DNA of 63,536 nucleotides, the filler included, from Dehalococcoidia bacterium (GTDB lineage: Bacteria; Chloroflexota; Dehalococcoidia; DSTF01; JACRBR01): the NCBI GenBank assembly GCA_041494685.1. It is 3 parts of 3 records of this genome, joined end to end, with 100 filler letters (N's around TTAATTAATTAA, not from the genome) between each part and the next. Parts side by side here need not be neighbours in the genome. Positions count along the whole stretch, not along the records: positions 1 to 25,733 come from JBGQBE010000047.1; 2 more parts are not named here. One strand, written 5' to 3'. How positions within the stretch are numbered: position 1 is the stretch's first letter; every line of letters begins with the position of its first letter. This document shows, one piece after another, positions 1-63,536 of this stretch. Position numbers and translations under genes: made by a program. The notes below the pieces were generated by a model that searched no databases, was not told the DNA's origin, and saw nothing but the letters and a program-made list of their open reading frames with translations.

Positions 1-146
1 AGGACGCGCAGGTGGATCGTCGATTCGTCGGCGCCGGCGCTGGCGGTCTCATGCCAGATGCGCGCGAAGGCATCCTCGACGCCACCCGGTTCAACCGCGA
101 TCGGCGCATCCGTGATCCGCTCGATGGGGGTTACATCCGATGCCAT
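1..146 (-). CDS. opcA: Glucose-6-phosphate dehydrogenase assembly protein OpcA, N-terminal fragment (runs off window)
   Basis: Hand translation MASDVTPIERITDAPIAVEPGGVEDAFARIWHETASAGADESTIHLRVL; overlaps the zwf 3' end, the usual zwf-opcA position. Confidence 0.65.
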   Translation of the reverse strand, partial: MASDVTPIERITDAPIAVEPGGVEDAFARIWHETASAGADESTIHLRV

Positions 147-1666
147 TCGCGCCCATCCCGCTGGATCAGGTGGTCGGCACCGCCCGGCCCCCAGCTCCCG
201 GCCTCGTAGAACTGCAGCGGCGAGTCGCCGGATCCCCACGCGTCAAGCACCGGCGTCAGCAACGTCCACGCCGCCTCGACGCTGTCCCAGCGCGTGAATA
301 GCGTGCTGTCGCCCAGCATGGCGTCGAGGAGCAGGCGCTCGTACGCTTCGGGCGCGTCCGAGCTGAAGGAGGTGCCGTACCGGAAGTCCATGTTCACGGG
401 CCGTACGTCGGACCGCGTGCCGGGCACTTTGGCGCCGAAGCGAAGGCTGATGCCCTCGTCCGGCTGGATCCGCAGCACGAGCAAGTTCGGCGTGACGTTC
501 TCGCCGCCCATCTCGCGGAATAGCGCCAGCGGCGCACGATTGAACGTGATCGCGACTTCGGTCGCCCGCTTGGGCAGCCGCTTGCCGACGCGCAGATAGA
601 AGGGCACGCCGGCCCAGCGCCAGTTCTCGATCTCCAGCTTCAGTGCCGCGTAGGTCTCCGTCATCGAGTTCGGCGCGACTCCGGCTTCCTGCCGATACCC
701 CCCCACCTGCTCGCCGACGATCGCACCGGCCGCGTACTGAGCCCGTACGGTATCAGCCGCCACGTCCTCGATGGCGTTGATGGCGTGGAATACCTTCGCC
801 TTCTCGTCGCGCACGGCGTCGCCTCGGAACGACGCGACCGGCTCCATCGCCACCAGCGCGAGGACCTGCATGAGATGGTTCTGCACCATGTCGCGCAGCG
901 CGCCGGCCTCCTCATAGTACGAGCCGCGCCCTTCCACGCCCACAGTCTCGGACACCGACACCTGCACGTTGTCGATGTAGCGGCGGTTCCAGATCGGCTC
1001 GAAGATGCCGTTTGCGAAGCGGAACACCAAGATGTTCTGGACGGTCTCTTTGCCAAGATAGTGATCGATCCGGAAGACCTGACGTTCGCGGAACACCTGC
1101 CGGAGGTCACGATCCAGCGTGCGCGCGGATTCGAGGTCGCGGCCGAACGGCTTCTCAACTACCAGCCGTACCCAGCCACCGTTTGCACTGCGGGAGAGCC
1201 CTGCCTCGCCGAGGCGTTGCGCGATCGTCGCGTACGCGTGCGGCGGCGTCGCCATGTAGTAGAGCCGGTTGCCCCCCGCGCCGTGTGCGCTGTCCTGCTT
1301 CGCCAGGCGATCGGCGAGCCGCGTGTACGCCGCGGCGTCGTCGAAGCTGCCGACCACGTAGTGCAGACCGCGTGCGAAGCTGTCCCAGATGTCTTCCTGG
1401 ATCGGCTCGCGCGAGTACTTGCTCACTGCATCCTTCATCGACGCCCGGAACTGCTCGTCCGTCATCTCTCGCCGCGCGAAGCCGATGATCGAAAATCCAC
1501 CCGGTGTCAGGCGGCCGCGGGCGAGGTTGTAGAGCGCCGGCACGAGCTTGCGCGCGGTCAGATCTCCAGTCGCGCCAAAGACGACAACCGCGCACGCCTG
1601 GGGCGTACGCGGCAGGCTGAGGCCAGCGCGGAGCGGGTTCAGGCTGTCGGCGATGTCGCTCGTCAT
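131..1666 (-). CDS. zwf: Glucose-6-phosphate 1-dehydrogenase
   Basis: GATGDL, EKPFG and RIDHYLGKE motifs; start MTSDIA overlaps the gnd stop (ATGA). Confidence 0.97.
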   Translation of the reverse strand: MTSDIADSLNPLRAGLSLPRTPQACAVVVFGATGDLTARKLVPALYNLARGRLTPGGFSIIGFARREMTDEQFRASMKDAVSKYSREPIQEDIWDSFARGLHYVVGSFDDAAAYTRLADRLAKQDSAHGAGGNRLYYMATPPHAYATIAQRLGEAGLSRSANGGWVRLVVEKPFGRDLESARTLDRDLRQVFRERQVFRIDHYLGKETVQNILVFRFANGIFEPIWNRRYIDNVQVSVSETVGVEGRGSYYEEAGALRDMVQNHLMQVLALVAMEPVASFRGDAVRDEKAKVFHAINAIEDVAADTVRAQYAAGAIVGEQVGGYRQEAGVAPNSMTETYAALKLEIENWRWAGVPFYLRVGKRLPKRATEVAITFNRAPLALFREMGGENVTPNLLVLRIQPDEGISLRFGAKVPGTRSDVRPVNMDFRYGTSFSSDAPEAYERLLLDAMLGDSTLFTRWDSVEAAWTLLTPVLDAWGSGDSPLQFYEAGSWGPGGADHLIQRDGREWHRM

Positions 1667-2574
1667 GCCTTCGTCGGACCTGCCTGCTGCACGGCGTGCC
1701 CGCCGAACTCGTTGCGGAGCGCCGCCTGCACCTTCGCGCTGAACGATGAGTCCTGTCGCGACGCGAAGCGCCGCATCAGCGACAGCGTGATGACCGGCGC
1801 GGGCACATCCTGGTCCAGCGCCTCCTGCACGGTCCAGCGGCCTTCGCCGGAGTCCTCCACGTAGCCGCGGATCGACGCCAGCCGCGGATCGCGCTCGAAC
1901 GCGCGCTCCGCCAGCTCCAGAAGCCAGGATCGCACGACGGAGCCCCGGTTCCACAGCCCGGCGACGCGGTGGAGGTCGATATCGAACTTCGACCCGGCCA
2001 GCAGTTCGAAGCCCTCGCCGTAGGCGGCCATCATCCCGTACTCGATGCCGTTGTGCACCATCTTCACGAAGTGCCCGGCACCCACCGGTCCGACGTGGGC
2101 GTAGCCGTCGGGCGGCGCCAGCGTCTTCAGCGCGGGCTCGATGTGCGCGAAGGCGCCGTCGGAGCCGCCCGCCATGATGCAGTAGCCTTCCTTCAACCCC
2201 CAGATGCCGCCGCTGGTGCCCGCATCCACGTACTCAATGCCGCGCAGCGCCAGCTCCTCGCCGCGGCGCATGCTGTCGTGGTAGTTGGAGTTGCCGCCGT
2301 CGATCAGCACGTCGCCCTTGCTTAGCGCCGGCGCCAGCTGGTCGATCGTCGACTGCACCGGCCCGCCGGCCGGCACCATCATCCAGATCGCCCGGCGCGG
2401 CGAGAGCTTGGCGACGAGATCCTGGAGCGACGCGGCACCCGTCGCGCCGAGCGCCTCGGACGCCTTGACCGCGTCGGGGTTAAGATCGGTGACGACGACC
2501 CCATGACCGCCTTCGAGGAGGCGCTGCGTCATGTTCGCGCCCATCCGGCCCAGCCCTACCATCCCGATCTCCAT
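1663..2574 (-). CDS. gnd: 6-phosphogluconate dehydrogenase, decarboxylating (short YqeC type)
   Basis: MEIGMVGLGRMG Rossmann motif, DGGNS, KMVHNGIEYG, LRNEFGGH. Confidence 0.95.
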   Translation of the reverse strand: MEIGMVGLGRMGANMTQRLLEGGHGVVVTDLNPDAVKASEALGATGAASLQDLVAKLSPRRAIWMMVPAGGPVQSTIDQLAPALSKGDVLIDGGNSNYHDSMRRGEELALRGIEYVDAGTSGGIWGLKEGYCIMAGGSDGAFAHIEPALKTLAPPDGYAHVGPVGAGHFVKMVHNGIEYGMMAAYGEGFELLAGSKFDIDLHRVAGLWNRGSVVRSWLLELAERAFERDPRLASIRGYVEDSGEGRWTVQEALDQDVPAPVITLSLMRRFASRQDSSFSAKVQAALRNEFGGHAVQQAGPTKA

Positions 2575-2579
2575 CGCCG

Positions 2580-4247
2580 TTACCTCCGCGCGCCCACCGA
2601 CGCGATCTCTTCTCTCACCACGCCGCACAGGTGCTCGAGTTCAGCGTCTTCCGCCGCCTCTCGCAGCCGCACGCTCAGCGCGGGAAGGCCGTGGCTGTGC
2701 AGCGACTGCAGATCGCCGATCGCCTGCGCGCGTTTGAGCTGGCCGAATGTGAACGCCTCGCCGGGGATGGCCAGGTCGGTACCCTCCTGCGCGGTGACCT
2801 GCAGGAACACCCCGCGCGCCGGGCCTCCCTTGTGCAGCTGTCCGGTCGAGTGCAGGTAGCGCGGACCGTAGCCGAGCGTCGTCGCGGCGCCGCCGCCGCG
2901 CATGACGGCCGCCCGCATCTCGCGAAACTGCTCGTCCGCGCGCTCCGCCGGTTCGACGTATGCGGTGATGGCGAAGTAGCTGCCCGCGTGCAGCGACGCC
3001 AGCAGCGCCCCGATCTTCGCGCGCAACTGAGGATCGCGGGAGTCGCTTTCATCGATCGCGCCGAACGACCCGGCCCGCCCGAACTCCGCGAGTACGCGTT
3101 TCGTGTTGTCCTTCGACTCCTGCACGTTCGGCTCGTCGAACGGATTGATGCCCAGCACCTGTCCTGCCACGGCGACCGCGAACTCCCAGCGGAAGAACTC
3201 GCGCCCGAGATCGTAGGCGTCATCCAGATCGATGCTGATGACGGGCAGCCCTTCCGCGATCAGCGAGCCCACAGCCGCGTCCTCAGATCCGTTGCTGTCC
3301 GCCCCCAGCCGCATCCGCACGAACACGCGATCGCCGCCGTAGCCATGCGGTGAAGCGACCGGCTCGCCGGCTACGGGCAGGATGCCCCGGCCTTCCTTGC
3401 CGGTGCTTTCGGCGATCAACTGTTCCACCCACAGGCCGAACGAGCCGATGCTCGGAGATACGATGAACGTCGCCTTGTCGCGGCCGGCAAGCGCCAGCGC
3501 GCCGAGCGCCGCGCCGAGTCGCAGGGCATCGCTGTCCGCCGCGCGCGCGTCCTCCTCGGCGGCGATGCCCCGGTCCAGCAACCTGGCGACGTCCACGCCC
3601 GTGACGGCCGCCGGTACGAGGCCAAAGTACGAGAGCGCCGAGTAGCGGCCGCCGATATCGCCCGGGTTGACGAAGACGTGGCGGAATCCGTGTCGCGCCG
3701 CCAGATCCTGGAGCGGCGTGCCTGCGTCCGTGATGGCGACGAAGTTCTCGCCGGCGTGATCCGGCTTGACTCCGCGCACCAGGTCGTGGAAGAACGCGAA
3801 GAGCGACAGCGCTTCGATCGTCGTACCCGACTTCGACGACACGAAGAACAGGGTCCGCGCCGCGTCGATCTGCTCCGTCACCGCGCGGATCGTCGCGGGA
3901 TCCGTCGTGTCCAGTACGTGGAGCCGGGGCCAGCCCTTTCGCGCACCGAAGCTGCGCCGCATCACTTCCGGCGCGAGCGAGCTGCCGCCCATACCCAGCA
4001 CCACGGCGTCGCGGAAGCCGTCGGCGCGGACCTGTTCGGCGAACGCCTGCAGCATCGCGACGTTGGCACGCATCTGCTGCGCCACGTCGAGCCAGCCCAG
4101 CCGGTTGGCCACGGCCTCGTTTCGGGCTTGATCGCCGCCCCAGAAGGCCGCATCGCGTCGCCAGATCCGGTCGGCGGCGGACGCGGCGGCAAGGCTCTGT
4201 ATCCGGGCCTCTGCGCCTGCGTCATACCCGCCGAGGGTCAGCTTCAC
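2580..4247 (-). CDS. pgi: Glucose-6-phosphate isomerase (type usually fused to transaldolase)
   Basis: GMGGSSL, SKSGTTIE, GGRYSALS, EQLIAESTGK, NPFDEPNV, HSTGQLHKGG; GTG start overlaps the tal stop. Confidence 0.9.
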   Translation of the reverse strand: MKLTLGGYDAGAEARIQSLAAASAADRIWRRDAAFWGGDQARNEAVANRLGWLDVAQQMRANVAMLQAFAEQVRADGFRDAVVLGMGGSSLAPEVMRRSFGARKGWPRLHVLDTTDPATIRAVTEQIDAARTLFFVSSKSGTTIEALSLFAFFHDLVRGVKPDHAGENFVAITDAGTPLQDLAARHGFRHVFVNPGDIGGRYSALSYFGLVPAAVTGVDVARLLDRGIAAEEDARAADSDALRLGAALGALALAGRDKATFIVSPSIGSFGLWVEQLIAESTGKEGRGILPVAGEPVASPHGYGGDRVFVRMRLGADSNGSEDAAVGSLIAEGLPVISIDLDDAYDLGREFFRWEFAVAVAGQVLGINPFDEPNVQESKDNTKRVLAEFGRAGSFGAIDESDSRDPQLRAKIGALLASLHAGSYFAITAYVEPAERADEQFREMRAAVMRGGGAATTLGYGPRYLHSTGQLHKGGPARGVFLQVTAQEGTDLAIPGEAFTFGQLKRAQAIGDLQSLHSHGLPALSVRLREAAEDAELEHLCGVVREEIASVGARR

Positions 4248-5386
4248 GCCGCGCTCGCCTTCTTGATCTGCTCGGCCTTCTGCATCGTGATCGCGTTGAT
4301 CTCGTCGAACGATTTGCTGAACGACGCCACGCCGTCCACCTGCAGCTTGTCGGTGATCTCGTCGATCGAGATGCCGGCCGCCGCCAGCTCCGCCAGCACG
4401 CGCCGCGCGTCGTCGACGCCGGCGTCGAGCGTTCGTGTGGCGACGCCGTGATCGCGGAACGCGTCGATCGTCGCCGGGGGCATCGTGTTCACGGTGTCCG
4501 GGCCGATCAGGTCCTGCACGTAGAGGGTGTCGCTGTACGCCTTGTTCTTCGTGCCGGTGCTGGCCCACAGGGGGCGCTGCGGCTTCGCGCCCTTCTCCCG
4601 CAGCTTCTTGAAGCGGTCGCTGCCGAAGACCGCGAGGAAGCGCTCGTACGCCAGCTTCGCGTTCGCGTTTGCTACCTTGCCCAGCAGCCCCTGCAGCCGG
4701 GCGCGCTCCGCGTCGCTGCCCGCCGCCGCGATCTTCTCCTCGATCAGCTTGTCGGCAGACGTATCCACGCGGCTCACGAAGAAGCTGGCGACGGAGTTGG
4801 CATCCTTGATGTCGAGCCCGGCTTCCACGCGCCGCTCCAGGCCGCGTATGTACGCCTCCATCACGCGCTCGTAGAAGCTCAGCGCGAAGATCAGCGTCAC
4901 GTTGATGTTCAGCCCAGCGAAGATGCACTCCTCGACCGCGGGCATACCTTCCGTCGTCGCCGGGATCTTCACCATCAGGTTCGGGCGGTCGATCAGCGCC
5001 CACCAGCGCTTCGCCTCGTCGATCGTCGGCTGCGTCTCGTACGCCTTCGCCGGCGATACTTCGATGCTCACGAACCCGTCGGCGCGCGCCTCGTCGAACA
5101 CCGGTCGCATGATGTCCGTGGCATGCCGGATGTCGACGGCCGCGATCTTCTCGAAGAAGTCCCGCGGCGCCACGCCGTCCCGGACAAGGTCGCGGATCTG
5201 CGCGTCGTAGTCGTCTCCCGCGCCGATTGCCTGCGCGAAGATCGTCGGGTTGGCGGTGACGCCGCGGATGCCGTCCTGGTCCATGTACCGCTTCAGCCCG
5301 CCGTCTTCAAGCATGTTGCGACGGATGAAGTCGAGCCAGGGCGATTGTCCCTGCTTCCGGAACAGATCCTGCAGTACGTTAGCCAT
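4244..5386 (-). CDS. tal: Transaldolase
   Basis: [23 protein letters not shown] Schiff-base Lys, [16 protein letters not shown]. Confidence 0.95.
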
Positions 5387-5852
5387 CGATCTTCTCCTTC
5401 TCGCCGGCAAAGCGTGCCTCGATTGCCAGCACCTTCTTCAGCCGCCGTACGTGGCGATCTTCGCCGCTGAACTGCGCCCCCAGGAACGCGCGTACCAGTT
5501 CAACGGCCACTTCCGGTCCGATCACGCGCGCGCCGAGCGTCAGCACGTTCATGTCGTCGTGCTCGACACCCTGGTGCGCCGAATACGTGTCGTGGCAGAT
5601 GGCCGCGCGCACGCCGGTGATCTTGTTCGCCGCCACCGACGCACCCACGCCGCTGCCGCAGAGCAGGATGCCGCGCTCGGCCTCGCCGGATCGCACGCTG
5701 AGCCCCACCGCCTCGGCGAAGTCGGGGTAGTCGACGGGCGCGTCGGTGAACGTGCCCTTGTCGAGCGCCTCGTGCCCCAGGCGCTCGATCTCGGCGATCA
5801 CCGTCGCCTTCAACGGGAACCCGCCGTGGTCGCTGCCGACTGCCACGCGCAT
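5379..5852 (-). CDS. rpiB: Ribose-5-phosphate isomerase B
   Basis: GSDHGG, DYPD, CGSGVG, RHVRR motifs. Confidence 0.95.
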
Positions 5853-5854
5853 GC

Positions 5855-7879
5855 CTACGCCCTCACTCCGCTCACCCGCTCGACCACGGCTTGCGTCCGC
5901 CGCGCCACGTCCTCCGCTGTGAGGCCCAGCTTCGCCAGCACCGTCGCCGCCGGCGCCGACGCACCGAACCGGCCGTCAATGCCGATCGTGTCGCCGGCGT
6001 CGCCGGTCCACCGCCGCCATCCCAAGGTTACGCCTGCTTCGACGGACACGCGCGCGCGGATGTCGGGCGGCAGGACTTCGTCGCGGTACGTAGCGTCCTG
6101 CGCCTCGAACAGCTCCCAGCACGGCATGCTGACGACGCGCGCGCGCATGCCGCGGCTCGCCAGCAGCGCCTGCGCCTCGACAGCCAGGCTCACCTCCGAC
6201 CCGGTGCCGATGAGGATCGCATCCGGCTGGCCACCTTCCGCCTCGCTGACGACGTACGCGCCGCGCTCCAGGCCGCGCGCGCCGCCGTTCAAGGTGCCGG
6301 GCAGGTGCGGCAGATTCTGGCGCGAGAGCGCCAGGATCGTCGGCCCGTGGTGCTGGATCGCAACTTTCCACGCAACCGCGGTCTCGTTTGCGTCGGCTGG
6401 GCGGATCACCAGCACTTCCGGCATCGCGCGCAGCGCCGCCAGGTGCTCGACCGGCTGATGCGTCGGGCCATCTTCGCCCACCGCGACGCTGTCATGCGTG
6501 AAGACGAAGATCGAGTGGAAGTGGCTCAGTGCGGCTATGCGGATCGCAGGGCGGTTGTAGTCGGAGAACACCATGAACGTCGCTCCGAACGAGATGAGGC
6601 CGCCGTGCGCAGCCATGCCGTTGACCGCCGCGCCCATGGCGTGCTCGCGCACGCCGAAGTAGATGTTGCGGCCGGCGGGAGTCTCGGGCGTCATTACGCC
6701 CTGCCCCTTCATCTCCGTGTTGTTCGACTCGCCCAGGTCGGCTGACCCGCCGACCATCAGCGGCAGCGCAGCCGCCAGCGCGTTCAGCGACTGCCCGGAG
6801 GCGACGCGCGTCGCGATCGGCTTGTCGGCCGGCGTCCACGAAGGCAGCGACGCCTCCCAGCCAGCCGGCAGCTCTCCGGCCATCGCGCTGCGAAACTGCG
6901 CAGCCTCAGCCGGGAACGCCTGCGCGTACGCATCGAAGCGCGCCTGCCAGTCGCGCTGCCGTTCCGCGCCGCGCGCGAGCGCCTGCCGGAAATGCGCGAG
7001 AGCTTCGTCCGGCACGTAGAACTGCTTGTCCTCCGGCCAGCCGTACGCCCGCTTCGTCAGCGTCACCTCTTCTTCGCCCAGCGGGCTGCCGTGCGCCTTG
7101 CTGGAGTCCTGCTTGTTCGGACTGCCGTAGCCGATGTGCGTGCGGGCGACGATGAGCGACGGCCGCTCCGTGCCCTGCGCGGCCCGCAGCGCCGCTATCA
7201 CCTGCTCGACGTCCATGCCGTCGACGCGTTGCACGTGCCAGTCGTACGCCTCGAAGCGCGTCGCGACGTCCTCGGTGAAGGTCAGGTCCGTCGGGCCGTC
7301 GAGCGAGATCAGGTTCGAATCGTAGAGCACGATGAGCTTGCGCAGCGCCTGGTGCCCCGCCAGCGACGCCGCCTCGTGCGAGATGCCCTCCATCAGGTCG
7401 CCGTCGCTCGCGAGCACGTACGTGTAGTGGTCGACGATCTCGTGCCCGGGGCGGTTGAACACGCCGCCGAGGTAGCGCTCGGCCAGCGCCATGCCGACGC
7501 TGGTCGCGAAGCCCTGGCCCAGCGGCCCCGTCGTCGTTTCGATGCCCGGGATCGATCCGAACTCAGGGTGGCCGGCGGCGGGACTGCCCCACTGCCGGAA
7601 GTTCTTGATGTCGTCCATCGTGATGCCGCTGTAGCCGGTGAGGTGCAGCAGGCTGTACAGCAGCATCGAGCCGTGACCGGCGGAGAGGACGAAGCGGTCG
7701 CGGTCCGACCAGTTGGCGTCAGCAGGGTTGTGCGTCAGGAAGCGGTCCCACAACGCGTACGCCATCGCGGCCGCGCCCATCGGCAGGCCCGGATGCCCGG
7801 AGTTCGCCTTCTGTACCGCATCGATAGAGAGCGTGCGGATCGTGTTGACGCACAGTTCGTCGAGCTTGGGGTCAGTCAT
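5855..7879 (-). CDS. tkt: Transketolase
   Basis: [23 protein letters not shown] motif, [16 protein letters not shown]. Confidence 0.97.
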
Positions 7880-8068
7880 GCGGCGATATCTCCGGTCAGG
7901 TAGGGGTAGTCACGCGTCCTGCGAGGCGAGCGCCGCGCGCACGGTCGATGACGGACACCGGTGCCGCCACCGCACCGCGACACGCGCGGTTCACGCACGG
8001 ATTATACCGGCCCTCGCCTTCTGGACGGGGCATGTTATGTAGTCTCGCGCGGATGACCGATACCGACG

Positions 8069-8353
8069 TTACAGTCGGCCGTCGAGGAACTGCGCGAACG
8101 TCGCGGAGATGATCTCCAGCAGGATGATCGCCACGAGCGGCGAGAGGTCGATCCCCATGCGCGGCAGGATGCGCCGGATGGGATCGAGGATCGGTTCGGT
8201 CACGGCGTAGAGCGCCTGCATCAGCGGGCTGCGCGGATCCGGGTTAAACCAGCTGAGCAGGGCCCGCGCGATGATTGCGATGACGATAATCGTGCCGAGA
8301 AGGCACACGACCTGGGCGGCCGCCGTCTGGCCGCTGCAGCTTGGACCAAGCAC
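8069..8353 (-). CDS. yggT: YggT family membrane protein
   Basis: RALLSWF..P, TEPILDPIRR, IDLSPLVA; yggS-proC-yggT order. Confidence 0.88.
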   Translation of the reverse strand: MLGPSCSGQTAAAQVVCLLGTIIVIAIIARALLSWFNPDPRSPLMQALYAVTEPILDPIRRILPRMGIDLSPLVAIILLEIISATFAQFLDGRL

Positions 8354-8356
8354 GCG

Positions 8357-9157
8357 CTACTCCCCCAGCTCACGAGAGCGGTTGTACGCCGCCTCAACCG
8401 CATCGATGATCGCGCCGCGCACACCCGCAGTCTCCAGCACCAACAGGCCGGCGGCTGTCGTGCCGGCGGGCGACGTGACCTCGTTCCGTAGCTGCGCCGG
8501 ATGCTTGCCCGTGACCTGGGCGTACTTCGCCGCGCCCACGAACGTCTGGAGCGCCAGCGTCTCGGCGACATCGCGCCGCAGCCCCACGTGCACACCAGCG
8601 TCGATGAACGCTTCGATCAGCATGTAGACGAAGCCCGGGCCGCTCCCGGAGAGCGCGGTCGCCATATCCAGGTACTTCTCGTGATCCACCTGTACCTGCT
8701 TGCCGAGCGCTTCGAGCAGCGTCGCAACCTGCCCGCGTGCCTCCTGTCCCACCTCCGGCGCGGCGAGCCAGACGCTCATGCCCTCGCCGATCGCGGCCGG
8801 GGTGTTCGGCATCACGCGGACGACGGCGGCGTGTCCCAGCGCGCGGGCGATGGCGTCGATGCGCACACCCGCCATGATCGAGACCACCGTCTGGCTTGCG
8901 CGCAGACGGCCCCGAAGGTTGCGGACCGCCGATTCGAACTCCTGGGGCTTCACGGCGAACAGCAGCAATTCGGCGCCTTCGGCTGCGGCGGCAGCGTCGG
9001 CGCCAGCCTGTACCAAGTAACGGCTGGCGATCTGCGCGGCGCGCTCCGGGTTCGCTTCGGCGACGACGATGTCCGAAGGGGTCGCGGTACCTTGCTTGAG
9101 GGCCGCGCCGAGGATGGCCTCGCCCATGAATCCGCAGCCGATGAGACCCAGCTTCAA
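8357..9157 (-). CDS. proC: Pyrroline-5-carboxylate reductase
   Basis: GxGx[30 protein letters not shown] start inferred from RBS. Confidence 0.95.
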
Positions 9158-9188
9158 TTCGAGACCTCGACCCGCATGCGGCGGGCAG

Positions 9189-9890
9189 CTACCCCACGCG
9201 GGCTCCGAATATGGCACGGCCGACGCGCACCAGCGTCGACCCCTCTTCAACGGCGACCTCGAAGTCGTCCGTCATTCCCATCGACAGCTCGCGGAGTCCG
9301 ATGGCGTCCCGCAGTCTGCGCAGCTCGCGGAACACGGGCCGAACATCTTCGGGATCGCTCACCTGTGGTGCCACCGTCATCAGCCCCAGAAGGTCGATGT
9401 TCGGCAGGCCGCCGACAAGCTCCGCGAGGGCGACCGCATCTCGCAGCGGCACGCCGTGCTTCGTCTCTTCGCCCGACACGTTGACCTCGATCAGCACCGG
9501 CACACGCCGGGCAGCTCGCACGTCGATGGCGCGAGCAAGCTCCTCTGAGTCAACGCTGTGGAGTATATCAAAGCGGTCGAGCGCGGCCGGTACTTTGTTA
9601 CGCTGCAGGTGACCGATCAGGTGCCAGCGGGGCTCGATGCCCTGCGCACGCACGGCCACGACCTTCGCGCCGGCCTCCTGCACGCGATTCTCGCCGAAGT
9701 CACGCACACCCGCAGCGTACGCCGCGACGACCGCCGCCGCGGGCTGTGTCTTCGACACCGCGATGAGCGTTATGTCCCGTGCGGGGCGCCCGGCGCGCGC
9801 TGCCGCCCTCGCGATGCGACCGCGTACGGCCGCGACGTTCCGCTCAATGTGTCCGAATGCCACCGACGCGGCCGGTTCGTTCCGATCCAT
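9189..9890 (-). CDS. yggS: YggS family pyridoxal phosphate homeostasis protein
   Basis: [41 protein letters not shown]. Confidence 0.95.
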
Positions 9891-10036
9891 TCTCGCCGCA
9901 TCCAGCGGAATATCGCTGCCGAGCGCGATCCTTCGCACCCGTCCGAAAGCCCGCGGCGCCCGCCTCCGCGCAGCTACGTGGCACCGATGATACATCGCCC
10001 GGCACTGGCACGGCGCGGAAGCCTGCGCCCGCCGTG

Positions 10037-11344
10037 TTAGTCGGCGCCGCTGTTCGACGTGCCGGGCACTCGATCCGCGGCGGCTCTCGCGAGGCGCAGC
10101 CGCATCGTGACGGTCGTGCCGGAGCCGGGCACGCTCTCGATCTGCAGCGTGCCGCCGTGTGCATCCATGATCTCACGCGCGATCGAGAGTCCGAGGCCCG
10201 TACCGCCGGCCGCGCGTGAGCGTGCCTTGTCGACGCGATAGAAGCGGTCGAACAGCCGCCCAACGTCCTCGGGAGCGACGCCGATGCCGGTGTCCGTGAC
10301 GGACACGATGGCCTCGTCCGCCGCCGCCGCGGCGCGAAGCGTGATCGAGCCGCCCGCGGGCGTGTACTTGATCGCATTGTCCAGCAGGATCAGCAGCACT
10401 TCGCGGCAACGCTCAGGATCCGCTTCGACCCACAGCGGCGACGGTGCGTCTACGGCCACGATGAGGCCTCTGCTCTCCGCGAGACGCGCGATTCCTCGCC
10501 CGGCGCTCTGCGCCACGTCCGCCAGATCGATGCGCGAGACCTGCAGATCGATCCCTTCGCGGTCGCTCCGCGCAAGCACGAGCAGGTCGTCGAGGAGGCG
10601 CGTCATGTACGTCGCCTCGTGGGCGATATCACTGATCGCCTCATCGTCACCCGTACGCGCGATGGATTCGGCGTTCACCCGGATCACCGCGAGAGGCGTG
10701 CGGAGCTCGTGCGACGCATCGGCAACGAACTCGCGCTGGCGCTCGAAGCTTCGCTTCACCGGCCGGATGGCGATCGCCGCCACAAACAGTCCGCCGAGCG
10801 TCGCGAGCACGAGACCGCCGACAGCGCCGCCCGCCATGACGATGGCCAGCGTTCGCAGGGAGTCGTCTCGCTCCTCGACGGACTTGCCGGCCTGTACGAA
10901 GCCGATCACCGTCCCGTCCGGGCCGCGAACCTCGAGCGTCCGGATCTCCAGGTGCTTGCCCGCCGCGGAGTAAGACCGCATGTCCTCGCCATGCGCGGCA
11001 GCCGCCTCGACGGACGCCGCCGCGGGGAGCCCATCGAGCGGCACCGGGCCCGGATTCGAAACGACCGTACCGTCCGGATCGAGGAGCAGGACGAAGACAT
11101 CTGCGGAGCTGCTCAGCTTGCCAGCCGAGAGCAGACCGCGTGTTTCCTCTTCAGCGTCGATGATGCGGGCATGTTGCGCGGCCTGCGCGCTCGCCCCGTC
11201 GCTGACTTCTCGCACGGCCCGGTCGACCTCGTGCGTGAGGCGCCGGTCCGCCCAGACGAACACGATGCAGCCGACCGCGATGAACGCCACGCAGAACACA
11301 CCCACGTACCACGCGGTCAGGCGCCACCGGAGGGCTTCAAACAT
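10037..11344 (-). CDS. Two-component sensor histidine kinase
   Basis: Two TM helices, H-box DASHELRTPL, N-box LLDNAIKY, DTGIG, GGTGLGL. Confidence 0.95.
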   Translation of the reverse strand: MFEALRWRLTAWYVGVFCVAFIAVGCIVFVWADRRLTHEVDRAVREVSDGASAQAAQHARIIDAEEETRGLLSAGKLSSSADVFVLLLDPDGTVVSNPGPVPLDGLPAAASVEAAAAHGEDMRSYSAAGKHLEIRTLEVRGPDGTVIGFVQAGKSVEERDDSLRTLAIVMAGGAVGGLVLATLGGLFVAAIAIRPVKRSFERQREFVADASHELRTPLAVIRVNAESIARTGDDEAISDIAHEATYMTRLLDDLLVLARSDREGIDLQVSRIDLADVAQSAGRGIARLAESRGLIVAVDAPSPLWVEADPERCREVLLILLDNAIKYTPAGGSITLRAAAAADEAIVSVTDTGIGVAPEDVGRLFDRFYRVDKARSRAAGGTGLGLSIAREIMDAHGGTLQIESVPGSGTTVTMRLRLARAAADRVPGTSNSGAD

Positions 11345-12018
11345 CAGGTTTTCAGTGTATATCCGACGCCGCGTACGGTGTGGATGAGTTGCTCCTTGAA
11401 GCCCTTGTCGATCTTGTTCCGCAAGTAGTGGATGTAGATGTCCACGACGTTGCTCGCGAAGTCGCGGTCGTACTGCCACACGTGGTCGAGGATCTGGCTG
11501 CGACTCAGCACCTGCCCCTGGTGGCGCAGCAGCAGCTCCAGCAGCTGGAACTCCTTCACCGTCAGCTCGATCTCGCGCTTGCCGCGCACCGCGCTGTGCC
11601 TCGACACGTCGAGCGTGAGGTCGCCGGCACGCAGTTGGTCGCGCCCGCCACCCGAGAGGGCGCCGCGGCGGCCCAGTGCCCGCACCCGCGCCAGCAGCTC
11701 CGCCACCGCGAACGGCTTGACGAGATAGTCGTCCGCGCCAGCGTCCAGGCCCTTCACGCGGTCCTGGACCTCCGTGCGCGCCGTCAGCATCAGCACCGGC
11801 GTCTGGACGCCGGACAGGCGCATCCGTTTGCAGATGTCGAATCCGTCCATGCCGGGCAACATCACGTCGAGGATCATCGCATCGAAGTCGCCGTTGCTGG
11901 CGGCTTGAAGCGCGGCCGGGCCTTCCCCGACGATTTCGACGGTGTGTGACTCTTCCTCGAACACCCGCCGGACGGCACGCGCCAAGCGCAGGTCGTCTTC
12001 CGCAAGCAGGATCTTCAT
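11344..12018 (-). CDS. OmpR/PhoB family response regulator
   Basis: LAEDD, ILDVMLP, KPF, winged-helix tail TVRGVGY. Confidence 0.95.
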   Translation of the reverse strand: MKILLAEDDLRLARAVRRVFEEESHTVEIVGEGPAALQAASNGDFDAMILDVMLPGMDGFDICKRMRLSGVQTPVLMLTARTEVQDRVKGLDAGADDYLVKPFAVAELLARVRALGRRGALSGGGRDQLRAGDLTLDVSRHSAVRGKREIELTVKEFQLLELLLRHQGQVLSRSQILDHVWQYDRDFASNVVDIYIHYLRNKIDKGFKEQLIHTVRGVGYTLKT

Positions 12019-12060
12019 CGGCTCACCTCTTGGGGAAATCATATGGGTCGTACATGGGAT

Positions 12061-12516
12061 TTAGATTGGAGTCCGGTTGGCGAGGCTGGCTGGCCCGGAT
12101 CGGAAGCGGATGAACGGCCTCTGCCGCTCGTCCCAATCGCGGAGGCGCGTTTCGCCGAGTGCGGATATCTCGCCCCGCACCCGCGAGACATCCACGAGCA
12201 ACGCGGTCACATTCACGCCGAAGCGCTCCGGTTCGACGTCCCGGAGCTTCTCCGCGGCGGCGTCCAGCAGCTTCAGGACGCCGGGATACTCTCCGCGGGC
12301 GACATGGACGAAGGCCGCCGCCATCTGGATGATCCCCTGGAACAGCCGGCGCTCCGGCAACGGCGTCACCATCCAGAGGTCTTCGAGCGTCTCGTGCGAC
12401 TCGAAATAGTAGCCCGCGTTGAACTCGTCGAGGGCGCGGTAAAACTCGCCGAGGCGCGCTGCCAGCTCGTCCGGCGTGAGCAGCGGCTCGTTGCGAAATG
12501 CGGCGTTCGCTGGCAC
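12061..12516 (-). CDS. DUF309 domain protein
   Basis: FNAGYYFESHETLEDLW...QGIIQMAAA motif; GTG start after AAGGAG. Confidence 0.85.
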   Translation of the reverse strand: MPANAAFRNEPLLTPDELAARLGEFYRALDEFNAGYYFESHETLEDLWMVTPLPERRLFQGIIQMAAAFVHVARGEYPGVLKLLDAAAEKLRDVEPERFGVNVTALLVDVSRVRGEISALGETRLRDWDERQRPFIRFRSGPASLANRTPI

Positions 12517-12603
12517 CCGGTGCTCCTTGCGATTGTGCGTGCTCCGCGCGTCGGTCACGCTTATTGTACCCGCGCCCGGGCACCGAGCCGTGAAGGAGCT
12601 ACG

Positions 12604-13635
12604 ATGAAAGCCGCCCGCATCCACGAACCAGGCAGCGCCGACAACTACGTCTACGAGGACGCGCCCGACCCGCAGGCCGGACCGGGCGAAGTACTGGTGC
12701 GCGTCAAGGCCGTCGCGCTCAACCACCTGGAGGCTTGGGCCGCGAAAGCGCCCGCCGCGAAGGTCAAGTACCCCGCGCCGCGCATCCTCGGCGCCGATGT
12801 CGCGGGCATCGTCGAAGCGGTGGGCGCGGGTGTGCGCTCGACCCAACCCGGCGCGGAGGTGATGCTCCACCCGGGCGTCAGCTGCGGCACCTGCGAGCCG
12901 TGCCTCGGCGGCAACGACAACCTCTGCGCGACCTACCACCTGCTCGGCCAGGGGCGCGACGGCGGACTCGCGGAGTTTGTGGCGGTGCCGGCGGCCAACG
13001 TGTTCGCGAAGCCGGCGAACCTCTCGTTCGAGGACGCGGCGTCGATCCCGCTCGTCTTCACAACCGCGCTGCACATGATCCTGACGCGCGCCCATCTCCG
13101 GTACGGCGAGACGGTGCTCGTGAACGCGGCGGGCAGCGGCGTCGGCGTGGCGGCGATCCAGGTGGCGAAGCTGCACGGCGCGCGCGTCATCGCCAGCGCC
13201 GGCTCGGACGCCAAGTTGGAGAAGGCGCGGCAGTTGGGCGCGGACGAGGGGATCAACTACACGACGCAGGGCCTCGCGGAGGAGGCGCGCCGCCTCACCG
13301 GGGGCCGCGGCGTCGACATGGTCGTCGAGAACGTCGGCGCGGACATCATGGAGCAGAGCATCAAGGCACTGGCGCGGAACGGACGCGTGGTGACGTGCGG
13401 CGCCACGGCCGGCAACGACGCTACGTTCAACGTGACGCGCTTCTTCCTAGCGCAGCAGACGATCTATGGATCCTTCATGGGTACCAAGGCCGAGCTGCTG
13501 CATTACGTTCCCTGCTTCGCGGACGGCCGCCTGAAGCCGGTGGTGGATCAGGTGTTCCCGCTGCGCGACATCAGCGCCGCGGTCTCGCGTCTGCTGCACC
13601 GCGAGCAGTTCGGCAAGATCGTACTGGTGCCGTAG
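12604..13635 (+). CDS. Zinc-binding MDR alcohol dehydrogenase/quinone oxidoreductase family
   Basis: GroES-like N-terminus, CGTCEPC...C structural Zn site, AGSGVG, GKIVL end. Confidence 0.9.
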   Translation: MKAARIHEPGSADNYVYEDAPDPQAGPGEVLVRVKAVALNHLEAWAAKAPAAKVKYPAPRILGADVAGIVEAVGAGVRSTQPGAEVMLHPGVSCGTCEPCLGGNDNLCATYHLLGQGRDGGLAEFVAVPAANVFAKPANLSFEDAASIPLVFTTALHMILTRAHLRYGETVLVNAAGSGVGVAAIQVAKLHGARVIASAGSDAKLEKARQLGADEGINYTTQGLAEEARRLTGGRGVDMVVENVGADIMEQSIKALARNGRVVTCGATAGNDATFNVTRFFLAQQTIYGSFMGTKAELLHYVPCFADGRLKPVVDQVFPLRDISAAVSRLLHREQFGKIVLVP

Positions 13636-13735
13636 CGTACAGTTTCCTGCACCTACCCCTCACGTACACGTGAGCGTAGGATGATGGCGCGCCGAGCGAC
13701 GATACGCGCGCGGCGCTGATTATGTCGAGGTATTG

Positions 13736-14146
13736 ATGGCCGATTACGCCAAGCCCCTCCCCTGGCCAAGTCCGGAGACGCAGCCGTTCTGGGATGCTTG
13801 CAAGCGTCATGAACTCCTGCTCCCGTACTGTCCGTCGTGCAGCGCGTTCTTCTTCTACCCGCGCCAGTTCTGTCCCAGTTGCTTTAGCTGGGACATCGAG
13901 TGGCGGCGCTGCAGCGGCAAGGGCACGGTGTACACCTTCGCCATCCAGTACCGGCCGCAGGCGCCCGGCTTCACGCCGCCGTACGTCACCGCCATCGTGC
14001 AGCTCGACGAGGGGCCCCGCATGATGACGAACATCGTCGGCGTCGACCCGTCGCCCGAGAACATCCGCTGCGACATGCCCGTCGAGGTCACCTGGCAGGA
14101 CGCCACCGACGAGATCACGCTGCCGCTATTCAAGCCCGCGCCCTGA
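13736..14146 (+). CDS. DUF35 family Zn-ribbon/OB-fold protein
   Basis: PFW...CPSC...YPRQFCPSC, GTVYTF, LDEGPRMMTNIV. Confidence 0.9.
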   Translation: MADYAKPLPWPSPETQPFWDACKRHELLLPYCPSCSAFFFYPRQFCPSCFSWDIEWRRCSGKGTVYTFAIQYRPQAPGFTPPYVTAIVQLDEGPRMMTNIVGVDPSPENIRCDMPVEVTWQDATDEITLPLFKPAP

Positions 14147-14171
14147 TCGCGCGCGTCACGAGGACCCACAC

Positions 14172-15332
14172 ATGAGCCTGAAGAACAAGGTCGCGATCGT
14201 CGGCGCGGACGAGACGGATCAGATCGGCATCGTGCCGGACATGACGCCGATCATGATGCACGCGCAGGCCGCCCGGAACGCCCTGCACGATGCCGGCATC
14301 GACAAGTCCGAGGTGGACGGCGTGTTCACCTGCGGCATCGGCGGCATGGCCAGCACGCAGCTCTGCGAGTACCTGGGCATCGTGCCGAGCTATACGGACT
14401 CGACGATGACCGGTGGCTCGTCGTTCGAGATCCATGTCGAGCACGCGGCGGCGGCGATTGCCGCGGGGCTGTGCAAGGTGGCGCTGATCACGCACGGCGA
14501 GACGGGCTTCTCGTCGCGCAACCGGCGCGGGCCGCGCATGTCGTACAGCTTCGACACGTCGCTGCCGCAGGCGCAGTTCGAGCTGCCGTACGGGGTCGGC
14601 GGGCCGCCCAGCGTCTACGCCATGGCGGCGATGCGCCACATGCACGAGTACGGCACGACGAGCGAGCAACTCGCCGAGATCGCCGTGGCGACGCGCAAGT
14701 GGGCGCAGCTCAACCCGCGCGCCATGATGCGCGATCCGCTGACGATCGACGACGTGCTGTCGTCGCGCTGGATCGCCTACCCCTTCCACATCTATGACTG
14801 CTGCCTCGTCACCGACGCCGGCGGCGCCGTCGTGATCGTGGGCGCGGACAGGGCGCGCGAGTTCAAGAAGAAACCGGTCTGGGTACTGGGCACCGGTGAG
14901 GCCAGTACCCACCAGTCGTTCAGCGGCATGGCCGACCTGACGCGTACGCCCGCGCGCTACTCCGGCAAGGCCGCATTCGAGATGGCCGGCGTCGCCCACA
15001 AGGACATCGACGTGGTCGAGGTGTACGACTCGTTCACCTACACCGCGCTCGTGACCCTGGAAGAACTGGGGTTCTGTGAGAAGGGCGAGGGCGGGCCGTT
15101 CGTCTCCGGCCAGCGGACGGCGCCCGGCGGCGATTTCCCGCTGAACACGAACGGCGGCGGACTCTCGTACACGCACCCCGGCATGTACGGCATGTTCATC
15201 CTGATCGAGGCGGTGCGCCAACTGCGCGGCGAATGCGGCGAGCGCCAGGTGAAGGACGCGAAGCTGGCGCTGGTCAACGGCACGGGCGGACTGCTGAGCG
15301 CCACCGGCACGCTCATCCTCGGCCGCGACTGA
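14172..15332 (+). CDS. Thiolase-superfamily protein (SCP-x/Ltp2-like)
   Basis: VAIVG, DCCLVTDAGGA, EVYDSF, NTNGGGLSYTHPG, EAVRQLRG. Confidence 0.88.
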   Translation: MSLKNKVAIVGADETDQIGIVPDMTPIMMHAQAARNALHDAGIDKSEVDGVFTCGIGGMASTQLCEYLGIVPSYTDSTMTGGSSFEIHVEHAAAAIAAGLCKVALITHGETGFSSRNRRGPRMSYSFDTSLPQAQFELPYGVGGPPSVYAMAAMRHMHEYGTTSEQLAEIAVATRKWAQLNPRAMMRDPLTIDDVLSSRWIAYPFHIYDCCLVTDAGGAVVIVGADRAREFKKKPVWVLGTGEASTHQSFSGMADLTRTPARYSGKAAFEMAGVAHKDIDVVEVYDSFTYTALVTLEELGFCEKGEGGPFVSGQRTAPGGDFPLNTNGGGLSYTHPGMYGMFILIEAVRQLRGECGERQVKDAKLALVNGTGGLLSATGTLILGRD

Positions 15333-15333
15333 C

Positions 15334-16014
15334 CTATCGCACGACGTAGATCGCGATTAGCGTGAAGTGCAGCGCCGTACCGGCGACGACGAAGGTGTGG
15401 AACACCTCGTGGAAGCCGAACACGCGGGGGAACGGGTTCGGCTTGCGTCGCGCGTAGACCACGGCGCCCACCGTGTACAACGCGCCGCCGGCAGCCAGCA
15501 TGGTGATCGCCAGCGGCGGCATGTTCGTCAGCACCTGCGAGATCGGGAGCACGCCGACCCAGCCGACGGCCAGGTACGGGGCGACGGTGACCCAGCGCGG
15601 CGCGGATGGCCAGGCGATCACGAGCAGCACGCCGAGACCGGCGAGCGTCCAGACAAGCGACAGTATCGAGATGCCCCAGGCGGTGCTGAGCACCACGAGG
15701 CAGAGTGGCGTGTAGGTGCCGGCGATCAGCACGAAGATCATCGCGTGGTCGGCGCGCTTCATCACGGCGCGCAGGCGGTCGGACCACGGCGCGATGTGAT
15801 AGCTGGCGCTGGTCGTATACAGCAGCATCAGGCTCGCGGCGAAAATCGAAGCGCCCACGTAGCGGCGCGGCGAGTCGGCGAGCAGCAACAGCAGCACGAG
15901 TCCGGCCGGCGCGAGCAACGCGACCACGAGGTGCATCGCACCGCGCAGCAGCGGGCGCGGCTCCGGGTCGTGCGCGGGAATGTCGTGGCGATGGGCGGCG
16001 GCTGCGGCACTCAT
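15334..16014 (-). CDS. Hemolysin III / PAQR family membrane protein
   Basis: RPLLRGxMH, SASYH, DHAMIFVLIAGTYTP, FGFHEVFH. Confidence 0.92.
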   Translation of the reverse strand: MSAAAAAHRHDIPAHDPEPRPLLRGAMHLVVALLAPAGLVLLLLLADSPRRYVGASIFAASLMLLYTTSASYHIAPWSDRLRAVMKRADHAMIFVLIAGTYTPLCLVVLSTAWGISILSLVWTLAGLGVLLVIAWPSAPRWVTVAPYLAVGWVGVLPISQVLTNMPPLAITMLAAGGALYTVGAVVYARRKPNPFPRVFGFHEVFHTFVVAGTALHFTLIAIYVVR

Positions 16015-16361
16015 TCGGGTGCACCTTCCCGCTCTGCCCGCTGCCGTGGCTCGGTGGCGCGCATGAACGACTGGATCAGCGTGTCTGGGCGCAGGCTCAG
16101 CAGCGCCTCGGACCATTCGGTGTAGCGGCGGAACGTGCCGGAGCCCATCCGCATCAATTCGACCTGGTAGCGCATGGATTCGGCGCGCGCGGCGAGGAAC
16201 TCGCCCATCGCCAGCATCGCCTTGCTCTCGTGCTCCCAGACCTTCTGGTACTTCTCGACGAATTCGATCAGCTCGTCGCCGGCGTCCAGCAGGTCGCTCA
16301 TCCTGGGCAGCCGCGGCGGCCGCGCCGGGCGTGACGATGGCCGTTCCTGCGCTTCTGGCAT
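16011..16361 (-). CDS. Hypothetical helical protein
   Basis: AAGGAG RBS upstream; stop overlaps the next start (ATGA); protein-like composition. Confidence 0.7.
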   Translation of the reverse strand: MPEAQERPSSRPARPPRLPRMSDLLDAGDELIEFVEKYQKVWEHESKAMLAMGEFLAARAESMRYQVELMRMGSGTFRRYTEWSEALLSLRPDTLIQSFMRATEPRQRAEREGAPE

Positions 16362-16427
16362 GTGCGTCTGTCTCCTTGCGGGCGTCGTACGGGCGAGGGG
16401 GTCGCGTGCGCCGTCCCCATCGTACCG

Positions 16428-17363
16428 CTACGGGGCGGATTCGTCGCGCTGCTGCTCCTGCAGCGCCTCGCTGCGCAGCGTGCCGATGAAGGGCAGGTTG
16501 CGGAAGCGCTGACGGTAGTCGAGGCCGTAGCCGACGACGAATTCGTCCGGGACCTCGAACCCGACGTAGTCCAGCGGCGTATCGACGAGGCGCCGGGCGC
16601 GCTTGTCGAGCAGCGCGCAGACGCGCAGACTCGCGGGGGCGCGGGCCTCCAGCTGGCGCAGCAGGTGGTTGAGGGTCATGCCAGTGTCGATGATATCCTC
16701 GACGACCAGTACGTCACGGCCCTCGATGTTCTCGGTGAGATCCTGGACGATGCGCACGGCGCCGCTGTGGTCGCCGTCGTACGACGAGATGGTCATGAAG
16801 TCGATGCTGACGGGCAGCGAGATGTGCCGCATCAGGTCCGCCATGAAGCACGTCACGCCCTTCAGCACGCCGAGGAGCAGGATCTCCTTGCCCTGGTAGT
16901 CGTGGGTGATCGCACCGCCCAACTCGTTGAGGCGCCGCTCGATCTGCGAAGCGCTGATCAGCACCTCGCGCACGGCCATGCGCTCCTGCTCGTTGACGAC
17001 GCCGATGCCGTACTTCGACAGGAGGCCGAGGTAGTCCTTCCTGTGGAGCAGTTTGATCTGGACGTCCGCGTACAGTTCGTTCAGCCGGCGGACCTTGCGG
17101 TGCTTGTCGGTGGCGAGCCCCTGCTTCATCGTCGTCAACTCGACGTAGAGGTCGAGGTCGATGAGATAGAAGTCGGGCGAGAAGGCCTCGACGATCCGGC
17201 CGTCGTCGGCGTGGCGGAGCGGGAAGGTGCGCGGCTCGTACTGCCAGCGCACGCCGTAGAAGTCGAGGATGCGGGCGAACTCCTCCTCGCTCTCGTGGGC
17301 AAAGCGCGCATCTTCGACGGTGGACGGCGCGGGCGTCTTTGCCTCGAGCGGATGGAGGTTCAT
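16428..17363 (-). CDS. hpt: Hypoxanthine phosphoribosyltransferase with N-terminal PD-(D/E)xK-like domain
   Basis: C-terminal GVLKG, VLVVEDIIDTGMTL, FVVGYGLDY, RNLP; extra ~120-aa N-domain with SPDFYL...YVELTT. Confidence 0.9.
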   Translation of the reverse strand: MNLHPLEAKTPAPSTVEDARFAHESEEEFARILDFYGVRWQYEPRTFPLRHADDGRIVEAFSPDFYLIDLDLYVELTTMKQGLATDKHRKVRRLNELYADVQIKLLHRKDYLGLLSKYGIGVVNEQERMAVREVLISASQIERRLNELGGAITHDYQGKEILLLGVLKGVTCFMADLMRHISLPVSIDFMTISSYDGDHSGAVRIVQDLTENIEGRDVLVVEDIIDTGMTLNHLLRQLEARAPASLRVCALLDKRARRLVDTPLDYVGFEVPDEFVVGYGLDYRQRFRNLPFIGTLRSEALQEQQRDESAP

Positions 17364-17370
17364 CGCGGCC

Positions 17371-18027
17371 TCAGGTGATGCTCTGCACGATACGCCGCAT
17401 CGCTGCCGCCACCTGCTGCTGCAGCTCCGGCGGCGGAGCGGTCTCGTCGGACTGGTCCAGGTCGGTGGACATGAGGTAGTTCACGAACGCGCCCACGACC
17501 GTGACGACGCACTGCGTCGCAAGATCGTCGATCGCCTCGGTGCGCAGCAGTCCTCGCATGGCGTAGGTCTGCAAGATGCGCGCCTCGGCGTGCGTCCAGC
17601 GATCGACGAGCATCCGGTACTCCTCGACCGCGACGTTGTCTTCGGCCATCGCCTCGACCATCAGCACCTTCATGAAGCCGCGGTTGGCGTACATCATGGC
17701 GAGCGCGGACTGCGCGATGCCGGGCAGCGCCTCCTCCGGACCCACGGTGACCTCCGCGGTCTCCAGTTCGGCGAGCGCGGCCGTGAACCCGCGCTCCTCG
17801 ATAAAGGCCTCGAAGAGCTCGCGCTTCGACGGGAAGTGGTAGTAGATGGCGGCGTCGGTGATGCCGGCGGCCTGGGCGATGTCGCGCACGCTGGCGCGGG
17901 CGGTGCCCTTCTGCGAGAAGAGGACGAGGGCGGCGTCGAGGATCTGCTTGCGGGTGAGCGGGCCGCGCCGAGGCTTCCGAGTGCGCCCGGCCGGCGTAGT
18001 GGCGGCAAGATCCTGGGCAGTTGTCAA
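17371..18027 (-). CDS. TetR/AcrR family transcriptional regulator
   Basis: ILDAALVLFSQKG...SVRDIAQAAGITDAAIYYHFPSKRELF; TTG start inferred. Confidence 0.92.
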   Translation of the reverse strand: MTTAQDLAATTPAGRTRKPRRGPLTRKQILDAALVLFSQKGTARASVRDIAQAAGITDAAIYYHFPSKRELFEAFIEERGFTAALAELETAEVTVGPEEALPGIAQSALAMMYANRGFMKVLMVEAMAEDNVAVEEYRMLVDRWTHAEARILQTYAMRGLLRTEAIDDLATQCVVTVVGAFVNYLMSTDLDQSDETAPPPELQQQVAAAMRRIVQSIT

Positions 18028-18183
18028 CTGTGCGGTACCTCGGTTCCCGTCTGGGGTAAGCCTAGGGCAGCCCCCCGGCACTGTCAATGGATATCGCTCA
18101 CCAACCTCATCTATTCTGGCACTTCGCGTCAACGTGTAGGCTGGCGGGCGACGGCACTTCCGGATTCCACAGGAGACGCACCC

Positions 18184-18603
18184 ATGTCCGACTTTCCGCT
18201 CAAGATCGGCGACAAGGCCACATTCTCGAAGACCGTGACGGACGCGGACGTCGTGTCGTTCGCGCGGGTGACGGGCGACGAGCAGCCGCTGCACCTGGAC
18301 CAGGCGTTCGCCGCGAAGACGCGCTTCAAGGGACGGATCGCGCACGGCATGCTGTCGGCGGGGTTCATCTCGGCCGTGCTGGGCACGAAGCTGGCGCCGC
18401 ACAACGTCGTGGTGTACCTGAGCCAGCAGATGCGCTTCCGGCTGCCGGTGGCGATCGGCGACACGATCACGGCCGAGGCCGAGGTGACGGCGATCGACGT
18501 GGAGAAGCGCATCGTCACCGTCCGGACCGACTGCACGAACCAGCGCGGCGAAGCGGTCGTGAAGGGCGAGGCGACCGTGCTGCTGGACCCCGGCGTAGCC
18601 TGA
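18184..18603 (+). CDS. MaoC family (R)-enoyl-CoA hydratase, PhaJ-like
   Basis: FARVTGDEQPLHLD...RIAHGML hydratase-2 motif; AGGAG RBS. Confidence 0.92.
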   Translation: MSDFPLKIGDKATFSKTVTDADVVSFARVTGDEQPLHLDQAFAAKTRFKGRIAHGMLSAGFISAVLGTKLAPHNVVVYLSQQMRFRLPVAIGDTITAEAEVTAIDVEKRIVTVRTDCTNQRGEAVVKGEATVLLDPGVA

Positions 18604-18622
18604 GGCGCGGCACCGCGCGCGG

Positions 18623-18809
18623 GAGTTTGCTCGGCACTTTTCGTGTTTCCGGCGAGACGGGCGCGGCACCGCCGGAGTTTGCTCGGCACTTTTCGTGTTT
18701 TCGGTCCGGCGTGCCCGGCCGACGCCGAGTTTGCTCGGCACTTTTCGTGTTTTCGGCGGGGCGTGCCCAGGCGGAGCGGAGTTTGCTCGGCACTTTTCCG
18801 TGTTTTCGG
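18623..18809. repeat. Array of four 30-bp direct repeats GAGTTTGCTCGGCACTTTTCGTGTTTTCGG with 22-bp variable spacers (52-bp period)
   Basis: Copies start at 18623, 18675, 18727, 18779; copy 1 has one substitution, copy 4 a 1-nt insertion. Confidence 0.97.
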
Positions 18810-18906
18810 CACGGCAAAGCCGCCGACGCGAGGACGCGACGGCGGTTCGTGGTGTATTGCCGGGACTTCCTCGCGGCCGGCGCGCGAGCACGCTTTGTCG
18901 CCCGCG

Positions 18907-19422
18907 TCATGGCTCCGGCAGGCCGGTTATGTCGAGTCGAGCGAGCGGCGTCGGGTTGCCCTTCCGGCGCTCCTGCAGCGCCTCGAGATCGCGGAGGGCC
19001 TGAGAGAGCCGGCGGCCGTGGTGCGCCTCGTAGCGGATGATCTGCTCCATATGGCGGGGTTCGGGCAGCAACCGATGCAGGGGCGTGAAGGCGTGGGACG
19101 TGCCTTCGAGATCGCGCGCCAGCTTGTCGTTCGTGAAGTCATCGATGCTGATCATCTGGGCCTCGGCGCGGCCGCCGCGGCGGAGCCGCCACAGGTGCTC
19201 GACGATACGCTCGGCGATCGCGTATTCGACGGGGTTGTCGGGATCGAGCGCGGCGATGCCCTCGGAGCGGAACTGGTCCCAGTCCGCCTGTGACTCGAAG
19301 GCATCGACGACGATCGCGACGGTGCGGAGTCCGTAGCGGACGCTGTTGTGACGCACGGCGGCCTTGCCCTCGGGCGTCACAGGGCCGCCGGCATGGCGTT
19401 CGGGAGACGGTTGCTGTTCCAT
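18907..19422 (-). CDS. Conserved hypothetical protein, GPxTxEGK...WRLRR type
   Basis: GGPVTPEGKAAVRHNSVRYGL, ERIVEHLWRLRRGGRAE, IIRYEAHHGRRLSQALRDLEALQERR. Confidence 0.8.
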   Translation of the reverse strand: MEQQPSPERHAGGPVTPEGKAAVRHNSVRYGLRTVAIVVDAFESQADWDQFRSEGIAALDPDNPVEYAIAERIVEHLWRLRRGGRAEAQMISIDDFTNDKLARDLEGTSHAFTPLHRLLPEPRHMEQIIRYEAHHGRRLSQALRDLEALQERRKGNPTPLARLDITGLPEP

Positions 19423-19487
19423 GCGCGCAGGGTCGCCGATGGCGGGCGCGAACTCCAAGCGCCGCATGTCACACGCGGCGGGCGCGG

Positions 19488-20210
19488 CTACTTCCGGGCA
19501 GCGTCGATGCGCTGCAGCACCGTGCCGACGAGCGGCGTCAGCTCCGCGACGGGCGGCGTTCCGTTGCGCGCGGAGCCGACGACGGCGGTCACGTTGCCCT
19601 TCCGGAAGCCGACCACGAGCAGCGTCAGGTCGATCGTGAAGCCCTGCGCGCTCACCTGCCCGGCGAGCGTCGCCGCGAACGATCCGTCGCCGGTCGCCGG
19701 ATACTCCACCGGCGCGATGGCCACCTTGTCCGGGTCGATGAAGAGCTTGCCGAACGCGCGGGCGAGCTGGCCAGGCTGCTGCAGCTTGGTCGCGGCCTCG
19801 GCGGCGCAGTCGGACGCGCCGGCCTCCGTCGCGTAGACCGTCACCTGCGAGAAGAAGGCGACGGTCTCGCCGCCGATGAAGGCGGTGACCGAGTTCGGCG
19901 GCGCGGTCGTCAGCGTGCGGCCGAGTAACCGGCCGCAGCGCTCGTTCGAGGCGGCGGTCGTGGCATCGGCCGCCGCGGCGGCGGCGTTGTCCTGCGTGGT
20001 ATCGGCGCTGACGGTCCAGCCCGGCTCCGGCAGATCCTTCGGGGCAAGGACGACGCTGTCGATCAGCGTCTTCGCGCGGTCCACCGTGAACGGGACGGCG
20101 ACCCTGGTCGCGGTCGGCGCCGGAGTGGGCGTCTTCGAGGCGCCGCCGCTGCAGGCGGCGACGACGGCTGCGAGCGATATCGTGGCGATGGTGGCGATGA
20201 GTCGTGGCAT
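19488..20210 (-). CDS. Hypothetical lipoprotein
   Basis: Signal peptide with lipobox VAAC followed by Thr/Pro linker. Confidence 0.75.
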   Translation of the reverse strand: MPRLIATIATISLAAVVAACSGGASKTPTPAPTATRVAVPFTVDRAKTLIDSVVLAPKDLPEPGWTVSADTTQDNAAAAAADATTAASNERCGRLLGRTLTTAPPNSVTAFIGGETVAFFSQVTVYATEAGASDCAAEAATKLQQPGQLARAFGKLFIDPDKVAIAPVEYPATGDGSFAATLAGQVSAQGFTIDLTLLVVGFRKGNVTAVVGSARNGTPPVAELTPLVGTVLQRIDAARK

Positions 20211-20321
20211 GCCGATTCTCCTCGCGAGCTGATCCCGAGTGGTTATCTCGCGCTCGTACCATGGTCCAGCGGGCGTCAACGGTCAAGCGACACCCTGGAC
20301 CGGTGCGATAGGCTGCGGGTG

Positions 20322-21329
20322 ATGCGACACCCACGATCGGCTGCGATCGTCCTCGTGCTGCTGCTTGGCGCGACGCTGCTCGGCGGCTGCCGCGCGAAGG
20401 AGCGCGTCGATGCGCGGCGGACGGAGCAGACGGAGGCGGCGTCGCCACAGGCGAGGGCAACGGGCACGCCGCCTGCCAGAGTGGGATCCGCCGGCTGCGG
20501 CATCGCAGCGGCGCACGCGGCTGGCGCGAGCGACGAGACGATCGACGTGGCGGGCGAGCACCGCACGTACATCCTGCGCGTGCCGCCGGGCTACGACGGC
20601 AGGCAGCCGCTGCCGCTGGTGATCAACCTGCACGGTGCGGGGTCGAACGCACTGGAGCAGAACTTCTACTCCGGATTCGCGACCAAGGCCGACGCCGAGG
20701 GCTTCGCGCTGCTGGCGCCGAACGCGCTGGGGACACCGACGTCGTGGAACTTCATCGGCCTCCCGCGGCAGGCGGACGACGTCGCCTTCATCGCGGCGAT
20801 GCTGGATCGCACCGAGTCGCAACTCTGCATCGACGCGTCGCGGGTGTATGCGGCGGGCATCTCGAGCGGCGCGGCGATGTCCGTAGCGCTGGCGTGCAAG
20901 CTACAGGATCGCATCGCGGCGATCGCGCCGATCGCAGGGTCCTGGTACCCGCCGAACTGCCCGAATGACCACCCGATGCCCGTGATCATCTTCCACGGCA
21001 CCGACGACCCGGTGGTGAAGTACGCGGGCGGCGAGGGCGCGGCGATCATCCCGACGCCGCCGGTGGAGGAGACTGCGGCGAAGTGGGCGGCCGCGGACGG
21101 CTGCGCGCCGACACCGGCGATCACGAAGCCAAGCGAGCACATCCGCGTAACGAGCTACACGGGGTGCGCCGGGGGCGTCGCCGTGACGCTCTACACGATC
21201 GTCGGCGGCGGACACACGTGGCCGGGCGCACGCGTCGGCGTCGATATCCTCGGGCCGACCACGCAAGAAGTGAACGCGACGGACGAGATCTGGCGCTTCT
21301 TCACGTCGCAACCGGCGCTCGTGCGCTGA
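20322..21329 (+). CDS. PHB depolymerase/LpqC family esterase, lipoprotein
   Basis: Lipobox LGGC, LHGAG, DDVAFI, GISSG nucleophile, HGTDD, GGGHTWPG. Confidence 0.88.
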   Translation: MRHPRSAAIVLVLLLGATLLGGCRAKERVDARRTEQTEAASPQARATGTPPARVGSAGCGIAAAHAAGASDETIDVAGEHRTYILRVPPGYDGRQPLPLVINLHGAGSNALEQNFYSGFATKADAEGFALLAPNALGTPTSWNFIGLPRQADDVAFIAAMLDRTESQLCIDASRVYAAGISSGAAMSVALACKLQDRIAAIAPIAGSWYPPNCPNDHPMPVIIFHGTDDPVVKYAGGEGAAIIPTPPVEETAAKWAAADGCAPTPAITKPSEHIRVTSYTGCAGGVAVTLYTIVGGGHTWPGARVGVDILGPTTQEVNATDEIWRFFTSQPALVR

Positions 21330-21435
21330 TCGCGGGCTTGACCGCGCGGGTGCGGCCCGGCGGCGGCTGCGATACCATTTCCGCACGTCCAGGCGACCCG
21401 CGCGCACGGAAGAGCGGGCGTTGAGGAGGGGTGCG

Positions 21436-23118
21436 ATGAGCGATCACAGCGGCAACGGCAACGAATCGATCCGGCGCGAAGTCGAACGCTGGGAGTCCAC
21501 CGTCATCGCCAAGGCGCTGGCGCGCGGCGGCGAGCGCGAAACCGAGTTCCACACGACCTCCACCGAGACGCGCCGGTTGTACACGCCGCTCGACACGGCG
21601 GACACGGTCTTCGACCGCGACATCGGCGCGCCCGGCGAGTACCCGTACACGCGCGGCGTGCAGCCGACGATGTACCGCGGCCGCCTCTGGACGATGCGCC
21701 AGTACGCGGGCTTCGGGACGGCGAAGGAGTCGAACGAGCGCTTCAAGTTCCTGCTGTCGCAGGGGCAGACGGGGATCTCGATCGCCTTCGACCTGCCGAC
21801 GCAGATCGGCATGGACTCCGACGACCCGAACGCCGACGCCGAGATCGGCCAGGTGGGTGTGGCGATCGACTCGCTGGCGGACATGGAGGACATGTTCGAC
21901 GGCATCCCGCTCGACCGGGTGAGTACGTCGATGACGATCAACGCACCCGCGGCCGTGCTGGTGGCGATGTACGTGGTCGTCGCGGAGAAGCAGGGCGTGC
22001 CGGCGGGCGACATCATGGGTACGGCGCAGAACGACGTGCTGAAGGAGTACGTCGCGCGCGGCACGTACATCTACCCGCCGCGGCAGTCACTGCGGCTGGC
22101 GGCGGACCTGATCACCTACTGCGCGCGCTACGCGCCGAAGTTCAACAGCATCAGTGTCAGCGGCTACCACATCCGGGACGCCGGCTCGACGGCGGCGCAG
22201 GAGATCGGCTTCGCCTTCGCGAACGCGATCGCGTACATCGAGGCGTGCCAGCGCTCCAGCGTGGACGTGGACGAGGTCGCGCCGCGCATCTCGTGGATCT
22301 TCAACACACACAACAACTTCTTCGAGGAGATCGCCAAGTACCGCGCGCTGCGCCGCATGTGGGCGCACCTGCTGCGCGATCGCTTCGGCGCGAAAGACCC
22401 GAACTCGTGGAAGTTGCGGACGCACATCCAGACCGGCGGCGCGACGCTGACGGCGCAGCAGCCGGAGAACAACGTCGTGCGCGCATCGATCCAGGCGCTG
22501 GCGTCGGTGCTGGGCGGCGTGCAGTCGATGGCGCTGTCGTGCTACGACGAAGCGCTGGCGATCCCGACGACGGAGGCGCAGCGGATCGCGCTGCGGACGC
22601 AGCAGATCGTCGCGCACGAGAGCGGCGTGACGGACACGGTAGACCCGTTTGGCGGGTCGTACTACGTGGAGGCGCTGACGAACGAGATCGAGGCGAAGGC
22701 CCAGGAGTACATCGACCGCATCGAGGACATGGGCGGCGCGGTGGCGGCGATCGAGTCCGGCTACATGCAGGGCGAGATCCAGGAAGCCGCGGTACTCCAG
22801 CAGCAGGAAATCGAGACGGGCGCGCGGGTCGTGGTGGGCGTCAACCGCTTCCGCAGCGACGAGGAGCCCGAGCCCGTGATCTTCCGGATGAACACGGAGC
22901 TGGCGCAGAGCCAGATCGCGCGGCTGCAGGCGCTGCGGTCGCGGCGCGACTCGGCGGCGGCGCACGCCGCGCTCGGGCGTCTGCGTGAGGTCGCGCAGGG
23001 CGAAGAGAACCTGATGCCCGCGATCCTGGACGCCGTTCGGGCGTACGCGACGCTCGGCGAGATCTGCGGCGAACTGCGCGCCGCCTGGGGCGAGTACCGG
23101 CCGCCGACCGTCGTGTGA
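21436..23118 (+). CDS. Methylmalonyl-CoA mutase, substrate-binding (large) subunit
   Basis: PGEYPYTRG, WTMRQYAGF, QNDVLKEYVARGTYIYPP, SGYHIR; no DxHxxG B12-binding domain. Confidence 0.92.
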   Translation: MSDHSGNGNESIRREVERWESTVIAKALARGGERETEFHTTSTETRRLYTPLDTADTVFDRDIGAPGEYPYTRGVQPTMYRGRLWTMRQYAGFGTAKESNERFKFLLSQGQTGISIAFDLPTQIGMDSDDPNADAEIGQVGVAIDSLADMEDMFDGIPLDRVSTSMTINAPAAVLVAMYVVVAEKQGVPAGDIMGTAQNDVLKEYVARGTYIYPPRQSLRLAADLITYCARYAPKFNSISVSGYHIRDAGSTAAQEIGFAFANAIAYIEACQRSSVDVDEVAPRISWIFNTHNNFFEEIAKYRALRRMWAHLLRDRFGAKDPNSWKLRTHIQTGGATLTAQQPENNVVRASIQALASVLGGVQSMALSCYDEALAIPTTEAQRIALRTQQIVAHESGVTDTVDPFGGSYYVEALTNEIEAKAQEYIDRIEDMGGAVAAIESGYMQGEIQEAAVLQQQEIETGARVVVGVNRFRSDEEPEPVIFRMNTELAQSQIARLQALRSRRDSAAAHAALGRLREVAQGEENLMPAILDAVRAYATLGEICGELRAAWGEYRPPTVV

Positions 23119-23238
23119 TCTGGTCGCTGGTCGCTCCCAACCTCCACCTTGACCGATTATCTACTCCGAATTGGCGTGATCGGGTACAGTCTCGCCCGGT
23201 AACAGGGGATTCCGCCGCGCGCGGGCAGAGGAGGAGAT

Positions 23239-23988
23239 ATGTCGGAGAAGCGACTCGAGGGCCAGGTGGCCGTCGTCACGGGCGCGTCGCGAGGCATCGG
23301 GCGCGCCTGCGCGCAAGAGCTCGCGCGCGAAGGCGCCGCGGTCGTCGTCAATTATTTCACGAACCAGGACGCCGCCGACGAGCTGGTCGGCGAGATCGTC
23401 ACGGGCGGCGGGCGCGCCATCGCCGTGCGGGCGGGCGTCGGCCACCCGGACGACTGCAAGATGCTGATCGAGAAGACGATCGAGACGTACGGGCAGATCG
23501 ACATCCTGATCAACAACGCCGGCGTCAACCGCGACCGCACGCTAAAGCGGCTGTCGGTGGAGGAGTGGACCGAGGTCATCAACACCGACCTGAACAGCGC
23601 GTTCTACTGCACGTCGGCGGCGATCCCGCACATGGTGGAGCGCAACTACGGGCGGATCATCGTGATGTCGAGCATCATCGGCCAGATGGGCAACAGCGGC
23701 CAGTCGAACTACGCCGCGGCGAAGGCGGGCTTGATCGCGTTCGCGAAGTCGGCGGCGAAGGAGCTGGCGCGCAACAACATCACCGTGAACGCGATGTGCC
23801 CGGGCTTCGTCGAGACGGACATGGTGATCGCGCTGAGCGACGAGGTGAAGGCGACGCTGCTGAAGGCGATCCCGCTGGGCCGTTTCGGCAAGCCTGAGGA
23901 GGTCGCCTCGTTCGTGCGGTACCTGTGCACGGAGGGCGACTGGATCACGGGTCAGCAGTTCAACCCGAACGGCGGGCAGTACATGTAG
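23239..23988 (+). CDS. phaB: Acetoacetyl-CoA reductase / 3-oxoacyl reductase (SDR)
   Basis: TGASRGIG, NNAGVNRDRT, SSIIGQ.G..GQSNYAAAK, NGGQYM end, resembling Bacillus-type PhaB. Confidence 0.7.
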   Translation: MSEKRLEGQVAVVTGASRGIGRACAQELAREGAAVVVNYFTNQDAADELVGEIVTGGGRAIAVRAGVGHPDDCKMLIEKTIETYGQIDILINNAGVNRDRTLKRLSVEEWTEVINTDLNSAFYCTSAAIPHMVERNYGRIIVMSSIIGQMGNSGQSNYAAAKAGLIAFAKSAAKELARNNITVNAMCPGFVETDMVIALSDEVKATLLKAIPLGRFGKPEEVASFVRYLCTEGDWITGQQFNPNGGQYM

Positions 23989-23990
23989 GG

Positions 23991-24078
23991 GGTAGTCGTA
24001 ACTTCTGAGTTGTACGTCGGTAGTGGTTGGTGCTTCCACCGACTACCAACTACGAACTACGAACTGCCGACTACCAAC
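23991..24078. repeat. Heptamer tandem repeats forming an imperfect inverted repeat
   Basis: GTAGTCG/TACGTCG/GTAGTGG arm facing CCGACTA CCAACTA CGAACTA CGAACTG CCGACTA arm. Confidence 0.8.
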
Positions 24079-24087
24079 GGAGGCATC

Positions 24088-24906
24088 ATGTCTCGTCTGG
24101 ACGGCAAGGTTGCGGTGATCACGGGCGGTGCGAGCGGGATGGGCGCGGGGACGGTGCGACGATTCGTCGATGAGGGCGCGCGCGTCGTCATCGCGGACAT
24201 CCAGGACGCGAAGGGTCACACGCTCGCCGATACGCTGGGCGGCGCCGCGGTGTACCAGCGCACAGACGTCGCCGACGAGGCGGACGTGAAGGCGGCGGTG
24301 CAGCGCGCGGTCGACGAGTTCGGACGGCTCGACTGCATCTTCAATAACGCCGGCTTCGGCGGCGCGATCGGGCCGATCGAGTCGACGCCGATGGAAGAGT
24401 TCGACGCGACCATCGCGGTGCTGCTGCGCGGGGTGTTCCTCGGGATGAAGCACGCGGCGCCGCTGATGAAGGCGCAGCGCTCGGGCAGCATCATCAGTAC
24501 GGCGAGCGTCGCCGGGCTGAGCGGCGGGCGCGGGCCGCACACCTACAGCGCCGCGAAGGCCGCGGTAATCAACCTCACGCGGTCGGTGGCGCTGGAGCTC
24601 GGCGAGGATAACATCCGCGTCAACTGCATCTGCCCGGGCGGCATCGCGACGCCGCTGCTGGCGAAGGGGCTGGGCGGCACGGAGGAGGCGGTCGGCATGG
24701 TGCGCTTAGCGCTGGCCAACCTGCAACCGATCCGGCGCAGCGGCGAGCCGGAGGACATCGCGGCGGCGGCACTGTGGCTGGCGAGCGACGACGCGGCATG
24801 GGTGACCGGCCAGGCGATCGTCGTGGACGGAGGCCTGACGGCGGGACCGCGGCTGTGGTCCGAATTGCCGGAAGGGATGCGCACGTACCAGCCGATGAGC
24901 TGGTAA
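24088..24906 (+). CDS. SDR family oxidoreductase
   Basis: TGGASGMG, FNNAG, YSAAK, VDGG. Confidence 0.93.
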   Translation: MSRLDGKVAVITGGASGMGAGTVRRFVDEGARVVIADIQDAKGHTLADTLGGAAVYQRTDVADEADVKAAVQRAVDEFGRLDCIFNNAGFGGAIGPIESTPMEEFDATIAVLLRGVFLGMKHAAPLMKAQRSGSIISTASVAGLSGGRGPHTYSAAKAAVINLTRSVALELGEDNIRVNCICPGGIATPLLAKGLGGTEEAVGMVRLALANLQPIRRSGEPEDIAAAALWLASDDAAWVTGQAIVVDGGLTAGPRLWSELPEGMRTYQPMSW

Positions 24907-24921
24907 GCGGCAACGGCCGCG

Positions 24922-25515
24922 CTACGCCTTCGCGAAGAACGACAGCGCCTGGCGGATGCGGTCTTCGAGCGGCGCGGCGCCGTCCTGTGGCAGGCGCTCG
25001 GCGGCCTCCGCGGCCTCCGCCTGCGAGTAGCCCAGTCCCATCAACGCTGACACCAACTCGGCATCGGTCCTCTTCTGCGCGGCGCGCGGTGATACGTCGA
25101 CGCCCGCCGCGGGCGGCGTCACCTTGTCGCGCAACTCGAGCACGAGACGCTCGGCGGTCTTCTGGCCGACGCCCGGCACCTTGCGCAGCACGTCGGCGCG
25201 GCCGCCGACGATCGCGCCGGTCAGCTCCGCGTAGTCGAGCGCGGAGAGCAGGCCGAGCGCGACGCGCGGGCCGACGCCGCTGACGCTGATCAGCTGCTCG
25301 AACAGCACCAAGTCGTCGCGGGTGGCGAATCCGAAGAGCGTGAGCGCGTCCTCGCGCACGTGCAGGTGCGTGTAGAGGGCCGCGGGCGCGCCGAGCACGA
25401 GCGCGCCGGCGGTGCTGGTCGGCACGGAGGCGAGCACGCCGATGCCGCCGACGCCGAGGATCGCCCAGTCGTCGCCCTTCTCCTCCACCACGCCGCGGAC
25501 GCGGGCTACGGGCAT
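24922..25515 (-). CDS. ruvA: Holliday junction branch migration protein RuvA
   Basis: HLHVREDALTLFGF, SVSGVGPR, PGVGQKTAERLVLELRDK, ALMGLGY. Confidence 0.95.
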   Translation of the reverse strand: MPVARVRGVVEEKGDDWAILGVGGIGVLASVPTSTAGALVLGAPAALYTHLHVREDALTLFGFATRDDLVLFEQLISVSGVGPRVALGLLSALDYAELTGAIVGGRADVLRKVPGVGQKTAERLVLELRDKVTPPAAGVDVSPRAAQKRTDAELVSALMGLGYSQAEAAEAAERLPQDGAAPLEDRIRQALSFFAKA

Positions 25516-25597
25516 GAGGTCACGGGCCGGTTGCGGAGTGCCGTCATCGTGGGGAGTGTACAGCGGGCCGGGACGGTGGTGCAGCGGACGGCCTAGC

Positions 25598-25733
25598 TGT
25601 AGTTCCCACGGACGTTATTGACAGATCCGCGAGAGCGGCGGGAGACCGCCGAGTGCGGTGTGTGGGCGATCGCCATTGTACGCCTGGAGGAAGCCGGGCA
25701 GGGCTGCGAGGCGTTCTGCGTTGCTCTGATAGA
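25598..25733 (-). mobile_element. IS481-family insertion sequence, right end (truncated by contig end)
   Basis: Minus-strand YQSNAERLAALPGFLQAYNGDRPHTALGGLPPLSRICQ* (stop 25615-25617); terminus TGTAGTTCCC at 25598 next to an NCTAGN target (CCTAGC 25592-25597). Confidence 0.85.
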
Positions 25734-25833
25734 NNNNNNNNNNNNNNNNNNNNNNNNNNNNNNNNNNNNNNNNNNNNTTAATTAATTAANNNNNNNNNNN
25801 NNNNNNNNNNNNNNNNNNNNNNNNNNNNNNNNN
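25734..25833. other. Artificial contig linker
   Basis: N44-TTAATTAATTAA-N44, stop codons in all six frames. Confidence 0.98.
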
Positions 25834-25843
25834 AGTAAACGCT

Positions 25844-26056
25844 ATGAAGCTGCACTACTACCCCGAGACCGATTCGCTCTACATCGACCTGAACTCGCGG
25901 CCGGGTGTGGACGCGGTTGAGGTCGCGGACGGCCTCGTCGTCGATCTTGACGCGACCGGGAAGGTCGTAGGCATCGACATCGAGCACGCGTCGAAGCTGC
26001 TTGATCTAGGCACGCTCGAGGCGGACGGGCTGCCGCTGCCCGCAGCCGGTGGGTAG
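25844..26056 (+). CDS. DUF2283 domain protein
   Basis: MKLHYYPETDSLYIDL...VDLDATGKVVGIDI. Confidence 0.88.
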   Translation: MKLHYYPETDSLYIDLNSRPGVDAVEVADGLVVDLDATGKVVGIDIEHASKLLDLGTLEADGLPLPAAGG

Positions 26057-26096
26057 CGCGTAGTTCGCTTATGTTGGAAGCCGAAGTCAACAGACG

Positions 26097-26125
26097 CAGG
26101 GCGCGGAATGAAAGCCCGCGCCCTG
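26097..26125. repeat. REP-like GC-rich hairpin or terminator between convergent genes
   Basis: CAGGGCGCGG-AATGAAAGC-CCGCGCCCTG, 10-bp stem. Confidence 0.6.
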
Positions 26126-26154
26126 GCGTTAGTGCCGGATTGGTGCGCTGACCG

Positions 26155-26781
26155 CTAGCGTGAACGGCGCCGCGCTTGTAGGGCGCTCCAGCCGCCGAGG
26201 GTGAGGGCGATGGCGCCGAGCGCGAACAGCGCCGCAAAGCCCACCGCCGAGGTCCCGTCTGACGTCGGCGATGGCGCACCGCCGGCAGCGGGCAGCCCGA
26301 GTTCATCCGTCCCGGTTTCCACGCCGTTCGGCGAAGTCAACTCGGCGCCAACGTCGGTCATGACGAAATCGATACCGTCGACCGCTTGGCCGTCGGCGAT
26401 GACTATCTGCTGTCCCATTGGCGCGCCGATCTCGACGAGCTCGGGGCTTGGGTCTGGCAGCGTAACGACGTGCGGGTTGCGATCGGGCGGCAGGCGGTCA
26501 GGGTGGAAGAACCCGACGAACCAGGCGCCGTCCGCCAGGCCGGAGATCACGTACCGCCCTTCGCTGTCGGTCCTGACGCTGTCGCGCCGTGCCGGGTTCG
26601 AAGCCCGGAAGTAGTCGACGGGGTAGCGCGGCACCGGCCTGCCGTCGGTGTATGTGACTCGGCCGCTGACCGAACCAGTGCCGGGTGGGGCGGCGGCTGC
26701 GGCGTGCGGATGCGCGGTCGTCGCTTGCACGGAGAGTAGCGTGGCGGCTGCTGCCAGCAGCCCGAGGAGTCGGAGACTCAA
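26155..26781 (-). CDS. Secreted protein with carboxypeptidase-regulatory-like domain and C-terminal sortase-type anchor
   Basis: Signal peptide, GSVSGRVT.TDG.PV, TDSEGRYVISGL, LPAAG plus TM helix plus RRRSR tail; TTG start after GGAGG. Confidence 0.75.
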   Translation of the reverse strand: MSLRLLGLLAAAATLLSVQATTAHPHAAAAAPPGTGSVSGRVTYTDGRPVPRYPVDYFRASNPARRDSVRTDSEGRYVISGLADGAWFVGFFHPDRLPPDRNPHVVTLPDPSPELVEIGAPMGQQIVIADGQAVDGIDFVMTDVGAELTSPNGVETGTDELGLPAAGGAPSPTSDGTSAVGFAALFALGAIALTLGGWSALQARRRSR

Positions 26782-26924
26782 GACGCTGCCTCCTGTTTCG
26801 CGGTTCGGGTCACTCCATATGGAGGGAGGAGACGACCGAACGTCGAGTACGGTGCGAGCGTGCCACCGCCGCGCGGAGTTGTCAATCCCGGCGCTAGTGA
26901 CCGAGAGCGGCGCAAGCTCGGGGA

Positions 26925-26961
26925 ACAAAGAAGCGCACGCAAATCGCGTGCGCTTCTTTGT
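26925..26961. terminator. Rho-independent terminator downstream of malic enzyme gene
   Basis: ACAAAGAAGCGCACGC-AAATC-GCGTGCGCTTCTTTGT, 16-bp stem with T-rich tail on both strands. Confidence 0.8.
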
Positions 26962-26977
26962 GTGTGTCGAAGTGCTG

Positions 26978-28432
26978 CTAGAGGAACGTCGAGATGGGCT
27001 TGTGCTCGGTTTCGGCGACGCCGGTGCGGATGGCGGCGGCGGCGACGTCGCGGGCGACGTTCTTGAAGACGGTGGGGTGGAAGACGCTCGGGATGATGTA
27101 CTCGGCGCTGAGCTCGCTCTTGCTGACGGCGCCGGCGATCGCCTCGGCGGCGGCGAGCTTCATCGCTTCGTTGATCTCGCGGGCGCGGACGTCGAAGACG
27201 CCGCGGAAGAGGCCGGGGAAGCAGAGCACGTTGTTGATCTGGTTCGGGAAGTCGGAGCGGCCGGTGGCCATGACGGCGACGTGCGGGGCGGCGAGCTCGG
27301 GCCGGATCTCCGGGTCGGGGTTGGCCATGGCCATGACGATGGGGTCGCGGTTCATCTTCTTGATGTCGTCGACGGTGATCTGGTTCGGGCCGGCGACGCC
27401 GAGGAAGAGGTCCGCGCCCTCCATGGCGTCGCTGACGCTGCCGCTGACGCCCTCGCGGTTCGTGTTGTCGGCGAACCACTCCTTCATGAAGTTCATGCCC
27501 TCTTTGCGGCCCTTGTGGATGATGCCGGTGCGGTCGACGCCGATGATGTTGCGGACGCCGGCGGACATGAGGATCTTGCTGCAGGCGACGCCGGCCGCGC
27601 CGACGCCGAGGACGACGACCTTGATGTCCTGCGGCTGCTTCTTGACGATGCGGAGGGCGTTCAGCAGGGCGGCGAGGACGACGACGGCGGTGCCGTGCTG
27701 GTCGTCGTGGAAGACGGGGATGTCCAGCTCCTTCTTGAGGCGCTCTTCGATGTAGAAGCAGCGCGGCGCGGAGATGTCCTCCAGGTTGATGCCGCCGAAG
27801 CCCGGCGCGATCGCCTTGACGATCGCGACGATCTCGTCCTGGTCCTTGGTGTCGAGGCAGATGGGCCAGGCGTCGACGCCGCCGAAGGTCTTGAAGAGCA
27901 TGGCTTTGCCCTCCATGACGGGCATGGCGGCGCGGGGGCCGAGGTCGCCGAGGCCGAGGATGGCGGTGCCGTCGCTGACGACGGCGACGGTGTTGCCCTT
28001 GATGGTGAGGTTGTAGGCGAGGTCGGGGTCCTTGTCGATGGCGAGGCAGACGCGGGCGACGCCGGGGGTGTAGACGACGGAGAGGTCGCGGCGCGAGGTG
28101 ACGGGCACCTTGTTGCGGATCTCGATCTTGCCGCCGCGGTGGCTGAGGAAGACGCGATCGGCGACGCTCTTGATGGTGACGCCCTTGACCGCCTTGACGT
28201 GCTCGACGATCTCGCGCGCGTGGTCGCTGTCGCGGGCGGAGACGCTGATCTCGCGCACGATGGTGGTGCCGGTCGAGCGTATGACGTCGATGTCGCCGAT
28301 GTTGCCGCCGCACTCGCCGACGGCGGTGGCGATCTGGGCGAGCATGCCGGGGCGGTTGGCGTACTGCGCCTGGAGGCTGAAGGTGTAGGTTGCCGCCGGC
28401 AGGTCGCCGGCCCTGGCGCTCTTGCGTGACAT
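26978..28432 (-). CDS. NAD-dependent malic enzyme with N-terminal ACT domain
   Basis: NRPGMLAQI ACT motif, YTPGVA, DGTAILGLG, NLEDI, FHDDQHGTA, NQINN. Confidence 0.95.
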   Translation of the reverse strand: MSRKSARAGDLPAATYTFSLQAQYANRPGMLAQIATAVGECGGNIGDIDVIRSTGTTIVREISVSARDSDHAREIVEHVKAVKGVTIKSVADRVFLSHRGGKIEIRNKVPVTSRRDLSVVYTPGVARVCLAIDKDPDLAYNLTIKGNTVAVVSDGTAILGLGDLGPRAAMPVMEGKAMLFKTFGGVDAWPICLDTKDQDEIVAIVKAIAPGFGGINLEDISAPRCFYIEERLKKELDIPVFHDDQHGTAVVVLAALLNALRIVKKQPQDIKVVVLGVGAAGVACSKILMSAGVRNIIGVDRTGIIHKGRKEGMNFMKEWFADNTNREGVSGSVSDAMEGADLFLGVAGPNQITVDDIKKMNRDPIVMAMANPDPEIRPELAAPHVAVMATGRSDFPNQINNVLCFPGLFRGVFDVRAREINEAMKLAAAEAIAGAVSKSELSAEYIIPSVFHPTVFKNVARDVAAAAIRTGVAETEHKPISTFL

Positions 28433-28555
28433 GACGTGTTTCCCCTCCCGAGCTATCGAACGGATGCCATTCTAGGCAGCGCACTCCCTTACGGCCAGTT
28501 GGCGGACGGCCCGTCTTGTCGCGCGGCGGGTTGCGCGTGAAGCTGCTTCGGCGTA

Positions 28556-29467
28556 GTGTCGAAGCAGCATCTATCGCAGCGATTGGAGACTCTGATGGCG
28601 ATTCCGGAGACGGGGCGGGTGACAGTCGAGCAGGACGTGGTGTTCGGGTCGGCGGGCGGGCGCGATCTGAAGTGCAACGTCTACATGCCGCCGCAACAGG
28701 GGCGCGATCGGCCGGCGGTGCTGCTGGTGCACGGAGGCGGCTGGGCGACGGGCGACCGCATGCAGCTGCACGGGTACGGGATCCTGATCGGGCGGCTGGG
28801 GTACGTGTGCGTGGCGACGGAGTACCGGCTGTCGGGCGAGTCGAAGTGGCCGGCGCAGATCCAGGACGTGAAGGCGTGCCTGCGCTGGATGCGGGCGAAC
28901 GCGGGGCGGCTGGGCATCGACCCGAAGAAGATCACGGTGTCGGGAAACTCGGCGGGCGCGCACCTGGCGCTGATGGTGGCGGGGACGCCGAACGTCGCCG
29001 AGTTCGAAGGCGACGGCGGGCACGCGGGCGTGGCGACGGACGTGGCGGCGTGCATCGCGATCTACGCGCCGGTGCAACTCTACGCGCCGGGACAGCCGCT
29101 GGACGACCAGTTCTCGTTCCTCTTCGGGCGCGGCTATACGGAGGCGACGGCGCAGAAGGCGAGCCCGATCGCGCACGTGAGCGCGGGCTTTCCGCCGACG
29201 CTGCTGATCACCGGGAACAAGGACGAGCTGGTGCCGGTCGAGTCAAGCTTCAGGATGTACGAGGCGCTGACAAAGGCCGGCGCGAGAGCGGAGCTGCACG
29301 TGTACGAGGGGGCGCCGCACGCGTTCGACCGGGAGCCGGAGTTCGGGCGGCAGTGCGCGTCGATCATGGCGCTGTTCCTGGACCGGATCGTCGCGCACCC
29401 GCGGGCGTTCAGCTCGGCGGCGTCGGACGAGATCCGGCGGGACATGACGGCGGCGGCGAAGGGTTAG
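28556..29467 (+). CDS. Alpha/beta hydrolase (HSL-like esterase)
   Basis: HGGGW, GNSAG, D..VP, HAF. Confidence 0.9.
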   Translation: MSKQHLSQRLETLMAIPETGRVTVEQDVVFGSAGGRDLKCNVYMPPQQGRDRPAVLLVHGGGWATGDRMQLHGYGILIGRLGYVCVATEYRLSGESKWPAQIQDVKACLRWMRANAGRLGIDPKKITVSGNSAGAHLALMVAGTPNVAEFEGDGGHAGVATDVAACIAIYAPVQLYAPGQPLDDQFSFLFGRGYTEATAQKASPIAHVSAGFPPTLLITGNKDELVPVESSFRMYEALTKAGARAELHVYEGAPHAFDREPEFGRQCASIMALFLDRIVAHPRAFSSAASDEIRRDMTAAAKG

Positions 29468-29485
29468 CCGGTCCGGCTGCGCCGG

Positions 29486-29513
29486 ACGCACAGCCGGGGA
29501 CGGCTGTGGCACA
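29486..29513. repeat. REP-like palindrome, copy 1
   Basis: ACGCACAGCCGGGGACGGCTGTGGCACA; near-identical copy at 36406. Confidence 0.8.
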
Positions 29514-29525
29514 TGCTACGGGCGC

Positions 29526-30035
29526 TTAGCCGGAGTAGGTCCAGCCGAGATCGTCGTCGCGGAGGGGGCGGCCGTGGTTGATCTGGCCGCCGTCGGTGAT
29601 GCGGGCCACGACGAGGGTGTGGTCGCCGGTCGGCAGGCCGCCCTCGACCTCGCACTCGAACCAGGCGAGGGCGTCGCGCAGCACCGGGCAGCCCGTAGCG
29701 AGCAGCTTGTGCGGCACGCCGGCCAGCTTATCGACGGGGCCGGGCTGCGCGCCGCGGCCGAGCACCTTGCGGGGGTCCGCGGGCTGGAGGAACGACGCGA
29801 CGAGTTCGTGGCTGTCCTCGCCCATGACGTTGACGCTGAAGACGCGCGTCTCGCGGATGTTGGCGAGGGTGCGGGCGTCGTTCTCGAGCGAGAGCGCGAC
29901 CATGCGGGGCTTGAAGGAGACCTGCATGAGCCAGTGCGCCGCCATGACGTTCAGGCCCGCGGGGCCGCGCGAACCGATGACGTACATGCCGTAGTTCATC
30001 ATGTCGAGCGCGGGGGCGGCGTGTTCTTCGGGCAT
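29526..30035 (-). CDS. Flavin reductase family protein
   Basis: YGMYVIG, WLMQVSFKP, GCPVL..ALAWFEC, GDHTL. Confidence 0.9.
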   Translation of the reverse strand: MPEEHAAPALDMMNYGMYVIGSRGPAGLNVMAAHWLMQVSFKPRMVALSLENDARTLANIRETRVFSVNVMGEDSHELVASFLQPADPRKVLGRGAQPGPVDKLAGVPHKLLATGCPVLRDALAWFECEVEGGLPTGDHTLVVARITDGGQINHGRPLRDDDLGWTYSG

Positions 30036-30101
30036 GGTGCTCCTTGACGCGGGTGTGCTCCGATTCTAGCGGGGGCGCCGGCAAGAGGCGATCCGCGGCG
30101 G

Positions 30102-30145
30102 TTGACAGCATCGCCGGGCACCGATATTTTGTCTTAGGCAAAATA
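30102..30145 (+). promoter_or_regulatory. Sigma70-type promoter with overlapping palindromic operator upstream of P450
   Basis: TTGACA (30102)-17 bp-TATTTT (30125); inverted repeat TATTTTGTCT-T-AGGCAAAATA (30125-30145). Confidence 0.65.
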
Positions 30146-30171
30146 ATTTCCCGCAACGAACGGAGCGTCCC

Positions 30172-31362
30172 ATGACCGACCAGCCGCCGGCCTTCGAGAG
30201 CCTCTTCGATCTCCCGAACCCGCTCGCGATCTTCGCCGGGTTGCGGAAGACCAACCCCGTGTTCGCGCTGCCCGCGCCGGGCTTCTACGCCGTCACGAAG
30301 TACGACGATGCGGTGCGCATCCTGCGCGACCCGGAGACGTTCTCGTCGGAGGTGTCGGCGGCGTCGATGCGCGGGGAGGCGCGGCCGCCGACGATCCTGT
30401 TCGACGACCCGCCGATCCACACGCGGATGCGGGGGCTGATCTCGAAGGCGTTCACGCCGCGCGTGATCGAGCTGCAGCGCGACGCGATCCAGGCGAACTG
30501 CGACGACATGATCGGCCGGATGTGCGCGAAGGAGGACGGCGACCTGATCGCGGAGCTGGCGTATCCGCTGCCGGTGATGGTGATCGCGAGCATGCTGGGC
30601 GTGCAGGACGGCGACATGGCGACGTTCAAGCGGTGGTCGGACGCGATCATCGAGAACGTGGGCGTATCGCTGTTCGAGGGCGAGGCGGTGGCGCTGGAGG
30701 AGATCAATGTCGAGTTCGACACGTACTTCCGCGCGCAGCTGGACAAGCTGCGGCGGCACCCGGAGCAGAACCTGCTGAGCGAGCTGCTGCGGGCGGAGAC
30801 GGAGGACGGGCGGCTGAGCGAAGAGGACCTGCTGATCATCTGCCGCGTGCTGCTGGTCGCCGGCAACGAGACGACGACGGGGCTGCTGGTGGCGGCGGTG
30901 CGCGCGATGGCGGCGTTTCCGCACGTGCTGCCAAGGCTGCGCGCGGACCCGGCGCTGATCCCGTCGTTCATCGAGGAGGCGCTGCGCTACTACCCGCCGT
31001 TCCCGGCGACGATCCGGCGCACGATGCGGGACGTCGAGGTGCGCGGCGTGACGATCCCGGCGCAGAGCCGCGTGCTGGTGATGCTGGCGTCGGCGAACCA
31101 CGACGAGGACGTGTTCGAGCGGGCGGACGAGTTCATCGTGGACCGCGAGCCAAACCGGCACATCGCGTTCGGCATGGGGATCCACTACTGCCTGGGCGCG
31201 CCGCTCGCGCGGCTGGAGGCGAACATCGCGATGCAGGCGCTGGTGCCGCGGATCACGGGGGTGACGGTGGCCGACCCGGAAGCTGCCTCGACGATGAAGC
31301 CGGGCGGGCCGGCGGCGATGGCGGTGCGCTTCGAGCTGGACCGGGCGCGGGTGCCCGCGTAG
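30172..31362 (+). CDS. Cytochrome P450
   Basis: DPPIHTRMR, AGNETT I-helix, EEALR, FGMGIHYCLG heme Cys. Confidence 0.97.
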   Translation: MTDQPPAFESLFDLPNPLAIFAGLRKTNPVFALPAPGFYAVTKYDDAVRILRDPETFSSEVSAASMRGEARPPTILFDDPPIHTRMRGLISKAFTPRVIELQRDAIQANCDDMIGRMCAKEDGDLIAELAYPLPVMVIASMLGVQDGDMATFKRWSDAIIENVGVSLFEGEAVALEEINVEFDTYFRAQLDKLRRHPEQNLLSELLRAETEDGRLSEEDLLIICRVLLVAGNETTTGLLVAAVRAMAAFPHVLPRLRADPALIPSFIEEALRYYPPFPATIRRTMRDVEVRGVTIPAQSRVLVMLASANHDEDVFERADEFIVDREPNRHIAFGMGIHYCLGAPLARLEANIAMQALVPRITGVTVADPEAASTMKPGGPAAMAVRFELDRARVPA

Positions 31363-31398
31363 CGCGCGGCGAGCGTTTGCTCGCGCTACGGCGACGCG

Positions 31399-32400
31399 TC
31401 AGCGCGGGGCGAGGGCGCGGAGCATCTCGACGGACTGGGCGGCGCGGCCGGCGGCGTCGGGCGCAACCGGCATGAAGTTGAGCACCGGCACCGTGACGCC
31501 GTTATCGACGTAGGCCTGGATCTTGCGGCGGCACGTCTCGGCGTCGCCGAAGACGAGCAGGTCGTCGATCGCCTGGCGCGGGATGGCGGCGGTGGCGGCC
31601 TTGCGGTCGCCGGCGTCCCAGGCGTCCCACATCGGCCGCAGCGCGTCGGCGCGGCCGAGCCACTCGTGGAACTTCGCGTAGACGGGCACGTTCAGGTACG
31701 CGGCGATGGCGCGCCGGCCGACGAAGTCGATCAGCGCCGCATCGTCCGTGACGCAGACGAAGATGCGGCAGACGATCTCCACCTTCTCGGGGTCCTTGCC
31801 GGCCTTGCGCGCGCCCTCGCGGGCGGCGGCGACGCACTGGGGCACGTCCTTCGCGCCGAGCCAGTTGATGATCGCGCCGTCACCCTGGCCGCCGGCGAGC
31901 TCCAGCATCTTGCGGCGGAGCGCGGCGATGTAGATCGGCGGCGGCGGCGCGAGCTGTCGCGACAGCCGCATGTTCTTCACCCGCACGGTCTCCAGGTCCG
32001 CGGTGACCTTCTCGCCGGCGAGCGCCTGGCGGACGAGCGAGGCGACGTCGCGCACCTTGCGGTAGGGCAGCTCGAACGGCACGCCGTTCCAGTCGCCGAC
32101 GATAACGGACGAGCCGGCGCCGAGGCCCAGCGCGAAGCGGCCGGGCGCGGCCTCGGCGACGCCGTTGGCGGACATGGCGAGCGTCAGCGGCGAGCGCGTG
32201 TAGACGTTGGCGATCGCGGTGCCGAGCTGGAGCTTCTCGGTCCAGACGCCGGCGAGGGCGAGCGGCGTGAAGCAATCGACGCCGTCGATCTCGAAGGACC
32301 ATGCGTCGGTGTAGCCGAGGCGCTCCGCCTCCTGCAGGGCGTCTTTGTGGGCGTGGAGGGGCATGCCGTCGAAGGGGAAGGTGAATCCGTATCTGCTCAT
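31399..32400 (-). CDS. LLM class (probably F420-dependent) oxidoreductase
   Basis: AERLGY, LGTAIANVYTRSP, GRFALGLG, PIYIAAL. Confidence 0.88.
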   Translation of the reverse strand: MSRYGFTFPFDGMPLHAHKDALQEAERLGYTDAWSFEIDGVDCFTPLALAGVWTEKLQLGTAIANVYTRSPLTLAMSANGVAEAAPGRFALGLGAGSSVIVGDWNGVPFELPYRKVRDVASLVRQALAGEKVTADLETVRVKNMRLSRQLAPPPPIYIAALRRKMLELAGGQGDGAIINWLGAKDVPQCVAAAREGARKAGKDPEKVEIVCRIFVCVTDDAALIDFVGRRAIAAYLNVPVYAKFHEWLGRADALRPMWDAWDAGDRKAATAAIPRQAIDDLLVFGDAETCRRKIQAYVDNGVTVPVLNFMPVAPDAAGRAAQSVEMLRALAPR

Positions 32401-32503
32401 GCCGCCACTATGCGCGAGCGGCGGCTTGCGATCCAGCGCGGGCCGTGGCCCCAGCCGCGCGGCCGGTGCATACTCGGTGGAGCACAGGACAGGAGAGTTG
32501 CAC

Positions 32504-33004
32504 GTGGATACGTACAAGACCATCGTCTCGAAGCGGGATACGCGCGCGTTCACGGAGCAGGCGGTGCCGGAGGAGGCGCTGCGGCGCATCCTGCAGGCGG
32601 GGCGCATGGCCGGCAGCTCGAAGAACACGCAGCCGTGCCGCTTCATCATCATCGAGAGCCAGGAGCAGAAGCAGGCGATCGCCGCGTGCGGCGACTTTGC
32701 GGCGTGGATCCCGGCGGCGCCGCTGCTGATCGCGGTGGCGGTTTCGGAGCGGAGCCCGCGGGCCGAGTTCGACGCGGGGCGGGCGGCGCAGAACATGATG
32801 GTGGCGGCGTGGGCGGAGGAGATCGGCTCGTGCCCGGTGTCGATGCACCACGCGGAGTGCGCGCGCGACACGCTGGGACTGACGGCGGAGTTTCATGTCA
32901 GCGTGGTGGTGGCGTTCGGGTACAGGGCGAAGCCGCCGAAGAGCGTCCCCGAGGCGGCGCGGCTGCCGTTCGATGAGTACGTGCGCCGAGAGCGCTGGTC
33001 GTAG
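32504..33004 (+). CDS. Nitroreductase family protein
   Basis: KRDTRAF, AGSSKNTQP, DAGRAAQNMMVAAW, AFGY. Confidence 0.9.
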   Translation: MDTYKTIVSKRDTRAFTEQAVPEEALRRILQAGRMAGSSKNTQPCRFIIIESQEQKQAIAACGDFAAWIPAAPLLIAVAVSERSPRAEFDAGRAAQNMMVAAWAEEIGSCPVSMHHAECARDTLGLTAEFHVSVVVAFGYRAKPPKSVPEAARLPFDEYVRRERWS

Positions 33005-33058
33005 CGCGTGACTGGATCCCTGGATGAGTGAGGCATCAATCGCGATGAGCGGCGCGGC

Positions 33059-33739
33059 ATGTTGATCGTGTGCGGCAGCGGACGGTCCGGCACCAGCGCA
33101 GTCGCGCGGATGCTGCACTGCTCCGGCATCCCGGTGGGGCACGACCTGATCGAGGCGGACGAGCACAACGCCGAGGGCTACTTCGAGGAGCGGAAGGTGG
33201 TGCTCGTGAACGACGCCATCCTCCTCGCGGTGGGGATGGAGCGCTGGTTCGTGACGGCGTCACGGGCCGAGATCGTGGCGGCGGCGCAGCAGTACCGCAG
33301 CTACATGGACGAGCTCGTCGCGGAGGCGACGCCGGCGTGGAAGGATCCGCGCTTCTGCTGGACGCTGGAGCCGTGGATGGAGGTACTGCCGGAGCGGCCG
33401 CGCGTGATCGTCTGCCTGCGCAGCCCCGCGGAGGTGGTGGCGTCGACGATGCGCTACTACGGGCTCGATGGCGATGAGCCGCGCCGCGCCGTCGAGCACA
33501 CGTGGCGGGGCGAGTACGAACGGCTGCTGGAGGTGATCGACGAGTACGCGCTCGACGCGATCTCGATCGAGTTCGGCGCGCTGTACGCGGACCCGGAGGG
33601 GGCCGCCGCGCCGCTGGCGGAATTCGTCGGCCGGCCGCTGGATGCGTCGCTGGTGCGGCGCGACCTGCGGCACCACGCGCTCGAATTGCAGCCGGAACTG
33701 GCGGAGCTGTACGCGCGGGTGGCGGCGCTGGGGCGCTGA
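33059..33739 (+). CDS. Sulfotransferase family protein
   Basis: PAPS loop GSGRSGTS, N..GYFE, WKDPR, R.P.EV..S. Confidence 0.85.
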   Translation: MLIVCGSGRSGTSAVARMLHCSGIPVGHDLIEADEHNAEGYFEERKVVLVNDAILLAVGMERWFVTASRAEIVAAAQQYRSYMDELVAEATPAWKDPRFCWTLEPWMEVLPERPRVIVCLRSPAEVVASTMRYYGLDGDEPRRAVEHTWRGEYERLLEVIDEYALDAISIEFGALYADPEGAAAPLAEFVGRPLDASLVRRDLRHHALELQPELAELYARVAALGR

Positions 33740-33813
33740 GCGGACCGCGTGCTGCGATTTCTGCAAGGGGAAGGTGCTGTCAAAGCGACCGCCGGAGCCG
33801 TACGATCGCCAGC

Positions 33814-34896
33814 GTGACAGAACGCTCGACCCCTCGCTTCGCGGTCACCAGGTCCCGGGACGGTGCGGACGTCGCCGCGCCGCTGCTCGCGCACCTGCGA
33901 CTGCGACTGGACGCGCCGGCGCTCGACTTTGCGGAGCCGCCCACGCCGATCCTCGGCGGCTTCGACACGTCGATCTACGCGTTCGCGCTGAGCAACGCCG
34001 GAGCCCCTTACGCGGGCGCGTTGATCGCCCGCGTATTCCGCACGCCGGGCGAGGCGGAACGAGCACGATACGAAGCGGTCATCCAGAACGCCGTCGCGTC
34101 TCTCGGCTATCCAGCGCCGGAGGTACTGCTCGTCGAGCCGCAGGCCGATGCGCTCGGCGCGCCGTTCATCATCATGCGGCGCATGCCGGGGAGCGTCATG
34201 CTCGATGCGCTCCTCGGCCCGCGCATGGGCAGCATGGCAACGCTGCTGGGGCGGGAGCATGCGCGGCTGCACGCCCTCGATGCCGAGGAGTTCCGTCGAC
34301 TCCTTGGCGACGCGGTCGACCCGCGACGGCTCGCCAGCGTCGACGACCTCCACGCGCGATACGAGGAGAGCGTGGCGACGGCCTCACTGGATGGGCTGCG
34401 GCCCGCGTTGCGGTGGCTCCAGGAGCATCGCCCGGCACCTACCGCCCCAAACGCCATCTGCCACGGCGATTTCCATCCCTTGAACGTGCTCGTCACGGGC
34501 GGCGAAGTCACGGGCGTTGTCGATTGGGCCTGGGTTGCGATCGCCCCGCCTGCGTTCGACGTCGGCGCTACCGTCGCGTTGCTGGCCCACGGCCCGGTGG
34601 ACCTGCCTCGCCCGGCGCTGCCGCTCCTGAGGGCCGTCCGCGGCTGGATCGTGCGCCGGTATCTGCGCGGGTACGCGTCGGCTCGGCCTCTCGATCTGGA
34701 GGAGGTGCGCTACTTCGAGGCGCTCCGCCTGTTTGCGTTCCTCGGCGAAGCCGGCGAGCAACTGCAGGCGATGGCGGGCGTCATCGAGTCGGACATGCAA
34801 TCGCCATTCTTCGCGCGTCACGTACGTGAGGGCGTCCTCAGGCGGCTCCGTAGCATCACCGGCACCGAGATCGCCCTGCCGAGCGCCACCGTCTGA
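33814..34896 (+). CDS. Aminoglycoside-phosphotransferase-like (APH) kinase family protein
   Basis: CHGDFHPLNVL, VVDW, LARLHA-like motif. Confidence 0.85.
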   Translation: MTERSTPRFAVTRSRDGADVAAPLLAHLRLRLDAPALDFAEPPTPILGGFDTSIYAFALSNAGAPYAGALIARVFRTPGEAERARYEAVIQNAVASLGYPAPEVLLVEPQADALGAPFIIMRRMPGSVMLDALLGPRMGSMATLLGREHARLHALDAEEFRRLLGDAVDPRRLASVDDLHARYEESVATASLDGLRPALRWLQEHRPAPTAPNAICHGDFHPLNVLVTGGEVTGVVDWAWVAIAPPAFDVGATVALLAHGPVDLPRPALPLLRAVRGWIVRRYLRGYASARPLDLEEVRYFEALRLFAFLGEAGEQLQAMAGVIESDMQSPFFARHVREGVLRRLRSITGTEIALPSATV

Positions 34897-34906
34897 CCGC
34901 TCGCCG

Positions 34907-36244
34907 CTAGGCGTTGCGGCGGCGGACGGTGAGCTTCAACCCTTTGACCGCCGTGATCTTCACCGGCTCGCCGCTGGCGATGGGCGGATCCTCGGCCGTC
35001 GCCTGCCAGCGCTCGCCGCGGATAAAGACGAAGCCGGTGGGGTCGAGGTCCGAGCGGGCGACGGCGTTCGCGCCGACCATGCTCTGCGTGCCGGCGTCGC
35101 GCGGGGCGCGCCGCAGGCGGACGATCGCCAGGACGATCGTGAAGAAGAAGACGGCCAGCACGAGGCCGATGCCGGCGATGAGCCAGCGTGAGACCTGGAA
35201 GTCGGAGTTGCTGGTGGACGTGAGGAGCAGTCCGCCCGCGACGAGCGAGATGACGCCGCCCACGCCGAGCGCGCCGAAACCGCTGACGTAGAGCTCCATC
35301 CCGAACAGCACGAAGGCGAAGAGGACGAGCGCGACGCCCGCCCAGTTGACCGGAAGCGTCCCGAGCGAGAGGAAGGCGAGGACCAGCATGATCGCGCCGA
35401 AGACGCCGGGGGCGAAGACGCCGGGGTGCAGGAACTCGAGCAGCAGGCCGAGGCCGCCGAAGCTGAGCAGCAGGAAGGCGACGTTGGGGTCGCTGAGGAT
35501 GAGCAGGAAGCGCTCGATCAGGGTCATGTCGTTGGTGACGCGCGGCGCGTCGGCGAGGCCCGCGAGCGTCACCTGTGCGCCGCCGACGTTCGCGGTGCGG
35601 CCGTCGGCCTGTCGGAGGACGCCATCGATGTCGCTCGCCGCGTAGTCGACGATGTGCTTCTCCACGGCCTCGCTCGTGGACGCGGAGACGCTGTCGCGCA
35701 CCGCCTGCTCGGCCCAGTCGGCGTTGCGGCCGGTCGCCTCGGCGATACTGCGGGCGTAGGCGGCGGCGTTGTTCTCCACCTTCTGCCCCAGCGTGCCCGT
35801 GATATCGGCGCCGCTCGCATCGATCGGGTGCGCGGCGCCGATGCTGGTGCCGGGCGCCATCGCGGCGACGTGGGCGGACATCGTGATGAAGGTGCCGGCG
35901 GATGCGGCCTTCGCGCCCGTCGGCCCGACCCAGACGATCACGGGCACCTTCGACGACTGGATGCGCTGCACGATCTTCTCCATCGAGCTGGAGAGACCGC
36001 CGGGAGTGTCGAGGCGGATGACGACGGCCCTGGCGTCGGTGCGCTCCGCCTCGTCGATGCCGCGATCGATGTAGCGTTGCATGACGGGGTTCACGTCGGA
36101 GTCGGCGGTGAGGAGGTGCACCGCGCCGCGCGTGCGGATGCTGGGGGCGCAGGCGGCGGCGGCGCCGGCGAGCAGCAGGCAGCCGATCAGCAAGAGGCGC
36201 AGGCGCCGAACGCGGAGGCCGGGACGGAGACGAGCCGCGATCAT
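34907..36244 (-). CDS. nfeD: NfeD family membrane-bound serine protease
   Basis: LDTPGG, AASAG, MAPGTSIGAA ClpP-like domain, TM region, C-terminal OB fold GERWQA. Confidence 0.92.
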   Translation of the reverse strand: MIAARLRPGLRVRRLRLLLIGCLLLAGAAAACAPSIRTRGAVHLLTADSDVNPVMQRYIDRGIDEAERTDARAVVIRLDTPGGLSSSMEKIVQRIQSSKVPVIVWVGPTGAKAASAGTFITMSAHVAAMAPGTSIGAAHPIDASGADITGTLGQKVENNAAAYARSIAEATGRNADWAEQAVRDSVSASTSEAVEKHIVDYAASDIDGVLRQADGRTANVGGAQVTLAGLADAPRVTNDMTLIERFLLILSDPNVAFLLLSFGGLGLLLEFLHPGVFAPGVFGAIMLVLAFLSLGTLPVNWAGVALVLFAFVLFGMELYVSGFGALGVGGVISLVAGGLLLTSTSNSDFQVSRWLIAGIGLVLAVFFFTIVLAIVRLRRAPRDAGTQSMVGANAVARSDLDPTGFVFIRGERWQATAEDPPIASGEPVKITAVKGLKLTVRRRNA

Positions 36245-36405
36245 GGGCAACTCCGCCGTCATTGTCGCACACCGGGCGAGCGGGCGTGGCAACCGTTAGT
36301 GGAGTGCTTGTCACACTTCGTTACCGTCGCAATCGCGCTGAGTCGGCGCAAGCGACGTGAGGCCGGCAGTGGAGAAGCTGTACTGCGTGGGTCCGGCGCG
36401 GCCGA

Positions 36406-36433
36406 ACGCACAGCCGGGGACGGCTGTGCCACA
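36406..36433. repeat. REP-like palindrome, copy 2
   Basis: ACGCACAGCCGGGGACGGCTGTGCCACA. Confidence 0.8.
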
Positions 36434-36500
36434 CGCTTCGCGTCCTGCGTCGATGTCTTTGGTGTCGGCTCGAAACTAACGCCTGATCGGAATCACTGCA

Positions 36501-37892
36501 CTAGGGCGTCGCCGCGGCGGGCGTGCCGTCGCCGCGGACGCCGCGCCAGACGATCAGCGTGCCGATGAGGCGGCCGGCGCAGGAGAAGACAAACACCGCC
36601 TTGAAACCGAGCACGGCGATGATCTGGCCGCCCAGCAGCGGCCCGACGAACGCGGCGGCGAAGACGACCGTCTGGAACGCGGCGGCGTAGCGGGCGCGGC
36701 GGTCGGCGGGGGCCATGATCATCACCATATTCAGCGTGGCGAGCTGGTAGCCGGCCCAGATAATGCCGCCGGGCGCGTTGATGAAGGTCACCTGCCAGGG
36801 CGCGGTGACGAAGAGCCACATCGCGGGCAGGAGCGGGATAAACAGCCCGCAGACGATCATCAGCCACTTGGTGCCGCGCTGGTCCATCAGGCGGCCGAAG
36901 TAGAGCAGGCCGAAGAGCCCCGTCACGGACATCAACGCCGTGAGAGCGCCGATCATCGTCGAGGATGCGTGCAGGTGCTTCTGCAGGTAGACGTTGAAGA
37001 ACGGCCCGGACGCCTGCAGGCCGACGTTCCAGCTGGCGGTGCCGACCAGGTACCAGACGAAGTTGCGGTCGCCGAGGATCTCGGTGGCTGCGCGGCGGAG
37101 GCCGCCGGAGTCGTTCTGCGCGGCGACGACGTCGCGGTGCGGCGCCGGGTCGGGGATGCGCGCGAAGCACCAGGTGGAGATGGCGGCGGCCGCGGCGACG
37201 AGGAACCAGACGATCTGCCAGCCAGCGAGGTCGCTGTAGCGGTCGAGCAGGAATCCGGCGATCGGCGCGGTGGCGAGCGCCGAGGCACTCATGCCGAAGT
37301 TCCGCGACGCGAAGAAGCGGCCGCGCATGGTGAGCGGCACGACGTCGGCGGTGAGCGAGGTCCAGGCGGGGATGGCGAAGTAGCCGAGGAAGCCGCGCAG
37401 GGAGACGAGGGCGATGACGATCCAGATGGCGGTGTCGCCGTGGGCGAACCAGGGGACGAACGCGAGGCCGAACAGGGCGACGCGGCTGACGCCGCCGCCG
37501 GTCCAGAGGACGATGCGCTTGCGGTGGCCGTAGGTCTCGACGAAGCGCGCGCCGGGGAAGAACGCCAGGGCGGCGCAGAGGCTGCTGAGCGAGGCGATGA
37601 GGCCGACCTGGCCGGTGGTGCCGCCGAAGGCGAGGACGTAGAGGCCGAGGTAGCTGGCGAGCACGGTCTCCGGCACGTTGGACCAGAAGCCGTCCCACCA
37701 GAAGGCGCGCATGCCGCGTTCCTGGTCGGGGGTCGGCAGGTCCGGGGCGGTGCGCTCGGAGCGGCGTGCGGACTGGAAGGGGCCGGGGATGTCGGAGAAG
37801 GGGGGACGCACGCCGGCGATGCGCCCGAGGACGCCGCGCGAGGTCGCGGCGGTCGTCGCGAGCGCTTCCGACTGCGTATCCGCGTCAGGCAT
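36501..37892 (-). CDS. MFS transporter
   Basis: About 12 hydrophobic segments, RGRFFASR, GRLMDQRGTK motif. Confidence 0.9.
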   Translation of the reverse strand: MPDADTQSEALATTAATSRGVLGRIAGVRPPFSDIPGPFQSARRSERTAPDLPTPDQERGMRAFWWDGFWSNVPETVLASYLGLYVLAFGGTTGQVGLIASLSSLCAALAFFPGARFVETYGHRKRIVLWTGGGVSRVALFGLAFVPWFAHGDTAIWIVIALVSLRGFLGYFAIPAWTSLTADVVPLTMRGRFFASRNFGMSASALATAPIAGFLLDRYSDLAGWQIVWFLVAAAAAISTWCFARIPDPAPHRDVVAAQNDSGGLRRAATEILGDRNFVWYLVGTASWNVGLQASGPFFNVYLQKHLHASSTMIGALTALMSVTGLFGLLYFGRLMDQRGTKWLMIVCGLFIPLLPAMWLFVTAPWQVTFINAPGGIIWAGYQLATLNMVMIMAPADRRARYAAAFQTVVFAAAFVGPLLGGQIIAVLGFKAVFVFSCAGRLIGTLIVWRGVRGDGTPAAATP

Positions 37893-37922
37893 ACGCAATT
37901 GTAGAAGAGGATGGGGGTTCGA

Positions 37923-37960
37923 TAGAATGCAGCGTCCCTGCCCCAGTGGCAGGGATTTGT
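37923..37960 (+). promoter_or_regulatory. Putative -10 box and 5' hairpin of the his operon
   Basis: TAGAAT (37923), then TCCCTGCC-CCAGT-GGCAGGGA followed by TTTGT. Confidence 0.45.
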
Positions 37961-37977
37961 CCGTAATGGGGAGTCCG

Positions 37978-39219
37978 ATGTCCGATACCACGACGACGCA
38001 GCGCTCGCGCGGGATGCGCGATCTGCTCCCGGACGAGATGGACCGCGTGCGCGCGGCGGAAGACGCCTTCGCGGCGGCGTGCCGCACGTGGGGCTACCGC
38101 GAGATCCGCACGCCGGTGATCGAGCCGCTGCACCTGTTCACGTCGGCGGGGACGCTGTCGCCGCAGACGCTCGACCGCGTGTATTCGTTCCTGGACTGGG
38201 ACGGCTGGAGCGGCGAGCGCGTCGTGCTGCGTCCCGACTCGACGATCCCGGCGGCGCGGCTGTACGCCGAGCGGCTGGACGGCGGCCGCGTCGCCAAGCT
38301 GTTCTACAACCAGAACGTCTTCCGCTTCACCGACGACGGCTCCTCGCGCGAGGAGTGGCAGTGCGGCGTCGAGCTGATCGGCGATACGGGCCGGGCGGGG
38401 GACGTGGAGCTGGTGCTGCTGGCGCTTGAGGCGCTGGCGCCGCTGAAGCTGCCGGACGTGAAGGTGCGGCTGTCGCACGCGGGCATCGTGCGCGCGGTGC
38501 TGGCCGCCGCCGGCATGGCGCCCGACGAGCAGTCGGCGGCGTACGACCGGCTGCTGGACGGCGACCTGACCGTCGTGGACGAGGTGGAGGCGCGCGTGCC
38601 GCAGCTCAACGCGCCGTTGCGCTTGCTGTTCGAAGTCGAGGGCGGCGGCAGCGGCTACATCGCCAACCTGCGGGGGCCGTTGACGGCGGCGATCCCGGCG
38701 CTGGAGCCGGCGTTCGACGACCTGGCGTTCGTCGTGGAGGCGCTGGAGGCGCGCGGCGTGACGCCGCTGGTGCAGTCGGTGCTGGCGCGCAGCTTCGAGT
38801 ACTACTCCGGGCTGGTCGTGAAGGTCGAGGCCGGCGGGCAACGCGTCGTCACGGGCGGACGCTACGACGACCTGATCGGGCTCGTCGGCGGCAAGCACGT
38901 GCCGGCGTCGGGGTTCGCGGTGTATCTCGCGCCGCTGATCGAGATGCTGGCGCCCGCGCAACGCCCGGCGGACGAGCGGCGCATCGTGGTGCAGGCAGAG
39001 AGCGACACGCCGGCGCTGCTGGCGTCGCAGTACGAAGCGGCGGAGCACCTGCGCGCGGCGCGGCTGCGGGCCGAGACGGTGGAGGGCATGCACTCGGTGC
39101 CGACGCACCGCCTGATCTGCCGCGAGGGCTCGCCGAAGTACACGCTCGTGTGGCCTGACGGCAGCGAGCACTTCGAGCGGCTGGACGACGTCGCGCGGGT
39201 GCTGGAGCCGGATCGGTGA
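37978..39219 (+). CDS. hisZ: ATP phosphoribosyltransferase regulatory subunit (HisRS-like)
   Basis: RGMRDLLP, GYREIRTP, LRPDST, QCGVELIG, YYSG, GGRYD; precedes hisG. Confidence 0.88.
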   Translation: MSDTTTTQRSRGMRDLLPDEMDRVRAAEDAFAAACRTWGYREIRTPVIEPLHLFTSAGTLSPQTLDRVYSFLDWDGWSGERVVLRPDSTIPAARLYAERLDGGRVAKLFYNQNVFRFTDDGSSREEWQCGVELIGDTGRAGDVELVLLALEALAPLKLPDVKVRLSHAGIVRAVLAAAGMAPDEQSAAYDRLLDGDLTVVDEVEARVPQLNAPLRLLFEVEGGGSGYIANLRGPLTAAIPALEPAFDDLAFVVEALEARGVTPLVQSVLARSFEYYSGLVVKVEAGGQRVVTGGRYDDLIGLVGGKHVPASGFAVYLAPLIEMLAPAQRPADERRIVVQAESDTPALLASQYEAAEHLRAARLRAETVEGMHSVPTHRLICREGSPKYTLVWPDGSEHFERLDDVARVLEPDR

Positions 39220-40607
39220 TCCGCGTCGCACTGCCTACCGGTGACCTCCGCAACGAGACTGCCGCACTGCTCGAACATGCCGGGATCGGCATCGAGGACT
39301 ACGCGGCCGGTTCGCGCGCCCTGCGCTTCCCGATGCTGGGCGACGCGGCGGTCGCGCGCGTGTTCCGCGAGCGAGACATCCCGGTGCAGGTGGCGCTGGG
39401 CAACTACGACGCGGGCATCTGCAGCCTGAGCTGGATCGAGGAGCTGGCGCAGCGCTTCCCGGGCCACGAGGTGGTGCGGGTGCGCGACGTCGGCTACGGC
39501 GGGCACGGGCTGTGGCTGGCCGCCGCCGGCGACGAGGCCGAGGCGTCGGTTCGCATCGTCAGCGAGTACCCGAACATCGCGGAGACGATCGCGCGGCGGC
39601 TGCGGCTGCGGCGGTATCGCGTGTTCCCGGTGTGGGGCGCCGCCGAGGCGTATCCGCCGGAAGATGCGGACGTCGTGCTGGTCGCCGCGCCGGATGAGGC
39701 GGCGATCGAGGCGGCGGGGCTGCGGCCGATCGCGCGAGTGCTGCAGAGCTCGGCGTGGCTGATCGTCAACCGCCAGAGCCTGGCGTCGAAAGACCTGTCG
39801 CCGCTGCTGTCGCGCCTGCTCGCGCAGGCCGGCGCATCGGCAAGCGCGCCGCTGAGCGTGCCGGCGTCGCTGGGGCTGCGTCCGGCAGCGCCGCGCGCGC
39901 CGCGGACGCGGCTGCGGCTGGCGCTGCCGGACGGGCACGCGCAATCGCACACGATCGCGGCGCTGCAGACGGCGGGCGTCCGCGTGGCGGGGTACGAGGA
40001 CGGCGCCGTGATACGGCGGCCGGCGATCGACATGGACGGCGTCGACGTGAAGGTGATCCGGCCGCAGGACATGCCGCAGCAGGTGGCGATCGGCCAGTTC
40101 GACCTGGCGGTGACGGGGCGGGACTGGCTCTTCGACCACCTGGTGCAGTTCCCGTCGAGCCCGGTGGAGGAGATCATCGACCTGCGCCGTTCGATCTACG
40201 GGCTGGCGGCGATCGTCAAGGACGTGCGGGCGGATACAGTCGCGGGCGCGCTGCGCGAGTGGCGGGCGAAGTCGGACGCGCCGATCCGCGTCGCCAGCGA
40301 GTACCCGAACATCGCCGACCACTTCGCGCGGGAGCGGCACTTCGGCCGCTACAGCGTGATCCCGATCGCGGGGGCGTCGGAGGGCTTCGTGCCGGAGGAC
40401 GCCGAGATCCTGATCGAGGGCATCGACACGGGATCGAGCGTACGCGCGAACAAGCTGACCGTGCTGGAGCGGTTCTACGAGTCGACGAACTGCGTCATCG
40501 CGAACAAGCAGCGGCCGGAAGGCGCGCTGCGCCCGCTGTTCGACGCGCTGGTGGAACGGCTGCGCAGCGGCGCGGCCGAGCCGGTCGCCGCGGGCGGGGG
40601 AGCGTGA
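39216..40607 (+). CDS. hisG: ATP phosphoribosyltransferase with two tandem HisG(S) domains
   Basis: Two copies of ALP.G / RxxDxPxQVAxGxxD / SEYPNIA / GAxE..PEDA. Confidence 0.88.
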   Translation: MIRVALPTGDLRNETAALLEHAGIGIEDYAAGSRALRFPMLGDAAVARVFRERDIPVQVALGNYDAGICSLSWIEELAQRFPGHEVVRVRDVGYGGHGLWLAAAGDEAEASVRIVSEYPNIAETIARRLRLRRYRVFPVWGAAEAYPPEDADVVLVAAPDEAAIEAAGLRPIARVLQSSAWLIVNRQSLASKDLSPLLSRLLAQAGASASAPLSVPASLGLRPAAPRAPRTRLRLALPDGHAQSHTIAALQTAGVRVAGYEDGAVIRRPAIDMDGVDVKVIRPQDMPQQVAIGQFDLAVTGRDWLFDHLVQFPSSPVEEIIDLRRSIYGLAAIVKDVRADTVAGALREWRAKSDAPIRVASEYPNIADHFARERHFGRYSVIPIAGASEGFVPEDAEILIEGIDTGSSVRANKLTVLERFYESTNCVIANKQRPEGALRPLFDALVERLRSGAAEPVAAGGGA

Positions 40608-40610
40608 GCC

Positions 40611-41357
40611 ATGCCGCTGCTGGGGCTGCACATGACCGTCGCGCGGGAGTTGGCCGCTGGTCTCGACTCGGGCGCGGTCGATAGCGAGCGCGGGGCGTAC
40701 TACCTGGGCGCGACGACGCCGGACATCCGGGCGCTGACGCGCTGGGACCGCGAGCGGACGCACTTCTTCGCACTGGACGAGTTTGGCGCGCAAGACGGCG
40801 TGCGGCGGATGCTGCTGGAGCAGCCATCGCTGCGCGAGAGCGCGTCGCTGGACGCGTCGACGGCGGCGTTCATGGCGGGATACATCTCGCACTTGATCAT
40901 GGACGAGGCGTACATCTGCGAGATCTACCGGCCGTTCTTCGGCGCCGGCTCGCGGTTCGGCGACGAGCTGATGGCGAACGTGATGGACCGGCTGCTGCTG
41001 TACCATCTCGACATGCAGGAGCGCGAGGACGCGCCGGCGCTGGCGGAGATCCAGCGGGCGCTGGGCGAGACGTCGGCCGAGTTCGCGGTGGACTTCATCG
41101 CGCGCGAGGACTTGGTGCGCTGGCGCGACCTGCAGACGCAGATCGTGATGCGGCCGCCGAGCTTCGCGCGGATGCTGACGCACCAGCTGAGCGCCGTGGG
41201 CGTCGAGGGCGAAGAAGCCGTGGCGGGCTGGCTGGAGCGGCAGGCCGACGAGCTGCTGCGCGGCACGATCGAACGGATCGGCGAGGAACGGATCCGCGAG
41301 TACCTGCACGATGCGAAAGAGAAGGCTCGCCGCGCCATGAAGGAGTACCTGTCGTGA
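40611..41357 (+). CDS. Zinc-dependent phospholipase C family protein
   Basis: MPxxxxH start, LGATTPD, THFF, GYISHLIMD. Confidence 0.75.
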   Translation: MPLLGLHMTVARELAAGLDSGAVDSERGAYYLGATTPDIRALTRWDRERTHFFALDEFGAQDGVRRMLLEQPSLRESASLDASTAAFMAGYISHLIMDEAYICEIYRPFFGAGSRFGDELMANVMDRLLLYHLDMQEREDAPALAEIQRALGETSAEFAVDFIAREDLVRWRDLQTQIVMRPPSFARMLTHQLSAVGVEGEEAVAGWLERQADELLRGTIERIGEERIREYLHDAKEKARRAMKEYLS

Positions 41358-42697
41358 GGATCGTCCACGGCGCCGAAGAGGGCCGCCGCACGCTGCTGCG
41401 CCGCCAGCCGCTGGGCGAGACGGAGCTGCCCGCCGCGATCCGGCAGAAGAACGCGGCGATCTTCGGCGCGGACCTGCCGGTGGAGCAGCAGGTGCGCCGC
41501 GTGCTGGATGACGTGCGCCGCGAGGGCGACGCCGCCGTGGCGCGCTATTCGAAGGCGTTCACGGGCATCGAGCGCACGTCGTTCGAGGTGCCGCGCGCCG
41601 AGATCGACGCGGCGTACGCGCACGTCGATGCGGCGCTGGCGGCGGCGCTGCGCGAGGCGGCGGGGCACATCCGCGCCTACCACGAATTGCAGCGTGAGCA
41701 CTCGTCGCGGTCGTTCAGCGAGCGCGGCGTGGGCATGCAGGTGCGGGCGATCGAGCGGGTGGGCATGTACGTGCCGACGAGCCCGGGCGCGGTGTACCCG
41801 TCGTCGGTGCTGATGACGGGCATCCCGGCGAAGGTGGCCGGCGTGGACGACCTAATCATGATGACGCCGGCGGCGCGGGACGGCGTCGTGTCGCCGCTGA
41901 AGCTGGTGGCGGCCGACATCGCCGGCGTGGACCGGGTGTTCGCGGCGGGCGGCGCCGAGGGCATCGGCGCGCTGGCGTACGGCACGCAGACGGTGCCGCG
42001 CGTGGACAAGATCGTCGGGCCGGGGAACATCTTCGTGACGGTCGCCAAGCGGGAAGTGTTCGGCAGCGTCGGCATCGACGCGCTGTACGGGCCGAGCGAG
42101 ACGATCGTGATCGCGGACGAGACGGCGGACCCGATGTTCGCGGCGGCGGACCTGCTGGCGCAGGCGGAGCACGACGAGCTGGCGACGCCGATCCTGATCA
42201 CGACGTCGGTGGCGGTGGCGGAGGCGATCGGCCGCGAGGTGGAGCGCCAACTCAAGCTGCTGGCCCGCGAGGAGATCGCGCGCACGTCGTTCGACGCGCG
42301 CGGCGGCGCGGTGATCGTGGGCAGCATCGAGGAGGCGGTGGCGCTGGGCAGCGAGTACGCGCCGGAGCACATGTGCCTGCTGGTGCGCGACGCAGCCGCG
42401 GTGGCGAAGACGGTGCGGAACGCGGGCGGCATCTTCGTCGGCGACGATGCGCCGGAGTCGCTGGGCGACTACACGGCCGGCCCGAGCCACGTGATGCCGA
42501 CGGCGGGCGCGGCGCGCTATGCGTCGCCGCTGGGCGTATACGACTTCCTGAAGGTGACGAGCGTCGTCGCGGTGGACGCGGCGCGTCTGCGCGAGGCGGG
42601 CCCCGCCGCGGCGCTGATCGCGCGGGCGGAGGGATTCACGGCGCACGCGCGGTCGATCGAGCTGCGGCTGGACGGCGGCGAGCGGGAGGCGAAGTGA
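41354..42697 (+). CDS. hisD: Histidinol dehydrogenase
   Basis: GMYVP, DKIVGPGN, GPSE, DLLAQAEHD, APEH, GDYTAGPSHVMPT. Confidence 0.96.
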   Translation: MRIVHGAEEGRRTLLRRQPLGETELPAAIRQKNAAIFGADLPVEQQVRRVLDDVRREGDAAVARYSKAFTGIERTSFEVPRAEIDAAYAHVDAALAAALREAAGHIRAYHELQREHSSRSFSERGVGMQVRAIERVGMYVPTSPGAVYPSSVLMTGIPAKVAGVDDLIMMTPAARDGVVSPLKLVAADIAGVDRVFAAGGAEGIGALAYGTQTVPRVDKIVGPGNIFVTVAKREVFGSVGIDALYGPSETIVIADETADPMFAAADLLAQAEHDELATPILITTSVAVAEAIGREVERQLKLLAREEIARTSFDARGGAVIVGSIEEAVALGSEYAPEHMCLLVRDAAAVAKTVRNAGGIFVGDDAPESLGDYTAGPSHVMPTAGAARYASPLGVYDFLKVTSVVAVDAARLREAGPAAALIARAEGFTAHARSIELRLDGGEREAK

Positions 42698-43821
42698 GCG
42701 CTGAGCCGTTCGACGTGCGTTCGCTGATCCGGCCTGATTTGCTGGAGCTGCCGGGCTACGTGCCGATCGAGCCGACGGACGTGCTGGCCGAGCGCTACGG
42801 CATCGCGCCGGACGACGTGATCAAGCTGGACGGCAACGAGAACCCGTTCGGGCCGTCGCCGCGCGCGCTGGCGGCGATCGCGGCGGAGCGGGGCTACCAC
42901 ATCTACCCGGACCCGGATCAGCGGCGCGTGCGCGAGGCGCTGTCCGGGTACGTCGGGGTCTCTGCGGAGCGCATCGTCTGCGGGCTGGGCAGCGACGACC
43001 TGATCGACCTGATCATGCGGGCGGTGATCGCGCCGGGCGACGGCGTGATCAACTGCGCGCCGACGTTCGGGATGTACCCGTTCTCGACGGAGATCGCAGG
43101 CGGGCGCGTGGTGGACGTGCCACGGCTGGAGAGCTTCGCGCTCGACATCGCGGCGATCGAGCGGGCGGCGCCGGGGGCGAAGCTGATCTTCGTGGCGTCG
43201 CCGAACAACCCGACGGGCAACCGGCTCTCGCGCGGGGAGCTGGACCGGCTGCTGGCGACGCGGCTGCTCGTGGTGGTGGACGAGGCGTACATCGAGTTCG
43301 CCGGGCAGCACGGCGGCGGCAGCCCGTCGGCCGCGAAGCTGGTTGAGGAGCACGAGAACCTGGTGGTGCTGCGGACGTTCAGCAAGTGGGGCGGGCTGGC
43401 CGGGCTGCGCGCGGGCTACGGCCTGATGTCGAAGGTGCTGGCGTCGGTGCTGATGACGATCAAGCAGCCGTACAACCTGAACGTGGCCGCGGGCGTGGCG
43501 ATGATCGCGTCGCTGGAGGACCGGGCGCTGCTGGACGAGCGGGCGTGCGAGGTCACGGGCGCGCGCGACCGGATGGCGGCGCTGCTGGCGGAGATCCCCT
43601 GGATCACGCCGTACCCGTCGGAGGCGAACTTCCTGCTGTGCCGGCTGGAGGGCGTGGACGCGGTCGAAGTCAAGGCGCGGCTCGCGCGGCGGGGCATCTT
43701 CGTGCGATATTTCGACACGCCGTTGCTGCGCAACCACCTGCGCATCAGCGCGGGGCTGGAGCGGCACAACGAGCCGCTGGTGCGCGCGCTGCGCGAGATC
43801 GGAGCCGAACTTGGCCGCTGA
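42694..43821 (+). CDS. hisC: Histidinol-phosphate aminotransferase
   Basis: [36 protein letters not shown]. Confidence 0.95.
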
Positions 43822-44422
43822 CGCCGCCGCCCGCACCGCCACCGTCGTGCGCGAAACGAAGGAGACGCGCGTCGAGGTCACGCTGGACCTGGACGGCAGC
43901 GGGCGCGCGTCGGCGAAGACGGGCATCGGCATGCTGGACCACCTGGTGGAGCAGATCGGCAAGCACGGGCTGTTCGACCTGGCGGTGACGGCGACGGGCG
44001 ACCTGCACGTCGACGAGCACCACACGGTCGAGGACGTGGGGATCGCGATCGGGCAGGCGCTGGACCGCGCGCTGGGCGACCGCCGCGGCATTGTGCGAAT
44101 GGCGGACGCGCTGGTGCCGCTGGACGAGGCGCTGGCCTCGGTGGCGGTGGACGTCAGCGGGCGGCCGTTCTGCTCGGTGGACGTGACGTGGACGCTGGAC
44201 CGCATCGGCGAGCTGCCGGCGTCGCTGGTGGAGCACCTGCTCGGGTCGATCGCGGCGGAGGCGAAGCTGACGCTGCACGCGCGGGTGCTGGCGGGCGAGA
44301 ACGACCATCACCGTGCGGAGGCGATGTGCAAGGCGCTGGGGCGGGCGCTCTGTGCGGCGACGCGCATCGATCCGCGGCTGGGCGGCGCGTCGCCGAGCAC
44401 GAAGGGGCGGATCGGGGGGTGA
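43811..44422 (+). CDS. hisB: Imidazoleglycerol-phosphate dehydratase (monofunctional)
   Basis: [27 protein letters not shown]. Confidence 0.96.
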
Positions 44423-44446
44423 CCGCGCTGCGCGGCGCGGCGCGAG

Positions 44447-44474
44447 AGCAGACAACAGACAGCAGATAACAGAG
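44447..44474. repeat. Heptamer tandem repeat
   Basis: AGCAGAC AACAGAC AGCAGAT AACAGAG. Confidence 0.7.
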
Positions 44475-44515
44475 GGGCGGCCGGCGGGGCGGGTTATCTA
44501 GCTAAGGGCAAACAG

Positions 44516-44546
44516 GAAAGAGCCACAGTTGGGGCTCTTTCTTTGT
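44516..44546 (+). terminator. Terminator between convergent hisB and purS
   Basis: GAAAGAGCC...GGCTCTTTC stem followed by TTTGT. Confidence 0.65.
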
Positions 44547-44565
44547 GTTGCGGATAGGGTTGGCG

Positions 44566-44829
44566 CTAGCGGGCGGGGGTTGGGGCTTCTTCCAGTTCGA
44601 AGCGGAAGTCTTCGATTACGGGGTTGGCGAGGAGCTTGCGGCACATCTCGGCCACCTGGGCGTCGGCGTCGGCGCGGGAGTGGGCGTCGAGGCGGATCTC
44701 CATGTACTTGCCGGAGCGCACCGACTGGACGCTGGCGAAGCCGAGCGCGTGCAGGCCGCCGCGGATCGTGAGGCCGGGAGGGTCGTTGACGGTGGGCTTG
44801 AGGGTGACGTAGACGCGTGCGAGGTACAT
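44566..44829 (-). CDS. purS: Phosphoribosylformylglycinamidine synthase subunit PurS
   Basis: VTLKPTVNDP.G, VRSGKY, LLANPVIE. Confidence 0.95.
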   Translation of the reverse strand: MYLARVYVTLKPTVNDPPGLTIRGGLHALGFASVQSVRSGKYMEIRLDAHSRADADAQVAEMCRKLLANPVIEDFRFELEEAPTPAR

Positions 44830-44884
44830 CGCTGGCAGGATACCGGCCGCGGCGGTGGGGGCAAGCTGCGGCGAGCGACGAGGG

Positions 44885-44948
44885 TTGTCCGCAGATGGCG
44901 CAGATGGTTTGCAGGTTTGTCCACAGATGGCACAGATGGACCAGATGG
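44885..44948. repeat. Nonamer (nnCAGATGG) repeat blocks
   Basis: TTGTCCGCAGATGGCGCAGATGG and TTGTCCACAGATGGCACAGATGGACCAGATGG. Confidence 0.8.
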
Positions 44949-45097
44949 ATGATAGAGGAGTGAGGAGCCGGGAGGGGGTGCTTGCGTGTTAGGGGCATTC
45001 GCTTTAGGTTCTGAAGGCAGGCAGAGGATCCGTGGCCGCCCCATCGAACGTATGGTGTTAGGACCCGCGACGGCGCGAAGGATCGGCAGGGAGGCGT

Positions 45098-45343
45098 ATG
45101 ACACGCATCAGGGAATGGCTGACGAGGGGCGAAGAGGGGCACGCGATGACGGCGCCGCCGCTGCTGGCGGCCGCGGCCGGCGCGATCGTGCTGGCGATCG
45201 GCGCGGCGAACGACAGCGGCATCACGGCGATCATCGGCGGCATCGTGCTGGCGCTGGGCATCGTGGCGGCGTCGGTGGCGGAACACATGGTCGTGGACTA
45301 CGACCTGTACGCGCGCATCGAGAAGCTCGAAGGCAAGAAGTAG
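45098..45343 (+). CDS. Small hypothetical membrane protein
   Basis: GGAGG RBS, two hydrophobic helices, host-like codon usage. Confidence 0.75.
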   Translation: MTRIREWLTRGEEGHAMTAPPLLAAAAGAIVLAIGAANDSGITAIIGGIVLALGIVAASVAEHMVVDYDLYARIEKLEGKK

Positions 45344-45398
45344 GGACGCGTTGCGGAAGACGCGCGGGGGGCCGCACCCAGCGATGGTCGGACGGGTA

Positions 45399-45644
45399 TC
45401 AGCGACGCGGAGCGGTTCCGCTTGCTGGCTTCGCAGGCTTCCGACGGGCGGCTGCCGTGGTACGTCGGGCAGCGGGCTTCCGAGGGCGAGGCGGACTAGG
45501 CTTCGCCTTCGCTCGTCCCTTGTACTCGTCGCACTCTCTGCCAACGAGGTACGGCCCCGCTTCGATCGCGCGGCGTACCGCTTCCTCGAAGGACATGGGA
45601 TAGAGTGAGAGGGGCTTGGCGCGGGGCTTCTTCTCAAGTGCCAT
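45399..45644 (-). CDS. Small basic hypothetical protein (KPLSLYPMSFEEA type)
   Basis: GAGGA RBS, overlaps the upstream stop; motif recalled from small ORFs associated with IS1595-type elements. Confidence 0.55.
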   Translation of the reverse strand: MALEKKPRAKPLSLYPMSFEEAVRRAIEAGPYLVGRECDEYKGRAKAKPSPPRPRKPAARRTTAAARRKPAKPASGTAPRR

Positions 45645-46686
45645 GTTCCTCAGTGTAGGCGATCTCCTCGGCGGTAGGTTTGTTCCACCCACCTTCCTCG
45701 GCTGCGCTTTCCAATAGTGAACGCACATGTTCGCGGACTGTCGCGACTTCTTGGTGAAAGAGTTCGATACTAGCGTGATTGGGATCGGGGCACTTGAGAA
45801 CGCAGACACCACTAAAGTCGAGTTCTTCGGAGAATGGGTATCCACGGTAGCGATCATCTTCAACGATCATGCGCTTTCCGTGCTCAGCGCAGTATGGCTG
45901 GAAGCGAAGGTGCGCCCGCGTAGTGGCGGAAATCATCCAGCCTGTGAGACGCCACCGGACACTACTCGGGTGATCGATGAACCGATTTGTATCGCGGTTC
46001 TCAATTAGCCTCGGTCCTGGATTACGTGAGGTTTGCGCGGCGGAGCGCGGCGATGCCAACTGATCGAGAACCTGACGCCCGAAATCGGTGAGGTAATACG
46101 TCGAAGTCTGAGGCGAAACCTCAACGACTTCTAAGAAATGCCAGTGATCCAAACATACGGGGAAGTCGTCAGGGAGCACATCGTATCGAAATGGGCCGCC
46201 CAAGGTGTAGTTCTCCATGCGCGTGACCCCACCAAGAGCCAAGTCACCGGCGCATCGTTGAAGGACGGTGGCAGTATCAACGTCGCGAAGTTGGTCGTTC
46301 GGATACTCCCGTACACTCTTGCCTTTCAATTGGCGAATGACTTGATCGACGCTGCGCCTCGGAGTTGCCGTTGGCGCGGCGTTGAGAGTGCCGATGTGGA
46401 CGTTTCCGCCCACAATCCCGCCACTGCGGGCTGCAATATCTCCGCCCGCAGCAATGCTCTGACGGTCAGCGCGCACGTTCGGTTCGATAGCTAGCTTCTT
46501 CGGCCCCATCATCACCAAAATGAAGCCGAATAGTGTGATCGGGACGCCCACGATCATCATCACCGCAGCCCACCGGTGATCAACGCCGATCTGAATCGCC
46601 CACAATCCTGCGCCGGCGAGGAACGTCGTGACCCCCACGGCTAGGAATCCGACCGAGACTTGAGGGTCACGCAAGCGATCAAGCAT
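45634..46686 (-). CDS. Hypothetical protein with two N-terminal TM helices, atypical composition
   Basis: 350-aa ORF, visibly lower GC than flanks. Confidence 0.65.
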   Translation of the reverse strand: MLDRLRDPQVSVGFLAVGVTTFLAGAGLWAIQIGVDHRWAAVMMIVGVPITLFGFILVMMGPKKLAIEPNVRADRQSIAAGGDIAARSGGIVGGNVHIGTLNAAPTATPRRSVDQVIRQLKGKSVREYPNDQLRDVDTATVLQRCAGDLALGGVTRMENYTLGGPFRYDVLPDDFPVCLDHWHFLEVVEVSPQTSTYYLTDFGRQVLDQLASPRSAAQTSRNPGPRLIENRDTNRFIDHPSSVRWRLTGWMISATTRAHLRFQPYCAEHGKRMIVEDDRYRGYPFSEELDFSGVCVLKCPDPNHASIELFHQEVATVREHVRSLLESAAEEGGWNKPTAEEIAYTEEHGT

Positions 46687-46764
46687 GCCGAATCATGACT
46701 GATCCTGCGAGGGTGTGTCACGACATTCCCTCTGAAGACCTGTCCCTACGGCGGCGGCTACGGC

Positions 46765-47649
46765 CTAGCGGATTTCCTGGCCCGTGAGGAGGCGGTAGGC
46801 CTCGCGGTAGCGGTCGCTTGTGCCGCGGACGATCTCGTCGGGCAGGGCGGGCGCGGGCGGCTCTTTGTTCCAGCCGGACTGGGTGAGCCAGTCGCGCACG
46901 TACTGCTTGTCGAAGCTCGGCTGCGGCGCGCCGGGCTTGAAGGCGGCGACGGACCAGAAGCGGCTGCTGTCGGGCGTCAGCATCTCGTCGATGACGTGGA
47001 GCTCGCCGTCGATCCAGCCGAACTCGAACTTGGTGTCGGCGATGATGATGCCGCGCTCGCGGGCGTACTGCGCGGCGAAGTTGTAGAGGGCGACGCTGCG
47101 GAGGCGCAGCACCTGCGCGGCCTCCGGCCCGACCTCCTGCATGAGGTCGGAGAACGTCATCGGCTCGTCGTGGCCCTCCTCGGCCTTGGTGGTGGGCGTG
47201 AACATCGGCTCGGAGAGCTGCTGGCTCTCGAGCATGCCTTTCTCGATGCGGACGCCGTTGACCGTGCCGTACTGCTTGTACTCGGCCCAGGCGGAGCCGG
47301 CCAGGTAGCCGCGGACGATGCACTCGGCGTCGACGCGCTTCGCCTTGCGGGCGATGGTGGCGCGGCCGATCAGCTCGGGCGGGAGGGCGAAGGGCAGCTC
47401 GTCGGCGGCGGTGCCGTCGGCGAGGCGGATGAAGTGGTTGGGGACGACGCCCTTCGTGCGCTCGAACCACCAGGCGGACATCTGGCTGAGCACCTTGCCC
47501 TTGTCGGGGATGCCGGTGGGCAGGATGACGTCGAAGGCCGAGAGGCGGTCGGTGGCGACGATCAGCAGGCGGTCGCCGAGGTCGTAGGTGTCACGCACCT
47601 TCCCGCGGTAGGTCCGGTTCGGCAGGGGGGACTCCATCAGTACCGGCAT
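46765..47649 (-). CDS. purC: Phosphoribosylaminoimidazole-succinocarboxamide synthase
   Basis: GKVRD, TDRLSAFD, ECIVRGY, DTKFEFG, TPDSSRFW, SFDKQYVRD. Confidence 0.97.
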   Translation of the reverse strand: MPVLMESPLPNRTYRGKVRDTYDLGDRLLIVATDRLSAFDVILPTGIPDKGKVLSQMSAWWFERTKGVVPNHFIRLADGTAADELPFALPPELIGRATIARKAKRVDAECIVRGYLAGSAWAEYKQYGTVNGVRIEKGMLESQQLSEPMFTPTTKAEEGHDEPMTFSDLMQEVGPEAAQVLRLRSVALYNFAAQYARERGIIIADTKFEFGWIDGELHVIDEMLTPDSSRFWSVAAFKPGAPQPSFDKQYVRDWLTQSGWNKEPPAPALPDEIVRGTSDRYREAYRLLTGQEIR

Positions 47650-48337
47650 CTGGTTCCTTCCTCGCTTTCAGGTCGTAGTACAGCAGCGTCTGGCCCGTCA
47701 CCAGGAACGGGATGGTGAGCGCGATGACCAGGCCGACGATCGTGGCCGCGGCCAGCGGCGGCAGCAGTCCGGCGGGACCGGCGATGATCGACGGGCCGAC
47801 GGCGATCAGCACGATCACGAGCATGATGCCGAAGGTGCGCCACCAGTTGCCCTTGACGATCGACGAGCTGGCGTCCAGCGCGGCCCAATTCCGCTTGCCC
47901 TCGATCATCACAGCCTGGGCGCTGAACGTCCAGCGCACGACGAAGTAGGGGGCGAAGATCACGGAGAGCAGCGCCAGCACGCCGGCGAGCAGGTTCGTCG
48001 TGAGGACGGTGAAGAAGCGGGAGAGCGCGGCGTCCACGCTGGCGCCGAACTCGGGCTTCCGCCCTTCGGCGATCTCGTTGACGGCGTGGATCAGCGCCGC
48101 CGTCGCGACGATGGTGACGATCGCCTGCGGGATGGCGAAGGCGCTCGTTATGAGCTGCTGCGTGGCCGCGTCGCTGGTGCGTGACAGCGCGACGCCCGAG
48201 AGCATCTGCACGGGCGCGGTGATCAGCGCGATCGAGAAGAGCGCGCCGAAGTTGGCGAAGTACGTCCGCCAGGCGGAGCGGACGATCTCGCCCAGATCCT
48301 TGCGGCCGCGCAGGCCGGCGATCGGTTGGCGTGCCAA
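47591..48337 (-). CDS. Hypothetical multi-pass membrane protein (GDPD membrane-domain-like)
   Basis: LGEIVRSAW..Y, AL..SSSIVKGNWWR, LLYYDLKARKE. Confidence 0.75.
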   Translation of the reverse strand: MARQPIAGLRGRKDLGEIVRSAWRTYFANFGALFSIALITAPVQMLSGVALSRTSDAATQQLITSAFAIPQAIVTIVATAALIHAVNEIAEGRKPEFGASVDAALSRFFTVLTTNLLAGVLALLSVIFAPYFVVRWTFSAQAVMIEGKRNWAALDASSSIVKGNWWRTFGIMLVIVLIAVGPSIIAGPAGLLPPLAAATIVGLVIALTIPFLVTGQTLLYYDLKARKEPDAGTDGVPPAEPDLPREGA

Positions 48338-48338
48338 G

Positions 48339-49631
48339 CTAGGACAGCCCCAGGCGGCGGAAGCTGTCATCGACGTGGCGGGTGTAGACGGTGTAGTCGA
48401 AGATCTCGTCCAGCTTCGCGGCGTCGAGGCGCGACGAGACGTCGGCGTCCGTCTCGAGCAGGCCGCGCAGGGGGACGCGCTCCTTCCAGGCGCGCATGGA
48501 GTTGCGCTGCACCATGCCGTAGGCGTCCTGCCGCGAGAGGCCGGTCTCGATCAGGGCCAGCAGCACGCGCTGCGAGAAGACGAGCCCCTGCGTGAGCTCC
48601 AGGTTCTCGCGCATGCGCTGCGGGTAGACGTTGAGGCCGCGCACGATGCCGGTGAACATGTCGAGCATGTAGTCGAGCAGGATGCAGGAGTCGGGCAGCG
48701 TGATGCGCTCGGTGGAGGAGTGCGAGATGTCGCGCTCGTGCCAGAGCGCCACGTTTTCGAGCGACGTGACGGAGTAGCCGCGGAGCACGCGGGCGAGGCC
48801 GCAAATGCGCTCGCAGAGCTCCGGGTTGCGCTTGTGCGGCATCGCGCTGGAGCCGGTCTGGCCCTCGCTGAACGGCTCCTCGGCCTCCAGCACCTCGGTG
48901 CGCTGCAGGTGGCGGATCTCCTGCGCCATGCGCTCGAGCGACGCGCCGATGAGGGCGAGCGTGCCGACGAACTGCGCGTGGCGGTCGCGCGGCACGACCT
49001 GCGTGCTGATCGGCTCGACGGCGATGCCGAGACGGGCGCAGACCTTGTCCTCGACGTCGGGCGGGACGGTGGCGTGCGAGCCGACAGCGCCGCTGATCTT
49101 GCCGAACGCGACCTGCGCCTTCGCGTCCGCGAGGCGCGACTGGGCGCGGCGGATCTCCGAGACCCAGCCGGCGAGCTTGAGGCCGAAGGTGGTCGGCTCG
49201 GCGTGCACGCCGTGCGTGCGGCCGATGCAGATGGTGTCCTTGTACTCGATGGCGCGGCGCTCGACGGCCTCGCGCAGCGCCGCGAGGTCGGCCTCGAGGA
49301 TCGCGGCTGAGTCGCGCAGTTGCAGCGCGGTGGCGGTGTCCCAGACGTCCTGCGACGTGAGGCCGAGGTGCACCCAGCGCCCCTCTTCGCCCAGGCTGTC
49401 GGCGACGGACTTGAGGAACGCGGTCACGTCGTGGTGCGTCTCGGCCTGGTAGCGGGCGATGTCGTCGATGTTGTAGCGGGCGCGGCGGACCTTCTCGGCG
49501 TCGGCGACGGGGATACGGCCGGCTTCGGCCCAGGCGTCGACGACCGCGATCTCGACGGCGAGCCAACGGTCGAGCTTGCCGGCGTCGGTCCAGATCTGCG
49601 CCATGCGGGGGCGGGAGTATCGTTCGATCAT
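48339..49631 (-). CDS. purB: Adenylosuccinate lyase
   Basis: MIERYSRP, HDV, GLTSQD, GRTHG, GSSAMPHKRNP. Confidence 0.97.
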   Translation of the reverse strand: MIERYSRPRMAQIWTDAGKLDRWLAVEIAVVDAWAEAGRIPVADAEKVRRARYNIDDIARYQAETHHDVTAFLKSVADSLGEEGRWVHLGLTSQDVWDTATALQLRDSAAILEADLAALREAVERRAIEYKDTICIGRTHGVHAEPTTFGLKLAGWVSEIRRAQSRLADAKAQVAFGKISGAVGSHATVPPDVEDKVCARLGIAVEPISTQVVPRDRHAQFVGTLALIGASLERMAQEIRHLQRTEVLEAEEPFSEGQTGSSAMPHKRNPELCERICGLARVLRGYSVTSLENVALWHERDISHSSTERITLPDSCILLDYMLDMFTGIVRGLNVYPQRMRENLELTQGLVFSQRVLLALIETGLSRQDAYGMVQRNSMRAWKERVPLRGLLETDADVSSRLDAAKLDEIFDYTVYTRHVDDSFRRLGLS

Positions 49632-49716
49632 CGTGTCCTCGTGCGGCGGCGCCATTGCGCGCCCGCCTGCGGCTCGACATAACGGCGGCCAGGAGTTGTG
49701 CGCTGGACGGCGCAGT

Positions 49717-50178
49717 CTATCCGGACGCCAGCTTCTTGCGGTAGGCGTCGTACGCCTCGCGGATGTCGCTATGGCTGAGCGCCAGGATCTCAGCGGCGAG
49801 CGTGGCGGCGTTGCGCGCGCCCCACGCGCCGACGGCGACGGTGGCGACGGGCATGCCGGGGGGCATCTGCACGATGGAGTAGAGGGCATCGATGCCCTTG
49901 AGTTCGCTGGAGGCGAGCGGCACGCCGATGACGGGCAGGGCGGTGTACGACTTGCAGACGCCGGGCAGCGCGGCCGCGCCGCCGGCGGCGGCGATGATCA
50001 CCTGGATGCCGCGGTCGCGGGCGGACGAGACGTAGTCGCGGACCTTGTCGGGCGTACGGTGCGCGGACATGACGTGCACCTCGTGCTCGATCTTGAACTG
50101 CGCCAGCGTGTCCATGCAGGACCGCATCGCCTCCATGTCGGACTTCGATCCCATCAGCACGGCTACTAGTGCGGTCAC
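49717..50178 (-). CDS. purE: N5-carboxyaminoimidazole ribonucleotide mutase
   Basis: MGSKSD, SAHRTP, PVIGVP, QMPPGMPVATV; alternative ATG at 50190. Confidence 0.96.
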   Translation of the reverse strand: MTALVAVLMGSKSDMEAMRSCMDTLAQFKIEHEVHVMSAHRTPDKVRDYVSSARDRGIQVIIAAAGGAAALPGVCKSYTALPVIGVPLASSELKGIDALYSIVQMPPGMPVATVAVGAWGARNAATLAAEILALSHSDIREAYDAYRKKLASG

Positions 50179-50183
50179 GCTGT

Positions 50184-50227
50184 CCCTCATCCCCTGGCCC
50201 CCTCTCCCACGAGGGGAGAGGGGGAAG
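50184..50227. repeat. REP-like palindrome (CCCTCAYCCC...CCTCTCCC...GGGAGAGG class)
   Basis: Perfect 11-bp stem CCCCCTCTCCC-ACGAG-GGGAGAGGGGG at 50198-50224. Confidence 0.75.
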
Positions 50228-51324
50228 ATCCTGCCACTTCGCTGGCTCCGATATCGGTGCGGTAGTGCATGCCGTCGAAGCGGATGCGCTCGATGTTGCG
50301 GTAGACCTTCTCGCGTGCGGCGGCCATGGTGGGCGCGGTGGCGGTGACGGCGAGGACGCGGCCGCCGTTCGTGACGATGCGGCCGTCGGGGTCGCGCCTG
50401 GTGCCGGCGTGGAAGACGACGATGTCCTTGTCGACGTCGTCGAGGCCGCTGATCGGCTTGCCGGTCTCGTAGGCGCCGGGGTAGCCGCCGGACGCAAGCA
50501 TGACGGTGAGGGCGGCATCGCTGCTCCAGCGCACGTCGACGCGCTCGAGCGTGCCGGCGGCGACGGCGAGCATGATCTCGAGCAGGTCGGACTCGAGGCG
50601 CGGCAGCAGGGCCTCGGTCTCGGGGTCGCCGAAGCGGGCGTTGAACTCGATCACGCGCGGGCCGTCGGGTGTGATGAAGAGGCCGGGATAGAGGACGCCT
50701 TTGAACGGCGTGCCCTCGGCGGCCATCGCGCGCACCGCGGCCTCGGTGATGTCGCGGCGGATCTGCCCGGCGGTCGAGGCGTCGAGCCAGGCGGGCGGGC
50801 TGTAGACGCCCATGCCGCCGGTGTTGGGGCCGCGGTTGCCGTCGAACACGGGCTTGTGGTCGCAGGAGAAGGGCATGTGGGCGACGGTCTTGCCGTCGCT
50901 GAAGGCGTGCGCGCTCGTCTCGCGGCCGGCGAGCCGGTCTTCGATGACGACGCTGCTCCCCGCCGCGCCGAGGCGGCGATCGACGAGGAGTTCGCGCAGG
51001 GCCTCGATCGCCTGCGCGTGCGAGTCGGTGACGATCGCGCCTTTGCCCGCGCTGAGGCCGTCGGCCTTCACGACGACTTCGCAGGGGCGCGACTCGACAT
51101 AGCGTGCGGCGGCGGCGAAGTCGTCGAAGCTGGCGTTCTCGCTCATCGGGATGCTATGGCGGCGCATGAGGTCCTTGGCGAAGGACTTGGAGGCCTCGAT
51201 CCGCGCGGCCGCCTTCGTGGGGCCGAAGGCGGCGATGCCTGCGGCTTCGAGGCGGTCGACGAGGCCGAGCGCCAGCGGATCGTCGGGCGCGACGATGACG
51301 AATTCGATGCGGCGATCGCGCGCG
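50187..51324 (-). CDS. purD: Phosphoribosylamine-glycine ligase, 5' truncated by contig end
   Basis: VVKADGLSAGKG, GPNTGGMG, EFNARFGDPE, TNGGRVL, YRTDIG. Confidence 0.96.
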
Positions 51325-51424
51325 NNNNNNNNNNNNNNNNNNNNNNNNNNNNNNNNNNNNNNNNNNNNTTAATTAATTAANNNNNNNNNNNNNNNNNNNN
51401 NNNNNNNNNNNNNNNNNNNNNNNN
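51325..51424. other. Artificial contig linker
   Basis: N44-TTAATTAATTAA-N44. Confidence 0.98.
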
Positions 51425-51926
51425 CAGGGAACTCCTGCTCGGCGTTCTTAGGGCGGTCTCCGCCCCGCAGCGTCTGGGTGAGCCGCACGATCTCTCCGCG
51501 CTTCTCGTAGCGCGCGTGGACCATCGCCTGCGCAACGACGTGCGATAGCAACGGGCTCGTCGCGACGAGGACATGCGCGCCAGGTACCAGCTTCGGGAGC
51601 AGCGCTGTCCCCCACGCAAGGAAGAACTCGTAGAGGTCCGCCTTGTCCTGCGCACCGAGGACGGTGAAGCGCGGCACCGGTGACCGCTTGTGCCCACCAA
51701 TAGCCGGAGGAATCCGCCACACCCCGCCGCGTCCCTGCCGGAGCTTGTTCACCTGGGTGGGCGTGTACTCGAGCATGCCGTACGGCGGGTCCGTGACGAC
51801 GGCTTCAAACGAGTTGTCAGGTTGGCCGGCGAGCCACGTGAGGCAGTCGGCCTCATGGAGTTCGGTGAGACCTGAGGGTGTGCAGAACACCCGTGAGAGG
51901 CGCGGCGCCGGGCGACGTTCGAACAC
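51425..51926 (-). CDS. Site-specific DNA methyltransferase (N4/N6, beta class), 3' truncated
   Basis: ADCL..L....DNSFEAVVTDPPY catalytic motif IV near the N-terminus. Confidence 0.85.
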
Positions 51927-52023
51927 GGGAGGGCCTCTTCAGAAGATTTGTTCTGGTGCTAGGATACTGGCAGCGACTGGCCTGCGTCTACCCATACGCG
52001 GCGCGTAAACGGTCAACTTAGGC

Positions 52024-52632
52024 TTACCGCGCCGTCTTCGGGATGACGAACTTGTTGGCGGAGTGCGTGGCGCTGTAACCGACGACCTTCACGGCGACGA
52101 GGCCGGCCGCCTTTGCGATGCCCATGACATCGGTGTCCTTGATGCCGTCCTTGCCCTTCGGCGTCAGCGTCCAGAGCGCGCCATCGCGCTTCATGTACGT
52201 GATCGTCTGCCGCAGACCGGCGAGCGCGGGCAACGTCTCCGCGCCGAGGAAGATCACGTCGGCGTCCCTTACGAGGCGTGTCGAGACCATGACGCCGCGT
52301 TCGCGCAGCTGCTCCGCCAGCGCAGCGTCCGGCACGCGCAGGAGCACGGCGCGCTGGCCGGGCTGCACGCCCAGCTTGTCGAGGACGCTCTTCGGGTTGC
52401 GGATCTTCTCCGCCCACGCCTCGGCCTGCGGGCCGATCTCGAAGATGACGGTGCCGCCGGGGTAGGTGAGCTTCAGCTTGCCGCCGGCGGCGTCGAGCGC
52501 GCTGATCTCCGCCAGAGGGATGACGACGCGCGCGCCGTCGCCGCGGAAGATGATCTCGTGGGCCTCCAGCAGCGCCTTGCCGGCGACGCTCTTGCGGCCG
52601 ATGCGGGCGCTGCAAGCGATCTCGGCGCCCAC
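52024..52632 (-). CDS. DUF3052-like hypothetical protein
   Basis: LDKLGV, GALWTLTPKG, AGLVAVKV. Confidence 0.65.
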   Translation of the reverse strand: MGAEIACSARIGRKSVAGKALLEAHEIIFRGDGARVVIPLAEISALDAAGGKLKLTYPGGTVIFEIGPQAEAWAEKIRNPKSVLDKLGVQPGQRAVLLRVPDAALAEQLRERGVMVSTRLVRDADVIFLGAETLPALAGLRQTITYMKRDGALWTLTPKGKDGIKDTDVMGIAKAAGLVAVKVVGYSATHSANKFVIPKTAR

Positions 52633-52636
52633 GCGG

Positions 52637-53620
52637 CTACTGCCGCGTGACGAGCAGCACGATGCCGGCGGTGACGAGCCAGCCGATCGACGTGAGCATG
52701 ATCGGGACGTCGCGCAGTAGCACTTCTTCCGGGCTGCCGCCCTCGCGCTTCTCGTGGACGAGGTAGAGGTAGCGGAAGATGCCGTAGAGGACGAACGGGA
52801 TCGTGAGCATCATTGAGTGGTTGGCGGGCAGGCCCTCCGCGGTGAACGTGTAGAGGCCGTACGCCATCAGCAGCGCCGCGGTGACGGTGTTGCCCATCTG
52901 CTCCAGCAGTTCGACGCTGTACTCGTCGAGGATCTTGCGGTGGTTGCCCGCGCCGCCCTCGAGCAGCTCCAGCTCGGCGCGGCGCTTGTTGATGCCCAGG
53001 AACAGCGCGCCGAGGGCGGTGACGACGTACAGCCAGGGCGAGATCGGCACGTCGATGGCGAAGGCGCCGGCCATGGCCCGCAGCACAAAGCCGGCAGCGA
53101 TGACCATCAGGTCCAGCAAGACGACGTGCTTGAGCCGGTACGAGTAGAGGACGATCAGCACGGTGTAGGTGGCGGTGACCAGGCCGACTCTCCAGTGCAG
53201 CGCGAACGCCGCGCCGTTGCCGGCTACGGCCAGCACGACAGCCCACGTCCAGGCGGTGCGCACGGGCAGGAGGCCGGCCGGGATGGGGCGGTAGCGCTTC
53301 TTGGGGTGGGCGCGGTCGCTCTCGATGTCGCGGATGTCGTTGACGAGGTAGTCGGCGCTGGAGACCATGATGAAGGCGATGGCCGCGACGGCGGCGGCGC
53401 CGAACTTGGGCAGCCACTCGGAGGGGTCGCCGAGGTGGTACTGCTGGCCGACGGAGAAGATAAGCGCGAGGAAGACGATGCCGTTCTTCGTCCACTGGCG
53501 CGGGCGCAGGGCGCGCAGGAGATACCGAAGCTGAGGCATCGCGCCGGCCCGGCGGAGTTCGGGGGTTCGTTCGGCGGTGGCTGTCTGGCCGCTCCGCAGG
53601 ACAGCCTCGTCGTTCGCCAT
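52637..53620 (-). CDS. UbiA family prenyltransferase (decaprenyl-phosphate phosphoribosyltransferase-like)
   Basis: RPRQWTKN, YLVNDIRDIESDRAHPKKRYRP, KRRAE, GGSPE. Confidence 0.9.
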   Translation of the reverse strand: MANDEAVLRSGQTATAERTPELRRAGAMPQLRYLLRALRPRQWTKNGIVFLALIFSVGQQYHLGDPSEWLPKFGAAAVAAIAFIMVSSADYLVNDIRDIESDRAHPKKRYRPIPAGLLPVRTAWTWAVVLAVAGNGAAFALHWRVGLVTATYTVLIVLYSYRLKHVVLLDLMVIAAGFVLRAMAGAFAIDVPISPWLYVVTALGALFLGINKRRAELELLEGGAGNHRKILDEYSVELLEQMGNTVTAALLMAYGLYTFTAEGLPANHSMMLTIPFVLYGIFRYLYLVHEKREGGSPEEVLLRDVPIMLTSIGWLVTAGIVLLVTRQ

Positions 53621-53722
53621 GGCGGCATGATAGCGCAACGTGCCGGTGCGGCAGAAATTACATAACGAGCCGCTCCGTCCGATGATCGATGCAGGGGTGA
53701 CGAGTGTGATGGGGGTGCTGAC

Positions 53723-54169
53723 ATGGACCGCGCGCAGGCGCTGAAGACGTTACGGCTCGATGGTTCGGCGGACGGCAGGACGGTCGAGAGCCAGTACTGG
53801 AACCTGGTGCGCCAGGCGCAGGAGCGCGCCGGGCGCGATCCCGGCTCGGAGGCGGAGATCGACCGGCTGAACGCCGCGTACGGCACGCTGGCGCCGGACG
53901 CGCGGCGGGGCGCGGCCCGTCCGGCGCAACCGGTGGCCGTGAGTTCGGGGGCGCAATGGCTCGACTGGTTCGCCGACTGGGTGTCGGCGGAGGCGCTGCG
54001 CACGCGCATGCGCTGGGCGGGCCGCAACCCGGAGGTCGCGCTGATCGGCGGCGGCGCCGGCGTGCTGATGCTGCTTGCGATCGGCGCGGGCGCGTCGCTC
54101 CCGGCGACGTTCCTGGCGGCGGGCCTCGTCTGCGCCGCCATCTGGTCGCCGTGGCGGCGGCCGAAGTAG
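53723..54169 (+). CDS. Hypothetical membrane protein with degenerate J-domain-like N-terminus
   Basis: AL..L.L...A....V...Y..L....LNAAY..L pattern, two C-terminal TM helices. Confidence 0.6.
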   Translation: MDRAQALKTLRLDGSADGRTVESQYWNLVRQAQERAGRDPGSEAEIDRLNAAYGTLAPDARRGAARPAQPVAVSSGAQWLDWFADWVSAEALRTRMRWAGRNPEVALIGGGAGVLMLLAIGAGASLPATFLAAGLVCAAIWSPWRRPK

Positions 54170-54230
54170 CCAGAGCGCGCGGCCGGGCGTGCGCTCACAC
54201 GAGCATCGAAAGATGCTGGCAGCGCGGCCG

Positions 54231-55781
<1,551 letters not shown>

Positions 55782-55905
55782 GGCGGGATCGTAGCAAACG
55801 GCCCAATTTCGCGGTACTCGCGCCGCCGACTACCTGGGCCGCCGCGAATCTGCGCGAACCTGCGGCCGGCGTGGCCCGCAGCGACCGCGCCGCTACACTG
55901 CCCGC

Positions 55906-56958
55906 ATGACGATGACAGGCGACGGCACCGGTATACGCGCACTCGTAGCGGCGGTGGGGCAGGGGGCCACGAACGGGCGGTACCTGACGCGCGAGGAGTC
56001 GCGCACCGCGCTCGAGGCGATCATGGACGGCGTGGCGACGCCCGCCCAGGCGGGGGCGCTGCTGCTGTTGCAGCGCTACCGCGGCGAGGCGCCGGAGGAA
56101 CTGCTGGGCTACTGCGACGCGGTGCGCGGGCGCATGCGGCCGTTCGCGCCGCGCGTCGAGGGGATGCTGGACATCGGCAGCCCCTACGACGGGCGCGCCA
56201 AGCACATCGTGGTGAGCCCGGCGGCGAGCATCGTCGCGGCGGCGGCGGGCGTGCCGGTGGTGATGCACGGCGAGCGCGACATGGGCCCGAAGCGCGGCCT
56301 GCCCGTCGGCGACGTGATCGAGGCGCTGGGGGTGGAGACGGACCTCGAGACGGAAGCGGTCGCGCGCGGCATCGAGGCATGCGGGCTGGGGTACCTGCGG
56401 CAGGCGCGGCTGGTGCCGCCACTCTACGCGTTGAAGTCGTTCCGCGAGGAGCTGGGGCTGCGCACGCCGCTGCACATGGTGGAGAAGATCTGCCGCCCGG
56501 GCGACGCGCCGTACCAGCTCATAGGCGTGGCCCACATGCCGTACCTGGTGCAGCTTGCGCCGACGCTGACGGCGCTGGGCGCGCGGCGGGTGATGGTGGT
56601 GCAGGGCATGGAAGGGCACGAGGACGTGACGACGTCGCGCGGGGCGCGCGTGATCGAGATCGACGCGACGGGCGCGCAGGACGAGTGGCGGCTGGACCCG
56701 GCGGCGCTGGGGCTGGAGCCCGCGACGGACGACGACCTCGCGCCGGGCGACGCGGAGCGCTCGGTGCGGCTGGCGCTGGCCGTGCTCGACGGCTCGGCGA
56801 ACGCGACGCAGCGCGACCTCGTGGTGCTGAACGCGGCGCTGCGGATCAAGCTCGCGGGCCGCGCGCCGGACATGGCGTCAGCGCTCGACGCGGCGCGCGC
56901 GGCGATCGCGTCGGGCGAGGCGCTGCGGCGGCTGCAGGCGTGGCGGGATGTGCGGTAG
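55906..56958 (+). CDS. Anthranilate phosphoribosyltransferase-like protein (TrpD2/YbiB type)
   Basis: LTREE, AQAGALL, SPYDG instead of GTGGD, VVMHG, REELGLRTP. Confidence 0.8.
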   Translation: MTMTGDGTGIRALVAAVGQGATNGRYLTREESRTALEAIMDGVATPAQAGALLLLQRYRGEAPEELLGYCDAVRGRMRPFAPRVEGMLDIGSPYDGRAKHIVVSPAASIVAAAAGVPVVMHGERDMGPKRGLPVGDVIEALGVETDLETEAVARGIEACGLGYLRQARLVPPLYALKSFREELGLRTPLHMVEKICRPGDAPYQLIGVAHMPYLVQLAPTLTALGARRVMVVQGMEGHEDVTTSRGARVIEIDATGAQDEWRLDPAALGLEPATDDDLAPGDAERSVRLALAVLDGSANATQRDLVVLNAALRIKLAGRAPDMASALDAARAAIASGEALRRLQAWRDVR

Positions 56959-56980
56959 GGGCAGCGCCCCGCTCCGGCTA

Positions 56981-57601
56981 CTACTGAGTTAGCTGGCTGA
57001 GAGGCACAACCTCCCCGGTTTCGGGTAGCAGCGCCAGGCGTTGGGCCAACAGCCCCGAGTTGTGGAGATTAGCCGCGAGCAACCGCGAGCTGAGGTCGTC
57101 CTGGCCCATGGCGTTGTGCCAGGAGCCGTTGCTTTCGTCGGGCTGGCTGATCCAGACGAAGCTGTAAGACGCTCCGTCGGGCGCGGGTGGGAATCGCAGT
57201 GCGGCCGCAGTCGCCGGATCGCGCGCTTCGAGGCTCTTCGCGTAGCCAGTTGCGGCCGACAATTCGGCGAGCGAGACGTTGATCGCGTAGATTGGTAGAC
57301 CTGCCTGAAGCCTGCCGCGCAAGAATGCCGGGTCTACCTCAGCCCATGCGCTGCGGTCGATCACCAGGACCGAGTGCGGGCCGGTCGCCTGCTCGAACTC
57401 TGCTGAGGTCGCCGCCTTGTGCGCCTTTGCCAAGGCGGCCGGGGCGACGCTGGTTGCGAAGGGATCTCCCTTCGAGAACAGCACGATATCAGGCGCGCTT
57501 CCTCCGAGCGCTGCGGACGCTCGGCCTCTGTGCTCGGCGCCGATCGCGATCGTCGCCGCAAGTCCGATGAACGCGAGGGACACGAGTACGAGCCTGTACA
57601 C
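56981..57601 (-). CDS. Hypothetical secreted protein
   Basis: AGGAG RBS, signal peptide, atypical codon usage. Confidence 0.6.
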   Translation of the reverse strand: MYRLVLVSLAFIGLAATIAIGAEHRGRASAALGGSAPDIVLFSKGDPFATSVAPAALAKAHKAATSAEFEQATGPHSVLVIDRSAWAEVDPAFLRGRLQAGLPIYAINVSLAELSAATGYAKSLEARDPATAAALRFPPAPDGASYSFVWISQPDESNGSWHNAMGQDDLSSRLLAANLHNSGLLAQRLALLPETGEVVPLSQLTQ

Positions 57602-57715
57602 GCCTGACTCCTGAAATTACTGGAGCGCGGTTCAATAATACATAACTTCGCACACTATGGGGCGAAGCGCGCGACCCGAGGTCCAGCGCTGCGAAGGCAG
57701 CGACGCGGCCACTCC

Positions 57716-59131
57716 TTACCGGCCGGCGGCGAAGGGCGGGCGCTTGTCGGCCCAGGGCTGCGCCTGCTCGAATGCGCGGCAGGCGCGGAGCACGAGCGAA
57801 TCCTGGTAGGCGCGGCCGACGACGTGCAGCCCGACAGGCAGCCCCTTTGAGTCGAACCCGCACGGCACCGAGGCGGCCGGCTGGCCCGTCAGGTTGAACG
57901 GCTGCGTGAACGGCATCCAGCCGAACGGCGCGACCTTCTGCCCGGCGACCTCGTCCGGCTGCGAGCCGATCGTGGGCGCGGTGATCGAGAGCACGGGCGT
58001 GAGCAGCAGGTCGTAGGTGCGGTGGAAACGCTGCATGGTCTCCCAGATCAGCATGCGCCGCTTGTTGGCCTTGACGACGTCGATGCCGGTGGTGCGCAGC
58101 CCGAAGTTGAGGAAGACCTTCGCGGGCTCGTCGAGCAGCGCCTTCTGCTCGTCGGTGAACTCGCTCAGGTACTCCGCATCGCTCGACGCGCCGATGACCA
58201 TGAACGTCTGGTCGGCGGCGGGGTTCGCGAAGCCCGGCGACGCTTCCTCCACGACGCAGCCGAGATCGGCGAAACGCCTGGCGGCGGCCTCGCAGATCGC
58301 GCGCACCTCCGGGTCGACGGGCGCGTAGCCGAGGTCCGGCGACCATGCGACGCGCAGGCCGGCGATGCCCTGGTCGACCTCCGCCAGGAACGAGCCGTCG
58401 TAGTCGGCGATCGAGAACGGGTCTTCGGGCTCGTGCCCGCACATGACGTCCATCGCCAGCGCGGCGTCGCTCACGGTGCGGGTTGTCGGGCCGCGATGCG
58501 TCATGGTGGTCCAGCCGCCGGGGTTGCGGGGCACGCGCCCGTACGTGGGCTTGATGCCGAAGACGCCGCAGAACGACGCGGGGATGCGGATGGAGCCGCC
58601 GCCGTCGCTGCTCAGGGCGATCGGGCCGAGGCCGGCGGCCACGGCGGAGGCCGCGCCGCCGCTCGATCCGCCGGGGGTGCGGGTGGTGTCCCAGGGGTTG
58701 CGGGTGGCGCCGAAGAGGCGGTTCTCGGTGAGCGGGATGAAGCCGAACTCCGGCGTGTTGGTCTTGCCCAGGTGGATGCCGCCGGCGTCGAGCAGGCGTT
58801 TCGCGACGAACTCGTAGCCGGTGGCGATCTTGTCCTTGTAGATCAGCGAGCCCTTCGTCGTGGGCAGGCCCTTGACGTCGAAGAGATCCTTGATCGAGAC
58901 GGGGATGCCGTGCAACGGGCCCAGGTCGTCGCCGCGCTGCACCGCCGCCTCCGCCTCGCGCGCGGCCGACAGCGCCATCTCGTGCGTGACGAGGCAGTAG
59001 GCGTTGAGGCCGGGGTTGAGTGCGTCGATGCGCTCGAGCAGGGCACGGGTCAGTTCGACGGGCGACAGCTTCTTCGCGCGGATCGCGGCGGACATCTCCG
59101 TGGCAGGCATGTAGGCGAGTTCGTCGTGCAT
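57716..59131 (-). CDS. Amidase signature family protein
   Basis: IKDL, GKTNTPEFG, GGSSGG, DGGGSIRIPAS. Confidence 0.95.
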   Translation of the reverse strand: MHDELAYMPATEMSAAIRAKKLSPVELTRALLERIDALNPGLNAYCLVTHEMALSAAREAEAAVQRGDDLGPLHGIPVSIKDLFDVKGLPTTKGSLIYKDKIATGYEFVAKRLLDAGGIHLGKTNTPEFGFIPLTENRLFGATRNPWDTTRTPGGSSGGAASAVAAGLGPIALSSDGGGSIRIPASFCGVFGIKPTYGRVPRNPGGWTTMTHRGPTTRTVSDAALAMDVMCGHEPEDPFSIADYDGSFLAEVDQGIAGLRVAWSPDLGYAPVDPEVRAICEAAARRFADLGCVVEEASPGFANPAADQTFMVIGASSDAEYLSEFTDEQKALLDEPAKVFLNFGLRTTGIDVVKANKRRMLIWETMQRFHRTYDLLLTPVLSITAPTIGSQPDEVAGQKVAPFGWMPFTQPFNLTGQPAASVPCGFDSKGLPVGLHVVGRAYQDSLVLRACRAFEQAQPWADKRPPFAAGR

Positions 59132-59243
59132 GGGGCGTCCCTTCGTGCGGCCGCGGCGGCTCGGGTGCGCCGCTGCCTGCCCGAACGATCTCCTTCCGGG
59201 CGCTGTGTGTCAACCGCAGAGGCGATGTTACAATCGGCTCACT

Positions 59244-60260
59244 ATGAAGATTGAACTGCAACCGTTCGACCGTGACCGCCACATCGACATCGCCGCGACG
59301 CTGCTGGCCGAGCGGCACCAGCGCGACCGTCTCCGCGAGCCGATGTTCCCGCAGGCGTTCGAGGATCCGGCCGTGTGCCGCCCGATCATCGAGCACGCGT
59401 TCGAAGCGCCGGGCTGGGGCGGTGTCGTGGCGTACGCCGGCGGCACGCCGGCGGGGTTCGCGATCGTGACGGTGCTGGACACGCCGGCGACGCACCTGCT
59501 CGCGAACTTCTTCCCGCCGCGGGCCGCCTCGCTGGGCTATCCGAACCACGCGGCGCGCGACGGCATGGAGTACGACGTGTACCGCGCGATGTTCGCGGAG
59601 TTGGCGGCGCAGTTCGTCGAGCGGGGGTATTTCGAATTCGGGATCAACATCCCGGCGGCGGACCTGATGTCTCGCGAGGCGTGGGCGTCGCTGGGCTTCG
59701 GGCGCGTCATGACGTGCGCGATCCGCGGCGTCGGCCCGACGGAGCGCGCGGCTGCGCCGGGCATCGAACTGCACCAGTCGGCGGCGGAGGACGCGGACGT
59801 GATCTTCCAGCTCGGCGAGGAACTGACGATCCACCACGCGCGCTCGCCGATCTTCAACCCGTACATGCGCGAGTCCGACACGGCGAGCCACGACTTCCAG
59901 AAGGGGCTGCTCGGGGATCCGAACGCGAACGCGCACTGGGTGGCGTACGAGGCCGGCCGCCCCGTCGGGATGAACACGTTCATGCAGCCGTTCTTCCTGT
60001 CGCCGCTGACGGTGCCGGAGAAGACGATCTACCTGTTCCAGGGCATCGTGACGGAGGACGTACGTGCGGGCGGCGTCGGCACGGCGGTGCTGGCGCGCGG
60101 CGTGGCGTGGGCGCGAGAGCAGGGCTATGAGCACGTGGCGCTGCACTTCGCGTCGGCGAACGTGCCGGGCGCGAAGTTCTGGCAGAGCAGCGGCTTTCAC
60201 CCCGTCGAGCACGGCATGCGCCGCCACATCGACGAGCGCATCGCGTGGGCGAATCGGTAG
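59244..60260 (+). CDS. GNAT family N-acetyltransferase (probably tandem domain)
   Basis: C-terminal VRAGGVGTAVL, NVPGAKFWQSSGF; N-half ends with the echo EAWASLGF. Confidence 0.8.
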   Translation: MKIELQPFDRDRHIDIAATLLAERHQRDRLREPMFPQAFEDPAVCRPIIEHAFEAPGWGGVVAYAGGTPAGFAIVTVLDTPATHLLANFFPPRAASLGYPNHAARDGMEYDVYRAMFAELAAQFVERGYFEFGINIPAADLMSREAWASLGFGRVMTCAIRGVGPTERAAAPGIELHQSAAEDADVIFQLGEELTIHHARSPIFNPYMRESDTASHDFQKGLLGDPNANAHWVAYEAGRPVGMNTFMQPFFLSPLTVPEKTIYLFQGIVTEDVRAGGVGTAVLARGVAWAREQGYEHVALHFASANVPGAKFWQSSGFHPVEHGMRRHIDERIAWANR

Positions 60261-60476
60261 TCGGTCGTCGGCGGTTGGTGGTGCGCCGCGGCGCGGACCA
60301 GCGGACCAACTGAAGGCCTACCGAATGCAGAACGTGACGGACTCGCTCCCGAACTCCTACCGCGATACTCAGGCTTACGCCAACAATACCCGCCCCGTAC
60401 GATCGGTCATGAGCACGCAGGCCCGACACGCTTCCCGGACGCGCGGGGGCCGCCGCGCACGAGCGCGGGGACGCCG

Positions 60477-61235
60477 TTGACGGCCGTCGAGTACATCCTG
60501 GTTGGCGCGCTGATCGGTTTGCTGTCCGGCCTGTTTGGTGTCGGAGGCAGCAGCGTCAGCACGCCGGTTCTTCGCCTCGCGCTGCGTGTGGCACCGCTTA
60601 CGGCGCTCGCGACGCCGCTGCCCGTGACGCTTCCGGCGGCTGTCGCCGGCGGCTACGTGTACGCTCGCAGTGGTTACGTCCGCTGGCGCGTCGCGCTCGT
60701 GTGCGGAGGAGCCGGCATCCCGGCAGTCGTGCTTGGCGCGCTCGCGACGAGTGTCGTGCACGGTTCGATTCTGCTCATCCTCACGGGCGCGTTTGTTGCG
60801 GCCCTGGGAATTCGACTGCTGGTCGCCGCTCCGCTGAAAGCATCTCCGCCCGCGGAATCCAAGGCGCCGCTTGCGACGGTGGCAACCATAGGCGTCGTCG
60901 TGGGCTTCTTGTCGGGCCTCCTCGCCAACGGCGGCGGGTTTCTGCTCGTGCCGGCATTCGTGCTCGTGCTCCGCATGACGCCACGGGAGGCGGCCGCAAC
61001 GTCCCTGGTGACGATCGTTGCATTCGCGGTTCCCGGAACGGTCGTGCACTGGGCGCTCGGTCACATCGACATCCGGCTCATGCTCCTCTTGTCGGCTGGC
61101 GTGATCCCGACGTCATACCTGGGCGGGCGCATTGGCGTATTGCTCAAACCACGAGTGTCGCGGCTGGCGTTCGGCGGATTCCTCACCGTGTTTGGCATCG
61201 TCTTTCTCCTGCGTGAGGCCTACCTGCTGCTGTGA
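60477..61235 (+). CDS. Sulfite exporter TauE/SafE (TSUP) family protein
   Basis: SGLFGVGG, GFLSGLLANGGG, AAATSL. Confidence 0.88.
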   Translation: MTAVEYILVGALIGLLSGLFGVGGSSVSTPVLRLALRVAPLTALATPLPVTLPAAVAGGYVYARSGYVRWRVALVCGGAGIPAVVLGALATSVVHGSILLILTGAFVAALGIRLLVAAPLKASPPAESKAPLATVATIGVVVGFLSGLLANGGGFLLVPAFVLVLRMTPREAAATSLVTIVAFAVPGTVVHWALGHIDIRLMLLLSAGVIPTSYLGGRIGVLLKPRVSRLAFGGFLTVFGIVFLLREAYLLL

Positions 61236-61296
61236 TGGCCGGGGCGGACTATGCCGCGGGGGAGCTTTACGCTTACCATCCGTCGGAGGTGCGCCG

Positions 61297-62130
61297 TTGT
61301 CGTGGCTTGAACTGCTGCTCATCCCGCTGGGCTTCGCCGTCGGCGCATTCGGCACGCTCGTCGGGGCGGGCGGGGGCTTCGTGCTCGTGCCGGTGCTGCT
61401 GCTCCTCTATCCGCACGAGAACGCGGCCAGCATCACGTCGATCTCGCTGCTGGTCGTCTTCTTCAACGCCACGTCGGGCTCGATCGCCTATGCGCGCCTG
61501 CGCCGCATCGACTACTTCACGGGCCTGATCTTCGCCGCGGCTGCGACGCCGGGGGCGATCGTCGGTGCGTATCTCGTGGGCGCGGTGCCGCGACAGACGT
61601 TCGACGTGCTGTTCGGGGTCATCCTGCTGCTGCTGGCGGCGTATACGGCGTGGGCGGCAGGGCGGACCGCCGCGATCCGCGCGCCTATGCGGGGGCGCAG
61701 CGTCGTGACGCGCGTGATGCCGGGCGCAGAAGAAGGCGAGGTCTTCCGCTACGCCTACAACCTGCCGCAGGGGATCGCCTACAGCGCGGGTGTGGGCTTC
61801 ATCAGCAGCCTCCTTGGCATCGGCGGCGGGGTGATCCACGTGCCGATCATGATCACGCTGCTGCGCTTCCCGGTGCACGTCGCGGTGGCGACGTCGCACT
61901 TTGTCCTCGCCTTGATCTCGATCTCGGGCGTCGCGGTGCACCGCTCGAACGGCGACCTCGCCGGAGCGAGCCTCGGGCGGGCGCTGCTGCTTGCGGGGGG
62001 TGTGGTGCCGGGCGCCCAGGTCGGCGCGCGGCTGGCGCAGCGGGTGCACGGGCCGACGATCGTGCGGTTGCTGGCGATGGCGCTGGTGGCGCTCGGCGTG
62101 CGGCTGATCTTCGCGGGGACGATCGGGTAG
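61297..62130 (+). CDS. Sulfite exporter TauE/SafE (TSUP) family protein
   Basis: GTLVGAGGGFVLVP, SSLLGIGGG, AVATSH; TTG after GGAGG. Confidence 0.9.
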   Translation: MSWLELLLIPLGFAVGAFGTLVGAGGGFVLVPVLLLLYPHENAASITSISLLVVFFNATSGSIAYARLRRIDYFTGLIFAAAATPGAIVGAYLVGAVPRQTFDVLFGVILLLLAAYTAWAAGRTAAIRAPMRGRSVVTRVMPGAEEGEVFRYAYNLPQGIAYSAGVGFISSLLGIGGGVIHVPIMITLLRFPVHVAVATSHFVLALISISGVAVHRSNGDLAGASLGRALLLAGGVVPGAQVGARLAQRVHGPTIVRLLAMALVALGVRLIFAGTIG

Positions 62131-62136
62131 GGTGGG

Positions 62137-62192
62137 GCTAGCGGTTAGCTGTTAGCTAAGAGCCACGAGCCAGCCGCTAACGACTAACAGCT
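62137..62192. repeat. Heptamer repeats forming a hairpin between convergent genes
   Basis: GCTAGCG GTTAGCT GTTAGCT ... AGCCGCT AACGACT AACAGCT. Confidence 0.75.
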
Positions 62193-63329
62193 CTATCCCG
62201 CTTTGGCGGGGGCGGTGGACGGCGCTTGGGCGCCCTCGGTGTCGTACTTGGCGAAGAGGTGGCCCCAGGGCGACTCCTCGCGCCAGCGCTCGTAGATCCT
62301 CTTCTCCTTGAGCGGCCAGTGGTAGTAGTCGTGGAAGGCCTCGCTGAAGAGGTTGGCCACGTTGACCAGCGGCGTGTGGAGGACGGGCTTCTGGAGGATG
62401 CGCGTGGGGCCGTACCAGGCGAGCCAGCCCATGAAGCTGTGGATGTGGCCGCCGACCTTGAAGCCCCACGATTCCTGCGCCAGTTCCGTGTCGCCGACGA
62501 TCTCGATCTCGGCCGGGTCGCCGACGCCGAGGCCCTGTTCGTGGGCGATGCGGATGTAGTCGATCGTCATCGGGTCGAAGCCCATCATCTTCGCCGCGAC
62601 GGAGTCGATGGCCGTCTGGTCGCCGGAGGCGAGGATGACGTTCTTCGTCGTCGGGTACATGATGCGCGGGCCGGGGCCGTTGCCGGCGGTGGAGCCGTCC
62701 ATCATGGCGAAGATGCCGCTGTGGATCTCCTTCTGGATCGCCAGCAGGTCCACCAGCGTCTCGTGGATGTGGCTGTGGGTGTAGTGGCGGTTCGTGCTGA
62801 GCAGGCCGCCGAACGCGTTCTTCATGGCGCCGGTGGTGGTGGTGTAGATGTGGCACTTCATGGTCGGGAGGTGGACGATGTTCTTCCCGTGGAAGTAGTT
62901 GGGGATCTTGATGCCGCCCGGGAAGATCTTGTCGAGCACCAGCATCTTCCGCTTGGGCTGGTAGATCTCCCACTGCATGTCGGTCTCGCGGAAGTTGAAC
63001 TTCACCGGGACCTCGTGCCGCTTGAACACCGCCAGGTATTTGTTCTCGTCCTCGCCCTTGAAGGCGTCGGTGACGACGGTCTTGTTCTGGACGCAGACGA
63101 GGTCCTCGTACCCCGCTTTGCGCAGACCGACGACCGAACCCTCAAGCTGCCAGGGCGTCGTATTGGCGGATGGGAACGGGTAGTGCCAGGAGATGTTGTC
63201 CTTGATGATGGTGGTGGCGGAGGGGTCGAGGTACTGCTTGACGTCTGCCAGGTGCATGAGCCGCTCGTAGTCGTCGATGGCGGTCTCGGGCTTCGTGCGC
63301 AGGACGGCGACCTTCGCTCTGGTGGACAT
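62193..63329 (-). CDS. DUF362 domain protein
   Basis: KDNISWH, LPTMKCH, TTGAMKNAFG, DGSTAG.GPGP, AIDSVAAKMMG. Confidence 0.85.
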   Translation of the reverse strand: MSTRAKVAVLRTKPETAIDDYERLMHLADVKQYLDPSATTIIKDNISWHYPFPSANTTPWQLEGSVVGLRKAGYEDLVCVQNKTVVTDAFKGEDENKYLAVFKRHEVPVKFNFRETDMQWEIYQPKRKMLVLDKIFPGGIKIPNYFHGKNIVHLPTMKCHIYTTTTGAMKNAFGGLLSTNRHYTHSHIHETLVDLLAIQKEIHSGIFAMMDGSTAGNGPGPRIMYPTTKNVILASGDQTAIDSVAAKMMGFDPMTIDYIRIAHEQGLGVGDPAEIEIVGDTELAQESWGFKVGGHIHSFMGWLAWYGPTRILQKPVLHTPLVNVANLFSEAFHDYYHWPLKEKRIYERWREESPWGHLFAKYDTEGAQAPSTAPAKAG

Positions 63330-63536
63330 AAGGGGAACACCTCCGGTGCGTTCGGCTCTCGGTTGCCTGCTAGAGGATAGTATCGGCGCGCGTGGCGACG
63401 GTCCCACCGCATCGTGGCAGGTCGAACCTGCTGATATCGTGCGGGAAGGATAGCAAATGCGGGCGGGGCAAATGATGCGGCCAGCGCATCGGCGGGCGGT
63501 CGCGCGAAGGGGGCCAGCGGCGTGGCGGAGCAATAC

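Follow-up and report, generated by a model that had tools for sequence, protein, structure and literature searches.

A small gene with a four-copy repeat array in a Dehalococcoidia genome, a candidate full-length member of a modular, dispersed gene-plus-repeat family

A gene encoding a 171-aa protein (P0001) is followed by four A-rich repeats of ~30 nt with a period of 52 nt in a 63,536-nt stretch of DNA from a Dehalococcoidia bacterium (the whole stretch that was analysed, hereafter the window), which raises the question of whether gene and repeats belong together and, if so, as what kind of unit. The whole unit spans positions 18618 to 19473, with all of its features on the minus strand, and consists of a 5' module (U, 19429 to 19473), the open reading frame (ORF), a trailer and the four-copy motif array. 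It occupies the gap between the stop codon of an upstream 263-aa ORF without a Pfam match (19488-19490) and that of a convergent MaoC-like dehydratase gene on the plus strand (18601-18603); an esterase gene is a further neighbour. The coding sequence of P0001 (18907 to 19422) starts with MEQQPSPERHAGGPVTPEGK and ends in a stop codon at 18909-18907. From the stop to the first repeat, a 97-nt trailer (18810 to 18906) contains a GC-rich hairpin, CCGCCGTCGCG-TCCT-CGCGTCGGCGG (18820 to 18845), with a perfect 11-bp stem and a 4-nt loop. The array comprises repeats R1 (CCGAAAACACGGAAAAGTGCCGAGCAAACTC, 18779 to 18809, with one extra G), R2 (18727 to 18756), R3 (18675 to 18704) and R4 (18623 to 18652, beginning with CCGG). 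Gene, trailer hairpin and all four repeats had been placed by an earlier, sequence-only reading of this DNA, and all were found in place.

Tandem Repeats Finder (TRF) assigned the array a score of 254, with a period of 52 nt, 3.7 copies and 84% matches across the full length of the 52-nt unit, and reported a second period of 104 nt. One 26-mer is exact in three of the four repeats, which is far above chance. The spacers are alike in pairs, GGGCACGCC occurring in 1 and 2 and GGTGCCGCGCC in 3 and 4; this paired likeness, together with the 104-nt period, suggests that the array arose as a 52-nt unit was duplicated in tandem, and not by repeat-spacer acquisition. As 52 is not a multiple of three, the repeats fall in three frames and encode no repeated peptide. 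The motif is G-poor and A/C-rich, and RNAalifold returned 0 consensus pairs for 24 copies of the M2 type (a longer relative of the motif core M1), thus describing it as unstructured. Folded as RNA, trailer and array together reached a z-score of only -1.95, and Rfam covariance models applied to the locus and six dispersed loci gave two chance-level matches, far under the gathering scores. By eye, the motif has a faint likeness to the 530 loop and 3' end of 16S rRNA, to dif, to boxA and to attC R'', which we take to be too weak to be meaningful.

Module U is promoter-like as read from the sequence. Its GTGACA box (19473-19468) is followed by a -35-like TTGGAG (19458-19453), an 18-nt spacer and a -10-like GACCCT (19434-19429), with the ATG 6 nt further on. 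U is presumably a promoter, and its position would result in a leaderless mRNA or one with a very short leader. It also heads gene-less units in the same genome as well as units in two related genomes (G024 and G004), in which the boxes are kept and the spacer varies. A regular expression for U matched 22 times in the genome and nine times in the reversed-genome control, and a sigma-70 consensus scan of positions 18400 to 19700 gave 0 promoter sites. Database gene calls (P0002) begin 15 codons earlier than the ORF given here, within U.

P0001 contains an N-terminal motif GPxTxEGK..N..HG and a C-terminal motif RYEAH..R....LEALQ.RR.G...PLARLDI.G and belongs to a family of 27,360 cluster representatives, 12,547 of them at E <= 1e-10. 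P0001 and its relatives matched no family in Pfam, NCBIfam, PHROG or PADLOC (for P0001, Pfam was empty even at E up to 10), a PDB profile search gave nothing at E up to 10, and matches in the ESM Atlas fell only into clusters of hypothetical proteins. The AlphaFold model (pLDDT 88.6) is an all-helical hairpin with a cluster of conserved residues at its base (E66, R72, W78, R82, R130, Y131, H134, R137, H144, E145, E147 and R153), and fold searches with this short form, a check proposed by the sequence-only reading, returned no informative match (best Z 7.2, Foldseek E >= 0.49). A long paralogue form is likewise modelled with helices only (pLDDT 89.1) and matched only generic coiled-coil hairpins (best Z 8.3, Foldseek E >= 0.12). 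The insert of paralogue P0011 gave a sub-threshold match to Cas1 (Pfam E 0.0085, below the cut-off; PADLOC E 0.00091), but a Cas1 identity was dropped in view of the all-helical model and these generic fold matches. Profile and fold searches recognised no transposase, recombinase or nuclease fold or motif in the protein. A resemblance to phage small terminases, suggested by the sequence-only reading, was rejected, as there is no Pfam or PHROG match, no relative of P0001 was found in the viral contigs searched, the predicted fold is a helical hairpin and the neighbouring genes are not phage packaging genes. The family is patchy and accessory in its distribution, being present in 23 of 36 genomes of the taxonomic family with 0-7 matches each, and its gene neighbours are often defence or mobile genes.

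The link between gene and motif extends well beyond this locus. Of 122 unique loci with a homologue, drawn from Chloroflexota, Rubrobacteraceae and metagenomes, 46 carry the strict core on the gene's strand within 60 nt past the stop codon, and in 33 of these it begins at +3 to +5 from the stop. The preceding stop codon is TAA in 19, TGA in 17 and TAG in 10 of the 46 loci. Furthermore, the core lies in the 5' leader at 10 of 105 homologue loci, and in three cases the ORF reads through it; a control of 240 kb of upstream sequence contained two reverse-strand matches. In Rubrobacteraceae, a 15-mer is single-copy in all five genomes, at coordinates within the contig ranges of the gene loci. In two phyla, 15-20 nt of sequence are conserved specifically next to genes of this family. 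The proposal that protein gene and repeat form a linked unit is thus borne out by motifs at the stop codon or in the 5' leader of homologues from two phyla and metagenomes. Arrays beside homologues recur as well, with five copies at L059, three to four at L060 and three at L075. Most homologues carry a single copy, and arrays are optional. The sequence-only reading had also suggested that homologues often end in peptides representing three frames of one DNA repeat, and this suggestion has a counterpart in ORFs that run into the motif and end in PKLRNELP (L110 and L118) or QFAEQTP (L106) directly before the stop codon.

The window's genome contains the core M1 at 11 loci (16 copies), M2 at 17 loci and U at at least seven loci, while reversed-pattern controls for dispersal yielded 0 and three weak matches. 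Two paralogues are each trailed by a motif of the family, P0001 by four copies of M1 and P0011 by M2 at a distance of 209 nt downstream. In the motif block, pairwise identity is 0.7-0.99, compared with 0.26-0.37 in the flanks, for copies that were picked by a 14-mer inside the block, with the adjacent GAAAA and AAC positions not used for picking. The gene-less units derive from the two gene-bearing copies by internal deletion, retaining the promoter-like module at the 5' end and the motif at the 3' end. Four of them (C17, C28a, C23 and C7) keep positions 56-247 of the gene-bearing C37 unit, which represent the promoter-like module, the 5' UTR and the first codons, together with positions 1188-1288, which contain M2. 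Four others (C54, C43, C28b and C68b) keep the promoter region, the post-stop trailer and the motif of the window's unit. Positions 154-274 of C54 and 129-245 of C43 align to 653-785 of the oriented window unit, and the 97-nt trailer is thus a homologue of the body that gene-less units of this type possess. Flank alignments revealed neither terminal inverted repeats nor target-site duplications, the orthologous spacers being too diverged to fix the element ends, and no excision or insertion intermediate was seen. Scattering of the repeat independently of the gene, which the sequence-only reading would have counted against a linked unit, is formally present, since only one of the 11 core loci is adjacent to the gene; but the scattered gene-less copies are gene-deleted derivatives, and amplification of the motif is restricted to gene-positive genomes in the set described below.

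This set comprises 58 genomes of the window's order with a completeness of at least 85%, in which five or more copies of the pattern were found in 11 of the 32 genomes that have the gene and in none of the 26 that lack it, counts that refer to related genomes rather than independent samples. In family f1 alone, 11 of 15 gene-positive and 0 of 8 gene-negative genomes are amplified, and with the pattern used amplification is confined to this one taxonomic family. A gene-negative exception, G049 (67% complete), contains 13 copies. Amplified genomes harbour 5-95 copies, often in arrays with a period of 36-55 nt, and the dominant motif variant differs genome by genome, as does the copy number (0-95). 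The gene is not sufficient for spread, because 21 of the 32 gene-positive genomes of the order have just 0-4 copies and the motif is single-copy in all five Rubrobacteraceae genomes. Relatives within genus g15 (G024, G014, G048 and G049) also differ at individual sites. A unit of ~400 nt in G024 is absent from the ~75-nt orthologous spacer of G014, and another orthologous site contains five motif copies in G024, two in G048 and an inverted unit in G049. Lineage-specific amplification limited to gene-positive genomes is thus accompanied by differences between relatives in presence, orientation and copy number.

We regard it as about evenly balanced whether the locus is a full-length member of a modular, dispersed gene-plus-repeat family of the REPIN/RAYT-like or autonomous/MITE-like kind, with a protein that would act on the motif. 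A complete unit of this family consists of a promoter-like 5' module (a GTGAYM box, TTGGAG, 17-18 nt and TAnnnT), an optional ORF whose helical-hairpin product has about 170-300 aa, one to several same-strand copies of an unstructured, A-rich motif of ~27 nt, and often a second 3' module (..AGATTCGA..GACATAAC); in gene-bearing copies the motif starts 3-5 nt past the stop codon. Internal deletion turned gene-bearing units into gene-less ones, which were probably copied into new intergenic sites, and arrays of the four-repeat type probably expand via tandem duplication of motif plus spacer. By analogy with RAYT/REPIN and autonomous/MITE pairs, the protein would recognise the motif in the transcript or in DNA, and motif-bearing units may depend on it for their spread or maintenance. 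It may also drive the copying of units. The option of a small selfish element, one of several offered by the sequence-only reading, fits the dispersal and the deletion derivatives. The repeat-unit family appears to be previously undescribed and the protein family uncharacterised; full-text literature searches (NALKHG, 12-13-mers of the motif, Chloroflexi repeats and MITEs) returned nothing relevant.

Among known systems, REPIN/RAYT systems, REP sequences with a REP-associated tyrosine transposase (RAYT), come close, with a low-copy gene physically flanked by its cognate, dispersed extragenic repeat (PMC3116915, PMC3337134 and PMC5581495). Shared features include the flanking of the gene by this repeat, the occurrence of repeats in extragenic space as singlets, doublets and clusters, genome-specific variants and, with the exception of G049, an abundance that goes with gene presence. 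RAYTs are IS200-like HUH/Y1 transposases, whereas P0001 has no Pfam or NCBIfam match and is modelled as all-helical. In addition, REPs are palindromes and REPINs hairpin-forming inverted doublets, in contrast to the unstructured, strictly direct and strand-specific motif found here, and the present units carry a promoter-like 5' module and derive by deletion from a gene-bearing unit. Pairs of autonomous elements and MITEs are matched in that short copies keep both ends of a long copy without its ORF, in that one deletion type is multi-copy (C17, C28a, C7 and C23) and in the filled and empty sites between relatives. No terminal inverted repeats or target-site duplications were seen in the flank alignments, and the ORF encodes nothing that resembles a known transposase. 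BOX elements of Streptococcus pneumoniae, which follow the scheme boxA-boxB(n)-boxC, are similarly modular and dispersed, and in them, too, a central subunit is repeated in tandem a variable number of times. They are sometimes transcribed and have extensive secondary structure and no known dedicated gene (PMC3049150). The motif described here is, by contrast, unstructured and tied to a protein family, and has no sequence relation to BOX. Integron gene cassettes, which have an imperfectly palindromic attC site after the ORF and form arrays beside intI, were rejected, as the motif is unstructured, the units are singly dispersed and the arrays lack ORFs.

More broadly, the GPxTxxGK helical-hairpin proteins might represent a new, phylum-spanning class of gene-plus-repeat replicators mechanistically distinct from HUH, DDE, serine/tyrosine-recombinase and retro-elements, a generalisation that we put forward tentatively and consider rather doubtful. 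A protein without a known enzymatic fold would here recognise a linear ~27-nt motif located where its own transcript ends or begins, and would promote the copying of promoter-carrying mini-units, possibly via an RNA-protein intermediate or by recruiting host recombination. Should the protein act on the motif, short repeats would have a new route for spreading through bacterial genomes, or else gene and motif would form a new regulatory module of RNA and protein. A large unannotated protein family gains a testable candidate partner, a 27-nt motif placed at the stop codon with nucleotide precision, and natural 'experiments' are available in genomes with 0, 1 or 95 copies, in arrays of two to seven copies and in gene-less derivatives. 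For annotation, the units make up part of the intergenic repeats and many of the contig breaks in related Chloroflexota genomes, and they would account for many spurious short ORFs and, in high-GC genomes, for gene calls that stretch as far as the motif or the promoter-like module.

The strongest competitor, which we nevertheless judge unlikely, is a host regulatory RNA-protein system that is not selfish, with units as small-RNA genes and the protein as an RNA-binding regulator. In the protein's own mRNA, the motif would lie in the UTR on the 3' or the 5' side, gene-less units would function as sponges or co-regulated RNAs, and arrays would set the number of binding sites. Such a role is consistent with a motif that is unstructured, always on the gene's strand and 3' of U, and located in the mRNA either just past the stop or within the 5' leader, as well as with the conservation of U boxes and motif next to variable spacers and leaders. 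Furthermore, nine of the 17 M2 copies in the window's genome lie 56-212 nt before a gene on the same strand. However, the genes 3' of M2 have unrelated functions (recA, a Y-family polymerase, P450, E1 dehydrogenase, HAD hydrolase and others), and genome-specific variants, copy numbers from 0 to 95 and changes of presence and orientation at orthologous sites are traits of proliferating repeats. One M2 copy sits between DnaE-like and Y-family polymerase genes, and M2 precedes recA in the window's genome. A role of M2 in the SOS/LexA regulon was rejected, because the recA copy is absent from all 26 relatives examined, whose recA promoters bear other conserved boxes; this lack of retention also speaks against a regulatory function more generally. 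CsrA with CsrB/RsmZ provides a precedent for non-coding RNAs in which a short single-stranded motif, bound by a small protein, occurs several times. In that system, unlike here, the protein gene is not known to carry a motif array, and the RNAs are few and at conserved loci rather than a proliferating, genome-variable family.

It is improbable that the motif is a passive cis signal of the gene with no specific link to the encoded protein, for instance a factor-dependent terminator, an antitermination (nut/boxA-like) site or an RNA-stability element, which would have been duplicated locally and then copied elsewhere along with promoter fragments. Its fixed place directly past the stop, whichever stop codon is used, and its G-poor, A/C-rich, unstructured sequence would suit such a signal, and on the opposite strand two of the four repeats form a short hairpin with a T-rich tail, directed towards the convergent MaoC gene. 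This hairpin is missing from most copies, though, and the two terminator-like sites do not exceed the 1.4 expected from shuffles. The placement in the 5' leader of other homologues, the conservation of 15-20 nt by this gene family in two phyla and the amplification only in gene-positive genomes of the at least 85% complete set also argue against a passive signal.

A type III toxin-antitoxin-like system, in which transcribed repeats would be processed to unit-length RNAs that neutralise the protein, is very improbable. ToxIN, CptIN and TenpIN likewise combine a small gene and tandem repeats, each tens of nucleotides long, within a single transcription unit and in a defence-island context, and the present family offers repeat units of 35-55 nt by a small gene, a shared putative promoter and frequent defence-island neighbourhoods. 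In type III systems the toxin is an endoribonuclease (PMC3401426 and PMC8860590) and the repeats lie upstream of its gene, the antitoxins being short tandem repeats that form RNA pseudoknots (PMC3401426). Here the order is reversed, with repeats downstream of the gene and no consensus structure, most homologues have a single copy, arrays are optional, gene-less units are numerous and the models lack a beta-sheet. ToxN, CptN and TenpN families were absent from the fold-search matches listed and gave no PADLOC or Pfam match.

A CRISPR- or TIGR-like guide-RNA array for which the protein would serve as effector or adaptor, a parallel drawn by the sequence-only reading, retains hardly any probability: the regular 52-nt spacing and the trailer that separates gene from array recall such loci, but the spacers resemble one another rather than being unique (they are near-identical in the arrays of G024), so the array is not CRISPR/TIGR-like, arrays are optional within the family, the neighbouring genes (MaoC, esterase and an ORF without a match) include no cas genes, and P0001 gave no Nop match (Pfam, E up to 10) and the family no Cas match save the sub-threshold one to Cas1 on the paralogue insert, whose model is purely helical. 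A 62-residue helical-hairpin match to TasH (Z 7.5) is within the noise for helical proteins.

Among the public runs listed as carriers of the sequence there is no RNA run. Contigs assembled from four DNA runs contained no reliable joint that would bypass the gene or the array, and the joints that were listed, with sides of 20-38 nt, probably stem from other organisms or repeats. In contigs of two other samples, the four-copy array is identical. By eye, hairpins of different sequence stand in two of the gene-less units, C54 and C43, at the place equivalent to that of the trailer hairpin.

The 171-aa gene (18907-19422, minus strand, from ORF translation), its trailer with a hairpin and the four repeats described in the sequence-only reading were all found in the window. 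The ORF ends in TGA, and the next 97 nt contain a perfect 11-bp hairpin (18845-18820), 3' of which lie four copies of CCGAAAACACGAAAAGTGCCGAGCAAACTC on the same strand (18809-18779, 18756-18727, 18704-18675 and 18652-18623; TRF array score 254, period 52). The same reading had taken these copies for a repeat-spacer array, but the 22-nt 'spacers' are alike in pairs and 52 is no multiple of three, which argues for a tandemly duplicated non-coding unit instead. Upstream, a 263-aa ORF ends at 19488-19490, and a convergent MaoC-type dehydratase gene ends at 18601-18603; the unit exactly fills the interval between these two stops. It concerns only the first (C47, 1-25733) of the three contigs of one genome that form the window (C47, C48 and part of C64, with N runs at 25734-25833 and 51325-51424). 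A lone CAGACAA short tandem repeat is present at 44449-44473.

A profile of nine relatives of the protein retrieved 27,360 cluster representatives at E <= 0.001 and 12,547 at E <= 1e-10. The family comprises two size classes (~180 and ~290 aa) with the hallmarks GPxTxxGKxxxxxNAxxHG at the N-terminus and RYEAHxxR...HELEALQxRRxGxxxPLARLDIxG at the C-terminus. Searches of Pfam, NCBIfam, PHROG, PADLOC and PDB sequences returned no match for the protein or its relatives, and its Atlas neighbours were unnamed clusters from Acidobacteriota and Thermodesulfobacteriota. AlphaFold models of the short and long forms are confident (pLDDT 88.6 and 89.1, respectively) and entirely helical. They consist of a long antiparallel hairpin, with the long-form insert located at its variable tip and conserved Arg, His, Glu, Trp and Tyr residues clustered at its base. 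Only generic helical hairpins were retrieved by fold searches with these models.

Homologous loci were collected from species-representative genomes of Dehalococcoidia/Chloroflexota and Rubrobacteraceae (37), from the family to which the window's genome belongs (26) and from metagenomes (71 of 80 returned, the nine omitted mostly matching the N-terminal part only), giving 134 loci, or 124 after removal of ten duplicates. Of 122 loci, 46 have a strict 12-nt core of the repeat motif (TGC-N-R-A-N-C-N-A-W-N type) <=60 nt 3' of the stop, and in 33 of these it begins 3-5 nt past the stop irrespective of the stop codon (TAA in 19, TGA in 17 and TAG in 10 of the 46). It is located in the 5' leader instead in 10 of 105 loci, and in three loci the ORF reads through it (proteins ending in ..PKLRNELP or ..QFAEQTP). 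A 240-kb upstream control contained two matches on the reverse strand and 25 on the forward strand, many of the latter being leader copies. The patterns were made by hand and miss variants; as the strict core overlooks M2-type variants (see below) seen by eye in more loci, the figure of 58 of the 124 loci is a lower bound. The motif always lies on the gene's strand, downstream of a promoter-like 5' module (U), shows no consensus secondary structure and consists of conserved blocks with variable stretches between them. Among 13 independent copies, pairwise identity is 0.7-0.99 from -16 to +14 around the core and 0.26-0.37 in the flanks; these copies were selected by a 14-mer, and the conserved positions next to it fall outside the selection criterion. 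The 15-mer AACTGCCRAACRAAC is single-copy in five Rubrobacteraceae genomes, at coordinates agreeing with the gene loci. At locus L012 (CAYOSF010000004.1), the terminal ~40 nt of the CDS (ending in PLARLDISAPPLT before the stop) and the downstream sequence recur 3' of the stop, ~150-200 nt apart, and at L037 the second motif copy comes after a duplicate of the 3' end of the gene; tandem duplications can thus include the ORF end.

The 3.29-Mb genome of the window encodes 16 copies of the 20-nt repeat core (M1) at 11 loci (one, two or four per locus) and a related but longer motif (M2, ~75 nt; GAAAnGTCGAAATTACAAAAC..AGATTCGA..GACATAAC) at 17 loci, numbers that are lower bounds because many gene-less loci lie within ~1 kb of contig ends. 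At several loci M1 is followed by M2. Only one clear paralogue was identified by tblastn (P0011 on contig C37), with an M2 copy 209 nt downstream, in addition to a weak third match on C32 (E 0.002). Loci on C17, C28a, C23 and C7 match the C37 unit at 56-247 (promoter-like region, 5' UTR and first codons) and at 1188-1288 (3' region with M2) and lack the CDS, while C54, C43, C28b and C68b match the window's unit at 74-134 (just 5' of the ATG) and 653-785 (trailer past the stop, with repeat 1). These matches identify the gene-less loci as derivatives of gene-bearing units by internal deletion. Genes near the dispersed copies were called with a crude GC3-based ORF filter. One M2 unit (C3:109184-109560) lies between genes for a DnaE-like (1176 aa) and a Y-family (ImpB/DinB-type) polymerase on the same strand, and two tandem ~90-nt copies (..AGCTCCGCCCGCCGAAAGAYCCGCAGCATCATCCCCGTAG..) are located between the P0011 stop and its M2 (C37:33515-33640; L010 ~3516-3641). 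Short tandem heptamers or octamers accompany many units, including GGTTCTK/GGGTTCT in the window's genome (C54:21150-21500, C63:11000-11250, C37:33775-33810 and C10:21990-22030) and GCTGACAA x5 in the related genome G024 (L222, on C1), and are reminiscent of cyanobacterial STRR repeats. GGTTC-type runs also occur 3' of some motif-less homologues (L023 and L036).

The U module has the consensus GTGACA/GTGATCC, ~8 nt, (C)TTGGAG(A/T)TC and TAnnnT 17-18 nt in all past TTGGAG, with conserved boxes and a variable spacer in units of the window's genome, G024 and the related genome G004. A regular expression for U matched 22 times in the window's genome versus 9 in the reversed-genome control, ~17 being recognised in units by eye. 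In the window, U spans 19473-19429 (minus strand) and only 6 nt separate the -10-like box from the ATG, as would fit a leaderless mRNA. A simple consensus scan found no sigma-70 site at this locus, and a promoter is proposed from the conservation pattern instead. Public gene calls for the window's protein and an 82%-identical relative (P0002 and P0003) begin 15 codons earlier, inside U (MRRLEFAPAIGDPAR..; 19423-19467); this start would translate the conserved promoter-like module and is therefore probably an over-extension. Further U-like modules, in whose vicinity neither M1 nor M2 was recognised, are present at C20:694, C1:122905, C50:10661, C11:69734 and C68:8848. The one on C20 precedes an SD and an ORF whose product begins MPRGGRRPG.. 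and may be a distant member of the family.

A 15-nt degenerate pattern occurs 95 times in G024, 30 in G013, 28 in G004, 25 in G014, 21 in G021, 18 in G007, 17 in G048 and 16 in the window's genome, compared to 0-3 in reversed-pattern controls. The dominant variant differs from genome to genome, and arrays of 3-7 copies with 36-55-nt periods are common, among them four copies at a 52-nt period on G024:C20. Among 58 genomes of the order that are >=85% complete, at least five copies were found in 11 of 32 gene-positive and none of 26 gene-negative genomes, the latter reaching at most three copies, which is the control level; since related genomes are not independent, these counts are given without a P value. 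All 11 amplified genomes belong to one family, f1, which splits into 11 of 15 gene-positive versus 0 of 8 gene-negative genomes (10 of 14 versus 0 of 8 without the unpublished G021, which the tallies include). A wider set of 36 genomes of the family gave 16 of 23 versus 1 of 13, the exception being the 67% complete G049. Relatives also differ at single sites: the interval between two divergent genes contains a ~400-nt unit in G024 but is a ~75-nt spacer lacking it in G014, and another orthologous site holds five motif copies in G024, two in G048 and an inverted unit in G049. M2 upstream of recA is confined to the window's genome (none of 26 relatives within 600 nt). The window's array is unchanged in contigs from two other sediment samples. 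Nearly all recA upstream regions listed from the window's family (L192-L220) share TTGACA-N17-TATGAT between AGAACAnnnGTnC and TAGnGCnTnTGTTCTA boxes, which look like ordinary LexA-type operators, and G046, a genome in one contig, has a motif copy ~107 nt 3' of recA (C1:2500721).

These features are consistent with a two-part genetic element, in which the gene-bearing unit would be the 'full' form, the promoter-plus-motif mini-units non-autonomous derivatives of it, and the arrays local tandem amplifications of the motif. The encoded protein is our leading candidate for a factor recognising the motif, as the gene-motif linkage is nucleotide-precise across phyla, each paralogue goes with a motif type and a set of derivatives of its own, and amplification was seen only in gene-positive genomes. 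Strand specificity, lack of symmetry and the position in the presumed transcript (5' leader or just past the stop) lead us, together with retention of the promoter-like module, to favour recognition at the RNA level, with DNA kept as the alternative. That the element is selfish is the leading reading, at about even odds. That protein and motif instead serve the host as a regulatory RNA-protein system is conceivable though rather improbable, a passive cis signal is unlikely, and a type III-like toxin-antitoxin system (compare PMC3401426) very doubtful. A CRISPR- or TIGR-like array, against which the pairwise likeness of the spacers speaks, can practically be dismissed. Closest in working are RAYT/REPIN systems, autonomous/MITE pairs and pneumococcal BOX elements, although the defining features of each were not found here. 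RAYT/REPIN likewise combine a gene with flanking dispersed cognate repeats (PMC3116915), but here there is no HUH transposase and no palindromic REP; autonomous/MITE pairs share deletion derivatives that retain the ends, but no TIR or TSD was found; and BOX elements share the modular build but have extensive secondary structure (PMC3049150), which the present units lack. Neither the motif nor the protein family turned up in the literature searches made.

One flank of the homologues often holds restriction, defence or mobile genes and the opposite flank housekeeping ones; examples include ResIII, HNH with DndB, FRG with GmrSD, a methylase with a Z1 domain, PIN, Eco57I, DUF3854/DUF927, IS4/5 transposase fragments and RepA. 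No such defence or mobile neighbours were found beside the window's copy. P0011 immediately follows a low-GC stretch (53-64% versus 68% for the genome; C37:30000-32490, L010:2-2486) with genes for an N6 DNA methylase and a protein resembling a type II specificity subunit. In Rubrobacteraceae, a 214-221-aa ORF convergent to the homologue ends ~25-35 nt past the motif (L027:3936-4592, L029:2429-3091 and L031:3933-4574, minus strand), with no Pfam or PADLOC match (L027 included in the PADLOC search). DUF3854 primase-like genes lie upstream in L031 and L032, accompanied by DUF927 in L031, and an upstream ORF of L027 matches a DRT-associated DnaG-like PADLOC model.
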